From a virus (lineage: Duplodnaviria > Caudoviricetes): a stretch of DNA of 35,272 bases. Where the stretch lies: the IMG/VR virus record IMGVR_UViG_3300042901_001003, positions 1 through 35,272 of that record, one strand, 5' to 3'. Both the position numbers and the translations under genes were made by a program. Below the pieces are notes generated by a model. It saw nothing but the letters and a program-made list of their open reading frames with translations. It did not search any database and was not told the origin of the DNA. Shown here piece after piece: positions 1-35,272 of this stretch (positions are counted from its first letter, which is position 1; each line of letters starts with the position of its first letter).

Positions 1-367
1 TTTAATGTTAGTTAATGATGGTAAAGGTTCTAATTATCAAGAAAAAGTAGTAACTCCTGATGGTAAGGTAATCGAGCCAAAAGGTAGAAATGTAGTAATG
101 AACGCACCAAAAGGAACACAGATTTTTACACACGACCAATGGCTAAACAATATTCTTTTAAGTAATGGAATTGAACCAACTAATCAAACAATTGTAAAAG
201 GTGGAATTTCTAAAGAAGAAATGCGTGACGTAATGTCACAGTTTGCGAACAAAGATAGTTATCATTTCAGCATTGACGAGGGCGGAATAAACAAAACTAT
301 CATGCGAGGAGCGAGCAAAACAAATATTTTAAATAGTAGATTAAGAATTAAATCAAATAATGTATAA
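1..367 (+). CDS. C-terminal fragment of probable tail tape-measure protein (starts upstream of window)
   Basis: Open frame from the window edge; VNDG...YQE.V..P.G...APKGTQIFT resembles tape-measure C-termini; sits directly before the large tail genes; stop overlaps next ATG. Confidence 0.55.
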   Translation, partial: LMLVNDGKGSNYQEKVVTPDGKVIEPKGRNVVMNAPKGTQIFTHDQWLNNILLSNGIEPTNQTIVKGGISKEEMRDVMSQFANKDSYHFSIDEGGINKTIMRGASKTNILNSRLRIKSNNV

Positions 368-3057
368 TGGACGGAATTAACTTTAAATTTTACCTTAACT
401 TCAAAAATGATTCAATAGGTCGGATAGAAATATCTGAGCCTGTTGGATTTGATGGTGCTACTTTTACAATCGAACAAGATTCTAAAAGATATGGTAGAGA
501 TGTAGCGTATGGTAGTGAGGAAGTTTCACTATCTTTTTTTGAGGGCGTTTATGATAATGGTTTAACGCATTGTTTTGATTTATTAGTAAGATATTATTCA
601 GACTATGGATTTGAAAGTGAAGTTGAATTTATTGTAAATAAAAATGGTGTTGACTTTGTAGTAGGTTTATTAGACTACCAATTAGCAGAAACAGACCAAA
701 TAACGCACTTTAAAACTAAAGTAATACAAAACACTAACCAAGCAATTGTAAAGCGTAGAGATGATGTAAATGTTGATGTATTTAGTAGTACTGATTTAGA
801 TGACAATGCAATAACGCCAGTTACAACGCAAAAGATTTTATTAAAGGCAAAACCAGTAGTGCAAAATAGTGATTTTGGTAGTAATGATATTTCTGCAATT
901 GGATTTTCAAGAACAAATAATAGAAACGATGTTACAAATAAACCAAGAACCGTAACTTTAGGTTCTAATAATTGTAATGTTGTAAAAAAGTGGGGAATTG
1001 AAAATACTTTATCTTTTATGGATAATAGGTATGTTTTAAATTCATTTGGTTTTCCTTCTGATGGTTTAAATTTTACATACATTGAAGCACAAGAAGATTT
1101 GACAAATGTTACAATAAAAATTACTGATTTAGTAGCAAGTACAAGTCAAAGTAAAAATGATTTTTTTACAAATATTGTAACGAGTGGTAGCGGTTACGTA
1201 AAGTTTGTTGTTAAATATGGTTATGATAATGGTATAGGTAATGATTTGACTACAATTGTTTTATATGAAAAAAACTTTGGATTTGTAAATAATACTCCAA
1301 TTGAATTTTTACCAACTTCATTTAATGTAAACATACCTTTAATAAATAGAGGAATGAGGTTATGGATATATATGCAACCATATTCAGAAGCCACTTTTAA
1401 TCAATATCAATCAAGTTCGCTCGCTGGGTATGAGGTTTATGCTACTATGGAATCAATGAATGTTTCAATTACAGGAACATCAACCGCTATTAATTCCGTT
1501 ATTGAGGGTGTTAGACATATAAACTATGTAAAGCAAGTTTTTAAAAGTGCAACAGGATTGAATGTAATTGCTCCTAAATATGACATAGGCGGACAATTTT
1601 ACAATAACTTTGTTTTTAATGGTAAGTTAATAAGACAATTTACAGACCAAGCATTTTACGGAACTATTAAAGAAAATGTATCGCAATTATTTGAATTAAA
1701 TAGCGATTATCAAATAAATAAAGACGCTGTTTATATCGGGCAATATAATGATTTTTATACTAACAACGAAATAGGTGCTTTTTTAACAGCTCCAGAGCAA
1801 AGTTTTAAAAGTGCTTTTAACGATAGATATTCTATTAATAAAATGGAATATAAATATAAATCATTTGAGCAAGACAAAGACGAAAGCAACACGATAGACG
1901 CTATCCATACTTCGACACAATGGCTATTACCAAATAAACAAGTAGAGAATAATTTAAAGATAGAAGTTGACTTTGTGCGTGACCCTTTTGAAATTGAAAG
2001 CGCAAGACGACAAGGAATATTTACAAAAGATACAACCTCTTTAAGTAATGACGACAAAGTTTATATTATCGATGTTATAGAATTAGCACCAAACACAAGA
2101 AACGAATTTACAGCCCTTTTGCAGTACACAAAATCTATTGAAGATGAAACTTTTAAAATACTTTCAAACGGTTCTTTTAATTGGAATTTATTAGGTTTTG
2201 AAGTAGGTAATACTATAATTGTAAACGGAAACTCTTATGTAGTTGCAATAATTGAAAATACAGTAATTACATTAACAGACCCAACGGCAGACGGAACAAC
2301 AGGGACGGCCGTAATAACTGTAAATTACCCTTTGACAAATGTAAGTTTAGTCAATAGAACAAACCAAGAGTTTAATTTAATTGAAAATATAGCAACAGGC
2401 GAAAACTTTAGTAACTTACAATATTCAATAGGGCGTAATTTACAGCATTGGTATTCTTATTTAAAAACAGCGTGCAAATTTAGACAATTAGGTAAAATAA
2501 AAAATACCTACTTTAAATCTAATGGACTTGCAAAGACACAATTTAGAAGTGGTGCTATTATTACAGAAAATGCTGATATATTAGTATCTAATTTAGGAGA
2601 TGCTATTTTGTCGCCTTATGTTTATACTACTAAATTAGTTGCCGATTACAACGATGTATTAAACGTTCTTGAATTAATGGAAACTATAAATTTGGATAAT
2701 TCAATAGGTGGATTTATAAGAGTTATGGATAATGAGTTCAGAATGGCTAAAATTTACCCTACTAAATTATCTTATAAATGGGCAACCGCTGAATTAGATA
2801 TAACAGGAGAAGTAAAACAAGATTCTGAATATTTAGAAATTAATTCTACTTTAAGTGGTTTAATTATTATTGATGAAGTAGGTTATGATACCGATATAAT
2901 AAAGCCTTTATCTTTAAGAACAGAAGGCGACTACATACAAATATTAGATAAAAGAGGAATTGCTTTAAATAATTTAATAAAATTTGATAAAGTAAGAGTT
3001 AATTCAAATATTTTTAGTAATATTGTAGAACTTTCAGATGAATTATTAACGTTGTGA
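367..3057 (+). CDS. Large virion tail/baseplate structural protein (896 aa)
   Basis: Long ORF coupled to the tape-measure fragment; beta-rich composition; tail-module position (inference). Confidence 0.6.
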   Translation: MDGINFKFYLNFKNDSIGRIEISEPVGFDGATFTIEQDSKRYGRDVAYGSEEVSLSFFEGVYDNGLTHCFDLLVRYYSDYGFESEVEFIVNKNGVDFVVGLLDYQLAETDQITHFKTKVIQNTNQAIVKRRDDVNVDVFSSTDLDDNAITPVTTQKILLKAKPVVQNSDFGSNDISAIGFSRTNNRNDVTNKPRTVTLGSNNCNVVKKWGIENTLSFMDNRYVLNSFGFPSDGLNFTYIEAQEDLTNVTIKITDLVASTSQSKNDFFTNIVTSGSGYVKFVVKYGYDNGIGNDLTTIVLYEKNFGFVNNTPIEFLPTSFNVNIPLINRGMRLWIYMQPYSEATFNQYQSSSLAGYEVYATMESMNVSITGTSTAINSVIEGVRHINYVKQVFKSATGLNVIAPKYDIGGQFYNNFVFNGKLIRQFTDQAFYGTIKENVSQLFELNSDYQINKDAVYIGQYNDFYTNNEIGAFLTAPEQSFKSAFNDRYSINKMEYKYKSFEQDKDESNTIDAIHTSTQWLLPNKQVENNLKIEVDFVRDPFEIESARRQGIFTKDTTSLSNDDKVYIIDVIELAPNTRNEFTALLQYTKSIEDETFKILSNGSFNWNLLGFEVGNTIIVNGNSYVVAIIENTVITLTDPTADGTTGTAVITVNYPLTNVSLVNRTNQEFNLIENIATGENFSNLQYSIGRNLQHWYSYLKTACKFRQLGKIKNTYFKSNGLAKTQFRSGAIITENADILVSNLGDAILSPYVYTTKLVADYNDVLNVLELMETINLDNSIGGFIRVMDNEFRMAKIYPTKLSYKWATAELDITGEVKQDSEYLEINSTLSGLIIIDEVGYDTDIIKPLSLRTEGDYIQILDKRGIALNNLIKFDKVRVNSNIFSNIVELSDELLTL

Positions 3058-3069
3058 TAACGTCGAATT

Positions 3070-4221
3070 ATGGATTATTCTTTTATTAGATTTAGTGAAA
3101 CATTAGCTGAGGCGAACCAATTAAAGGACTCGCCTTTAGCTAATATTCGCTATCAAGAAGTTATACAATTACTACCTACTGAACATTATCTACAAAAAAC
3201 AAATACAGACTACGGAATTTCTTTTGATGGGGATTTACAAGTTTTAGTAGTTGATTGTAATGATAATACTTTAGCAGATATTACCGACAAAGTAGCTGTT
3301 TATGAGTTTGTAGATAGAAACGGAATAAATCAGTTAGATATTGAATTTTATAAGTTATCGGTTGATTTTTACAAAAGACCAGTACATATAAAATTAGTAA
3401 ATACTTATTCTAATGCTGTTTATTATTCAAACTCTTTGTATATTACAGCGTATGAAAGTTACAAAACAACTCGTTTTGATTACTTTAACCACAATGTAAT
3501 AGTTGGTATTCCTTATGATAAAACTTCAAACTATCAATCTATTAGACTGCAATTATGGTTTAATAATTTAGAAGATAAAACAGAAGTAAGCGATTATTAC
3601 CAAATTAGCAACGGAAATACAATAAGCACAAGACCACTTTATAAACAAGCTGAAATATACGCTTGTGAAATGATGTCAAACTTTGCCTTTGAACGCATAA
3701 ACGTATTATTATTACATGATGTAATTTATATTGATGGTGTAAGAATGACAAATAAAACTACTTTAAAAAGTGGGTCAAGAATACAAGCAAGTAATATTTT
3801 TAAAACTGAATTTTCATGCTTTAAAAACTATGACGAAAATTATTTACCTTATCCTTTTATTTACGAACCTTTATCTTTAGTAGAAAGAAGTCCAGAAGGT
3901 GTTTATACTTTATCTGGTATATCTGGGGAAAATATAAGAGGTGCATTTAATAGAAATATAACTTTAGGTAGTGGTACAATTAAACTTTACAAAGGCGTTA
4001 CTTTAATAAATACTTTTACAACCGCTACTATTATAGGTAATTTATTTGAAGTTGATATAACAGGATTAATAACAACAAATGGAACTTATTATGTTGTTAT
4101 ATCAAACGGTATGTTTAAAAGCGATGTAGATACTTACAGTGGTACAAATTGGAGTTTTGTAGTAGCTGATGGGGAATATGAAAGTTCTGAATATGATAAT
4201 TCACAATATTTAACAAATTAA
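3070..4221 (+). CDS. Tail structural protein with C-terminal Ig-like domain
   Basis: 383 aa; C-terminal FNRNITLGSGTIKLY...TYYVVISNGMFK...WSF resembles bacterial Ig-like (Big_5-type) domains. Confidence 0.55.
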   Translation: MDYSFIRFSETLAEANQLKDSPLANIRYQEVIQLLPTEHYLQKTNTDYGISFDGDLQVLVVDCNDNTLADITDKVAVYEFVDRNGINQLDIEFYKLSVDFYKRPVHIKLVNTYSNAVYYSNSLYITAYESYKTTRFDYFNHNVIVGIPYDKTSNYQSIRLQLWFNNLEDKTEVSDYYQISNGNTISTRPLYKQAEIYACEMMSNFAFERINVLLLHDVIYIDGVRMTNKTTLKSGSRIQASNIFKTEFSCFKNYDENYLPYPFIYEPLSLVERSPEGVYTLSGISGENIRGAFNRNITLGSGTIKLYKGVTLINTFTTATIIGNLFEVDITGLITTNGTYYVVISNGMFKSDVDTYSGTNWSFVVADGEYESSEYDNSQYLTN

Positions 4222-4225
4222 TAAA

Positions 4226-4687
4226 ATGGCAACAAAAAGTAATTTAATAACAGATATAAATACGCAATTAACAGCGATTATAACACAAGCTAAACATAGA
4301 TTGTCTATGTTATCAATTATTAACGAAATATATCCAACTATTGTAAGAGAAACGCAATCTACTACAAACACTATTACAACTAAAAATACTACTCCAACTT
4401 TAGCCTATGATATAAATATAGCTAAAACAGGGCGTAAAGTAACTATTAACGGAAGCATAACAAATACTACTGATAGTATAATAGCAAGTGTTTCTGCTGA
4501 TGGTAATTATTTCTTTGAAATAACAAATAGTGAATATTATCCAAGTACTTTAGAAATACAGCCTTTTTTTACTTTTGGAACTGGATTTAGTTCTTATTTA
4601 TTTTTTGACAGTAATAAGATTTATTGCAGAGAAATACCAGCTAATGAAGTTTCTTATTTTAGTATAACTTATTTTACTCAAAACTAA
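4226..4687 (+). CDS. Putative tail protein
   Basis: 153 aa Thr-rich ORF in tail operon. Confidence 0.5.
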   Translation: MATKSNLITDINTQLTAIITQAKHRLSMLSIINEIYPTIVRETQSTTNTITTKNTTPTLAYDINIAKTGRKVTINGSITNTTDSIIASVSADGNYFFEITNSEYYPSTLEIQPFFTFGTGFSSYLFFDSNKIYCREIPANEVSYFSITYFTQN

Positions 4688-5727
4688 TGAGAGAGGCTGT
4701 AAAAATAACAAGAACGACATCAGAATTTAATCAAAATCTATTGAGTTTCTTAAACTCTGATGTTAGTATTACTTCTGGTGGTGCTAACGCTACCATAACA
4801 AAAGATAATTCTTTTAAGTATGGTTATTTAGATAGTTTTAAAATAAATTATATAAATACTGGTAGTTCTGATAATGTTGTTTTTTACATAAACGATAATA
4901 CAACAACTGTTACGCAAGATGGTAGTTATATTTTATCGTATAGATTTTTTAAAAACTCGATAACAGAAGATGTAAATTTTATATGCAATGTGTTTGTTAA
5001 CGGAATATTGCAAACTGAAAATATTTTAAATCAAAATCTTTTTATAAGTTCAGGCTTTGAAGATAATGTTTGGCAAACATACGCACAAACTTTAGATTTA
5101 CAAACTGGAGATATTATAACAATGACTTTTGATACTTATTCAGATACTTCATTAGTTGATATTTGGTTTGATGGATTAAAATTAGAATTAGACAATAAGA
5201 ATTTAGGAATACCAAGTATATACAGTTTGCCTATTGATTTATTTGTGTTAAATGATAACACAACAGGTTGGGAACAAATTACAGATACAACATATACAAG
5301 CGGTTCGCCTTTAACAATTTCAAGCGGTGTAACTGCTAAAATATTAAATAATGGTGGTTCAAGAATAAACACACAATTACCATTAGGTATTGCAAAGTTT
5401 TGGAATGAATCAACAAATAAAATAGTAGCCGTTAATAATGGAGATGCTTTTACATTATCGTTACGTTTTAAAGCTAAAATGAATGTAGCTAATGGTATAA
5501 CTGATATTGGTATAAATATAGGCGGTTCATTAAATACAATTAGCGCAGAAACTTTATTATTTTCTAAAGGTAGCGGAGTTGAGCAAAGATTTGATATTGA
5601 TTTAAGTTATTTTACAGGAACTACTTTTATCGCTAATGGCGGAGATATTGAAGTAACTCCTTTAAATGGTAATATTTCTATTTACGATATTGTTTTAGTT
5701 ATTATAAGAACGCATAAAGGATTTTAA
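4687..5727 (+). CDS. Putative tail/receptor-binding protein with carbohydrate-binding-like domain
   Basis: 346 aa; W..Y...IWFDGLKLE pattern typical of CBM/galactose-binding-like folds; tail operon. Confidence 0.5.
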   Translation: MREAVKITRTTSEFNQNLLSFLNSDVSITSGGANATITKDNSFKYGYLDSFKINYINTGSSDNVVFYINDNTTTVTQDGSYILSYRFFKNSITEDVNFICNVFVNGILQTENILNQNLFISSGFEDNVWQTYAQTLDLQTGDIITMTFDTYSDTSLVDIWFDGLKLELDNKNLGIPSIYSLPIDLFVLNDNTTGWEQITDTTYTSGSPLTISSGVTAKILNNGGSRINTQLPLGIAKFWNESTNKIVAVNNGDAFTLSLRFKAKMNVANGITDIGINIGGSLNTISAETLLFSKGSGVEQRFDIDLSYFTGTTFIANGGDIEVTPLNGNISIYDIVLVIIRTHKGF

Positions 5728-5729
5728 TT

Positions 5730-7094
5730 ATGATAAAATTACAAATAAGAAGAAAAACAGCTAAAGTATGGCAACACTTTATAACTGATGGAGAAAATTT
5801 TATTTTTTCTAAATGTTATTGCAAAACTAATGGCGATAAGTTTCGAGTTGTCGAAGATGGCGGAACTCAAAAGAATGAATATAATTTTGACGAAATAGAA
5901 GTTTACGACGACTTAAATAGCGGAATAGCTGAAACGTTTACAAGTTCTTTAGAATTAATGGAGCGGTTGTCTGCTTTAAACTATGTGGGTTTTAATCAAG
6001 ACGGAAATGTTATAATAGCTGATTTAATCAGTTCAGATTCGTCTAATGCTGTTGTTTTAGGCAGTGATGATAGATTGTTTGTTAGTTCAAGTGGCGGAGG
6101 AGAAACACCAACTTTACAAGCGGTTACAAATGAAGGTAACACAACTTTAAACGAAATAAAAATTTACAATCCAGGAAATTTCTTTATGGAATTATATCCA
6201 AACGGTGTATATATAGAAAATCAAATTAATGGTGATAATATGAGTTTGAACTCGTATATATTGCAATTTGGCGATTCTTCATTCGCTTCAAATTTTTTAT
6301 TTAGACCACGAACTCAAAACACCGTTTTTTATTTTGAAGATGAAGGCGGTGAAAAATCAATCGCTACTCGTGAGTGGGTGAATTTAAATACTCCGAACTT
6401 TCAACAAGTTACCGATGAAGGTAATACGACTACTAATGAAATACAAGCTAGTAATTTTGTAAGTGCTGGTTCTGGTAATTTTGGGGGAATTATAATAAAT
6501 GATGGAGATTTGAATCAAATAGGCTCTATTTCTTGCTTAGCGACTCCATTAAATTCAAGAGATTATAATTTACCTGATGAAGATGGAATAATCGCAACAA
6601 GAGAGTGGGTGAATGATAAAAATAATTTGCAATGGCTTTTAAAAGACACCACACCAACAACAGCGGTTACAGGTACAACTTCAAGAACTCAAATAGGTAG
6701 TAGTATTTTAATTCCCGCAAATACTTTTAGTTCCGAAGATTTAATGAATTTAGATTCGTTTGCGGTTGAAAAAATAGCAGGCTTAGGAACTTGTCAGATA
6801 CAACTTTGGCACAACACAAGCAACACACTTACAGGAGCTACTGCAATAGCTGTTTTTTCAATGGTTAACGCCAATGTTTCAGCGAAAATGATAAGAACTT
6901 TTGAAATAACAGGCGGTTTATTGAATGGTAGGGTCGCTGGAAATGTAAACGGTATTTCAGACATTGGAGGTTTATCTGTGGCAACTTTATCTATTTCTTT
7001 TGACCCAACAATTGATAATTATTTTTTTACAACTGTTCAATTAGGGAATGCTTCTGATTCCGTAAAAAGAACACAACTTTTAATATCTAAATAA
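5730..7094 (+). CDS. Putative tail fibre protein
   Basis: 454 aa; duplicated motifs TP.(L/F)Q.VT.EGNTT.NEI and IATREWVN; followed by a small chaperone-like gene. Confidence 0.6.
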   Translation: MIKLQIRRKTAKVWQHFITDGENFIFSKCYCKTNGDKFRVVEDGGTQKNEYNFDEIEVYDDLNSGIAETFTSSLELMERLSALNYVGFNQDGNVIIADLISSDSSNAVVLGSDDRLFVSSSGGGETPTLQAVTNEGNTTLNEIKIYNPGNFFMELYPNGVYIENQINGDNMSLNSYILQFGDSSFASNFLFRPRTQNTVFYFEDEGGEKSIATREWVNLNTPNFQQVTDEGNTTTNEIQASNFVSAGSGNFGGIIINDGDLNQIGSISCLATPLNSRDYNLPDEDGIIATREWVNDKNNLQWLLKDTTPTTAVTGTTSRTQIGSSILIPANTFSSEDLMNLDSFAVEKIAGLGTCQIQLWHNTSNTLTGATAIAVFSMVNANVSAKMIRTFEITGGLLNGRVAGNVNGISDIGGLSVATLSISFDPTIDNYFFTTVQLGNASDSVKRTQLLISK

Positions 7095-7095
7095 T

Positions 7096-7512
7096 ATGCC
7101 ACTATATTCAATTTTAGACGAAAATGGATTTATTACGCATTGCGAAAATCATGCAGAATGTCCGCCAAATGCAACACCACTTTTGAACACTGAATTTATT
7201 AAACCTCGTTTGGTAAATGGTGTTTTGGTGGAAGGTGCAACAAGCGAAGAAATTGCAAGTTTGATAATTGTTCCTGATTCAATTTCACAAATGAAGTTAC
7301 GCAAACAACTTATTTTAAGTGGTATTTCTATTGCTTCGATTGATGCTTTAATACAATCGTTACCACAACCAAATAGAGATTTGATTTACACTATGTGGGA
7401 ATATGCAGTTGTATTTGATAGACACAATCCCGAACTAAATGCAATGTCTCAAATGTTAGAAATAACACAACAACAATTAGACGAAATATTTATTAACGGA
7501 AATTTATTATGA
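7096..7512 (+). CDS. Putative tail fibre assembly/chaperone-like protein
   Basis: 138 aa; VPDSISQMKLRKQL...WEYA..FDR..P...LDEIF pattern is common in proteins following phage tail fibres. Confidence 0.5.
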   Translation: MPLYSILDENGFITHCENHAECPPNATPLLNTEFIKPRLVNGVLVEGATSEEIASLIIVPDSISQMKLRKQLILSGISIASIDALIQSLPQPNRDLIYTMWEYAVVFDRHNPELNAMSQMLEITQQQLDEIFINGNLL

Positions 7513-7826
7513 TACTATTTATAATCGCTTACATTTTATTTTTACCTTTATCATTTATAAACTTTCTTTTTGTGCGTCAAAAAGGATATTTTAAAGACAG
7601 CGCAATAAACATTGATAAGTTTGGTAATAGAGAGTTTAGAAGTTCTTTAAATCGCTGTTTAATTACTTCAAATAGCCCTTTTGAATTTGGTAATATTAAT
7701 GAAACAATATCAAGTGTATTGGGTAAAAATAAAAGGTTCGGACACCTTACAAAGTTTGGTAAAATAATATGTTTAATTTTAGACACAATAGAAAAAAATC
7801 ATTGTGAAAAATCGATAGTTTGGTAG
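7509..7826 (+). CDS. Conserved phage membrane protein
   Basis: N-terminal hydrophobic helix; IDKFGN...ETISSVLGK...LD.IEKNHC motif; adjacent to lysis genes. Confidence 0.55.
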   Translation: MILFIIAYILFLPLSFINFLFVRQKGYFKDSAINIDKFGNREFRSSLNRCLITSNSPFEFGNINETISSVLGKNKRFGHLTKFGKIICLILDTIEKNHCEKSIVW

Positions 7827-7827
7827 T

Positions 7828-8262
7828 ATGATAACAACTAAAATAATTACAGCAATCATAACAACATTTTTAATATTTATTACGCCAATATTAGGACTAT
7901 TGGGGTTAATATCTTTTGCGGTTGGATTTGATACAATATTTGCTATTTATGTAAGCATTAAACAAAAAGGAATTAACTCTTTTAAAAGTACTAAACTTTT
8001 TAATATAGTAGTTAAAACTTTCTTTTATATGGGTTCAATTATATTTGCTTTTATGATTGATAAATATATTTTAGATGGTAAACTATTCGATATTCCTTAT
8101 TTGATTTCTAAAGTGCTTACTTTTGTATGGCTGTATATTGAAGTAAAAAGCATAGATGAAACCTCTATGAAATTAGGGAATCGTTCACTTTGGGTAATCG
8201 TAAAAGAAATCATATCTAAAGGCAAAGACTTAAAAAAGGATATTAACGAAATCAAAGAGTAA
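7828..8262 (+). CDS. Holin (putative)
   Basis: 144 aa with several TM helices, E.KSIDE motif and charged C-terminus; coupled to endolysin start (TAATG). Confidence 0.75.
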   Translation: MITTKIITAIITTFLIFITPILGLLGLISFAVGFDTIFAIYVSIKQKGINSFKSTKLFNIVVKTFFYMGSIIFAFMIDKYILDGKLFDIPYLISKVLTFVWLYIEVKSIDETSMKLGNRSLWVIVKEIISKGKDLKKDINEIKE

Positions 8263-8672
8263 TGAGAAACATTAACTACATAGTAATTCATTGCACCGCC
8301 TCGCAACCGAGTGCAACAAAGCAATCTATTTTAGACTATTGGAAAAACGTTTTAAAATGGAAAACAGTAGGGTATCATAGATTGATTGACGCTAATGGAA
8401 TTATTCACGAATTGGCAAAATATGAACAAGTAACTAATGGTGTGAAAGGTTATAATAGTGAATCAATACATTTTAGCTATATTGGTGGAATAGACGAGAA
8501 AGGAAAGCCAAAAGACACAAGAACACCAAAACAAAAAGAAAGTCTTTTATATCTAATAAAACAAGCAAAAAAACAATTTCCAAACGCAATTATACAAGGT
8601 CATAAAGATTTTAAAGGGGTTGCAAAGGCTTGCCCGAGTTTTGAAGCAAAGAAAGAATATAGTAATATTTAA
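8262..8672 (+). CDS. Endolysin, N-acetylmuramoyl-L-alanine amidase (Amidase_2, T7 lysozyme-like)
   Basis: Motifs IVIHCTA, GYH, YIGG, QGHKDF and KACPSF (Zn ligands H/H/C). Confidence 0.92.
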   Translation: MRNINYIVIHCTASQPSATKQSILDYWKNVLKWKTVGYHRLIDANGIIHELAKYEQVTNGVKGYNSESIHFSYIGGIDEKGKPKDTRTPKQKESLLYLIKQAKKQFPNAIIQGHKDFKGVAKACPSFEAKKEYSNI

Positions 8673-8734
8673 ATAATATCGGTTTTTTCAATCATTACAA
8701 GTAAAAAAGCATATTAATGTTGGTATAAAACAAC

Positions 8735-8766
8735 AAAACCGCCCTAAAAAATAGAGCGGTTTTTTA
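8735..8766. terminator. Bidirectional intrinsic terminator between convergent operons
   Basis: AAAACCGCCCTA-AAAAA-TAGAGCGGTTTTTT hairpin flanked by A and T tracts where the + and - operons converge. Confidence 0.8.
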
Positions 8767-8791
8767 ATTAACTAAACTACTTCCCCAAAAA

Positions 8792-8965
8792 TTATTTTTT
8801 TATTTCTTCTGCTAATTCTAAAATAAAATTATTAATTTGTTCCTCGCTCCAACTTAAAGCAATTAAATGAGCTTTAAAAGATGTGAATAATTGTTCTAAA
8901 CTTACATCGGAATTATTAAATTCTGTTGTATGTTGTTCCCATTTAGTTCGTGTTATTAGTTCCAT
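8792..8965 (-). CDS. Hypothetical protein (57 aa, not in ORF track)
   Basis: Manual translation MELITRTKWEQH...EIKK*; overlaps end of upstream gene. Confidence 0.6.
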   Translation of the reverse strand: MELITRTKWEQHTTEFNNSDVSLEQLFTSFKAHLIALSWSEEQINNFILELAEEIKK

Positions 8966-9167
8966 TAGTAATGTCTTTTAAATAATTAAAAGTAGATTCT
9001 GATTTTTCTCCCCAAAAGAAATCGCAAATAAAAACGTTATCTTTTATTTTTCCAACGTTGTCATCTGAAAAATACGATTGTCTATATTCGCTATCTTTAG
9101 AAGTAAATCTATAACATTTTTCTTTTATAGGGCAATTAATACCCTTACATTTTGTAATATCTGGCAT
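8943..9167 (-). CDS. Small Cys-rich phage protein
   Basis: MPDITKC.G.NCP.KEKCYRF...C..FW, possible Zn-binding. Confidence 0.7.
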   Translation of the reverse strand: MPDITKCKGINCPIKEKCYRFTSKDSEYRQSYFSDDNVGKIKDNVFICDFFWGEKSESTFNYLKDITNGTNNTN

Positions 9168-9172
9168 AATGT

Positions 9173-10315
9173 TTAAAATAAATGTGTAATTCGGGCAATT
9201 TGTCCGTTAAGTTTATGATGTAAAAATCCCTCTATTGCTTTCGGGGCGTGTTGATATCCGTTCCTATGATGCCATGAATCCGTACCGCTTGGACTTCTTA
9301 ATGTTTCAACACAAACACCCATAACATCTTTACTTACTTTATGATGCAAATGATGTGTATAAAAATATTTATGTTTGCACGCTTGCCAACTATCCGATTC
9401 ATGAGCCATCAATAAAGCTAAATTTTCAGTCTTTGCACCATCTCCATGAGTTGAACCTATTAAGTTATTAAAGTAAGTATAATATTTACGATGTGCGATG
9501 TCAACATTAAAAGTTACATTTTCGCAATTTCTAAAATGAGTTTCAATTACTTGTGCTAAAAAGAAACCGTGTGTATAATCGTGATTAGATGGATTGTAAG
9601 TAACGTGTGTAGGTGCTATTTGCATAAGAATTTCAATAACATCTACATATAATTGTTTTGCTATTATAAAATTAGTGTGCCACATTCCATCTGTATCTTG
9701 TGGTGTTCCTGATGTAGTTTGTCTTTTTGGACTATCAATATGTAAAATGTCGTTACCAATAATTAAATTTATTTGGTCAATTTCAAAACCTTTAACTTTA
9801 TTAAGTATTCCTTTTACGCCTTGAAGTACTCTTTGAACTGCTATTTGATTATTATAAGGCTCTCCAACTTCAAACGCACTGCATAACTTACCTATATGTA
9901 TGTCTGCTGGGTCAATAACTAATAAATGAGCGTCTTTTTTATCTTCGTAAACTATTTTATTGTATTTAGGAATATAAGTCTTTAAATCGCTTAATAATAC
10001 TTTTGATAAAGTTTCAAAGTCTTTTTCTTGTAATTCTTTATAATCAGGATTTTTTACAAATAAACTTGAATTTTTATCTTTTAACCAAAGGTGTTTGACA
10101 TTTGTAGTATCAACTTGTAAATTATTAGTCGCTTCTTTTATTCCTTTGTTACGAAACTTATAAATATATTTTCTTAAAGCATTTAATTCAGGATTTTTAT
10201 TATGTGGTAAATTATTATTTAAAATAAGTTTACCTATTTTATCATCTGAATAATCACTTTCTTTTATATAAGATTCTATTTGATTATCGAATTTAGACCA
10301 CTTGCTTTTTATCAT
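9173..10315 (-). CDS. Calcineurin-like metallophosphoesterase
   Basis: Motifs ADIHIGK, GNDILHID, NPSNHD, HGD and HHLHH. Confidence 0.8.
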   Translation of the reverse strand: MIKSKWSKFDNQIESYIKESDYSDDKIGKLILNNNLPHNKNPELNALRKYIYKFRNKGIKEATNNLQVDTTNVKHLWLKDKNSSLFVKNPDYKELQEKDFETLSKVLLSDLKTYIPKYNKIVYEDKKDAHLLVIDPADIHIGKLCSAFEVGEPYNNQIAVQRVLQGVKGILNKVKGFEIDQINLIIGNDILHIDSPKRQTTSGTPQDTDGMWHTNFIIAKQLYVDVIEILMQIAPTHVTYNPSNHDYTHGFFLAQVIETHFRNCENVTFNVDIAHRKYYTYFNNLIGSTHGDGAKTENLALLMAHESDSWQACKHKYFYTHHLHHKVSKDVMGVCVETLRSPSGTDSWHHRNGYQHAPKAIEGFLHHKLNGQIARITHLF

Positions 10316-10728
10316 AAAGAAGTTTTTTTATTAATATACCAAATTATAACCAACACAACTAAAAATAAAAACAAAGCTATTATACCCGCTATTCCTAAAA
10401 AAAGAGTAGTATTGTCGGTTTCTTTGTGTTTGTCTTTTATTTCAACTATTTGCGTGTCTAGTTTGTGAATTGTATCTTTTTGAATATGCCACCTATCCCG
10501 ATAATGATTTTCAATCATAACATTAACGATTGTATCTTTTCCTATTAGCATAGGTTTTGTAGCGTCAAAAGGTCGCAAGATAAACGAACTATCACGAAAT
10601 CTTTTTAAATCAATTTTAGACGCATTAAAATCGCTTTTAGATTCTATTTCTATACTTGTTTTATCTTTTTTAACAGAACCGCAAGAAAGTAAACTAATTG
10701 CGATTAGTAGTAAGGTTATTTTTTTCAT
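10312..10728 (-). CDS. Lipoprotein with C-terminal TM helix (possible unimolecular spanin)
   Basis: MKKITLLLIAISLLSC lipobox signal; C-terminal LFLGIAGIIALFLFLVVLVIIWY helix followed by KK. Confidence 0.6.
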   Translation of the reverse strand: MKKITLLLIAISLLSCGSVKKDKTSIEIESKSDFNASKIDLKRFRDSSFILRPFDATKPMLIGKDTIVNVMIENHYRDRWHIQKDTIHKLDTQIVEIKDKHKETDNTTLFLGIAGIIALFLFLVVLVIIWYINKKTSL

Positions 10729-10744
10729 AGTTTTAAAATTTCTT

Positions 10745-10897
10745 TTAATCTATTTCTTTAATGCTTTCTAAAAAATTTTCTATATCGGCATGAGTTACGG
10801 TGTCTTTGTTTAAATCTGAAACCATTTCTTTTCGTTCATCTGATAATAAATAATTACCAAAATCTACCAAATCTTTTTTGTTAAAATACATTTCCAT
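10745..10897 (-). CDS. Hypothetical protein (50 aa, not in ORF track)
   Basis: Manual translation MEMYFNKKDLVDFGNYLLS...EID*; fills the gap in the operon. Confidence 0.6.
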   Translation of the reverse strand: MEMYFNKKDLVDFGNYLLSDERKEMVSDLNKDTVTHADIENFLESIKEID

Positions 10898-10901
10898 CTT
10901 A

Positions 10902-11120
10902 TTATTTTTTAATTAAATTTTTCTCAAAAATACAAAAACTTTCTTTTAAATCGCTTATTGTTGTTTTTTTTCGTTTGTCTTTTTTAATTTCAGGCATATT
11001 TTTAATAACACTATCCCTTATAAATTTTGAAACATTTACTTTATTTTTTCGTAATTGCTTAAAAAATTCCTTCATTTTTTTATCACAAGTGAAAGTTTGT
11101 ATTTCGTTGTAAATTTCCAT
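10902..11120 (-). CDS. Putative ribbon-helix-helix DNA-binding protein
   Basis: QTFTCD strand followed by helix and NVSKFIRDSV, typical of RHH proteins. Confidence 0.5.
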   Translation of the reverse strand: MEIYNEIQTFTCDKKMKEFFKQLRKNKVNVSKFIRDSVIKNMPEIKKDKRKKTTISDLKESFCIFEKNLIKK

Positions 11121-11155
11121 TGTTTATAAGGGTTAATAAAATAAAATAATATTTT

Positions 11156-11185
11156 TTATAGTGTAATGTTGTAGTTATGAGCAAG
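11156..11185 (+). other. Candidate attI-like primary recombination site at left end of cassette array
   Basis: TTATAGTGTAA-TGTTGTAG-TTATGAGCAAG; the G/TTA at 11174 matches cassette 1 right end (CCTGCTCATAAC) and has no preceding hairpin. Confidence 0.55.
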
Positions 11186-11186
11186 T

Positions 11187-11489
11187 TTACTGACCGTCTT
11201 CGTAACGGCTCATTTCAAAACCGTGTGAATAAAAATCCCCAAGTCCACCAGCATCAATAACTATTTTATAATTATAATCTTCGTGAGAAACTACAATTTG
11301 AGTTCCTTCATCATTTTCTATATTTTCAGTTGGTATTCCAACACATTCTATAAAGTGTTGCATACTTTGGTTGTTATCCATACCCATATTATCGTTTTCA
11401 TTGATAATTCGATAGGATGTTTCTCCTTTTGCAAATTCATCAAACATTTGCGTTATCGAATTTGGTATCTCATAAATTTCTGTTTTCAT
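11187..11489 (-). CDS. Cassette 1 hypothetical protein
   Basis: 100 aa acidic ORF filling cassette 11175-11648. Confidence 0.75.
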   Translation of the reverse strand: MKTEIYEIPNSITQMFDEFAKGETSYRIINENDNMGMDNNQSMQHFIECVGIPTENIENDEGTQIVVSHEDYNYKIVIDAGGLGDFYSHGFEMSRYEDGQ

Positions 11490-11520
11490 AATAATTTTTT
11501 GTTTAAATTACACAACCTGC

Positions 11521-11654
11521 TCATAACAGCAATTTGGCAATATGTCGGTTTTGGTCTTTAATTTAATGGTCGTTTTGTACTTGTAGAAATTCGGTATTTC
11601 CGAATGTCTTGGCTTCTTTAATCCGCCACATCGCCAAGTTGCAAAACGTTAACA
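11521..11654 (+). repeat. attC-like site 1
   Basis: TCATAACA-GCAATTTGGC...GCCAAGTTGC-AAAAC-GTTAAC. Confidence 0.85.
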
Positions 11655-11660
11655 AATATA

Positions 11661-12104
11661 TTATTCTGAACTTTGTAGTAATTCAGGATTTTCATAAACA
11701 TTACCTTTAATAAAAGTTGTTTTAATCCAATATCCTAAATCTTTTCTAAGAACTTCATCATTAAATTCTAAGTAAAAGCCAATATGTAAAGCGTGTTTAT
11801 CGTCACAAGGATTTCTGTATGGTCCAAATTTTACAATACCTTTTTTATTTTCATCAAAATGATAAGGCATTATATCCCCTTCGTAAATCTCTTTTTCATT
11901 TTTATCTTTTAAACCTGTGTATTGCATAAACACAATTTCTTTTTGCCATTGTTCAAGCTCTTTTTCTTTATCATAAGTATCTTCATAAGATAATCTATAT
12001 TGAAATGTTTCTGAAATTGCTGAATCAATTTGGGTATCTTCTGGGTATATCATTTCATTAACTACTTGATTTTTTACCCATGCTCTAAATTTAATTTCTC
12101 TCAT
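11661..12104 (-). CDS. Cassette 2: YopX-family protein
   Basis: MREIKFRAW...MQYTGLKDKNEKEIYEGDI...GNVYENPELL signature. Confidence 0.9.
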   Translation of the reverse strand: MREIKFRAWVKNQVVNEMIYPEDTQIDSAISETFQYRLSYEDTYDKEKELEQWQKEIVFMQYTGLKDKNEKEIYEGDIMPYHFDENKKGIVKFGPYRNPCDDKHALHIGFYLEFNDEVLRKDLGYWIKTTFIKGNVYENPELLQSSE

Positions 12105-12136
12105 AATTTTATTTTTTTTATGTTTAAAAATACATT

Positions 12137-12271
12137 TGTTAACAGCGGTTTTGTGCTATTGCCGTTTTCGGCTAAATTTAAAGGTTTGTTTATATCTTCA
12201 AACATTTGTCTTTAATTTAAAAATTAGTGTGTGTTTTTTCGGCAACATCACAAAGCCTGAGAACGTTATGC
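12137..12271 (+). repeat. attC-like site 2
   Basis: TGTTAACA-GCGGTTTTGTG.TATTGCCG...CGGCAACATCACAAAGCC-TGAGAAC-GTTATG. Confidence 0.85.
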
Positions 12272-12277
12272 GTAATG

Positions 12278-13060
12278 TTAAGACAGCACCCTGCTAACCG
12301 AAACATTGTAATAATTTTTATCTTTTTCAATCCCTATGTATTGCCTATTTAACTCTTTACAAGCTAAACCAGTTGTATTACTACCCATACAATTATCCAT
12401 TACTACATCATTTTCATTTGAATAGGTTTTAATTAAGTATTTCATAAGTTCCAAAGGTTTTTGTGTTGGGTGTAATTTGTTTTTTTGGTTCGCATTACTA
12501 ATTTCAAGTATTGATTTTGGATATTTGAAATTGGTTGTATATTCTATTGAAGTTGTATTTTTTCTTGCATAAATATCGCTATCAGCTTCTTTTTTATACT
12601 TCCTTACTTTTTCTCTCTTTTCAAGTTGTGGTATATAAAGCATATTGTTTTTATTACAATTAGCTGTATTTGCTTTTGAAAATATTACAATATCCTCGTG
12701 GTTTTGCATCGGCTTTAATTTAGCAGTTAAAAAATTGCCAGGCTTTACCTTATTCCACACCCAAGTATATTTAAACATCTTTCTATTGCTTATTATCAAT
12801 TCAGTTGTAAATGGTTGCATAGCTGTTAATACTATTGCTCCATTTGGTTTTATAATCCTTTCGTATTGTTCCCAAAGTTTAGGTAAATCAAGTAAGCTAT
12901 CCCACTTTAAACCTGTTACATTATAGGGCAAGTCGCAAAGTATAAGTTGAACACTTGCATCAGCAATGTATGGAAATACATCGAAGCAATCAGCGTGGAC
13001 TAAAACACTACGCATAACATCGGTTTTGCAATAGTGGGGCGGAAGTTGTAAATTCATCAT
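12278..13060 (-). CDS. Cassette 3: orphan DNA methyltransferase (N6_N4_Mtase, beta-class order)
   Basis: Catalytic motif variant CDLPY, then HPTQKP, then SAM-binding DNCMGSNTTG...YIGIEKD. Confidence 0.9.
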   Translation of the reverse strand: MMNLQLPPHYCKTDVMRSVLVHADCFDVFPYIADASVQLILCDLPYNVTGLKWDSLLDLPKLWEQYERIIKPNGAIVLTAMQPFTTELIISNRKMFKYTWVWNKVKPGNFLTAKLKPMQNHEDIVIFSKANTANCNKNNMLYIPQLEKREKVRKYKKEADSDIYARKNTTSIEYTTNFKYPKSILEISNANQKNKLHPTQKPLELMKYLIKTYSNENDVVMDNCMGSNTTGLACKELNRQYIGIEKDKNYYNVSVSRVLS

Positions 13061-13142
13061 TTGTAATTCTATTAAAGTTTAGTTGTGGGTTGAACTTTTG
13101 TGCCTTGAAACCCCACCATCGCAAAGCCCCGATACGTTATAA
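13012..13142 (+). repeat. attC-like site 3 (contains MTase start codon)
   Basis: GCATAACA-TCGGTTTTGCAATAGTGGGG...CCCCACCATCGCAAAGCC-CCGATAC-GTTATA. Confidence 0.85.
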
Positions 13143-13148
13143 GTAACT

Positions 13149-13430
13149 TTATGAAGTAGTTTGCGTACAAATTGAATGAACATCTTTAATCAAATTGTCA
13201 ACAAACCATTTGTTATCTTCACAATCTAAATTGCTCCAACCATAATCAAATTCAAGTTTTTCTTTTATTTGTTCTAAAATTTTTTCGTCAATTTGTTTTT
13301 TACAATCTTCTATACTTTCTCCAGAACCTATTGCAAAATCTTCATCTTCTGAAAAGAAATGCACTTTGCTATTTTTTGGTGCGAATCCTGATTTATCAAA
13401 TTCAAACCAAAAACCTTTATATATTTCCAT
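13149..13430 (-). CDS. Cassette 4 hypothetical protein
   Basis: 93 aa ORF filling cassette 13137-13576. Confidence 0.75.
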   Translation of the reverse strand: MEIYKGFWFEFDKSGFAPKNSKVHFFSEDEDFAIGSGESIEDCKKQIDEKILEQIKEKLEFDYGWSNLDCEDNKWFVDNLIKDVHSICTQTTS

Positions 13431-13450
13431 AGTTTTAATTTAAAAGCTAC

Positions 13451-13582
13451 TTATAACAAATAATTGTATCAATAGCTTGTTTAGTGTTTAATTTAATGTT
13501 TTGCGTTTTTTTGTAATCTTATTTTAATCTGAAACGTATGGTAACTTTAGCACGCTACTAATACAATTATCATACGTTATAA
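13451..13582 (+). repeat. attC-like site 4
   Basis: TTATAACA-AATAATTGTATCAATAGC...GCTACTAATACAATTAT-CATAC-GTTATA. Confidence 0.85.
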
Positions 13583-13589
13583 GAAATAG

Positions 13590-13934
13590 CTACGTTTTCT
13601 TTTCAGTTGAAAATATAAGTTCTAAACCTTTTTTATATTTATTATTACGAATAATAACTTCATTAACCTGTTTGGTAACATTTTCAAGTAAGTAATTTAT
13701 TTTTTCATCTTTGTTATCAGTGTTAATTTCATAAGATAAAATATAAGAATTACATCTTTTATCAAATAAAGTGCTATCTGGATTTTCTATAAATTCTTTA
13801 GCGTTAAATATTTTTAATATTTTCTTTTTTCTATAAGCGTAACAATTTATAAGTTCTTTTTTGTATTGTCCTTGTTCAATAATAAGATAAAATAAATTAC
13901 CATAACAATCATAAGCTTCATATTCTTTTTCCAT
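13590..13934 (-). CDS. Cassette 5 hypothetical protein
   Basis: 114 aa ORF filling cassette 13577-14090. Confidence 0.7.
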   Translation of the reverse strand: MEKEYEAYDCYGNLFYLIIEQGQYKKELINCYAYRKKKILKIFNAKEFIENPDSTLFDKRCNSYILSYEINTDNKDEKINYLLENVTKQVNEVIIRNNKYKKGLELIFSTEKKT

Positions 13935-13965
13935 AATTACTATTTGTGTTTATACCCGCTACTTC

Positions 13966-14096
13966 TTATAACAGCAATTTGTAGAAATGGCTACTATTCG
14001 CAGTTTTGGATTGTTGTTGTTTAATTTATAATTCGTTAATTTTTGTTGTCTATTCGCTTGAATTACGCCACTTCTACAAGTTGCCAAACGTTAACC
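13966..14096 (+). repeat. attC-like site 5
   Basis: TTATAACA-GCAATTTGTAGAAATGGC...GCCACTTCTACAAGTTGC-CAAAC-GTTAAC. Confidence 0.85.
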
Positions 14097-14097
14097 G

Positions 14098-14268
14098 CTA
14101 TTTAAACTCAACTTTGTGGATAATTGAGTCTTTGTAGTGAATTGGAAATTTTAACCTTGCTAAAGTATGATAAGGAAAACCAAACTCTAAACATAGCTTT
14201 TTAAAATTACCTCTTACTATTGGCGGTTCGTTAGGTTGCAAAAGTACTATTGTGTTTTTTCGTTGCAT
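14098..14268 (-). CDS. Cassette 6 ORF c, small putative DNA-binding protein (56 aa, not in ORF track)
   Basis: Manual translation MQRKNTIVLL...GNFKKLCLEFGFPYHTLARLKFP...EFK*; HTH-like middle segment. Confidence 0.6.
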   Translation of the reverse strand: MQRKNTIVLLQPNEPPIVRGNFKKLCLEFGFPYHTLARLKFPIHYKDSIIHKVEFK

Positions 14269-14459
14269 AATTTTTCTTGGTATAAAATCTTTAATTTTTT
14301 ATGATAGTCTTTATATGATTTTGGTTTATCACATTTTTCTAATGGAGAAATATATTCATATTCGTAACCTAAAACCATTTGAGATAGTTTTTCTGTTTTG
14401 TATTCTAAATCACAATATTGATTTTTATTATTTGCTCTGCAATTTTGACATTTTTTCAT
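14247..14459 (-). CDS. Cassette 6 ORF b, small Cys-containing protein
   Basis: 70 aa; CxxC...C...C pattern. Confidence 0.65.
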   Translation of the reverse strand: MKKCQNCRANNKNQYCDLEYKTEKLSQMVLGYEYEYISPLEKCDKPKSYKDYHKKLKILYQEKLCNEKTQ

Positions 14460-14495
14460 AAAAATATGCGTTACAGTCGCATCCCTGTTTTTTTT

Positions 14496-14663
14496 TTATT
14501 TTAGTTCAACATTATATTTTTCTATCCATTTGGTAACTCCGTTTTTTGTAAGCTGAACTGAGTTTTTAGTTTCTTTTTCAACTACTAAAGTTTCTCCTAT
14601 TGATGCTCTAAATAATGATTTGTAAGAACCTTTTAAAACATTTTTTGTGAAAGTTGCTGTCAT
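14496..14663 (-). CDS. Cassette 6 ORF a (55 aa, not in ORF track)
   Basis: Manual translation MTATFTKNVLKGSYK...NVELK*; lies just downstream of the cassette-internal promoter. Confidence 0.65.
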   Translation of the reverse strand: MTATFTKNVLKGSYKSLFRASIGETLVVEKETKNSVQLTKNGVTKWIEKYNVELK

Positions 14664-14693
14664 AATTTCTATTTTTAGTTGTTATTTCTTTTA

Positions 14694-14724
14694 CAAATAT
14701 ACGACTAATTTTGATACTACCAAA
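14694..14724 (-). promoter_or_regulatory. Bacteroidota sigma-A promoter inside cassette 6
   Basis: Minus strand TTTG-N19-TATATTTG, an exact match to the -33/-7 consensus. Confidence 0.8.
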
Positions 14725-14763
14725 TAAAATTACAATTATTTTTAAAATTTATGTAAAAACAGC

Positions 14764-14898
14764 GGTTAACAGTGGTTTTATTCAATAGCGGTTTCGGTGT
14801 TTAATCTAAAAAATAGTGTGTATTTGTAAACTTTAGGCATAACCGAAATATAGTTTTTTACTTTTCCGCTACTGAAATAAAGCCACCATACGTTATAA
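14764..14898 (+). repeat. attC-like site 6
   Basis: GGTTAACA-GTGGTTTTATTCAATAGCGG...CCGCTACTGAAATAAAGCCAC-CATAC-GTTATA. Confidence 0.85.
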
Positions 14899-15096
14899 CT
14901 CATTTTGGCGAACCCTTATCAAACGACTTTTTTTGTCGAAAATCACATTTTCTTTTGGTATAATTTTAACCTCACTAATTAATATTTTACAAGGTTCATC
15001 TAAATACCAAATGTATTCAGGGTCTGTTTCTGAAATCATACCAACTTCACAATATTTTGGGTTAATTCCTTTCGGTTGAAAATATACTGTATTCAT
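14893..15096 (-). CDS. Cassette 7 ORF b, hypothetical
   Basis: 67 aa; stop codon is the TTA of the G/TTA core. Confidence 0.7.
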   Translation of the reverse strand: MNTVYFQPKGINPKYCEVGMISETDPEYIWYLDEPCKILISEVKIIPKENVIFDKKSRLIRVRQNEL

Positions 15097-15263
15097 AATA
15101 TTTCAGATTTTGAAGTTATCATTTTAAAGTAATTCAAGTGTATTTGAGCAGCAGCATAATATTTTAAAGCTGTACTAAATTTTCTTTCTTTTCTGAATAT
15201 TTTAGCTAAATATTTGTTTCTGTAATATTCTTTTTCGCTGTGTTCTTCAATTAAATTTTCCAT
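15093..15263 (-). CDS. Cassette 7 ORF a (56 aa, not in ORF track)
   Basis: Manual translation MENLIEEHSEKEYY...SEIL*; ATGA overlap with next ORF. Confidence 0.6.
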   Translation of the reverse strand: MENLIEEHSEKEYYRNKYLAKIFRKERKFSTALKYYAAAQIHLNYFKMITSKSEIL

Positions 15264-15275
15264 AATAAAAACGAG

Positions 15276-15300
15276 TTATAACAGCAATTACACGCTATTT
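15276..15300 (+). repeat. Truncated attC-like site 7 (left arm only)
   Basis: TTATAACA-GCAATTACACGCTATT with no matching right arm or CGTTA before the next ORF. Confidence 0.7.
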
Positions 15301-15548
15301 TAAGAAGCGACAACTACAATCATATCATTTTCAATTCTTCTAATAGCTTGCTCAACACTTAAATTAGTATTTACATAGTCTAGTTGTAACCAAAAAGGAA
15401 AATACCATTTCCATTTTTGGACTTCAAACCCGCCATAATTATCTCTAATTATTCTATATTTAATAATTTTAAATCCAATAAAAAAAACAGCAGGTAACAC
15501 AGGTTTTGTGCTATTGCTTGGCTCGGTGTTTTCTGAATGTTTAGTCAT
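15300..15548 (-). CDS. Cassette 8 hypothetical protein (cassette left end missing)
   Basis: 82 aa; N-terminus encoded within attC-like site 8. Confidence 0.65.
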   Translation of the reverse strand: MTKHSENTEPSNSTKPVLPAVFFIGFKIIKYRIIRDNYGGFEVQKWKWYFPFWLQLDYVNTNLSVEQAIRRIENDMIVVVAS

Positions 15549-15625
15549 AATCTGTAATTTTTAGTGTTTAAATTAAAATTTGTTTTATTTTTATGCAACA
15601 GGCACAAAGCCCGAAAACGTTATGC
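15492..15625 (+). repeat. attC-like site 8
   Basis: AGGTAACA-CAGGTTTTGTGCTATTGC...GCAACAGGCACAAAGCC-CGAAAAC-GTTATG. Confidence 0.85.
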
Positions 15626-15859
15626 CTCATTGCCCGAAAGAATAGAAACAATCTCTTTTCCTCTTTCAACACAATGATTTATTTCTTCCCATCCGTGACC
15701 ATCGTAATTTTTTTGATGCAATAATATTTCGGATGCTTCAATCAATTTTTTCATAACGTCTTTTAAACACCAAGCGTTATCCATTGCTAAAACAGATTGC
15801 AACGAAGGCATAACAGCCGTTTCAAGCAATTGCGGGATTTGTTTTTTATCTTCAATCAT
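15620..15859 (-). CDS. Cassette 9 hypothetical protein
   Basis: 79 aa; starts within attC-like site 9 and stops at the core TTA. Confidence 0.7.
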   Translation of the reverse strand: MIEDKKQIPQLLETAVMPSLQSVLAMDNAWCLKDVMKKLIEASEILLHQKNYDGHGWEEINHCVERGKEIVSILSGNEA

Positions 15860-15944
15860 CGGTCTTTAATTTAAGTTTGGTTATTATTTGTTATTTTTGG
15901 GTATTAAACCCCCGCAACTGCGTGAAGCGGCGGGAGCGTTAGCA
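15808..15944 (+). repeat. attC-like site 9
   Basis: GCATAACA-GCCGTTTCAAGCAATTGCGGG...CCCGCAACTGCGTGAAGCGGC-GGGAGC-GTTAGC. Confidence 0.85.
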
Positions 15945-15950
15945 GTAATG

Positions 15951-16373
15951 CTAAAGTGAATCTAACAAATCTTGTTTTGTAATTGTAAACTTATCCTTGT
16001 AATTTTCATAGTAAAGTTTAGGTAATAAATCTATAATTTTTTTGAAATCAATATTTTCATCTAAAATTTTAGTTATTTTTTCATACTCATCATCAGAATT
16101 ATTTTCTGAAAATCTATCATCATCAATTCTTTTAGTTATCCATTGTGAAGAAAAATTAATAATTGGTTCTAATTTAGAGCCTTTGCACTCAAAAACTGCA
16201 TCTTCTTCTAATTCTCTAACTTGTTCTTCTTCTCCGTCAAAAACTTTATAGATAAAATCCTCTAAATCTGTATAAAATTCACCATCTTCAAAAAAGTTTT
16301 CCATAAATCGCGAAGCACTACCGCTAACATCGGTTTTGTCTAATTCCTTAGAATTGTTTGTATCTGAAATCAT
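15951..16373 (-). CDS. Cassette 10 acidic hypothetical protein
   Basis: 140 aa, very D/E-rich; upstream start lies within attC-like site 10 (an internal Met start is also possible). Confidence 0.75.
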   Translation of the reverse strand: MISDTNNSKELDKTDVSGSASRFMENFFEDGEFYTDLEDFIYKVFDGEEEQVRELEEDAVFECKGSKLEPIINFSSQWITKRIDDDRFSENNSDDEYEKITKILDENIDFKKIIDLLPKLYYENYKDKFTITKQDLLDSL

Positions 16374-16456
16374 AATGTTTAATTTAAATATTGGTACTTG
16401 TTTGTTGTGTATAGTTTTAAATCATCGGCACTAGACAAAGCCGAGAACCGTTATAA
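16322..16456 (+). repeat. attC-like site 10
   Basis: CGCTAACA-TCGGTTTTGTCTA...TAGACAAAGCCGA-GAACC-GTTATA. Confidence 0.85.
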
Positions 16457-16462
16457 AACAGT

Positions 16463-16735
16463 TTAACCGACATCGTGCATATCATCAACTATCTTTTGTT
16501 CTTGTGTTCTTTTTGATAAATCAACTATTTCAACCCATTCAAAACCATCAAACAAGGTGTCGTGTCTATTATCATCATGGTTTTTTCTTAGATGTTTAGG
16601 TTTTGAATAAGCTTTTAATTGACCATTAACCTCTTCAAAATAATCTCCTTCTACATAATCTATCGCATGAGGAACATATCTTATTGCTGTTCCTTTTCTG
16701 TAACCTCTTTTTTTTGCTTCTTTAATTAAGTCCAT
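16463..16735 (-). CDS. Cassette 11 hypothetical protein
   Basis: 90 aa; LIKEAKKRGY..G...W.EIV pattern. Confidence 0.75.
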   Translation of the reverse strand: MDLIKEAKKRGYRKGTAIRYVPHAIDYVEGDYFEEVNGQLKAYSKPKHLRKNHDDNRHDTLFDGFEWVEIVDLSKRTQEQKIVDDMHDVG

Positions 16736-16748
16736 AATAAAACCGATT

Positions 16749-16872
16749 TTATAACAATGGTTTGTAGCAAAACTACTTTAGGCTACCTTTCCATCGTTGG
16801 TTAATAATTCTTTTGTGTTTGTTGTGTGTGTTTATAATTCTACGTTCTGCTACAAGCCATCGAACGTTAGCG
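16749..16872 (+). repeat. attC-like site 11
   Basis: TTATAACA-ATGGTTTGTAGCA...TGCTACAAGCCAT-CGAAC-GTTAGC. Confidence 0.85.
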
Positions 16873-16888
16873 GTAATACTAAGAACCA

Positions 16889-17194
16889 CTAGGCGTTTTT
16901 ACGGATAAAATTCAACATTTCAGAACCGTGTTTAAAACAATCACAGCCTCTATTTTCGTCAAAAGGTTTTGTGCTTGGTACAGTATTTCCATTTAATTTA
17001 TATACAGGACAACTACTATTGCAACTTGAATGTTCACTATCGCAAATTTCGTACAATTCAGTACTTAAATTTTCTTCCGATATAGCACCAGTTCTTGCAT
17101 ATTCCATTACAGATTTAGGTGTCAAATCAGAATACTCAATATCTTTATCTGTTACTTTTTCGCCTTTTGCTAATTTGATAATTAATTCTTCCAT
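16889..17194 (-). CDS. Cassette 12 Cys-rich hypothetical protein
   Basis: 101 aa; C...H..C...CP...CDC cluster. Confidence 0.75.
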   Translation of the reverse strand: MEELIIKLAKGEKVTDKDIEYSDLTPKSVMEYARTGAISEENLSTELYEICDSEHSSCNSSCPVYKLNGNTVPSTKPFDENRGCDCFKHGSEMLNFIRKNA

Positions 17195-17240
17195 TTTAAT
17201 AAAATTTAATTGACAAACCCTGTGATTAAAAAAGTACTAC

Positions 17241-17373
17241 CGCTAACAAGGGTTTGCCAAAATGGTGGCGATAGTGCTATATTTGAACTTTTGTGCTTTT
17301 TATTGGCTTTTGTGCTAAACTGAAACATTCTGCTTTCTATCCCACCACTTCGGCAAGCCCTAATCCGTTAGCA
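17241..17373 (+). repeat. attC-like site 12
   Basis: CGCTAACA-AGGGTTTGCCAAAATGGTGG...CCACCACTTCGGCAAGCCCT-AATCC-GTTAGC. Confidence 0.85.
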
Positions 17374-17667
17374 AATAGTTTTAGAACACTCGTCTAAAAC
17401 AGCCACTAAAAGATGTTTGTTTAAATCTGAATTTAACGGCACAATTGGTTCTGATGGACAAATAGTTTTATACTGCTTTTCAAATACTGAAAGTACTTTC
17501 TCTACATCAATTTCAGGATATTTGTTTTTTAGCATATCTGTAAATGAAGTTCTTATTCCTATAATAATATTGTTTTCTTTCAAAAGCTCTTTGTGTTGTT
17601 CTTTTGTTAGGTTTTCTTCTTTTGATTTTACATAGCATTGATGTGCTGTAAGTTTTATTTTTTCCAT
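17368..17667 (-). CDS. Cassette 13 hypothetical protein
   Basis: ATG start at 17667 (MEKIKL...) preferred over the track's TTG at 17688; stop is the core TTA. Confidence 0.7.
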   Translation of the reverse strand: MEKIKLTAHQCYVKSKEENLTKEQHKELLKENNIIIGIRTSFTDMLKNKYPEIDVEKVLSVFEKQYKTICPSEPIVPLNSDLNKHLLVAVLDECSKTIC

Positions 17668-17679
17668 AATAAACCGATT

Positions 17680-17813
17680 TGCTAACAACTACTATATTCA
17701 ATAGCGGTCATTGGGTTAAATTCAACAATTTGTTTGTACTTGGTTTTTTCAGTCTTAAACCGAAACTTATTTTTGTATATTTAGCAACATCGTGTAGCCC
17801 CTAAACGTTAGTA
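17680..17813 (+). repeat. attC-like site 13 (arms poorly matched, probable hybrid)
   Basis: TGCTAACA-ACTACTATATTCAATAGCGG...GCAACATCGTGTAGCCC-CTAAAC-GTTAGT. Confidence 0.75.
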
Positions 17814-17826
17814 GCAAGTGATACTT

Positions 17827-18069
17827 TTAGTCATTGTAGAAAATTTCAGTATAATCAGCATCTTTACCACCACACCACCAACTTTTTACATTATCTATCG
17901 TTGTATCTTCAAGCCAACAAGAACGGAAATCAAAAGTCCAAACACTTCTTTTGCCAATCCATTTTCCATCAATTAATTTCCAAACAACATTGTTGGCATC
18001 TAACATACAACCCCCAACATTTCTTACAATTTCCTCGCAAAAGATGTTTGATATTTTATTGTAAACCAT
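17827..18069 (-). CDS. Cassette 14 Trp-rich hypothetical protein
   Basis: 80 aa ORF filling cassette 17808-18190. Confidence 0.7.
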   Translation of the reverse strand: MVYNKISNIFCEEIVRNVGGCMLDANNVVWKLIDGKWIGKRSVWTFDFRSCWLEDTTIDNVKSWWCGGKDADYTEIFYND

Positions 18070-18093
18070 TTCCGTTTAATTTACCGCACCAGC

Positions 18094-18196
18094 CACTAAC
18101 AGCGGTTTGGTGCAATTATTTTGCCTATTAAATTTATCTAAAGCTCGAAGTATCTGCAAGGCAAAATAACAGACACCAAGCGGCAAAACGTTAATC
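18094..18196 (+). repeat. attC-like site 14 (short, 103 bp)
   Basis: CACTAACA-GCGGTTTGGTG.AATTATTTTGCCT...AGGCAAAATAACAGACACCAAGCGGC-AAAAC-GTTAAT. Confidence 0.85.
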
Positions 18197-18400
18197 TTTA
18201 CTATAATCTAATTCAACTTTACAACCACTTTCTTCAAACTCTAATTTTACTTTTAATAACTTAGCGTATGTAACAGCTGGCGCCTGTGGATTTTTACTTT
18301 TAATCTGTAACGCTAATTTTGATGGTGTTACACCTACCATTTTTGCAAAGGTGTTATTATTCTTTGCGGTTTCTGAAATTAATTTTTGTAGTATGTTCAT
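18191..18400 (-). CDS. Small HTH (XRE/Cro-like) regulator, first gene of leftward operon
   Basis: NNTFAKMVGVTPSKLALQI HTH-like segment; start at 18400 preferred because 18424 overlaps the promoter. Confidence 0.6.
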   Translation of the reverse strand: MNILQKLISETAKNNNTFAKMVGVTPSKLALQIKSKNPQAPAVTYAKLLKVKLEFEESGCKVELDYSKD

Positions 18401-18421
18401 TTGTCTTATAATTTTATAATG

Positions 18422-18429
18422 CAAAGATA
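18422..18429 (-). promoter_or_regulatory. Leftward promoter -7 element
   Basis: Minus strand TATCTTTG (TAnnTTTG) about 20 nt upstream of the ATG at 18400. Confidence 0.7.
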
Positions 18430-18486
18430 TATAAATATTTTAAATAAAAAAGTATAAATTAATTTTTTTTATAAATATTTTCCTTT

Positions 18487-18494
18487 TACATTTG
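18487..18494 (+). promoter_or_regulatory. Rightward early promoter -7 element
   Basis: TACATTTG about 20 nt upstream of the ATG at 18514; divergent from the leftward promoter. Confidence 0.7.
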
Positions 18495-18513
18495 CAATAT
18501 CAAATTATAAGAT

Positions 18514-18633
18514 ATGAAAACAATAACATTTTTATTATTAGCGACTATTGGTATGCACACTACTAATATGTACATAGCTTTTACTGCTCTTATTGTGTGC
18601 GGAATATTAATCTTTAAAACAACAAGAAAATGA
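18514..18633 (+). CDS. Small hydrophobic peptide (39 aa, not in ORF track)
   Basis: MKTITFLLLATIGM...ALIVCGILIFKTTRK*; ATGA coupled to next gene. Confidence 0.55.
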   Translation: MKTITFLLLATIGMHTTNMYIAFTALIVCGILIFKTTRK

Positions 18634-18833
18634 AACTAAAACAAATCTATCAGGACAAACTCGAAAATTTAGAGTACCCTTTAATGAAAGAAAATATGTT
18701 AAAATCTTTAGAAAATAACAAAATTTATTTAAGTTTTACAATTCATGAAGGGATTGATTTTTGCAACTTTTTAGCAAATCAGGAATTTACTTTTAATAAT
18801 TTTTATAACTTATTCGACCATGAAAAAATATAG
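18630..18833 (+). CDS. Hypothetical early protein
   Basis: 67 aa, part of a tightly coupled early operon. Confidence 0.65.
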   Translation: MKLKQIYQDKLENLEYPLMKENMLKSLENNKIYLSFTIHEGIDFCNFLANQEFTFNNFYNLFDHEKI

Positions 18834-18975
18834 AGTTTACTATTGGAAACACAAAAACGATGATTGTATAGATTGCGAAAAAGAAATATTCGCTTTTAAC
18901 TTCGATGAATGTTTTAAGGCTTTTAGAGAAAATAACCCATTTGTTAAAATTAGAGAAATAAAAGAAATATTATGA
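18820..18975 (+). CDS. Hypothetical early protein (51 aa, not in ORF track)
   Basis: MKKYRVYYWKH...IKEIL*; ATGA coupled to next gene. Confidence 0.6.
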   Translation: MKKYRVYYWKHKNDDCIDCEKEIFAFNFDECFKAFRENNPFVKIREIKEIL

Positions 18976-19307
18976 TAAACGCAAAAGAATTAAGAATCGG
19001 CAATTATGTAACAATAACACCGCATAAAGAAAATGATGATATGAAAATTGATTGTGAAGATTTTAAAAATTTGTTGGAATTTAAAACATTTGATAGATTA
19101 AAACCAATACCACTAAATGAAGAAAAGCTTTTGAAATTAGGATTTAAAGAAAAAGATTTTGAAGATGGTAAAATTATAACGGTAATTGAAAATAATAAAT
19201 GTATTGGTTTTATAATTAATAATTTATCTTCTATGGTTATTTTAAAATCAGTTCACCAACTTCAAAATTTATACTTCGCTTTAAATAACAAAGAATTAAC
19301 ATTATGA
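18972..19307 (+). CDS. Conserved phage hypothetical protein
   Basis: ELRIGNYV...PIPLNEE.LLKLGF...VHQLQNLYFAL pattern, recalled as common in Bacteroidota phages. Confidence 0.75.
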   Translation: MINAKELRIGNYVTITPHKENDDMKIDCEDFKNLLEFKTFDRLKPIPLNEEKLLKLGFKEKDFEDGKIITVIENNKCIGFIINNLSSMVILKSVHQLQNLYFALNNKELTL

Positions 19308-19368
19308 AAATCGACAAAGCAATTATAGAGTACTGGAAAAATTTAGATAACGTAAAAATAAAATTACA

Positions 19369-19503
19369 ATGGAGGATTTACTAAATTTCAAACAAGCACA
19401 AATTGAAGCATTACAAAAGAAACTTCAAGAAATGCAAAAAGAATTAGACACCGCAAAAGAATTATTAAAAGGAATTGTAAAAGACTACGAAAATGGAAAT
19501 TAA
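19369..19503 (+). CDS. Small coiled-coil protein (44 aa)
   Basis: Manual translation MEDLLNFKQAQIEALQKKLQEMQKEL... Confidence 0.5.
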   Translation: MEDLLNFKQAQIEALQKKLQEMQKELDTAKELLKGIVKDYENGN

Positions 19504-19601
19504 ACTAATAAACGAAGTTTGGTTTGTGAATGGTAAACCACTTAACGAATTAACACCAAACGAAAAAATTTTAATGGATAGACTATTTGAAAACTATAAA
19601 A

Positions 19602-19946
19602 ATGACACGAAATAAAGAAACGCACAACGCACTCGAATTGCTTTTAACAGCTCAGTTATTTATTGAAATATTCGAGAACTATAACTTAACAGGAATCGAA
19701 AAGAAGTATGGTAATATGTTTCACAACGCACTTGAAACAAAAACTATTAAGCATTATAACGAGGTTTACAAAAATGATGCTGAATTTGCTTTAAATAGTT
19801 TAAACATTAAACAAAGGCTAATTACTCAAATTGCTGAACTAAACGAAGCCGATGCAATTTTATTAAGTGAGTTTGTAAAAAAGTTTATTGATAATATTGA
19901 AATAGCGAGAAAAAAGGGAGTAGTATTTTTTGATAAAATTATTTAA
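19602..19946 (+). CDS. Hypothetical protein
   Basis: ATG at 19602 within track ORF 19587..19946. Confidence 0.7.
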   Translation: MTRNKETHNALELLLTAQLFIEIFENYNLTGIEKKYGNMFHNALETKTIKHYNEVYKNDAEFALNSLNIKQRLITQIAELNEADAILLSEFVKKFIDNIEIARKKGVVFFDKII

Positions 19947-19948
19947 TT

Positions 19949-20185
19949 ATGAAAATGACCTTATTAAAAATATCAAACGAGTTAGGAGTTGACAGAGTAA
20001 CACTAAAAGAAATTGCAAAAGCAAATAATTTAGAATATACCGAAAAGGACGGAATGAAATTTTATAATATTTTCGACCTTCAAAGATTAGTTGAAAGTAC
20101 AATGGTAACGATTTATAAACCTGTTTATATTAATACAACATACCACATTTACGAATCAAAAATTAATTACGACTTAACAATATGA
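19949..20185 (+). CDS. Putative HTH DNA-binding protein
   Basis: TLLKISNELGVDRVTLKEIA HTH-like; C-terminal HIYESKIN. Confidence 0.55.
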   Translation: MKMTLLKISNELGVDRVTLKEIAKANNLEYTEKDGMKFYNIFDLQRLVESTMVTIYKPVYINTTYHIYESKINYDLTI

Positions 20186-20340
20186 GCAAACTATCAAAAC
20201 GTAAAAGCATAGTAACAGTAGGTAAAAGAATACCGACCGCTTACGAAATCCAAAAAGATAACAGATTGAAAGCTATTGAAGTGGCAAACAATACAGACCC
20301 GAAACTAAAAGAAGTAATTAAATACGATTTGAAAAGATGA
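20182..20340 (+). CDS. Hypothetical protein (52 aa)
   Basis: Manual translation MSKLSKRKS...; ATGA overlaps at both ends. Confidence 0.6.
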   Translation: MSKLSKRKSIVTVGKRIPTAYEIQKDNRLKAIEVANNTDPKLKEVIKYDLKR

Positions 20341-20711
20341 AAATAGAAGAATTTTGCAGAACAGCAACACAATCTGAAATGATAAATTTATTTGCAGATT
20401 TAAGCAAGGCACTTTTGAAGCAACGGATAAAAGTATTGAAATCTTCCGAAAAGGAATTAATGACAAAAGTTGCTAATAAAAAGCAAATGGACACGCTATA
20501 CGCAAACTCTTTTAACGATATTCGAGTTTACAATACACTTTTAGCTGATTTAAAAATTTTAGTAAAATATATGAAACAAACACCACTACAAAGAATCCTC
20601 AAAATACTTGACTACTACGCTAAACTCGGAACGAATAAGGAAAAAATTAATGAACTTTATTTTAAAATATTGAAAGATGGAAAAGCACCAATTAGCAATG
20701 AAAATTTGTAA
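20337..20711 (+). CDS. Hypothetical protein
   Basis: 124 aa, coupled to upstream gene. Confidence 0.65.
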   Translation: MKIEEFCRTATQSEMINLFADLSKALLKQRIKVLKSSEKELMTKVANKKQMDTLYANSFNDIRVYNTLLADLKILVKYMKQTPLQRILKILDYYAKLGTNKEKINELYFKILKDGKAPISNENL

Positions 20712-20835
20712 AATATTGATAGAATCTGACTTGTCAATTTCTGACCAATTAAAAGTGATTGAAATGGTAAAAGAACGTTTAAAATTTTGCAAAGAAACAG
20801 GACAAAAAATGTCGCAATTAACTTTAAATTTATAA
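20677..20835 (+). CDS. Hypothetical protein (52 aa)
   Basis: Manual translation MEKHQLAMKIC...QLTLNL*; TAATG coupling to next gene. Confidence 0.55.
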   Translation: MEKHQLAMKICKILIESDLSISDQLKVIEMVKERLKFCKETGQKMSQLTLNL

Positions 20836-21077
20836 TGGAAAATACTAAAATCTTCTTTACAAGTTTCTCGCAAATAGGACTTGTTGCAATAAATACCGTA
20901 TTAATAGCAAAAGGCTTTGTTTTAGGCATTTTCTTAGCGAGCTTTACAATTAGCTTACTTTGGTCATATAATGTTTCACGTGTGGCGTTATCTGATACCA
21001 AAAGAAAACTAATATATTCATTTGGGGCTGGCTTTGGTTCAATTGCTGGTTATTACTTAATTAATATTTTTTTATAA
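20835..21077 (+). CDS. Small multi-TM membrane protein
   Basis: ATG at 20835; about three hydrophobic helices with GAGFGSIAG. Confidence 0.7.
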   Translation: MENTKIFFTSFSQIGLVAINTVLIAKGFVLGIFLASFTISLLWSYNVSRVALSDTKRKLIYSFGAGFGSIAGYYLINIFL

Positions 21078-21106
21078 AAAAAAGTATAAAATAATAATAT
21101 ATTTTG

Positions 21107-21114
21107 TATCTTTG
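21107..21114 (+). promoter_or_regulatory. Promoter -7 element for recombination genes
   Basis: TATCTTTG in the intergenic gap before 21138. Confidence 0.65.
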
Positions 21115-21137
21115 ACAAAATTTAAAACTTTAAAAAC

Positions 21138-21656
21138 ATGGAAACACAAACAGACTGGAGAAAATTCAGAAAATCAACTCATTTAGCAAGTGCCGACCTT
21201 GACGCTCTTGAAACAGATGGTAAAAAATTAATCTTTACAATTAAAGAAGTAAAGTACGAACAAGGTGTCGATGTTTCAGGAACTAAAATGGATGGAATTT
21301 TTTGCTACTTTTTAGAACCTGTTAAACCTTTAAAACTTAATTCAACAAATAATAAAGTACTTGCTGGATTTGCAAAGAAAAACGGACTAATCGGAAAAGA
21401 ATGTCACGTTATTGAGAATTGGAAAGGAATGAAAATTGAACTTTTTGTTGATAGAAATGTAAAAATGATGGGAGCTATTACCGATGGTATTAGAATCAAA
21501 CCATTGCAACCAACAGAAGTTAAAACAAAGCCTATTTTTACAGAAGCTAACTTTGAAGCTGCTAAAACTGCAAAAGCTACAATTGAACAAATAAAAACTA
21601 AATATGAACTAAGTACAGAAATGGAAATAAAATTTAAAGAATATGCAAAGCAATAA
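21138..21656 (+). CDS. Putative recombination/ssDNA-binding protein
   Basis: Position directly before the exonuclease; L...DL...TIK.V...KPLKLN.TN...W.G.KI.L OB-like pattern (inference). Confidence 0.45.
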   Translation: METQTDWRKFRKSTHLASADLDALETDGKKLIFTIKEVKYEQGVDVSGTKMDGIFCYFLEPVKPLKLNSTNNKVLAGFAKKNGLIGKECHVIENWKGMKIELFVDRNVKMMGAITDGIRIKPLQPTEVKTKPIFTEANFEAAKTAKATIEQIKTKYELSTEMEIKFKEYAKQ

Positions 21657-22266
21657 TGAACAGCGTTCAGAAAATTGGAAAATAGAGCGTTATGGTAAAT
21701 TTTCAGCAAGCGAAATTATAAAACTTTTAGGAGTTCGTGGACTTGGTGAAACTGGGAAAACATACGCAATCGAAAAAGCAATTGAAGAACTTTACGGAGA
21801 AATGGAAGAGAATTTTGTTTCTTTTGATATGCAACGAGGGATAGAATTAGAACCGCTTGCCTTTGCTAAATTCAAAGAGTTGAAAGAATTAGAATTTTTA
21901 GAAGTTACAAATTGCAGTTTCTTTAAATTTAATGAAGATGCTGGAGCTTCGCCAGATGGATTAGTTTCAGATGATGCTGTTTTAGAAATCAAATGTCCGA
22001 AATCAACTACTTTCTTTGAATTGGTAGCAACAAATGAAATAGATAAAAAGTATTATGCACAAATGCAAATGCAAATGCTATGTACAAATAGAAATAAAGC
22101 GTATTTCTTTAATTATCTTATTCACGAGGGAACTGAATATCATCATGAAATTATCGTTGAACGTGAAGAGGTTATGATTGAATTAATTAAAACAAGATTA
22201 AACGAAGCAATCGAAATAAAAAAAGAGTATATTAACAAAATTAATACAAATAAACAATGGAAGTAA
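21643..22266 (+). CDS. YqaJ/lambda-exonuclease family protein
   Basis: QRS..W...R.G.FSASE, MQRG.ELEP, GASPDG, LEIKCP and YYAQMQ.QM motifs. Confidence 0.92.
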   Translation: MQSNNEQRSENWKIERYGKFSASEIIKLLGVRGLGETGKTYAIEKAIEELYGEMEENFVSFDMQRGIELEPLAFAKFKELKELEFLEVTNCSFFKFNEDAGASPDGLVSDDAVLEIKCPKSTTFFELVATNEIDKKYYAQMQMQMLCTNRNKAYFFNYLIHEGTEYHHEIIVEREEVMIELIKTRLNEAIEIKKEYINKINTNKQWK

Positions 22267-22532
22267 CAGGAAGAATTAAAGTAATCAACCCGACACAAGA
22301 AGTGTCTGCAAGTTTTAAAAAACGTGAATTAGTAGTAGTAACTGCTGAACAATATGTACAGCATATTTTAATAGAATTTGCACAAGATAAATGCGATTTG
22401 TTAGATAACTTTCAAGAGGGGCAAGAAGTGAAAGTAAGTATTAATTTACGAGGTAGAGAGTGGGTAAATCCACAAGGAGAAACAAAGTACTTCAATCAAA
22501 TTCAAGGTTGGAAAATTGAAGCTAATTATTAA
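22257..22532 (+). CDS. DUF3127-like OB-fold protein (putative SSB)
   Basis: FKKRELVV...Y.Q.I.IEF.QDKC..LD...INLRGREW...YFN.IQGWKI. Confidence 0.85.
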   Translation: MEVTGRIKVINPTQEVSASFKKRELVVVTAEQYVQHILIEFAQDKCDLLDNFQEGQEVKVSINLRGREWVNPQGETKYFNQIQGWKIEANY

Positions 22533-22542
22533 GCAAAAAATT

Positions 22543-22575
22543 AAACCGAATTATTTTTTTAGTTCGGTTTTTTTT
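22543..22575 (+). terminator. Intrinsic terminator
   Basis: AAACCGAATTA-loop-TAGTTCGGTTT followed by T tract, just after the DUF3127-like gene. Confidence 0.75.
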
Positions 22576-22576
22576 G

Positions 22577-22584
22577 TATATTTG
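22577..22584 (+). promoter_or_regulatory. Promoter -7 element
   Basis: TATATTTG directly upstream of the structured leader. Confidence 0.7.
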
Positions 22585-22589
22585 CGTAA

Positions 22590-22686
22590 GTAATGAAGTG
22601 AGACGCATTACATACATAGAAAATATTATATAGAATCCTATTCAGGAGGCACGTCTCACACTACTGCCGAATGAATGGGATTTTTA
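22590..22686 (+). ncRNA. Putative structured leader RNA (two hairpins with complementary loops), copy 1
   Basis: GTAATG/CATTAC stem with loop GTGAGACG; second stem AATCCTATTCA/TGAATGGGATT with loop CGTCTCAC; T tract follows. Confidence 0.55.
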
Positions 22687-22704
22687 ATTTAATACTTTTA
22701 TATT

Positions 22705-22884
22705 ATGACAGATTTTGAAAAAGAAATGATTGAGGTTCAATATGAATTATTGAAAGTTCAAAAACAAAGAAATGAAATTTTAAAAAGTTCATTTGTTGTT
22801 TATGATAACTATCCAGCGGCTTTAGAAAAAATAGCTATGATTTTAGAAAAAATTGAAACATCAATTGATTTATTGGACAAATGA
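22705..22884 (+). CDS. Hypothetical protein (59 aa)
   Basis: Manual translation MTDFEKEMIEVQ...LLDK*; ATGA coupled to helicase. Confidence 0.6.
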   Translation: MTDFEKEMIEVQYELLKVQKQRNEILKSSFVVYDNYPAALEKIAMILEKIETSIDLLDK

Positions 22885-24518
22885 AACCATATCCGGACCA
22901 ACAAAAATCAATTAATGAAATCTTTGCAGAATTTCAAACTAAAGACCGACTACTCTTTCAGCTACCAACAGGAGGAGGAAAAACGGCTGTATTTTCTTTT
23001 ATAGCTAAACGATTTATAAAAGAATATCAAAAGAAAATTTTAGTGTTAGCACATCGTGAAGAATTAATTAATCAAACATTAGAAACATTGCGTAATATTG
23101 GTGTATCTTGTGAAAGCGTTATTGCTTCAAAAAAATCATTAAAACATAATGCGAACGCTTATGTAGGAATGATTCAAACGCTAAAAAATAGATTGAAAAA
23201 TAATCCTTTATTCGTTAAAGAAATTGGGCTTATCATTATAGATGAAGCGCATTTGGATTTACACAAAGAAGTATTTGAGTATTTTCCAACAGCAAAAATT
23301 TTAGCGGTTACAGCCACGCCTTCAAGTTTAAAAAAAATTAATTTTACAAGATGCCACCGCTGTAAAAAAGAACACGAAATAATAACAGAATGTTGTAATT
23401 ATGAAACTTACGAATATACCCGCAAATTTTCATATTCTGAAATTTATGAACATATTATTTTAGGTCAATCAATTTCAGAGTTGATACTAAACGATAGATT
23501 AGTAAGAGATTTGAATTACCAAATAGGCGGTTGTAATCGTTCGGAATTTTCAATAGATAGCAAAACAGGTGACTATGATACTAAGTCAACTGATGCATTT
23601 TTTAAACAGCCAAACGTTGTGAAAAATTACGAATCTATTTGTAAAGGAGAAAAAACTATTGTTTTCAATTCATCAACATCAACTAATTTAGCTACATTTG
23701 AAAGTTTTGTTGATGCTGGTTATGAGAATGTACGAATGTTGGATTCAGTAAATACAAAACAATCCGAACGCAAGCCAATTTTAAAATGGTTTAAAGAAAC
23801 TCCAGACGCTATTTTGTTAAATTGCGGAGTATTAACCGCTGGATTTGATGAGCCTACAATACAAGCCGTTATAATAAATCGAGCTACACTTTCTCTTTCT
23901 CTTTGGCTTCAAATGGTAGGGCGTGGAGGTCGTAAATGTGAAACAATTTACAAGCCACATTTTAAAGTCATTGATTTAGGCGGAAATATTGAAACTCATG
24001 GTAAATGGTCAGATGAAATCGATTGGAAGAGTATTTTTTATTCATCAAATGAAAAGCCAAAGCCAAAACGTGAAGCACTTGAACAAACAAAGCAATGTAC
24101 TAATTGCGGAATAATTTATGTTAAAAATGAAATTGTTTGCCCAAATTGCAACTATGAAGAACCAAAGAAAGAAAAATCAATTACAGATGAGGTTGCTGTT
24201 TTAGTAGATGAAATACCTTTGCCGAATGGTAAAAAAATAGTAGATTATTGCACCCGAATTGCAAAAGATAAAAATTTTGCGTGGACTATTTTAATTAACC
24301 AAATTTTAGATTTATTCATAAGGCATGAAGTCACATTTGGAACTTTTCAGCGAACAGAAAAAAACGGAAAATTTGAACAATCAATGCGTAATATTATTAA
24401 AGAACCATATTCAAGTATTCAAGGTTCAGAGCTTGAAGGCACAAATTTAAGGACAAAAGCTTATATTATTAACAAAATAAAAACTAAACTCGAAAAGTAC
24501 TATGAGAAAAGAACTTGA
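22881..24518 (+). CDS. SF2 DEAH helicase with Zn ribbons (RadD/YejH-like)
   Basis: PTGGGKT, IIIDEAH, TATP, GFDEP, QMVGRGGR motifs; CxxC pairs. Confidence 0.92.
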   Translation: MKPYPDQQKSINEIFAEFQTKDRLLFQLPTGGGKTAVFSFIAKRFIKEYQKKILVLAHREELINQTLETLRNIGVSCESVIASKKSLKHNANAYVGMIQTLKNRLKNNPLFVKEIGLIIIDEAHLDLHKEVFEYFPTAKILAVTATPSSLKKINFTRCHRCKKEHEIITECCNYETYEYTRKFSYSEIYEHIILGQSISELILNDRLVRDLNYQIGGCNRSEFSIDSKTGDYDTKSTDAFFKQPNVVKNYESICKGEKTIVFNSSTSTNLATFESFVDAGYENVRMLDSVNTKQSERKPILKWFKETPDAILLNCGVLTAGFDEPTIQAVIINRATLSLSLWLQMVGRGGRKCETIYKPHFKVIDLGGNIETHGKWSDEIDWKSIFYSSNEKPKPKREALEQTKQCTNCGIIYVKNEIVCPNCNYEEPKKEKSITDEVAVLVDEIPLPNGKKIVDYCTRIAKDKNFAWTILINQILDLFIRHEVTFGTFQRTEKNGKFEQSMRNIIKEPYSSIQGSELEGTNLRTKAYIINKIKTKLEKYYEKRT

Positions 24519-24858
24519 AGCAAAGCACCAACAGGATATAATTTTATTTATGAATAAAAATTATTTTAAAACTCACATAATTTTTTCAGTACCAAACGAA
24601 ATTCCGTATCCTTTACCTCTTAAAATAATGACACAAATACTTTCTAAATTACAGCAAAATGGACTTTTAAAAGGTGCGTCAGATTTAGTTATTCTTTGCC
24701 CTAATAAAAGATACATAACAGTAGAGGTTAAAACCTCAACAGGTTCGCAAAGCAAGGAACAAATTATATTTGAAAATCGTGTTACTGAAATAAAAGGCGA
24801 TTATATTGTGGTTCGTAGTTTAGAAGATTTTATTAACAAAGTAGTTCCAATATTATGA
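24502..24858 (+). CDS. VRR-NUC family nuclease
   Basis: E...Q, PNE, G..KGASDL, VEVK...G.QS.EQ and VVRS motifs. Confidence 0.85.
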   Translation: MRKELEAKHQQDIILFMNKNYFKTHIIFSVPNEIPYPLPLKIMTQILSKLQQNGLLKGASDLVILCPNKRYITVEVKTSTGSQSKEQIIFENRVTEIKGDYIVVRSLEDFINKVVPIL

Positions 24859-25337
24859 AATTAAAAGAAGCCGTAAGTAGATTGGGATTCACAATATCAA
24901 AATCCAACAGACCAAACGAAAAAGACATCGAAGCTTTTAACTGCATTTTAGAAGTCTTAGAACAAACGCAAACTAAAACTATTCAGGATAATTTATTATT
25001 TGCTAAATTATACGCTTATAACTTACAGGAATTTACAAGACATTATAAATGCGTAAATTTAGCAACTGAAAAACTAAACGAATTGTTAGCCGAAAATATA
25101 GATTATCGTATTGAATTTTTAACGGCACAAATTAAACAAACTGAATTATGCAAAGTTATTACAGATGATTTTTTTGCAATACTTTCACCAACAAAAGCAC
25201 GAGAGAAATTAAAAGAATTTCCAAATCTTGAAAAAGAATTTGTACATATTTGGGATTTTTGGACCACAGAAAATGTAACTTCGCACCTGGAAACAAATGT
25301 AAATTTAACAATACAAAAATTTAAAAATCATGTTTGA
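24855..25337 (+). CDS. Hypothetical protein
   Basis: 160 aa, coupled within the replication operon. Confidence 0.7.
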   Translation: MKLKEAVSRLGFTISKSNRPNEKDIEAFNCILEVLEQTQTKTIQDNLLFAKLYAYNLQEFTRHYKCVNLATEKLNELLAENIDYRIEFLTAQIKQTELCKVITDDFFAILSPTKAREKLKEFPNLEKEFVHIWDFWTTENVTSHLETNVNLTIQKFKNHV

Positions 25338-26382
25338 AAAAATTAAAGTAGATAAACCGCAAAAGCTTGATTTTTCAAACGTTGAGAAATACAGAATAAG
25401 ACCAACAGACCAAATTCCAAAACCTGAAACAGTATTGCAAGTAGGAGGGAAAATTATATCCACTCGTAAAAATATTTTTGGAATTACAGGAAAAGCAAAA
25501 GTAGGTAAGTCTTTTTTAATGGCACTTATTAATGCTACTGTGCTTAAAAAAGGCGAAATGGGTATGTTATCTTCTTACTTGCCAAAAGGCAAAGACAAAA
25601 TTATATACATAGATACTGAGCAATCAGATTATCACGTTGCATTAGCTATTCAGAGAGTTAAAAAAATGGTAGAAGATTATAAAATTGATAATCTTTTAAT
25701 GTATGCATTCGATGCCGTTAATACTGATATGCGTCGAGCTTATACGGAATATCTAATACAAAATACTGAAGGTGTTGGGCTTGTTATTATCGATGGAATT
25801 GCTGACTTAGTAAAATCAATTAACGATGAAATTTTAGCTACTGAAATGTCAGACACTCTTCGAAAGTGGGCAACAATTAACGACGTTGCAATAGGTTACG
25901 TTTTGCACCAAAACCCAAGTGATAGCACTAAAATGCGTGGTCACTTAGGTACTATTTTAATGAATAAGTCAGAAACTGTATTGCAAATTTCTTCAAGTAA
26001 AGAAGATGATAGTATTAAAATAGTCGAAGCATTACAAACACGTAACGCAAAACCTGATAATTTTTCATTTAGAATTAATGATGGTATGCCTGAAATTATG
26101 GAACAATGCTATGAACTTCCAAAGGCTGGACGTAAGGCGCGAAAAACTTTAAGTAATATAGAAAGATACAATGTACTATTAGAGTGTTACAGAGGACTTA
26201 AAAAGAGCCAAAATTTAGGGTATAGCGTATTAATTGAAAAGGTAAGAGAGAATACAACCGATATGGGTGATAATGCAATTAAGCAATTTTTAACATACGC
26301 AAAAGAGATGAATTGGATAAATCAAGACGTACCAAAAGGCGGTTATTTCTTACAAGATTTTAGCGATGGTTTAATGGTTTAA
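25330..26382 (+). CDS. RecA-fold SF4-like replicative helicase (AAA_25/RepA-like)
   Basis: Walker A GKAKVGKS, YIDTEQ, Walker B VIIDG, VLHQN and RGHLG. Confidence 0.82.
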   Translation: MFEKIKVDKPQKLDFSNVEKYRIRPTDQIPKPETVLQVGGKIISTRKNIFGITGKAKVGKSFLMALINATVLKKGEMGMLSSYLPKGKDKIIYIDTEQSDYHVALAIQRVKKMVEDYKIDNLLMYAFDAVNTDMRRAYTEYLIQNTEGVGLVIIDGIADLVKSINDEILATEMSDTLRKWATINDVAIGYVLHQNPSDSTKMRGHLGTILMNKSETVLQISSSKEDDSIKIVEALQTRNAKPDNFSFRINDGMPEIMEQCYELPKAGRKARKTLSNIERYNVLLECYRGLKKSQNLGYSVLIEKVRENTTDMGDNAIKQFLTYAKEMNWINQDVPKGGYFLQDFSDGLMV

Positions 26383-26660
26383 CAATTATTTTAATTAAAC
26401 CGATGAATTATTAAACCATCAGCAAAAAACAATTATTAAACCATCATAAGCCCTTATAAACATTGACTTTTTTATTAAATTTTAGTTGATGGTTTAAAAA
26501 TAGAAAATAATTATTAAACCATTAAAAAAAGCATTTTATCGTATTTATTTGTATTTAGTCGATGGTTTAATGGTTTAAAAATAGAAAAAACACATGGTTT
26601 ATGATGGTTTAATAATACCCCTATAAGGGGGTATTTTAAACCTAAACCATTAAACCATTA
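26366..26660. repeat. Cluster of ATGGTTTA/TAAACCAT repeats, candidate replication origin
   Basis: About a dozen copies in both orientations in a non-coding gap, plus the inverted repeat AATACCCC/GGGGTATT at 26614-26635. Confidence 0.7.
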
Positions 26661-26673
26661 AAAAAGTTAATAA

Positions 26674-26829
26674 ATGAAAAAACAAACTAAACCTAAACAA
26701 CCAACATTTCAAGAATTCGAAATTGAAAAGCGTAAACTTTACGTATCAAAAGAAAATCCAACACGATTAAAAGAAATTATTAAAAAATTAGATTATATTT
26801 ATTACGGTATTAAAAATATAACACTATGA
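26674..26829 (+). CDS. Hypothetical protein (51 aa)
   Basis: Manual translation MKKQTKPKQP...; ATGA coupled to next ORF. Confidence 0.5.
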   Translation: MKKQTKPKQPTFQEFEIEKRKLYVSKENPTRLKEIIKKLDYIYYGIKNITL

Positions 26830-26993
26830 CACCTCACATCGTTTACTTTGAATTATTTGGTAAAAAAATGAAAACCGAAGTATTAGCTAAAGACGCTAAT
26901 CACGCTAAAGAAATTGTAAAATCTAAAATTATATTCCATAAAGTAGAAAATAAAACAATAGATTTTTTAAAAGATATCTTTGGAATGAAATAA
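26826..26993 (+). CDS. Hypothetical protein (55 aa)
   Basis: Manual translation MTPHIVYFELFGKKMK...DIFGMK*. Confidence 0.6.
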   Translation: MTPHIVYFELFGKKMKTEVLAKDANHAKEIVKSKIIFHKVENKTIDFLKDIFGMK

Positions 26994-26998
26994 TTTTG

Positions 26999-27006
26999 TA
27001 TATTTG
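26999..27006 (+). promoter_or_regulatory. Promoter -7 element upstream of terminase small subunit
   Basis: TATATTTG. Confidence 0.55.
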
Positions 27007-27088
27007 TAGAAAATAGCAACGTTCTTACGTGTTTTAAGGTTTAAATTTAAATCATGTTTAGCTATTCATGGTTTTTTAAATTAAAGTT

Positions 27089-27499
27089 ATGGCAAGACCA
27101 AGCGAATATAATATAGAAATATGTATCTTAATTTGTGAAGAAATTGCAAAAGGTGGAAACATAATGCAAGTACTTGATTCATGTACTAATTATCCAAGTT
27201 GGAGTACTTTCAGAAGATGGAAAAGAGATAATGAAGAATTACGAACGTTGTATATAAACTCACAACAAGATAAAGCAGAAGCACTTGAAAAAGAAATGGA
27301 CGATTATCGGTCTATGTTGTTAGCTAAAGAAATAGACGCATCTACTTATAACACATTAGTACAGACTTTAAAATGGAAAATGTCAAAGTATTATGCTAAA
27401 ATGTATGGTGACAAAACAGATATTACAAGCGGTGGAGAAAAGATACAAACAGCTCCTACTTCGATACAAGTTGAAATAACTAAACCAAATGAAGATTAA
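27089..27499 (+). CDS. terS: Terminase small subunit (Sf6 gp1-like)
   Basis: MARPSEY...ICEEIA.G...PS.ST..RW...KW.MSK...YGDK.DITS.GE. Confidence 0.85.
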   Translation: MARPSEYNIEICILICEEIAKGGNIMQVLDSCTNYPSWSTFRRWKRDNEELRTLYINSQQDKAEALEKEMDDYRSMLLAKEIDASTYNTLVQTLKWKMSKYYAKMYGDKTDITSGGEKIQTAPTSIQVEITKPNED

Positions 27500-27514
27500 T
27501 TAAAATTAATTTTG

Positions 27515-27522
27515 TATATTTG
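27515..27522 (+). promoter_or_regulatory. Promoter -7 element upstream of GIY-YIG gene
   Basis: TATATTTG directly upstream of the structured leader. Confidence 0.65.
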
Positions 27523-27526
27523 TGTT

Positions 27527-27607
27527 TGTATTGTCTCAGATACACATAAAAACATTATAAAAAATCCAACTATGATAAGACTGAGACCTTTGATTAGTTG
27601 GTTTTTT
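27527..27607 (+). ncRNA. Putative structured leader RNA, copy 2
   Basis: TGTAT/ATACA stem with loop GTCTCAG; second stem CCAACTA/TAGTTGG with loop CTGAGAC; T tract follows. Confidence 0.55.
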
Positions 27608-27612
27608 CATTT

Positions 27613-28386
27613 ATGATAGGAATATATAAAATTACAAGTCCAACAAAAAAAGTTTATATTGGTCAAAGTATAAACATTGAAAAAAGAATAAAGGATTATT
27701 CTAATTTAAAAAACTGCATTGAACAACCAAAATTATATAATTCGTTTTTAAAACACAAAGTAGAAAATCATATTTTTGAAATAATATGTGAATGTGAAAT
27801 AACAAAACTTAATGAATTAGAAAGATATTATCAAGAATTGTATAACGTTATTCAAACAGGATTAAATTGTGTTTTAACAAATACACAAGATAGATGCGGA
27901 TTTTTAAGTAAAGAAACAAAATTAAAAATTTCAAACTCAAAAAAAGGACAAGGTAAAGGAATTAAAAAAAGTATTGAATTTAAACAGTCAGTTTCAAAAA
28001 ATAATAAATTAAGAGTTTGGAAACAAGAATCTAAATTAAAATTATCTAAAAGTTTAAAAGGAAAATTTAAAGGTGAGCTAAACCCATTTTTTGGAAAAAC
28101 ACACACTAAAGAATCTTTATTAAAAATGAGTGAATCATCAAAAAACAGAAAACCACCAATGCTAGGAAAAAAACACTCAATAGAAACAAAAAACAAAATA
28201 AAAGAAAAAAATAAATTAAAAACATTTGGTAAAAATTCTAATGCTAAAATAGTTTTAGATATTTCAAATGGTATTTATTATGAGTGTGTAAAAGAGTTAG
28301 CAATTATATTAAATATTAATAGACATACTTTGTCAAGAAAAATAAGAGGTGACAGAAAAAATAATACTAATTATATTTACGTATGA
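27613..28386 (+). CDS. GIY-YIG homing endonuclease with NUMOD3-like repeats
   Basis: GIYKIT...VYIGQS...R...E; NPFFGKTHTKES and GKKHSIETK repeats; C-terminal HTH; ATG at 27613. Confidence 0.92.
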   Translation: MIGIYKITSPTKKVYIGQSINIEKRIKDYSNLKNCIEQPKLYNSFLKHKVENHIFEIICECEITKLNELERYYQELYNVIQTGLNCVLTNTQDRCGFLSKETKLKISNSKKGQGKGIKKSIEFKQSVSKNNKLRVWKQESKLKLSKSLKGKFKGELNPFFGKTHTKESLLKMSESSKNRKPPMLGKKHSIETKNKIKEKNKLKTFGKNSNAKIVLDISNGIYYECVKELAIILNINRHTLSRKIRGDRKNNTNYIYV

Positions 28387-29705
28387 AAGCTACAATAGTA
28401 TTTGAGAAAACATGGGGAGCTATAAACGCAAAGAAAGAAGACGGAAGCAGAAAGTATAAATATATTATTCATACTGGTTCTTCACGTTCAAGTAAAACAT
28501 ATTCTATACTTCAAACACATTGGCTAATTTGTTTAACAGAACCAAATACAAGAGTTTCTATTTGGCGTGAAACAAAAGCAGATTGTAAAATGACAATTTT
28601 AGCTGATTTAAAAAAAGCAGTACCAACATTTCCAAATAATGAAGTAGTAACTTTTAATAAAACTGAAAGTGTTTATACTTTTCCAAATGGAAGTACAATT
28701 GAATTTATGGGAGGCGACGAAGAAAATAGAGTACATGGGTTTCAAGGAAATGTAGCACATTTAAACGAGCCTTATAAGTTTGGTGAAGATGCATTTAATC
28801 AAATAGATATGCGAACAAGTAACTACGTAATTATTGATTGGAATCCAAAAAGTAAACATTTTATTGATGATATTAGTAAAAGAGATAATGCTATTGTTAT
28901 TCATTCTACATATAAAGACAACCCCTTTTGCCCAATTGAACAAAGATTAAAAATTGAAAGCTATTTATCAGTAAAATATACTGATGTAGTAGAAAGCAAT
29001 TTAATTGACTTATCAAACGCATACAATTATAATTTTGATAGTAATATATTAAACTTTACAGACAAACAATTAAAAGAACTTAAAAAAGCATTACACAATG
29101 AAAGTCAAAATACTTCAAACGATTATCTTCATTTAGTTTACGCAAAAGGTTTAAAAGCCGAGAAGCCTAACAGAATTTTTAAAGGGTGGAAAATAATAGA
29201 AGATAAAGAGTTTGAAAATTTACCTTATCCTTATTATTTTGGTTTAGATTTTGGAATTTCAGCTCCTACAGCATTGGTAAAAATGAAAACTGATGGAGAT
29301 GGAACTTACTTTTTAAAAGAGCTATTGTATAAACCACTTAATCAAATGAGTGGCACTTTATCTGATGAGTTAGAAAGTTTAGGAATACCAAAACATATTG
29401 AAATTATTTGTGATAGTGGTAACGAATTGAATCAAGGCGAAGGACAAAAGCTACGTAATAGCGGTTATAATATTATATTCGCTCAAAAGGGGCAAGGCTC
29501 GGTAGTTTCAGCAATTGAAACAATGCAAAAATCAACTATCTATTATACTAAAACAAGTTACAACCTTGAGGAAAATTACGAAAATTACTCATGGAAAATT
29601 TATCAAGGAATACAGCTTGATATTCCAGAAGAAACAAGAGAAGATTTAATAGATGCTTCAAAGTATGTAATTAAATGGTATTCCAAAACAAGATATTTAA
29701 CATAA
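28383..29705 (+). CDS. terL: Terminase large subunit (PBSX/Terminase_3-like)
   Basis: Walker A GSSRSSKT, Walker B variant AHLNE, DWNP, STYKDNPF, GLDFG and D.IDA. Confidence 0.92.
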   Translation: MKATIVFEKTWGAINAKKEDGSRKYKYIIHTGSSRSSKTYSILQTHWLICLTEPNTRVSIWRETKADCKMTILADLKKAVPTFPNNEVVTFNKTESVYTFPNGSTIEFMGGDEENRVHGFQGNVAHLNEPYKFGEDAFNQIDMRTSNYVIIDWNPKSKHFIDDISKRDNAIVIHSTYKDNPFCPIEQRLKIESYLSVKYTDVVESNLIDLSNAYNYNFDSNILNFTDKQLKELKKALHNESQNTSNDYLHLVYAKGLKAEKPNRIFKGWKIIEDKEFENLPYPYYFGLDFGISAPTALVKMKTDGDGTYFLKELLYKPLNQMSGTLSDELESLGIPKHIEIICDSGNELNQGEGQKLRNSGYNIIFAQKGQGSVVSAIETMQKSTIYYTKTSYNLEENYENYSWKIYQGIQLDIPEETREDLIDASKYVIKWYSKTRYLT

Positions 29706-29721
29706 AATAATTAATAAAATG

Positions 29722-29750
29722 TTTGCGTATTAATTATTTTTGTATATTTG
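29722..29750 (+). promoter_or_regulatory. Promoter upstream of portal
   Basis: TTTG-N17-TATATTTG. Confidence 0.7.
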
Positions 29751-29783
29751 TAAAAATTAACGATGTGAATCGTAGATAAAAAT

Positions 29784-30992
29784 ATGGTAGAAAAATCATT
29801 TTCTTTATTCGGTAGGGAGCTTTTTCGTGTTGAAAGAAACCGATTAGGCGAGTTTTCATATTCTTTTTTAAATGGAGAAGATTTTAACCATTCTACTAAA
29901 TACCTTGAAATGTCATTAAGCAACCCTGTTTTAATGACTATTATTTCTTTACGTTCTAAAATATATTCTCAAATGAGAATAACACATTTAGACGCAAGCG
30001 GAAAAGAAATAAAAAATAGTCCTTACATTAAATTATTAAATCAACCTAACTACTTTCAAAGCGGTCAGGATTTCTTATTTCAGCAAATGTGGTTTTTATC
30101 AGCAACAGGTAACGACTTAATTTACCAAAAGAAAGCGTTTGCAAATGAATTACCAAAAGCTATTTATAATTTAGTACCAAGTGAAATTGATTTTAATGAG
30201 GTTCATAAATTAAATAAGTTTATTGTAACTCAAAAAGATATTAAAGCATATTCAGAAAAGATAATAAAATATACTTTAGACAATACAACTTTTGAAATAC
30301 CTTTAAGCGATTTAGTACCATTATATGACTTATCTAATGGACTTACAAATAATGCGTTTATGCGTTCAGAAAGTCGTGTAAAGGCAGTGCATAAAGTTTT
30401 ACAGAATATAGACCAAAATATAAAGTCTAAACATACTAACTTACAGATGTCGCAAAAGTACATAGGTAAGAATCAAAGTAACGGAAACGAGGCACAAATA
30501 CAGCAACAAGACAGAAATAGTATAGAGCGTTCAATTTCTTCTAATTCTTTGGTTTTAACTAATGCTAATGTTGATGTTAAGCATTTAGTTAGCGACATGA
30601 AACGTTTGTATTTAGATGAGCAATTTGCTGACGATGCCAACAAAGTACTTTTAGCTTTTGAGCTAAACAAAAACGTTTTAAATTATTTTGCTAAGGACTC
30701 AACATTTGAAAATCAAAATCAAGGCGTTATATCATGGGTTCAAAGTTCTATTCAAACAAGTGCAGACGATTTAATGAATAGCTTATCTTCTCAATGGGGT
30801 TTATTAGAAAGAAACGAAAAGTTAGTAGCAAGTTATGAGCATTTACCAATTATGCAAAGCGTTGTTAATGATAAAATAAAGTCATTTACTGAAATGCAAA
30901 ACGCTATTAAAATAGGTTTAGAAAATGGAACTTTAACAACAGAAGAAGCAAAGAAAATGAGTGATGAATTTAGACTAAAATTAAAGTTATGA
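29784..30992 (+). CDS. Portal protein (HK97-like)
   Basis: LLNQPNYFQ...FL...GN, STFENQ motifs; located between terL and protease. Confidence 0.85.
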   Translation: MVEKSFSLFGRELFRVERNRLGEFSYSFLNGEDFNHSTKYLEMSLSNPVLMTIISLRSKIYSQMRITHLDASGKEIKNSPYIKLLNQPNYFQSGQDFLFQQMWFLSATGNDLIYQKKAFANELPKAIYNLVPSEIDFNEVHKLNKFIVTQKDIKAYSEKIIKYTLDNTTFEIPLSDLVPLYDLSNGLTNNAFMRSESRVKAVHKVLQNIDQNIKSKHTNLQMSQKYIGKNQSNGNEAQIQQQDRNSIERSISSNSLVLTNANVDVKHLVSDMKRLYLDEQFADDANKVLLAFELNKNVLNYFAKDSTFENQNQGVISWVQSSIQTSADDLMNSLSSQWGLLERNEKLVASYEHLPIMQSVVNDKIKSFTEMQNAIKIGLENGTLTTEEAKKMSDEFRLKLKL

Positions 30993-31102
30993 TAATCAAA
31001 GAGCAAAAAGATAAATTAAAAGAGATTGCTAAAAGAACTGATAACGAAAGTTTAAAGCAAGATATTAAAGATAAATTAACTAATAAAGAAGTAAAAAAAT
31101 GA
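30989..31102 (+). CDS. Small basic protein (37 aa)
   Basis: Manual translation; ATGA overlaps at both ends. Confidence 0.5.
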   Translation: MIIKEQKDKLKEIAKRTDNESLKQDIKDKLTNKEVKK

Positions 31103-31938
31103 TTGCAGTAAAAGAATTTCCAGATAGAGAATTTGAAACGCAACAAGATTTATTTAAAGCGTTAAAAGAAAATAAAAAGCAACTTATTTCTTTAAAGAAA
31201 TCTATTGAAAAAAGAGCTGATGCAATTAGTTATACTTCAAATAATGTAGTTTTAACAGAAGTAGCAAAGTCAGAAGATAATAACGTACAAGAACCTAACA
31301 AGATACAAGTAAAGGTAGTTATTAATACTACTAACTTTATTGATTCTCATAATGATTTGCACGTTAACGGGATTTGGAATAAATCAGTAACTGACAATGC
31401 TAATAAAGGATTTTTACATTTACAGGAACATGACAGAGATTTTGACAAAGTAATAAGCGACAATGCTAAAGGTTATATTGAATCTATAACATGGAAAAGT
31501 TTAGGATTTTCTTATAACGGAAAAACAGAAGCTTTAATTTTTGATTCAACTATTGAAAAGGAACGTAACGAGTTTATGTTTAAACAATATTCTAAAGGGT
31601 GGGTTAAAAATCATTCGGTAGGAATGAGATACGTTAAAATTGATTTAGCTATTAATTCAGAATCAGAATATGATAAAGAAGAAAAAGAAATATGGGATAA
31701 ATATTACCAAGTAGTAGCTAATAAAGAAGTAGCCGATGAAAGAGGTTTCTTTTGGGTTGTTAGTGAAGCAAAAATAATCGAAGGTAGTGCGGTTGTAATG
31801 GGTAGTAATTCAGCAACACCAACTATATCAGTAGAAAATAAAACAGAAGCCGACACAATCACTTCTGAAAAACAAGAGCCGTCAAACGACACTCAAAAAC
31901 AAAACGAGTTATTAAAAGAATTACTAAACAAATTTTAA
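31099..31938 (+). CDS. Prohead maturation protease (putative)
   Basis: DSHND, LQEH, HSVG and EGSAV..GSN match the HK97/herpes-type protease layout; located between portal and capsid. Confidence 0.75.
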   Translation: MIAVKEFPDREFETQQDLFKALKENKKQLISLKKSIEKRADAISYTSNNVVLTEVAKSEDNNVQEPNKIQVKVVINTTNFIDSHNDLHVNGIWNKSVTDNANKGFLHLQEHDRDFDKVISDNAKGYIESITWKSLGFSYNGKTEALIFDSTIEKERNEFMFKQYSKGWVKNHSVGMRYVKIDLAINSESEYDKEEKEIWDKYYQVVANKEVADERGFFWVVSEAKIIEGSAVVMGSNSATPTISVENKTEADTITSEKQEPSNDTQKQNELLKELLNKF

Positions 31939-31948
31939 ATTAAACAGA

Positions 31949-33133
31949 ATGGATGAAAATTTAATTAAAGCGTTAGGAGATAAAATCGACGCAATGAAAA
32001 ACGAATCAGTTACAAAAGCGGAACTGATTGAGCTAATGTCTAAAGTACAAGCGTTAGAAACTTCTGGAACAAACGTTACAGAAATGAAATCTAATGTAGA
32101 AGAAATTGCTTTAAGAGTATTAGACTTAGAAACTAAAGGAGTAGATAAAAATGTAGAAGAAAATCTACAATCTATTTTAACAGCTAAAAAAGATGAACTT
32201 TCTGCAATGAAAGACAAATCTGGTTCAAGTATTAAGTTCGTATTAAAAGCGGCTGGTACTATGGCAGAATCTACTAACATTACAGGCGCTATTCCACAAG
32301 GTCAAAGAGAGGCTGGAATTACAAGAGTAGTTAGAAGAAATCCTTTTATTTTACAGTTAGTAAACGTTGGTACTATTATGTCTAACCTATGGGAATGGGT
32401 AGAACAAAAAAATCCTGACGGAGGTGCTGGAATGACAGCAGAAGGAGCTAAAAAATCACAAGCTGACTTTGATTTAGTATTAGCTTCTGCGTCTGTTAAA
32501 AAAGTAACTGCATTTATCAAAGTTACTAAAGAGATGTTAGACGATGTTGAATTGTTAAGAGCTGAAATTGACCAAGAATTAACAGAGCTTATCAACTTAA
32601 AAATGGATGAGCAAATTTTGTCAGGAGATGGTTTAACTGTAAACTTAAACGGAATTATTACAACTGCTACGGCTTATTCTGCTGGTAGTTTTGCTTTAGG
32701 AATTGTAGCACCTAATAAAGCCGATGTTTTAAGAACTGCAATTAACCAAGTAAGAGTAAACTTATTCGAGCCGACTTATATTGTAATGCACCCAACGGAT
32801 GTAACTTCAATGGAGTTAGTAAAAGATACAACAGGACAATATGTATTACCTCCTTTCACTTCTATTGATGGTACTATTGTTAGCGGTATTAGAGTAGTTG
32901 CTAATACAGGAATGACTGTTGATAAATTCTTAGTAGGTGATTTCACAAAATCGGGAGTTAGATTTAAAGAGGGATTGACTGTAAATGTAGGTTATGAAAA
33001 TGACGATTTTACTAAAAACCTTGTTACTATTTTAGCCGAAGCTCGTTTAGTACATAGAGTGAAATCTAACCACTACGGAGCATTCGTTTATGGTGATTTC
33101 TCTGATGCTATTACGGCATTAACAAAACCATAA
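31949..33133 (+). CDS. Major capsid protein (HK97 fold)
   Basis: N-terminal coiled delta domain; AEGAKK, VTKEMLDD, ILSGDG, MHPTD, VGDF and DDFTKNLVTILAEAR. Confidence 0.93.
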   Translation: MDENLIKALGDKIDAMKNESVTKAELIELMSKVQALETSGTNVTEMKSNVEEIALRVLDLETKGVDKNVEENLQSILTAKKDELSAMKDKSGSSIKFVLKAAGTMAESTNITGAIPQGQREAGITRVVRRNPFILQLVNVGTIMSNLWEWVEQKNPDGGAGMTAEGAKKSQADFDLVLASASVKKVTAFIKVTKEMLDDVELLRAEIDQELTELINLKMDEQILSGDGLTVNLNGIITTATAYSAGSFALGIVAPNKADVLRTAINQVRVNLFEPTYIVMHPTDVTSMELVKDTTGQYVLPPFTSIDGTIVSGIRVVANTGMTVDKFLVGDFTKSGVRFKEGLTVNVGYENDDFTKNLVTILAEARLVHRVKSNHYGAFVYGDFSDAITALTKP

Positions 33134-33136
33134 TAA

Positions 33137-33286
33137 ATGCAAGTTAAGTTATTAAAAGATTGGGCTGGTAATAAAAAATCAGCCCTTATCGAAATAACCG
33201 ACGAAGCTGTATTAACTAAAGGTTTTGAAATAGGGTTATTTGAAAAACAAGAAGATAAAAAGGTTAAACCTAAAAAAGAAGAATAA
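33137..33286 (+). CDS. Small capsid-adjacent protein (49 aa)
   Basis: Manual translation MQVKLLKDWAG...KPKKEE*. Confidence 0.6.
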   Translation: MQVKLLKDWAGNKKSALIEITDEAVLTKGFEIGLFEKQEDKKVKPKKEE

Positions 33287-33288
33287 AG

Positions 33289-33927
33289 ATGCCTAATATA
33301 ATTGATACTACTTACTTTCAGAAAGCAAACGGATTAAATATTCCGTTAAGTCAAAGCGCCCCTATTAGCAATGTTGCAATGCAAACACCTAATAATGTGC
33401 AAGCACTTGAATTGCTTATTACTAAAGTAGAAAAATCAATTTTATTAAATGCTTTAGGTTTAACAGTTTATAATGAACTACAATTAGCTTTAGCGGACAT
33501 TAATAATCCGTTATACGCTTCTTATAAAAAGTTAGTGCAAGGTGAACAATACGATGGTAAATTATGGAACGGATTAGAATATGACAATAGTCTAATTGCG
33601 TGGCGTATTTATGAGGATTTTGTAACCGAAGCTAACACAAGTTTAACGGCTGTTGGAACTGCAAATATAAACCCTGAAAAAGCAAATTTAATATCTCCAT
33701 ATTATAGAATTGCAAACGCAAATACAAACTTTATTACACAATATCAAGGTGGTTATTTAAAATACCCTATTATTTATGATGATATTTTTATAGATTGGTT
33801 TGGTGGGTGCAATAATAATATAGAGGTTTCTTTGTATCAATATTTAGTTGACAAAGTAGCTGATTTTGATGGTTTAGATATTGCTAAATTTAAGGTTTAC
33901 GACACTAAAAACTCTTTTGGTATATGA
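33289..33927 (+). CDS. Putative head-tail adaptor
   Basis: 212 aa; position after capsid (inference). Confidence 0.5.
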   Translation: MPNIIDTTYFQKANGLNIPLSQSAPISNVAMQTPNNVQALELLITKVEKSILLNALGLTVYNELQLALADINNPLYASYKKLVQGEQYDGKLWNGLEYDNSLIAWRIYEDFVTEANTSLTAVGTANINPEKANLISPYYRIANANTNFITQYQGGYLKYPIIYDDIFIDWFGGCNNNIEVSLYQYLVDKVADFDGLDIAKFKVYDTKNSFGI

Positions 33928-34436
33928 TAGTATTCGAGGAACAATTAGGTAGATTAGTAGAAGTATTACCAACTATTCAAGATGCTAATTTTAATAGTTT
34001 TGCTATTAATTACAATTGGGGAACAGAAGAAATACTTAACCAATATTTAAAGTTAAACGGAAAGTTAAGTTTTCCTTTAATATGGTTAGAAGTAGGTGAA
34101 GATACGAATGATTTAAGGGAACAAAGTGTAAAGCGTCAAGCAAACATTATAATTCTTAATGAATCACAAGCACCGCAAGAATTTAACCCTTATCAATATC
34201 AATATGATTTTAGTTTAGTATTACAACCGATAGCAAATAACTTAACACAAGCATTAGAGCAAAGCGGAATAAGTAGATTTGACGATAGAAACATAAGAAC
34301 AAAAAGAGTCACAAAATACTCAATGCGTGAGAATGACAAATCTTTAATATTTATTTGCAACGCAATTGTAATAAATGCAGAAATAACATTTAGCAACGTT
34401 TCAAGTTGCTTACAAACAATTCAATTTAACAATTAA
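33924..34436 (+). CDS. Putative neck/tail terminator protein
   Basis: 170 aa; FPLIWL motif; position before major tail gene (inference). Confidence 0.45.
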   Translation: MIVFEEQLGRLVEVLPTIQDANFNSFAINYNWGTEEILNQYLKLNGKLSFPLIWLEVGEDTNDLREQSVKRQANIIILNESQAPQEFNPYQYQYDFSLVLQPIANNLTQALEQSGISRFDDRNIRTKRVTKYSMRENDKSLIFICNAIVINAEITFSNVSSCLQTIQFNN

Positions 34437-34449
34437 TAAATAAAAAACT

Positions 34450-35272
34450 ATGGCAGTTTTAATAAATCAAAAAGATTGCGTAACATCTCGCAAAAATTTA
34501 GGTTTACCAGATTGTATTATTCAAGAAGGTAGATTAACAGGTTTTATCCTTACTCCTAAAGGGTGGAGTATTGATTTAAGTACTGATACATTTGATAAGG
34601 CTTACGTTAATGAGCAAGTGCAATTAGGAAATTTTATTCCTGTATTGGGTGCTATTGAAGCAACAAATAACACTCCAGAAGCAACAACAGAAGAATATCA
34701 AGGTGGAGTTATGTCGGTAGTTCGTAATGGGTTACCACAATACGCATTTAAATTCTTAAAAGGTGGGTGGAAGTTTGCAAGTGCATTATCTACTTACAAC
34801 TCGTTTCAGGCGTTTGATGTATTATTTGTATTTTCAAGTGGTGCAATTGCTGGAGCAACTAACGGAACAGCGTTTACAGGTTTCGACTTAGGTATGTTGA
34901 ACAATGGTACATATATGTTTACAGATGGTGCTACTTCTGCAAGCGTAACTTGTTCAATGCAGTTAATTAACGAAACTCAATTTAATAGAGATGTAGCTAT
35001 TTTAGACGCTTCTGTTTTAGATTTTGCAGTTAACACTGATATTTTACCAATTACAGATATTATATTAACAGGTACGGCAGACGCTTCTGATAATAAAATT
35101 TATGTAGATGCTGTTTATGCAATTAATCAATCCACAAAATTAGGCGGTATTGCAAGTGCTAATTTAAAACTTTTCGTTAATGGTGCTACAAACGTTATCG
35201 TTTCAACAACTTACAACACCTTGAGTGGTAAGTATGAAATTGTACCAACAGCTACATTAACAGCGAGTGATA
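34450..35272 (+). CDS. Probable major tail protein (partial, runs off window; not in ORF track)
   Basis: Open frame from ATG 34450 MAVLINQKDC...NLGLPDC...GFILTPKGW to the window end; position after neck genes. Confidence 0.65.
   Translation, partial: MAVLINQKDCVTSRKNLGLPDCIIQEGRLTGFILTPKGWSIDLSTDTFDKAYVNEQVQLGNFIPVLGAIEATNNTPEATTEEYQGGVMSVVRNGLPQYAFKFLKGGWKFASALSTYNSFQAFDVLFVFSSGAIAGATNGTAFTGFDLGMLNNGTYMFTDGATSASVTCSMQLINETQFNRDVAILDASVLDFAVNTDILPITDIILTGTADASDNKIYVDAVYAINQSTKLGGIASANLKLFVNGATNVIVSTTYNTLSGKYEIVPTATLTASD

Follow-up and report, generated by a model that had tools for sequence, protein, structure and literature searches.

Integron-like sites in phages are not new as such: phage CALINs, integrase-less clusters of attC-like sites in virulent phages that often carry a DNA methyltransferase as cargo, are already published (Qi et al. 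2023, PMC9892861). They comprise two to four sites where counts are given; the 21 genomes listed include no Flavobacterium phage, and the cultured phages related to the one studied here are absent from the lists (PMC9892861). Among the enzymes, the I2 insertion is held essential for integron function in the available part of Smyshlyaev et al. (2021, PMC8138268), and that part gives no cassette function for the insertion-less members of an integron-like subgroup of simple tyrosine recombinases. No publication on the site family or the candidate enzyme described below was found in the literature.

The window analysed here is the whole 35,272-nt stretch of a linear phage record whose completeness is estimated at 92%. 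About 7 kb, or about a fifth of the sequenced DNA of this Flavobacterium-type phage, is an array of 14 small gene cassettes whose sites, of the form TAACA…CG/TTA, are complete in 13 cases and truncated in one. According to the reading we favour, at a probability of roughly 0.65, the units of this array enter, leave and change position at G/TTA cores among related phages, the likely agent being a tyrosine recombinase that the host would supply in trans from an integron-like system of Bacteroidota. A preliminary description of the window had listed 13 crossover G positions, all correct and all with a TAACA upstream, and 14 elements of which 13 are complete, the other being the truncated one at 15279. 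Its element lengths of 103-137 bp match 97-131 nt from TAAC to GTTA plus three bases on each flank, and its units of 320-870 bp correspond to 319-871 nt measured from G to G (474 nt for the first unit).

The array acts like an integron but departs from one on several points of membership. As in sedentary chromosomal integrons, tandem one-gene units end in an imperfect hairpin with TAAC…G/TT cores, the crossover falls at G/TT and a hairpin-less entry site is present; unlike them, the phage is without a recombinase, and an intI within the element, the mark of a complete integron, is missing. Called with a site model made for this analysis, the sites form what defines a CALIN, at least two attC-like sites without neighbouring intI, here numbering 14 and with turnover seen by comparison. 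The preliminary view that cassette arrays as the main variable region of a phage are not established needs correcting as regards integrase-less attC clusters, which had been published.

Units on the + strand follow the order G/TTA, antisense gene, own hairpin, next G, and every cassette gene runs antisense to the polarity of the sites, on the - strand. The array begins with an attI-like entry site devoid of hairpin (11162..11177, +; crossover G 11174), recognised from flank pairing and from relatives. Cassette 1 (11175..11648) holds a 100-aa ORF (11187-11489) and a hairpin site (11524-11651), cassette 2 (11649..12265) a YopX-family ORF (11661-12104; PF09643, E 3e-20) and a site at 12140-12268, and cassette 3 (12266..13136) an N6/N4 DNA methyltransferase (12278-13060; PF01555, E 3e-32; PADLOC type II MTase, E 1e-72) and a site at 13015-13139; this methyltransferase is the only one of 19 proteins matched by PADLOC. 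Cassettes 4 (13137..13576) and 5 (13577..14090) encode 93 aa (13149-13430, site 13454-13579) and 114 aa (13590-13934, site 13969-14093), respectively. Three small ORFs share cassette 6 (14091..14892) with a promoter-like TAnnTTTG box (14694-14701, -) and a site at 14767-14895; in the closest relative (L001), the start of this cassette lies directly at the entry site. The 727-nt unit that follows is two cassettes fused by deletion. Cassette 7 (14893..15300) contains ORFs 14893-15096 and 15093-15263 and the truncated site at 15279, and cassette 8 (15300..15619; ORF 15300-15548, site 15495-15622) has lost its start along with the end of site 7. The flank following G 14892 is complementary to that at 15279 (10/11), and the first ORF of cassette 7 is 94% identical to an intact cassette in locus L009. 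In cassette 9 (15620..15938; ORF 15620-15859, site 15811-15941) the core supplies the stop codon. Cassettes 10 (15939..16450; ORF 15951-16373, site 16325-16453), 11 (16451..16866; ORF 16463-16735, site 16752-16869) and 12 (16867..17367; ORF 16889-17194, site 17244-17370) precede cassette 13 (17368..17807; ORF 17368-17688), whose site is degenerate (17683-17810), and cassette 14 (17808..18190; ORF 17827-18069), whose site is short (18097-18193). When 35 kb were scanned with a model-free cassette signature, nine matches were obtained, all within the array and on the + strand, and none elsewhere or on the - strand.

The TTA of the last core is the stop codon of a non-cassette gene (18191..18424, -) with homologues in loci L003, L004, L007 and L008. 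A divergent control region follows (18404..18512), with an inverted repeat and, on both strands (18422, -; 18487, +), TAnnTTTG boxes, which we take to be a promoter consensus; it is a candidate leftward promoter for the array. At the opposite end, the entry site adjoins a conserved 72-aa gene (10902..11120, -), ribbon-helix-helix-like by eye, with 33 tblastn matches among the fetched loci and a weak NikA-like lead (rank 21, 24% of members).

Taken singly, the sites fold with modest significance (z-scores of -0.6 to -3.2 among the sites listed); the site at 17683, set apart as non-folding in the preliminary description, has z-scores of +0.15 and +0.31. Arm covariation, whose absence had been named there as grounds for abandoning the cassette reading, is strong and, for the set, far beyond chance: both sides vary in 14 of 21 pairs (covariation 0.398 against 0.149 when shuffled, 0/500 shuffles), in a structure drawn by eye from the very sequences tested. 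The phage sites bear an inverse core and a core, TAAC…G/TT, and form an imperfect hairpin whose arms covary. Their geometry differs from that of classical attC sites, represented by the aadA7 attC sequence as control: they show a one-sided bulge of 4-5 nt and fixed mismatches, the spacer beside the core being 1 nt against 5-6 nt rather than 5 against 6, and the classical 5/6-nt R-L spacing with extrahelical bases is absent. Also unlike integrons, the first 15 nt of a unit complement 15 nt at its own hairpin and not those at its neighbours', with a fixed mismatch at position 11 (cognate pairing at 111/143 positions, non-cognate 3.7/11; 0/200,000 permutations). Neither this complementarity, nor the antisense genes, nor the hairpin-less entry site at 11174 had been mentioned in the preliminary description. 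Three fixed top-strand A.C oppositions (137, 132 and 121 of 138) become G.T on the bottom strand, and one fixed T.G (134/138) favours the top strand; in hosts the strand bias is weak, the bottom strand folding better in 51/138 array-form sites and 31/42 circle forms.

The same array occurs in cultured Baltic Flavobacterium phages, where units have been gained, lost and, in one case, shifted to the front at G/TTA: a 439-bp cassette that lies mid-array in lillamy9-6 heads the array of lillamy9-7. When cultured relatives are compared without annotation, their blocks of exact match break at GTTA. For 12 of the 19 arrays fetched, with model-defined sites (146 units, 33 families), 39/39 left-neighbour and 20/29 right-neighbour changes are clean at G, these pairs not being independent events. 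Seven of the remaining nine right-neighbour changes still break at G/TTA and concern two cassette variants whose unpaired spacer carries a 1-nt indel. The breakpoints overlap GTTA, which places the crossover at G/TT within the resolution of the shared 4 nt, and come mostly from relatives at ~70% DNA identity rather than from this phage's own population. Cassette order differs among relatives with breakpoints at G/TTA, the outcome that the preliminary description had proposed to look for, and its idea of a shufflable array is supported. Contigs of four sequencing runs with part of the array gave no usable circle and no clean deletion joint, and no RNA runs are listed among the main sequencing runs carrying it.

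The same entry motif heads the array in 19/19 cultured relatives and is followed by eight different first cassettes across 12 arrays; with eight first-position families and one mid-to-first move, it behaves as an attI-type site receiving new cassettes. At 11174, the sequence flanking it downstream is complementary to the flank of the first hairpin. The motif alone is unspecific (11/48 viral matches lead into a cognate cassette) and resembles the host attI motif only loosely. The phage entry site has no TAnnTTTG box, and no IHF consensus was found near it in the window or in snork9-1.

The cassettes could instead be exchanged through short homology by recombination proteins that the phage itself encodes (YqaJ/RecE-like exonuclease, SSB and neighbours, 21138-22532), the sites being mere linkers. 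The YqaJ and SSB genes are indeed present, and the fusion at 15300 and the hairpins of two cassette families, swapped at the left arm, do not fit a G/TTA crossover. However, the sequence shared at junctions is mostly 0-6 nt before the G, the entry site still receives cassettes while having no hairpin, and homologous exchange needs neither cognate end complementarity nor arm covariation. This account is quite improbable; short-homology exchange probably acts as a secondary process and is already disfavoured as the main route.

A search with PF00589 finds no tyrosine recombinase in the record, as previously described, nor in four complete relative phage genomes (control found in 14/14). Flavobacteriaceae chromosomes are rich in the same sites, placed behind a conserved attI-like site and a divergent tyrosine recombinase, the very association sought by the preliminary description, whose proposal of a host or helper recombinase acting in trans it supports. 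On the complete F. covae chromosome, 21/28 model matches lie directly behind two copies of one such recombinase, and the cassette signature stands upstream of 8/12 close homologues of full length for which 1 kb or more of flank is available. The host attI-like motif, conserved ~150-185 nt from the recombinase start codon, contains a TAnnTTTG box. In genomes with very large arrays, the divergent upstream position of the enzyme holds no array (4/4), and in genome G001 the arrays lie on other contigs than the enzyme, in the interior in both cases; because the enzyme stands apart from the arrays in these cases, action in trans occurs in hosts.

The array-adjoining enzymes form one clade (SH-aLRT 100) in a quick tree that leaves IntI1 and Leef_1 unplaced on long branches and does not include L275, L412 and L261. 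This clade is separate from host Xer proteins, and sites of 97-131 nt with hairpins are also unlike the 28-bp double-stranded dif-like sites of Xer/dif modules. The 370-380-aa paralogues common in Flavobacteriaceae were rejected as array enzymes (upstream arrays in 0/16 paralogue regions). As in sedentary chromosomal integrons, the host enzyme is divergent from its array and its best fold match is Vibrio IntI4 (2a3v), to which it aligns in split form. It scores 179.9 bits in two pieces with TIGR02249, below the cut-off of 265 for integron integrases, and has 70 residues where IntI1 has 112 over the same span, the 42 missing residues corresponding to the I2 insertion. The candidate enzyme, probably an IntI relative, is not a canonical IntI. 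Its extra N-terminal domain was considered as a HARP-like single-strand binder replacing I2 and discarded: no fold matched its single-sequence model (pLDDT 73) with a Z above 2.3, and the Leef_1 enzyme is without the domain yet adjoins cassettes. The earlier analogy with attC and IntI needs correcting as to site geometry, enzyme and gene orientation.

A canonical IntI with I2 could also service the array, as in published phage CALINs, since the cores TAACA…CG/TTA are identical to the classical attC cores of the control sequence and IntI1 recombined 5/6 phage sites (PMC9892861). Nevertheless, by inspection the failed site, P12002L_attC1, has the short asymmetric spacer of the present family, the host arrays adjoin an enzyme lacking I2, and the available part of PMC9024848 reports complete canonical integrons in one Bacteroidetes genome only, which makes such a servicing highly improbable. 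Polaribacter phage P12002L shares short sites, the same cores and inverted genes, with weak model scores (E 0.03-1.2); its P12002L_attC2 looks more like an entry site that has been duplicated than like a site with a hairpin.

An unlikely but weightier alternative keeps the cassette system and draws the recombinase from a co-infecting or resident phage encoding a shortened form of the enzyme. The recombinase of Polaribacter phage Leef_1, 287 aa long, lacks I2, and the phage also has a host-type attI-like motif and, in divergent position, three cassette signatures with inverted genes; viral locus L420 encodes a relative with two model matches and cassette signatures. Such phages look rare, though: among 50,697 phage records, 16 match at E<=1e-25, only Leef_1 being from Bacteroidota, model matches occur in 2/16 loci in viral contigs, and Leef_1 sits on a long branch with no firm tree position.

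Gene orientation bears on a further alternative, in which the hairpins act in RNA, as leaders or processing signals preceding early genes, and mobility is incidental. On the coding strand each hairpin does lie just upstream of a gene, and several ORFs can start inside it. But the same hairpins lie downstream of sense genes in hosts (57/60), the outer stem forms only in the circle and an Rfam search of the sites gave no match at E<=1; this explanation is extremely improbable, although the hairpins may have some RNA role as a secondary one. Phage cassette genes are antisense in 70/70 units (47/47 and 23/23), and an attI promoter reading cassettes in sense is found in hosts and not in the phage.

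Returning to the host recombinase acting in trans, we infer from sequence both its link to the phage array and a single-stranded mechanism. During infection, the enzyme without I2 would recombine two folded single-stranded sites, the bottom strand being the probable recombining strand. The excised circle would be released with its extended outer stem closed, and its insertion would take place either at the entry site or at one of the other sites. Transcription of the inverted genes would start at a leftward phage promoter near 18425 as well as at internal ones. The phage would so have early accessory genes that can be reshuffled, for instance methyltransferases directed against host restriction. 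The lack of I2, the loose match of entry site to attI, the presence of the close enzyme clade in only ~8/81 Flavobacteriaceae genomes sampled, the weak strand bias and the left-arm hairpin swaps count against this proposal.

If true, it would mean site-specific, host-powered reshuffling of phage early accessory genes, and would explain why this region varies in a group of cultured, virulent phages for which the available part of PMC7077304 links host range to methyltransferase content. It would also provide Flavobacteriaceae with the integrons that they appear to lack, and challenge the I2 insertion as a requirement for hairpin-site recombination. More tentatively, Bacteroidota may harbour a widespread integron class missed by standard tools, whose recombinase handles folded single-stranded sites without I2; virulent phages might parasitise it by means of an entry site of their own and of inverted cassettes kept as a separate pool. 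Phage counter-defence genes would then be expressed, and host cassettes captured at the phage site would stay antisense and silent.

The genes of the window include those for terminase, portal, capsid, tail and lysis functions, a helicase and YqaJ, and a GIY-YIG/NUMOD3 homing endonuclease gene (27598-28386) separates the small terminase gene from the large one. The record is linear, with an estimated completeness of 92%, and has the same gene order as cultured Baltic Flavobacterium siphophages (Lillamyvirus, Muminvirus, Hattifnattvirus), by which its missing part is predicted to be tail genes. The viral contig L464 shares the left flank of the window and its cassettes 1-4 without a difference, and the two may belong to one series of samples. 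Judged by the flanking nuclease, the closest relative is the viral locus L001 (93%).

The 13 G coordinates and upstream TAACA starts reported in the preliminary description are all exact. Folding of single sites is modest among those listed, but across the window sites compensatory change affects 14 of 21 pairs, and none of 500 shuffles reaches the covariation score. In 138 host sites, aligned by fitting to the model itself, 91.8% of cells are paired and 17 of 21 pairs covary. Along the hairpin, a 4-bp core is succeeded by an A.C opposition, by a bulge of 4-5 nt on one side only and then by a stem with a fixed T.G. Window sites 1, 2, 4, 6, 8 and 9 (6/13) share the loop motif TTAAT(T/C)TAA, which is rare in host sites (TTAATTTAA in 6/138). 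Lake metagenome contigs carrying the YopX gene diverge from the window 12 nt into the hairpin (12140-12152), which suggests that this cassette gene is paired there with a different hairpin.

The 11 nucleotides past each G/TTA are complementary to the 11 preceding the next TAAC at 111 of 143 positions, compared with 3.7 of 11 for non-cognate ends, and the cognate score was reached in 0 of 200,000 permutations. Position 11 of this predicted stem, closable in circular units only, invariably opposes A to C or G. Since the first flank (11174) has no hairpin ahead of it, it is assigned as the entry site. The flank at 14892 is complementary to a truncated site at 15279, so the 7th and 8th cassettes were joined by deletion and the original count of 14 cassettes is upheld. 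The non-cassette gene at the array end takes its stop codon from the last core.

The array region was compared in 19 cultured phages, and the entry motif is present in all 19 arrays. In 12 phage pairs, exact-match blocks computed without site annotation end at GTTA. A 439-bp unit found mid-array in lillamy9-6 occupies the first position in lillamy9-7, its hairpin moving along at the right end, and the entry site of L001 directly carries the start of window cassette 6. Neighbour changes were counted with sites defined by the model in 12 of these arrays, which hold 146 units of 33 families; eight of the families occupy a first position. Changes are clean at G for 39/39 left and 20/29 right neighbours, the pairs sharing events and not being independent; the other nine comprise seven between two variants with a 1-nt spacer indel and two left-arm hairpin swaps. 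The preliminary proposal of a shufflable array withstands the check it set itself, since cassette order differs between relatives and the breakpoints lie at G/TTA.

An 893-bp methyltransferase cassette occurs in 6 of the 12 mapped arrays and is absent from lillamy9-1 and morran9-1, for which reduced plating on the host LMO6 is reported. It is equally absent from snusmum6-1, although that phage was isolated on LMO6, so any link between this cassette and plating would be tentative. The accessible text of PMC7077304 ties plating efficiency to a methyltransferase and uses neither 'integron' nor 'cassette'.

The longest ORF is sense in 57/60 host units, whereas it is antisense in all 47 units taken from three cultured phages together with the window, and in all 23 taken from six uncultured viral loci, the sets having units partly in common. 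Because of this opposite orientation, the phage cassette pool is considered distinct from that of the hosts. Annotated phage cargo is phage-like (YopX, methyltransferases), and a promoter-like box at 18422 would be a putative leftward promoter through the array, from which its genes could be expressed.

As previously stated, no tyrosine recombinase is found in the window: a PF00589 profile search gave no match there or in phages snork9-1, mumin6-1, hattifnatt9-1 and P12002L. The window-site pattern matches 164 stretches in bacterial genomes; nearly all of the 80 matches listed belong to Flavobacteriaceae, many of them in long arrays. F. covae has 28 model hits, with scoring limited to 150 candidates in each genome; 16 of them lie behind one copy of a divergent recombinase and 5 behind its second copy. 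Of the close full-length homologues, 8 of 12 have a cassette signature upstream, versus 0 of 16 paralogue regions. Sites of this family are present beside a tyrosine recombinase in Flavobacteriaceae chromosomes, where the preliminary description had suggested looking. Between recombinase and signature stands an attI-like motif, CGTA(T/C)ATTTGnGT/GTT, which we take to include the Bacteroidota -7 promoter box. Four genomes with very large arrays have an orthologue without a divergent array, and one such array opens with its own attI-like motif. In a chromosomal contig of host genome G001 (C4, 640360-706757), two arrays of ~20 and ~30 sites have several cassette starts in common, the second coming after a long phage-type integrase gene.

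The candidate enzyme has domains PF13495 and PF00589, scores below the integron-integrase cut-off, matches the fold of IntI4 best with XerA a close second, and misses 42 residues across I2; the array-linked enzymes, this one included, group together in a supported clade. The insertion is incompletely conserved within the integron-like subgroup, according to the accessible text of PMC8138268. On plasmid NZ_CP045128.1 (3471-5492), a recombinase below family length, 51% identical to the array-linked enzyme, immediately precedes tet(X3) in the same orientation, possibly as a trace of Bacteroidota origin; the locus has no cassette signature. More distant I2-less recombinases (locus L473, 583-1413, and hit H75) adjoin IS91-family transposase genes. 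Such transposases likewise act on single-stranded DNA.

The enzyme could also be supplied from a phage: the cultured Polaribacter phage Leef_1 (3592-6618) has all the parts of such a unit, namely a short recombinase of 287 aa, annotated simply as integrase, an attI-like motif and inverted cassettes. We favour an enzyme of the host clade, which would act on phage DNA as one particular single strand, cassettes passing through circles.

The portion of PMC9892861 available describes 17 phage CALINs (attC clusters without a neighbouring intI) in 10,705 genomes, no Flavobacterium phage among them, and P12002L_attC1 as the sole site of six that IntI1 failed to recombine. P12002L contains two identical copies of a ~60-nt stretch with a GTT core at its end (29150-29260 and 37190-37320), and each copy heads a row of inverted genes; the stretch is the one published as attC2, and its appearance is that of an entry site that has been duplicated. 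Bacteroidetes yielded one complete integron in the part of PMC9024848 consulted, and a search of literature open without subscription listed no paper on this site family or enzyme.

Sequence comparison establishes the unit boundaries, the crossover window, the entry site and cassette turnover, as well as the lack of an enzyme in cis, and it links this family of sites to a single clade of enzymes. The array is real and well delimited, and comparison demonstrates that it is mobile. It resembles classical integrons in how the array works but is not a member of their family: it behaves like an integron array outside the classical integrons.

Follow-up and report, generated by a model that had tools for sequence, protein, structure and literature searches.

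The window analysed here, a 35,272-nt stretch of tailed-phage DNA (IMG/VR record IMGVR_UViG_3300042901_001003), carries an array of 14 small gene units, 13 of which have ends that match each other within the unit, raising the question of whether such units move as circular cassettes, and by which enzyme. The contig is incomplete, beginning inside the tape-measure gene, and the host of the phage is likely Flavobacterium.

Layout of the cassette array

In the orientation shown, a cassette consists of TT, a 15-nt box, one or more genes on the minus strand, a complementary 15-nt box, a hairpin body of ~120 nt and a final G. The bottom strand carries all genes of the window, as opposed to the classical arrangement of a top-strand gene located upstream of its attC and read from Pc.

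The attI-like insertion site (11145..11176, plus strand) has its G|TT crossover at 11174|11175, with no hairpin to its left. Beyond it, with cassettes given on the plus strand and ORFs on the minus strand, C1 (11175..11648) contains a 100-aa ORF (11187-11489) and a site at 11525-11650, and C2 (11649..12265; site 12141-12267) encodes a YopX-family phage protein (11661-12104; PF09643, E=3e-20). The N6/N4 DNA methyltransferase of C3 (12266..13136; gene 12278-13060; site 13016-13138) matches PF01555 (E=3e-32) and PADLOC MTase_II (E=1e-72), the sole PADLOC match (1/19). C4 (13137..13576; 93-aa ORF 13149-13430; site 13455-13578) has its 15-nt left end in common with six other phage cassettes, the interiors of which are different. 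C5 (13577..14090) carries a 114-aa ORF (13590-13934) and a site at 13970-14092. C6 (14091..14892; site 14768-14894) contains small ORFs at 14098-14268, 14247-14459 and 14496-14663, and, near 14694, what we take to be a Bacteroidota-type promoter motif; its start and first ORF are present again in eight of the nine Baltic phages fetched.

C7 (14893..15299; ORFs 14893-15096 and 15093-15263) has a site cut off after 17 nt of the left arm, and C8 (15294..15619; site 15496-15621), which the original prediction skipped, has lost its left end; its 82-aa ORF (15300-15548) starts inside the loop of its own site. In locus L009 the first gene of C7 (94% aa) stands alone in a cassette whose site is intact. 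A deletion at a 6-nt microhomology (15294-15299) appears to have fused the two units. Insertion of C8 at the L box of C7 was considered and dropped, since L009 shows the stretch to be C7's own arm.

C9 (15620..15938; site 15812-15940) has a 79-aa ORF with its stop in the core, followed by C10 (15939..16450; ORF 15951-16373; site 16326-16452), C11 (16451..16866; 90-aa ORF 16463-16735; site 16753-16868) and C12 (16867..17367; 101-aa ORF 16889-17194; site 17245-17369). The ORF of C13 (17368..17807) ends at 17368, with its stop again in the core, and the arms of its site (17684-17809) are poorly matched. C14 (17808..18190; 80-aa ORF 17827-18069), the unit farthest from the insertion site, has a short site (18098-18192) and a self-match of 7/11. 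The right flank (18191..18440, minus strand) contains a small ORF (18191-18424) and, near 18422, a presumed Bacteroidota-type motif, a putative promoter that would read leftwards into the array. At the other end, a 72-aa ORF (10902..11120, minus strand) starts 54 nt from the attI-like crossover and occupies the place of the recombinase gene in related phages; it matched no family in Pfam, PHROGs, PADLOC or other family profiles. Rfam gave no matches in the window.

Self-complementarity of the unit ends

Every end pair quoted in the original prediction was located where it had been placed, with left ends (G of GTT) at 11174, 11648, 12265, 13136, 13576, 14090, 14892, 15619, 15938, 16450, 16866, 17367 and 17807, and right ends (C of AAC) at 11527, 12143, 13018, 13457, 13972, 14770, 15282, 15814, 16328, 16755, 17247, 17686 and 18100. 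The ends were compared all-vs-all over positions 5-15, the shared GTTA being excluded to leave 11 free positions. As predicted, units matched themselves far better than one another, with means of 9.0/11 for self and 3.8 for non-self pairs, and of 2.8/11 for ends adjoining in the array (11 pairs). None of 200,000 permutations attained the self total of 117 (maximum 102). The best partner was self in 12 of 13 rows without gaps (one tie) and in 13 of 13 with gaps; C9, C11 and C13 each have one extra base, as had been noted. Outside the array, 1 of 748 GTTA..TAAC pairs reached 9/11, compared with 10 of 13 inside. The match is 15 nt long, with pairing in 9/13 units at position 15 and 2/13 at position 16, and is Watson-Crick in 0/13 at position 11, where the left base is always A (a fixed A/G).

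The left ends can also be fixed without recourse to this match, as each closes the preceding hairpin, whose arm pairing peaks at offset 4 (107 of 156 positions, versus 31-65 at nine other offsets). Script-built circle junctions folded better than in-array sites in 12 of 12 cases (mean -5.5 kcal/mol), in line with the original prediction, and folding favoured the minus over the plus strand in 11 of 12; this arises because the ends are complementary, and is therefore not independent evidence. Judging from the sequence, circular intermediates are likely. Self-complementary ends are a textbook property of integron cassettes, and in the window each matched unit start is complementary to its own inverse core, with AAC...G|TT sites between genes. 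The property itself is known; what is unusual is the 15-nt length, the reversed genes and the non-IntI recombinase.

Exchange of whole units among relatives

Whole-unit differences, with breakpoints at G|TT, distinguish nine cultured Baltic Flavobacterium phages from one another. They contain 29 distinct units, 19 of them shared, and a near-identical attI-like site followed by six different first units. Units 34, 31 and 28-29 are clean cases of presence or absence, and one unit is internal in four of the phages and first in a fifth. Whole-unit exchange at G|TT and an attI-like end that receives new cassettes are both found, on comparative rather than experimental grounds. Among exact matches between related arrays, 40/44 right ends fall 4-12 nt past the GTTA start and 38/41 left ends 0-13 nt ahead of it, these being counts of pairwise contexts and not of independent events. 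The hairpin body moves together with the gene on its left. The cassette boundaries and polarity originally proposed are supported by the breakpoints of relatives.

The further proposal that each unit arrived independently was overstated. C7 and C8 are fused, and C12-C14 are missing as one block from a lake-water contig (run X7) that skips exactly these 1324 nt, the joint being seen in one contig with 34 letters on the short side; a second X7 joint, from 17241 to 17681, lies off G|TT. Runs of several units recur among the Baltic phages, with which the window has few whole cassettes in common. Moreover, identical 15-nt ends recur around unrelated genes, so that matched ends show a mobile design, not a separate arrival for each unit; the 3.2 pairs of shared ends expected by chance are an underestimate, calculated on the assumption that positions are independent. 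No circle joint was seen in the contigs of four of 24 runs, which drop rare forms and cannot show absence.

Site structure in phages and Bacteroidota chromosomes

The same sites were also found in Bacteroidota chromosomes. Genes are reversed in 73 of 75 phage units (two forward) and forward in 73 of 78 scored in chromosomes, and the sites have equal asymmetry despite genes on opposite strands. Counting unique sequences, position 11 is identical in 0/94 bacterial and 0/75 viral units, and A occupies arm position 15 in 256/258 bacterial and 244/246 viral sites, both positions having been left free by the site detector. L-box bulges are absent, and a 4-nt bulge is present at the crossover instead. 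Ungapped pairing at arm positions 7-11 amounts to 90-100% across the 258 bacterial and 246 viral sites, counts that bulged sites would escape because the detector demands an ungapped arm register; the window's 13 sites, picked without that demand, are likewise paired without gaps at these positions. The two or three extrahelical bases of the L'' arm of a classical attC are not found, and the A present invariably at arm position 15, which forms no Watson-Crick pair, may take the place of one of them.

Within a site the arms covary while sequences differ between sites, and the mismatches are biased towards G-T wobbles on one of the strands. To the left of the crossover the bases vary from site to site, which would disfavour a two-strand exchange that needs spacer homology. 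Two ideas on the phage and bacterial cassettes were rejected. Host cassettes flipped via top-strand recombination would have inverted hairpin bodies too, and body polarity is the same in phage and host. The other idea was a cargo pool common to both; proteins encoded by window and viral cassettes match bacterial-set cassettes only in locus L109. The reversed methyltransferase cassettes of L109 look phage-derived.

The associated recombinase

None of the 56 proteins of the contig matched a recombinase in Pfam or PHROGs, and tblastn with two family members (E up to 1) found nothing in the contig, the complete snork9-1 genome or locus L018. Related loci suggest a link between a recombinase and the arrays through gene adjacency. 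The gene is present in 9/131 bacterial and 7/131 viral pattern loci (80 of each with long flanks). Of 80 viral recombinase loci, 55 have an upstream stretch of 1.2 kb or more; in these, co-polar sites lie upstream in 40 and downstream in 0, and in 36/55 an attI-like site resembling that of the window (11145..11176) lies 32-53 nt from the recombinase start.

The GKG-to-RHS spacing is 71-79 residues in array-adjacent recombinases and 117 in IntI. No IntI with the additional (I2) domain was found, since the window has no recombinase and the associated ones lack these ~40 residues. All ten array-neighbouring recombinases fall below the TIGR02249 cut-off; NF040815 (archaeal XerA) is the best NCBIfam match for 10/10, two exceeding its cut-off, and none passes an XerC or XerD family cut-off. 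Alignment of the recombinase with archaeal XerA and XerD is gap-free. In a tree, host Xer-like paralogues form a separate clade, and long branches meet, so that sisterhood to IntI is not readable from it. Family members were found in four of five Flavobacterium genomes (40-48% identity), including Baltic strain LMO8, and none of the five passed TIGR02249 (nor did any of 14 control genomes). No array start was seen within 420 nt upstream of the recombinase in four Flavobacterium loci, and no clear array beside the Ingeline_1 integrase (one weak pair without A/G).

Proposed mechanism and alternatives

We consider it probable that these are integron-like cassettes gained, lost and reordered whole at G|TT, their circles likely moved by a tyrosine recombinase without the IntI insertion, probably supplied by the host. 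Circularisation would join the two boxes and the body into one minus (bottom)-strand hairpin, bulged by 4 nt next to the crossover and having a single T-G wobble per half-site. The recombinase would recognise the hairpin shape and exchange one strand with a double-stranded attI-like site or another hairpin, leaving a junction for replication to resolve, as with IntI. The right-end phage promoter would drive the reversed genes, allowing the phage to vary methyltransferases and other small accessory genes. Counting against this explanation, it offers no way for an I2-less enzyme to escape the second strand exchange.

The array is unlikely to be an ordinary CALIN, in which classical attC cassettes are moved by the classical IntI of a host or co-infecting element and the site shape is taxonomic variation. 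The AAC...G|TT logic, the bottom-strand skew and the attI-like end fit integrons, phage CALINs have been published with five of six tested sites working with IntI1 (PMC9892861), and recombination of some attC sites occurs in the absence of extrahelical bases (PMC5027507). However, the arms here pair without L-box bulges and have their 4-nt excess on the crossover side, the neighbouring recombinases (10/10) lack the insertion and fall under the TIGR02249 cut-off, as do the five Flavobacterium genomes (with the 14 controls also giving no positive), and P12002L_attC1, the only site of similar build (by eye) among those assayed by Qi et al., was the single failure with IntI1 (n=1).

We regard it as very improbable that the same cassettes and enzyme family work by Xer-like double-stranded recombination with two strand exchanges, the palindromes being four binding sites for one enzyme. 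Ungapped alignment to archaeal XerA and XerD agrees with this, as does the length of the 15-nt boxes, which matches Xer or Cre arms; double-strand activity is retained by IntI itself (PMC4792948). Arm covariation within sites that differ from each other, G-T wobbles favoured on one strand, and spacers not common to sites left of the crossover argue against it. Marginally less probable again is that the hairpins are transcription or RNA-processing signals, the ends being RNA stems around genes that are swapped by homologous or phage annealing recombination. Gene exchange via similar hairpins has a precedent in T4-type promoter stem-loops, the better-folding strand in the phage is the mRNA strand, the phage encodes a YqaJ exonuclease and SSB, and several phages have unit blocks in common. 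Yet bacterial arrays, whose genes lie on the opposite strand, share the asymmetry, breakpoints fall at G|TT between dissimilar sites, and the leftmost insertion site has no hairpin. Promoters inside the sites were likewise rejected, the motif being rare on the coding strand (1/12 window and 6/210 viral sites).

Beyond the favoured integron-like mechanism, we tentatively put forward, as a possibility somewhat short of probable, an I2-less integron of Bacteroidota and their phages. In it, a Xer-sized recombinase would recognise folded DNA through the 4-nt bulge and two symmetric T-G wobbles, as a living counterpart of a pre-I2 stage. Phages would hold their own pool of reversed cassettes, to which they would add by placing unrelated genes inside reusable hairpin modules, flanked by the 15-nt ends; cassette genesis would thereby leave a trace that can be seen. 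Single-strand recombination by IntI is credited to the I2 helix (PMC7790495), and an I2-less enzyme running cassettes, if true, would test that credit. As of 2016 there was no reliable model of cassette genesis (PMC4792948), for which identical ends around unrelated genes offer a handle. Cultured phage-host pairs (Baltic phages on Flavobacterium LMO6/LMO9; Polaribacter phage Leef_1) make both ideas testable. The variable methyltransferase content of Baltic phages has been linked to plating efficiency on LMO6 (PMC7077304), and cassette exchange, if true, would explain these variable sets. A flavophage 'integrase' need not imply a temperate life style.

Comparison with known systems

The phage CALINs of Qi et al. 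(2023, PMC9892861) are alike in being integrase-less arrays in tailed phages that carry DNA methyltransferases, and Polaribacter phage P12002L resembles the window in the build of a site and in having unit ends that match within the unit. That study treats CALIN sites as attC for IntI; its available text is silent on gene reversal, on ends of 15 nt, on the swapping of units among isolates and on any recombinase other than IntI, and 'Flavobacterium' is absent from one of its supplement files. The Baltic Flavobacterium phages Lillamyvirus, Muminvirus and Hattifnattvirus (Nilsson et al. 2020, PMC7077304) share the genome layout, attI-like site and site type, with 'integron' and 'cassette' each occurring 0 times in the main text. 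Smyshlyaev et al. (2021, PMC8138268) reported incomplete conservation of the catalytic-domain insertion within the integron-like tyrosine recombinase subgroup, and in its available text the insertion-less members have no described cassette arrays or site structure. Our literature search found no description of such a reversed integron-like phage array.

Like integron cassettes (PMC5027507), those of the window have an R' complementary to R'', an AAC/GTT crossover and a bottom-strand hairpin, together with an insertion site at one array end and, in related loci, an adjoining recombinase gene. In contrast to the 7-nt consensus end pairing of integrons (PMC5027507), the pairing here is 15 nt, and in place of the extrahelical bases of the integron L arm there are a 4-nt bulge and fixed wobbles. 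With genes reversed in the phages and a recombinase without the IntI insertion, the system is not a classical integron.

Each cassette carries complementary ends

The minus strand codes for all genes of the array of 14 cassettes (C1–C14, about 11174–18190) and is also the better-folding strand, and the 13 intact hairpin sites (95–129 nt) are placed after the genes on the plus strand. Pairing of the hairpin arms is offset by 4: the spacing is 5 nt between AAC and the inner box on the left side, and 9 nt between inner box and GTT on the right side. The GTT at 11174 is the leftmost, with no hairpin preceding it. The cargo includes one methyltransferase and one YopX-family protein, the remainder being mostly without family.

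All-vs-all comparison of the cassette ends (positions 5–15) gave a mean of 9.0 matches of 11 for self pairs, 3.8 for non-self pairs and 2.8 for in-array neighbours, and none of 200,000 permutations reached the observed self total, confirming the original prediction that the two ends of a cassette pair with each other; the pairs that it quoted are real. Of 748 comparable pairs from outside the array, one reached at least 9 of 11. The pairing is 15 nt long, with background levels beyond. Position 11 of the left end is A in 13/13 cases and Watson-Crick paired in none (in C9, C11 and C13, counted after one extra base), so that the minus strand has a T-G wobble there. Reconstructed circle junctions folded better than the in-array sites (12/12), as the complementarity of the ends predicts.

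The C7 site ends after 17 nt, fused to a remnant of the C8 box across a 6-nt microhomology; an intact site beside the C7 gene was found in comparison locus L009. The C8 ORF begins within its own site loop, and no alternative early Met is present. C7 also contains an extra 56-aa ORF (15093–15263, compared with L009:7925–8150) between the start of its first gene and the right box, bounded by a 5-nt direct repeat. This ORF is missing from L009, where the ends and the first gene are the same; judged from the sequences, this is a gene gain or loss inside the cassette or its L009 counterpart. C6 (14091–14892) has three ORFs and its own promoter-like motif. Eight of the nine Baltic phages fetched have its first protein (56 aa) at 77% identity, other cargo not being so kept; this protein may be a retained regulator. 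The left arm of site 13 (17684–17809) resembles that of site 6 and its right arm is mismatched to the left, possibly marking a hybrid site.

Units vary one by one among related phages

The window, the whole of a viral contig of 35,272 nt, encodes terminase, portal, capsid, tail, holin, amidase, helicase and YqaJ proteins, and a GIY-YIG/NUMOD3 homing endonuclease (27598–28386) separates the two terminase genes (small and large). Over the array, the best GenBank matches are to Baltic Flavobacterium siphophages, with Flavobacterium phages accounting for 50 of the 167 records; the gene order resembles that of the Baltic Flavobacterium phage snork9-1, and 96–100% of sampled window words are present in six lake-water runs. 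We infer that Flavobacterium is the host.

Nine Baltic isolates were fetched from the 50 Flavobacterium records, 17 arrays were compared, and all listed breakpoints come from these nine. In pairwise contexts, which are not independent events, exact matches end on the right 4–12 nt past the start of GTTA in 40 of 44 cases, and on the left 0–13 nt ahead of it in 38 of 41, placing the crossover at G/TT, with the hairpin body travelling with the gene on its left. Unit maps of the nine phages comprise 29 distinct units (19 shared). Single units are cleanly present or absent between phages, one unit is internal in four and first in a fifth, and one conserved left-end site precedes six different first units. 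The conserved end of the array is the right one, as expected if insertion occurs at the left. In lake-water run X7, one contig (depth 5, short side 34 letters) joins the C11 site to the right flank, the missing 1324 nt being exactly C12–C14; a second joint in X7 lies off G/TT. No circle joint was found among those listed in contigs of the runs compared.

The site occurs in bacteria with genes in the opposite direction

A pattern derived from the window's sites matched at least 133 stretches of GTDB, where the estimated total is about 1500 and the 80 listed are mostly Bacteroidota, and at least 132 of IMG/VR, where the estimated total is about 550; long flanks were available for 80 loci in each set. 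Among the matches listed, the 118 unique bacterial inter-site units comprise 89 forward, 6 reversed and 23 unscored, against 3 forward, 95 reversed and 26 unscored of 124 viral units. For units with matched ends, also among the matches listed, the counts are 73 forward, 5 reversed and 16 unscored (bacterial, n = 94) and 2 forward and 73 reversed (viral, n = 75). Both sets, among the same matches, share the 15-nt box, a nearly constant A at position 15 of the arm, and a position 11 that is identical in no unit and A/G in 86% and 85%. Since these features are shared despite opposite gene direction, the asymmetry tracks site polarity and not the transcribed strand.

In three bacterial arrays (L161, L164 and L130), a promoter-like motif, presumably of Bacteroidota type, lies right before the attI-like GTT, upstream of the first cassette, and is likely a Pc equivalent; none was seen in the phage sites printed. 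Reversed cassettes of phage type are present in L109 (a Saccharibacteria MAG contig) and in L114, and L091 (another such contig) matches the C6 site region; all three are probably misbinned or integrated phage DNA.

A tyrosine recombinase adjoins related arrays

Tyrosine recombinases are encoded at the left of such arrays, both in phages and in bacteria. Upstream sequence of at least 1.2 kb was available for 55 of 80 viral loci with a recombinase homologue; co-polar sites lie upstream in 40 of these and downstream in 0. In 36 of the 55, an attI-like site stands 32–53 nt from the recombinase start; 34 of these 36 have a reversed first gene. Array-linked recombinases align continuously to XerA and in two pieces to VchIntIA; their TIGR02249 match is in two pieces and below cut-off (10/10), and the stretch that spans 117 residues in a Shewanella IntI is 71–79 residues long in them. 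No recombinase was found among the 56 window proteins scanned, and a 72-aa ORF stands at its usual place. Of five Flavobacterium genomes that contain these sites, four, LMO8 among them, encode a family recombinase, making supply in trans plausible; no array start was seen just upstream of these four recombinase genes.

Family recombinases differ in length: about 580 aa in two Flavobacterium members (L434 and L435, LMO8 included), which carry a long N-terminal extension, 347–397 or about 280 aa in the remaining host members, and about 267 aa in phage members. In Polaribacter phage Leef_1 (L445, MT732473, about 26100–29000), the gene annotated 'integrase' codes for an enzyme whose catalytic region is short; a GTT precedes the gene by about 55 nt, and the three self-matching units there all have A at position 11, two of them in an A/G pair. 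PMC8776804 interprets the gene as a mark of temperate potential; its product may be a cassette recombinase.

Identical ends surround unrelated genes

Among 292 phage cassettes, 156 pairs have an identical 15-nt left end, 120 of them without interior homology. For the C7 end, left identity stops at 15 nt in six of seven other cassettes, the seventh holding the same gene. Site bodies at least 85% identical occur in 25 of 88 same-end, different-cargo pairs vs 1 of 399 random pairs, yet the median identities are close (0.63 vs 0.57). End sharing is thus partly module reuse and partly, perhaps, a limited alphabet of boxes. Bacterial ends are also present in phages (14/114), mostly around oppositely directed genes, and the ORF stop lies within the left box in 215 of 263 reversed phage cassettes. 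Reused ends hint at how cassettes may be made. They also weaken the independent arrival of each unit that had been read from the matched ends; the boundaries and polarity drawn from the same ends stand.

Proposed mechanism

The comparisons establish cassette boundaries, polarity, unit-wise variation, site structure, reversed genes and, in relatives, adjacency of the enzyme. Cassettes would pass through circles, the folded bottom-strand site would be the recombinase substrate, and the enzyme would come from the host. Leftward transcription would start near 18422, at a candidate promoter motif of Bacteroidota type. By analogy with IntI (PMC5027507, PMC4792948), a single strand exchange would be resolved by replication. 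The cassette methyltransferase may play an anti-restriction role, in agreement with PMC7077304.

Comparison with integrons and phage CALINs

Complementarity between R' and R'' is a textbook integron property (PMC5027507), and CALINs in phages are already published (PMC9892861). The self-complementary ends are thus already known; for this variant of an integron-like array, no published description was found in the literature searched, subscription journals being mostly outside its coverage. According to PMC9892861 (Qi et al.), attC1 of Polaribacter phage P12002L failed with IntI1 and attC2 worked. In this phage (L441, about 29150–31100), attC1 has the Bacteroidota-type build and attC2 is positioned at the left end of the array, the expected place of an attI-like site; on our reading, the site that worked with IntI1 occupies the attI-like position. 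The window array works like an integron but differs from one in three defining features, namely the extrahelical bases, the gene orientation and the IntI enzyme.

What the first reader, a model, noticed from the sequence alone, without database searches (positions are those of the whole stretch)
11187..18429. All cassette ORFs are antisense to canonical cassette polarity and read from the far end of the array
End-matching puts each attC-like site at the right of its cassette on the + strand, where canonical cassettes would have + strand ORFs. All 17 plausible cargo ORFs are on the - strand, co-oriented with the leftward operon starting at the TATCTTTG element (18422-18429). Each attC-like site therefore lies 5' of its gene rather than 3'. 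Inference: this is a phage-adapted inverted cassette class. If new cassettes enter at the left site, the expression gradient is reversed relative to integrons. Such cassettes would also be silent or antisense under a Pc-like promoter in a host array.
Basis: partly seen in the sequence, partly recalled or inferred. Interest (0 to 1): 0.8.

Follow-up and report, generated by a model that had tools for sequence, protein, structure and literature searches.

The report
Phage gene cassettes built backwards
A freshwater Flavobacterium-type phage carries a row of 14 swappable gene cassettes whose genes all face the opposite way to those in bacterial arrays using the same DNA hairpin site, and new cassettes likely enter at the end farthest from the predicted operon promoter, probably moved by a recombinase that the phage itself does not encode.

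Summary
Observation confirmed. The array at 11174-18193 has a conserved entry site at the left, 14 cassettes, 13 whole attC-like hairpins and one truncated one. All 17 plausible cargo ORFs lie on the minus strand, so each hairpin heads its gene. End-matching alone is symmetric; polarity comes from the array ends, a one-sided bulge and relatives. The reversal is phage-enriched: among end-matched cassettes, viral loci are 252 reversed, 2 canonical and 36 unclear of 290; genome loci are 60 canonical, 4 reversed and 11 unclear of 75. Relatives swap cassettes exactly at the left G|TT. In cultured Flavobacterium phages one cassette moves from position 7 to position 1 although no recombinase was found in either genome. 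The associated enzymes are Xer-like, lack the IntI insertion and match the rAID-1 layout in hosts. The 'reversed gradient' needs qualifying: promoter-like elements sit mid-array in 12 of 12 arrays examined, and no RNA data exist. This scan has noted the same system before on other phage DNA. I found no published description in ten searches. Verdict: new variant of a known kind.

The parts
11130..11177 (+). attI-like entry site; crossover between G11174 and T11175; no hairpin on its left
   Evidence: The left flank is conserved up to G|TT in 17 related viral loci (one identical to the window) and in 11 cultured phages, followed by different first cassettes. Contig joints run 11173 to 11648, 12265 and 16450.
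10902..11120 (-). 72-aa resident gene next to the entry site; weak lead to a ribbon-helix-helix family
   Evidence: Homologs sit in the same position in relatives. One Atlas cluster has 24% NikA-like members.
11187..11489 (-). cargo ORF, cassette 1 (100 aa)
11524..11651 (+). hairpin site 1
11661..12104 (-). cargo ORF, cassette 2, YopX family
   Evidence: PF09643, E 3e-20
12140..12268 (+). hairpin site 2
12278..13060 (-). cargo ORF, cassette 3, N6/N4 DNA methyltransferase; start codon inside site 3
   Evidence: PF01555, E 3e-32
13015..13139 (+). hairpin site 3
13149..13430 (-). cargo ORF, cassette 4
13454..13579 (+). hairpin site 4
13590..13934 (-). cargo ORF, cassette 5
13969..14093 (+). hairpin site 5
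14098..14663 (-). three small cargo ORFs of cassette 6 (14098-14268, 14247-14459, 14496-14663)
14694..14724 (-). bipartite Bacteroidota promoter-like element (TTTG, 19 nt, TATATTTG) inside cassette 6
   Evidence: conserved in homologous cassettes; function untested
14767..14895 (+). hairpin site 6
14893..15263 (-). two cargo ORFs of cassette 7 (14893-15096, 15093-15263)
15279..15299 (+). truncated site 7, fused to cassette 8, likely by a deletion at a 6-nt microhomology
   Evidence: End-match 10 of 11; one contig in run X5 continues into hairpin-like sequence after 15299.
15300..15548 (-). cargo ORF, cassette 8; start inside site 8
   Evidence: phrog_8363
15495..15622 (+). hairpin site 8
15620..15859 (-). 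cargo ORF, cassette 9; start inside site 9, stop in the crossover core
15811..15941 (+). hairpin site 9
15951..16373 (-). cargo ORF, cassette 10; start inside site 10
16325..16453 (+). hairpin site 10
16463..16735 (-). cargo ORF, cassette 11
16752..16869 (+). hairpin site 11
16889..17194 (-). cargo ORF, cassette 12
17244..17370 (+). hairpin site 12
17368..17688 (-). cargo ORF, cassette 13 (ATG at 17670 or TTG at 17688); stop in the crossover core
17683..17810 (+). hairpin site 13 (poorly paired)
17827..18069 (-). cargo ORF, cassette 14
18097..18193 (+). hairpin site 14 (short); its G|TT joins the resident right flank
18191..18400 (-). resident 69-aa gene (weak HTH lead) whose stop codon forms the right half of the empty entry site; not a cassette
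   Evidence: Five relatives share it from the G|TT onward, with different upstream hairpins. One Atlas cluster has 16% HTH_3 members.
18404..18512 (.). divergent promoter-like region: 48-nt inverted repeat with TATCTTTG (-, 18422-18429) and TACATTTG (+, 18487-18494)
   Evidence: function untested

Best explanation
This is an integron-like cassette array in a Flavobacterium-type phage in which every cargo gene faces the opposite way to cassettes in host arrays with the same hairpin site; cassettes are likely cut out and inserted at the left G|TT site by a Xer-like tyrosine recombinase that the phage lacks and likely borrows from its host or a co-infecting phage. Shown: site anatomy, polarity, gene orientation, exchange at G|TT, left-end entry, the host-versus-phage contrast, and no recombinase in the contig. 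Inferred: the minus (bottom) strand folds and is recombined, as for attC; the phage cassettes were built with the hairpin at the gene's 5' end rather than flipped on insertion, because site polarity stays uniform and cassette ends supply the stop and start codons; and the array is part of an early leftward operon, so a new arrival would be read last from the far-end promoter but close behind mid-array promoter cassettes. The likely function is rapid shuffling of early accessory genes such as anti-restriction methyltransferases.
For: End-matching reached in 0 of 200,000 permutations. The minus strand folds more stably in 11 of 13 window sites and in 46 of 60 viral and 44 of 60 host sites. One mismatch at flank position 11, which pairs as G-T only on the bottom strand, occurs in 271 of 290 viral and 73 of 75 host end-matched cassettes. 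Orientation: viral 252 reversed, 2 canonical, 36 unclear; host 60 canonical, 4 reversed, 11 unclear. By locus: viral 107 reversed, 1 canonical, 4 tied of 112; host 36 canonical, 2 reversed, 6 tied of 44. Host arrays lie downstream of a co-oriented recombinase (63 canonical, 10 reversed, 15 unclear); phage arrays lie upstream of theirs (169 reversed, 1 canonical, 49 unclear). Cassette O is at position 7 in lillamy9-1, sniff9-1 and morran9-1 but at position 1 in lillamy9-7, with exact G|TT junctions. The 11 cultured phages have 7 different first cassettes, while distal cassettes L and M are in all 11. Joints link the entry site to cassettes 2, 3 and 11. PF00589 is absent from the window and from 5 of 5 related phage records. 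Stops fall at +1 or +13 of the cassette end in 150 of 252 reversed cassettes.
Against: No recombination assay and no RNA data. The contig is estimated 92% complete, so a recombinase could be missing from it; the complete cultured relatives lack one too. The window's entry site only loosely resembles the TATAT-rich site beside host and phage recombinases. One contig joint crosses at the left core (17241 to 17681, 8 shared letters), and site 7 was cut by microhomology, so homology-driven events also shape the array. The cultured arrays also differ at internal positions. The viral counts include near-relatives and are not independent. Orientation calls use longest-ORF rules, and most of the 19 loosely called 'reversed' host ORFs look like antisense shadows by eye. 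Exceptions exist: a canonical cassette in phage P12002L and a reversed 153-aa cassette in a host array.
Confidence: 0.8

Rival explanations
1. The hairpins are mRNA or translation-initiation modules, and genes shuffle by homologous recombination between them through the phage's YqaJ/SSB system, with no site-specific recombinase.
For: There is no tyrosine recombinase in the contig, and a YqaJ exonuclease and SSB are present. Starts often lie inside the hairpin. The site 7 deletion and the 17241-17681 joint use microhomology.
Against: The sites are only about 60% alike. Each cassette's two ends are matched to each other. Exchange at the entry site happens where there is no hairpin and only a few shared letters. 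The same site lies beside dedicated recombinases in hosts and phages.
Confidence: 0.08
2. The enzyme source differs: recombinase-less phages like this one are served mainly by the short (about 267 aa) recombinase of co-infecting large phages, not by the host's array recombinase. This is a variant of the best explanation.
For: 44 of 45 phage enzymes with upstream arrays form one branch (SH-aLRT 99, quick tree), and their arrays share the reversed layout. Window cassette homologs occur in viral loci only.
Against: Host enzymes are common: 76 of 121 family-level genomes have a match at E<=1e-60. Site features are shared by host and phage. The entry-site sequence does not discriminate.
Confidence: 0.3
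3. Polarity is misread, or reversal is simply how all Bacteroidota cassettes are built, so nothing is phage-specific.
For: End-matching is symmetric, and on the minus strand genes often stop at a TAAC, as canonical cassettes do.
Against: The same polarity-aware detector gives opposite results in hosts and phages. The published aadA7 top strand also reads TAACA...CGTTA. Array ends and relatives fix the crossover.
Confidence: 0.03
4. Canonical cassettes were flipped on insertion by top-strand recombination, as described for attC (PMC5027507).
For: The mechanism exists in integrons, and one joint crosses at the left core.
Against: Flipping would invert the hairpin together with its gene. Here all sites keep one polarity and only the genes are reversed.
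Confidence: 0.02

Closest known systems
Integrons (IntI, attI, attC cassettes, Pc), as described in PMC5027507 (passages read)
   Same: Single-gene cassettes bounded by imperfect hairpins with an AAC/GTT core. Crossover at G|TT, entry at one hairpin-less site, and a more stable bottom strand. The top strand reads TAACA...CGTTA, as in aadA7.
   Different: Genes are reversed and the hairpin is 5' of the gene. The associated recombinases lack the roughly 40-residue IntI insertion and score under the TIGR02249 cut-off. The hairpin has a 3-5 nt one-sided bulge and an outer match of about 14 nt instead of the 5/6-nt spacer and extrahelical bases on the R'' arm. No recombinase is encoded.
rAID-1 clusters of Bacteroidales (bioRxiv 10.1101/471110 and PMC12247911, passages read)
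   Same: The host version found here has the same layout: a XerD-like recombinase followed by co-oriented genes with repeated, integron-like intergenic motifs.
   Different: rAID-1 is chromosomal, canonical in orientation and carries immunity genes. Here the array is phage-borne, reversed and carries early phage genes. I could not compare the rAID motif itself, because the figure and supplement were not available.
Phage CALINs of Qi et al. 2023 (PMC9892861; passages, section 3.4 and part 1 of 2 of the supplement read)
   Same: attC-like clusters without an integrase in virulent phages, carrying methyltransferases. Their P12002L_attC1 is a short member of this site family, end-matched around a minus-strand methyltransferase, so it is also reversed.
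   Different: In what I read, the paper notes only 'divergent directions' in P12002L, lists no Flavobacterium phage and does not describe gene reversal, an entry site or a non-IntI enzyme. P12002L_attC1 was the one of six sites that IntI1 did not recombine.
Lillamyvirus, Muminvirus and Hattifnattvirus Flavobacterium phages (PMC7077304; passages and a supplement search)
   Same: Same platform: homologous left gene (48-49% identity), similar entry site and reversed cassettes. The paper links a methyltransferase difference to plating efficiency.
   Different: The word 'cassette' does not occur in the main text or the supplement, and 'attC' does not occur in the supplement. The region was not described as a cassette array in what I read.

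Membership tests
Integron (IntI-dependent) | Integron integrase gene with the IntI-specific insertion next to attI | tested here: not met
   No PF00589 in the window. Array-linked enzymes score 198 and 207 against a TIGR02249 cut-off of 265, and align to IntI4 in two pieces around a gap of about 42 residues.
Integron (IntI-dependent) | Hairpin sites with an AAC/GTT core and crossover at G|TT | tested here: met
Integron (IntI-dependent) | attC anatomy: 5/6-nt unpaired spacer, L boxes, extrahelical bases on the R'' arm | tested here: not met
   The best fit is a 4-nt bulge on the CGTTA arm (224 hits at 4 nt, 43 at 3 nt, 11 or fewer at other lengths; the fetch pattern favours 4) with a 1x1 mismatch.
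Integron (IntI-dependent) | Single entry site (attI) where cassettes are added | tested here: met
Integron (IntI-dependent) | Cassette genes on the top strand, read from a Pc at attI | tested here: not met
   17 of 17 cargo ORFs are on the bottom strand. Transcription itself was not measured.
Integron (IntI-dependent) | Folded bottom strand is the recombined substrate | tested here: inconclusive
   Folding energies and the conserved wobble favour it; no assay.
CALIN (attC cluster without integrase) | Two or more attC sites recognised by attC models or by IntI | tested here: inconclusive
   IntegronFinder was not available. One family member was called by HattCI but not recombined by IntI1.
rAID-1 | 5' XerD-like recombinase with co-directional downstream genes | tested here: not met
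   The window has no recombinase and its genes face the entry site. Host arrays of this site family do meet it.
rAID-1 | Intergenic motif identical to the rAID motif; recombinase over 44% identical to BF9343_RS08045 | not tested
   The motif figure was not available, and the reference protein was not fetched.
rAID-1 | Cargo of orphan immunity genes | tested here: not met
   The only cargo hits are YopX, a methyltransferase and unnamed PHROGs.

The most novel reading that the evidence does not exclude
Bacteroidota and their phages run two cassette pools on one recombination chemistry but build them in opposite polarity. Host defence cassettes captured by a phage entry site, and phage cassettes captured by a host array, would each land antisense and silent: a genetic firewall. 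Phage arrays would set expression by mobile promoter cassettes rather than a fixed Pc, and the hairpin can be attached to either end of a gene at cassette birth, which constrains how cassettes are made.
Probability: 0.3. Interest if true: 0.85.

Novelty: new variant of a known kind. Interest (0 to 1): 0.65.

Why it matters
Integron logic rests on cassettes facing away from attI so that the newest is expressed most. Here a widespread phage array breaks that rule while keeping the site, the crossover and the entry point, and it is associated with non-IntI enzymes. It would explain a hypervariable methyltransferase region already linked to host range in cultured Flavobacterium phages (PMC7077304). 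It points to a likely mechanism for rAID-like clusters, whose biogenesis is stated to be open (PMC12247911). It bears on how a hairpin gets attached to a gene. It is directly testable, because cultured phage-host pairs with a caught rearrangement (lillamy9-1 and lillamy9-7) exist.

Tried and rejected
Sigma-70 promoter and terminator scans were at chance level (61 against 57.6; 4 against 3.4). TAnnTTTG alone was at chance, and the bipartite pattern was not significant window-wide (6 against 3.4; 10 of 100 shuffles reached 6). It is used only with position and conservation. Pooled over arrays, the shorter motif TAnnTTTGYA was commoner on the non-coding strand in both groups, so motif counts do not show transcription direction. 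Rfam: no match. Sequencing runs: no RNA holder listed. The first catalytic-motif test returned 0 through a pattern error. Rerun, it gave 40 of 41 host proteins with all motifs, and the C-terminal His/Tyr motif in 65 of 65 viral proteins. The recombinase tree is the quick one, built on 70 of 106 proteins (36 without a nearby site were left out); the careful search and the one-clade test did not finish, so no donor or direction is claimed. The automatic array walker mis-split the distal part of the window's own array, so only the L278/L279 comparison is used from it. No similarity was found between 152 host and 418 viral cargo proteins at E<=1e-6; the sample is too small to prove separate pools. 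Atlas hits for the two flanking genes are weak leads. Ten literature searches found no description of reversed cassettes. PMC8138268 and bioRxiv 2024.07.02.601686 (passages) did not bear on the question. I rejected whole-cassette flipping and misread polarity (see rivals).


Full report
Context. The window is a whole 35,272-base viral record, estimated 92% complete. It has terminase, portal, capsid, amidase, holin, helicase and YqaJ genes. Near-identical DNA is in lake-water metagenomes, and the closest cultured matches to the array region are Baltic Flavobacterium phages. The stretch 8792-18400 is a leftward block of small genes ending at a divergent promoter-like inverted repeat.

The observation. 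Fourteen sites begin with TAACA on the plus strand; thirteen end in CGTTA and one (15279) is truncated. The sequence after each cassette's left GTT matches the reverse complement of the sequence before its own TAAC: score 73 over 13 cassettes, reached in 0 of 200,000 permutations. All 17 plausible cargo ORFs are on the minus strand, with codon log-odds of +0.06 to +0.33 against -0.37 to +0.08 for the 11 plus-strand ORFs. Three other things do. The array starts with a bare G|TT at 11174 and ends with a hairpin followed by an unmatched resident gene. Each hairpin has a bulge on its CGTTA arm only. Relatives change sequence exactly at these G|TT points. The published aadA7 site has the same TAACA...CGTTA top strand, so plus is the top strand by the integron convention. 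The genes are reversed and each hairpin lies at its gene's 5' end. Four genes (cassettes 3, 8, 9, 10) start 45-53 bases inside their hairpin.

Is it phage-specific? I applied one detector to all loci. With a loose flank rule, viral sites were 180 reversed, 8 canonical, 39 unclear and 10 at an edge of 237; genome sites were 42 canonical, 4 reversed, 16 unclear and 6 at an edge of 68. With all later loci and only end-matched cassettes, viral was 252 reversed, 2 canonical and 36 unclear of 290; host was 60 canonical, 4 reversed and 11 unclear of 75. Per locus, viral was 107 reversed, 1 canonical and 4 tied of 112; host was 36 canonical, 2 reversed and 6 tied of 44. Both canonical viral cassettes are in one contig with the host layout, and one reversed 'host' locus looks phage-like. 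The viral set contains close relatives, so these are not independent counts. The genome set includes a few bins labelled outside Bacteroidota. Real exceptions exist: a reversed 153-aa first cassette in a Flavobacterium array and a canonical cassette in phage P12002L.

The machine. Host arrays lie downstream of a co-oriented tyrosine recombinase: over 41 loci, 63 canonical, 10 reversed and 15 unclear downstream sites, plus 3 others. Large phages carry a shorter relative with the array upstream and the genes pointing towards it: over 80 loci, 169 reversed, 1 canonical and 49 unclear, plus 7 others. The enzymes are closer to XerA than to IntI, fall under the integron-integrase cut-off and lack the roughly 42-residue IntI insertion. 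In a quick tree of 70 of 106 proteins, 44 of 45 phage enzymes share one branch (the careful search did not finish). Host and phage sites share the bulge, a length of about 125 bases, a more stable bottom strand, and one mismatch at flank position 11 that pairs only on the bottom strand (271 of 290 and 73 of 75). The window and five related phage records have no PF00589 gene, so the enzyme is inferred to act in trans. A site of this family, P12002L_attC1, was the one of six that IntI1 did not recombine in Qi et al. 2023, which fits a different enzyme (one case).

Where cassettes enter. Seventeen related viral loci (one identical to the window) keep a similar left flank up to G|TT and mostly continue with different cassettes; five keep the right flank with different hairpins before it. 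Two sister arrays share seven distal cassettes and differ near the entry site. Metagenome contigs join 11173 directly to the starts of cassettes 2, 3 and 11; the short side is 26 letters, which the tool flags for caution, but one contig carries the whole cassette 3 gene (12265-13126) without a mismatch. Among 11 cultured phages there are 7 different first cassettes, distal cassettes L and M are universal, and cassette O sits seventh in three isolates but first in lillamy9-7 with exact junctions. That is the signature of excision and re-entry at the left site. Internal gains and losses also occur, and two events look homology-driven: the site 7 truncation and a joint at the left core that removes 439 bases.

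Expression. The genes point towards the entry site, so from the far-end element at 18422-18429 a new cassette would be read last. That element matches the Bacteroidota -7 consensus (PMC6847099, passages) and is conserved in some relatives, but the motif alone is at chance frequency. Cassette 6 carries a full -33/-7 element on the coding strand, and 11 of 11 cultured arrays have one or two such elements mid-array, all on the coding strand. Transcription is therefore likely restarted within the array, and a simple reversed gradient is unproven. No RNA holder was listed. The phage cassettes look adapted to the reverse reading: their loops are A-rich on the coding strand, as Flavobacterium initiation regions are, and stops fall at +1 or +13 of the cassette end in 150 of 252 cases. 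Flipping on insertion (PMC5027507) cannot explain this, because it would turn the hairpin too. The reversal is therefore inferred to be set when the cassette is made.

Comparison and novelty. It works like an integron but fails membership on integrase, attC anatomy and gene direction. The host form matches the rAID-1 layout, although I could not compare the motif. Qi et al. caught a site of this family without describing the reversal in what I read. Nilsson et al. linked methyltransferase content to plating efficiency without using the word cassette. Ten searches found no description; the library lacks many subscription papers. Earlier notes of this scan report the same system on other phages. 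I treated them as leads and tested the claims here.

Verdict. The feature is real and the central claim holds. The expression-gradient and silencing claims remain inference. New variant of a known kind; confidence in the mechanism 0.8; interest 0.65.

Noticed in passing
window 14694-14724 (-); cultured phages L456-L466: Cassettes carrying a bipartite Bacteroidota promoter-like element act as possible mobile promoters in mid-array; 12 of 12 arrays examined have at least one.
   Followed up: partly
L457 and L458 (lillamy9-1, lillamy9-7): A 439-bp cassette sits at position 7 in one isolate and position 1 in the other, with exact junctions and no recombinase in either genome.
   Followed up: yes
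L467:30008-30056 (phage P12002L): The published P12002L_attC1, which IntI1 did not recombine, is a short member of this site family heading a reversed methyltransferase. The same phage has one canonical cassette near 14625-15197 in its structural region.
   Followed up: partly
window 15279-15299: Site 7 is deleted at a likely 6-nt microhomology, fusing cassettes 7 and 8; a contig in one run seems to hold the intact form.
   Followed up: partly
window 17241-17681: One contig skips 439 bases between the left cores of sites 12 and 13, a crossover at the non-standard core or a microhomology event.
   Followed up: no
L288:3704-8740: A Flavobacterium host array holds a Vsr/C5-methylase plus HpaII-like restriction endonuclease behind its recombinase, after a reversed first cassette.
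   Followed up: partly
L145:5329-7034: A phage-like element in a Taibaiella bin carries reversed cassettes next to small virion-like genes and an ATPase.
   Followed up: no
window 27598-28386: GIY-YIG/NUMOD3 homing endonuclease between the small and large terminase genes.
   Followed up: no
window 10902-11120 (-): A 72-aa gene occupies the position next to the entry site that the recombinase holds in larger phages; it was not found in the recombinase-bearing viral loci. Its role is unknown.
   Followed up: partly
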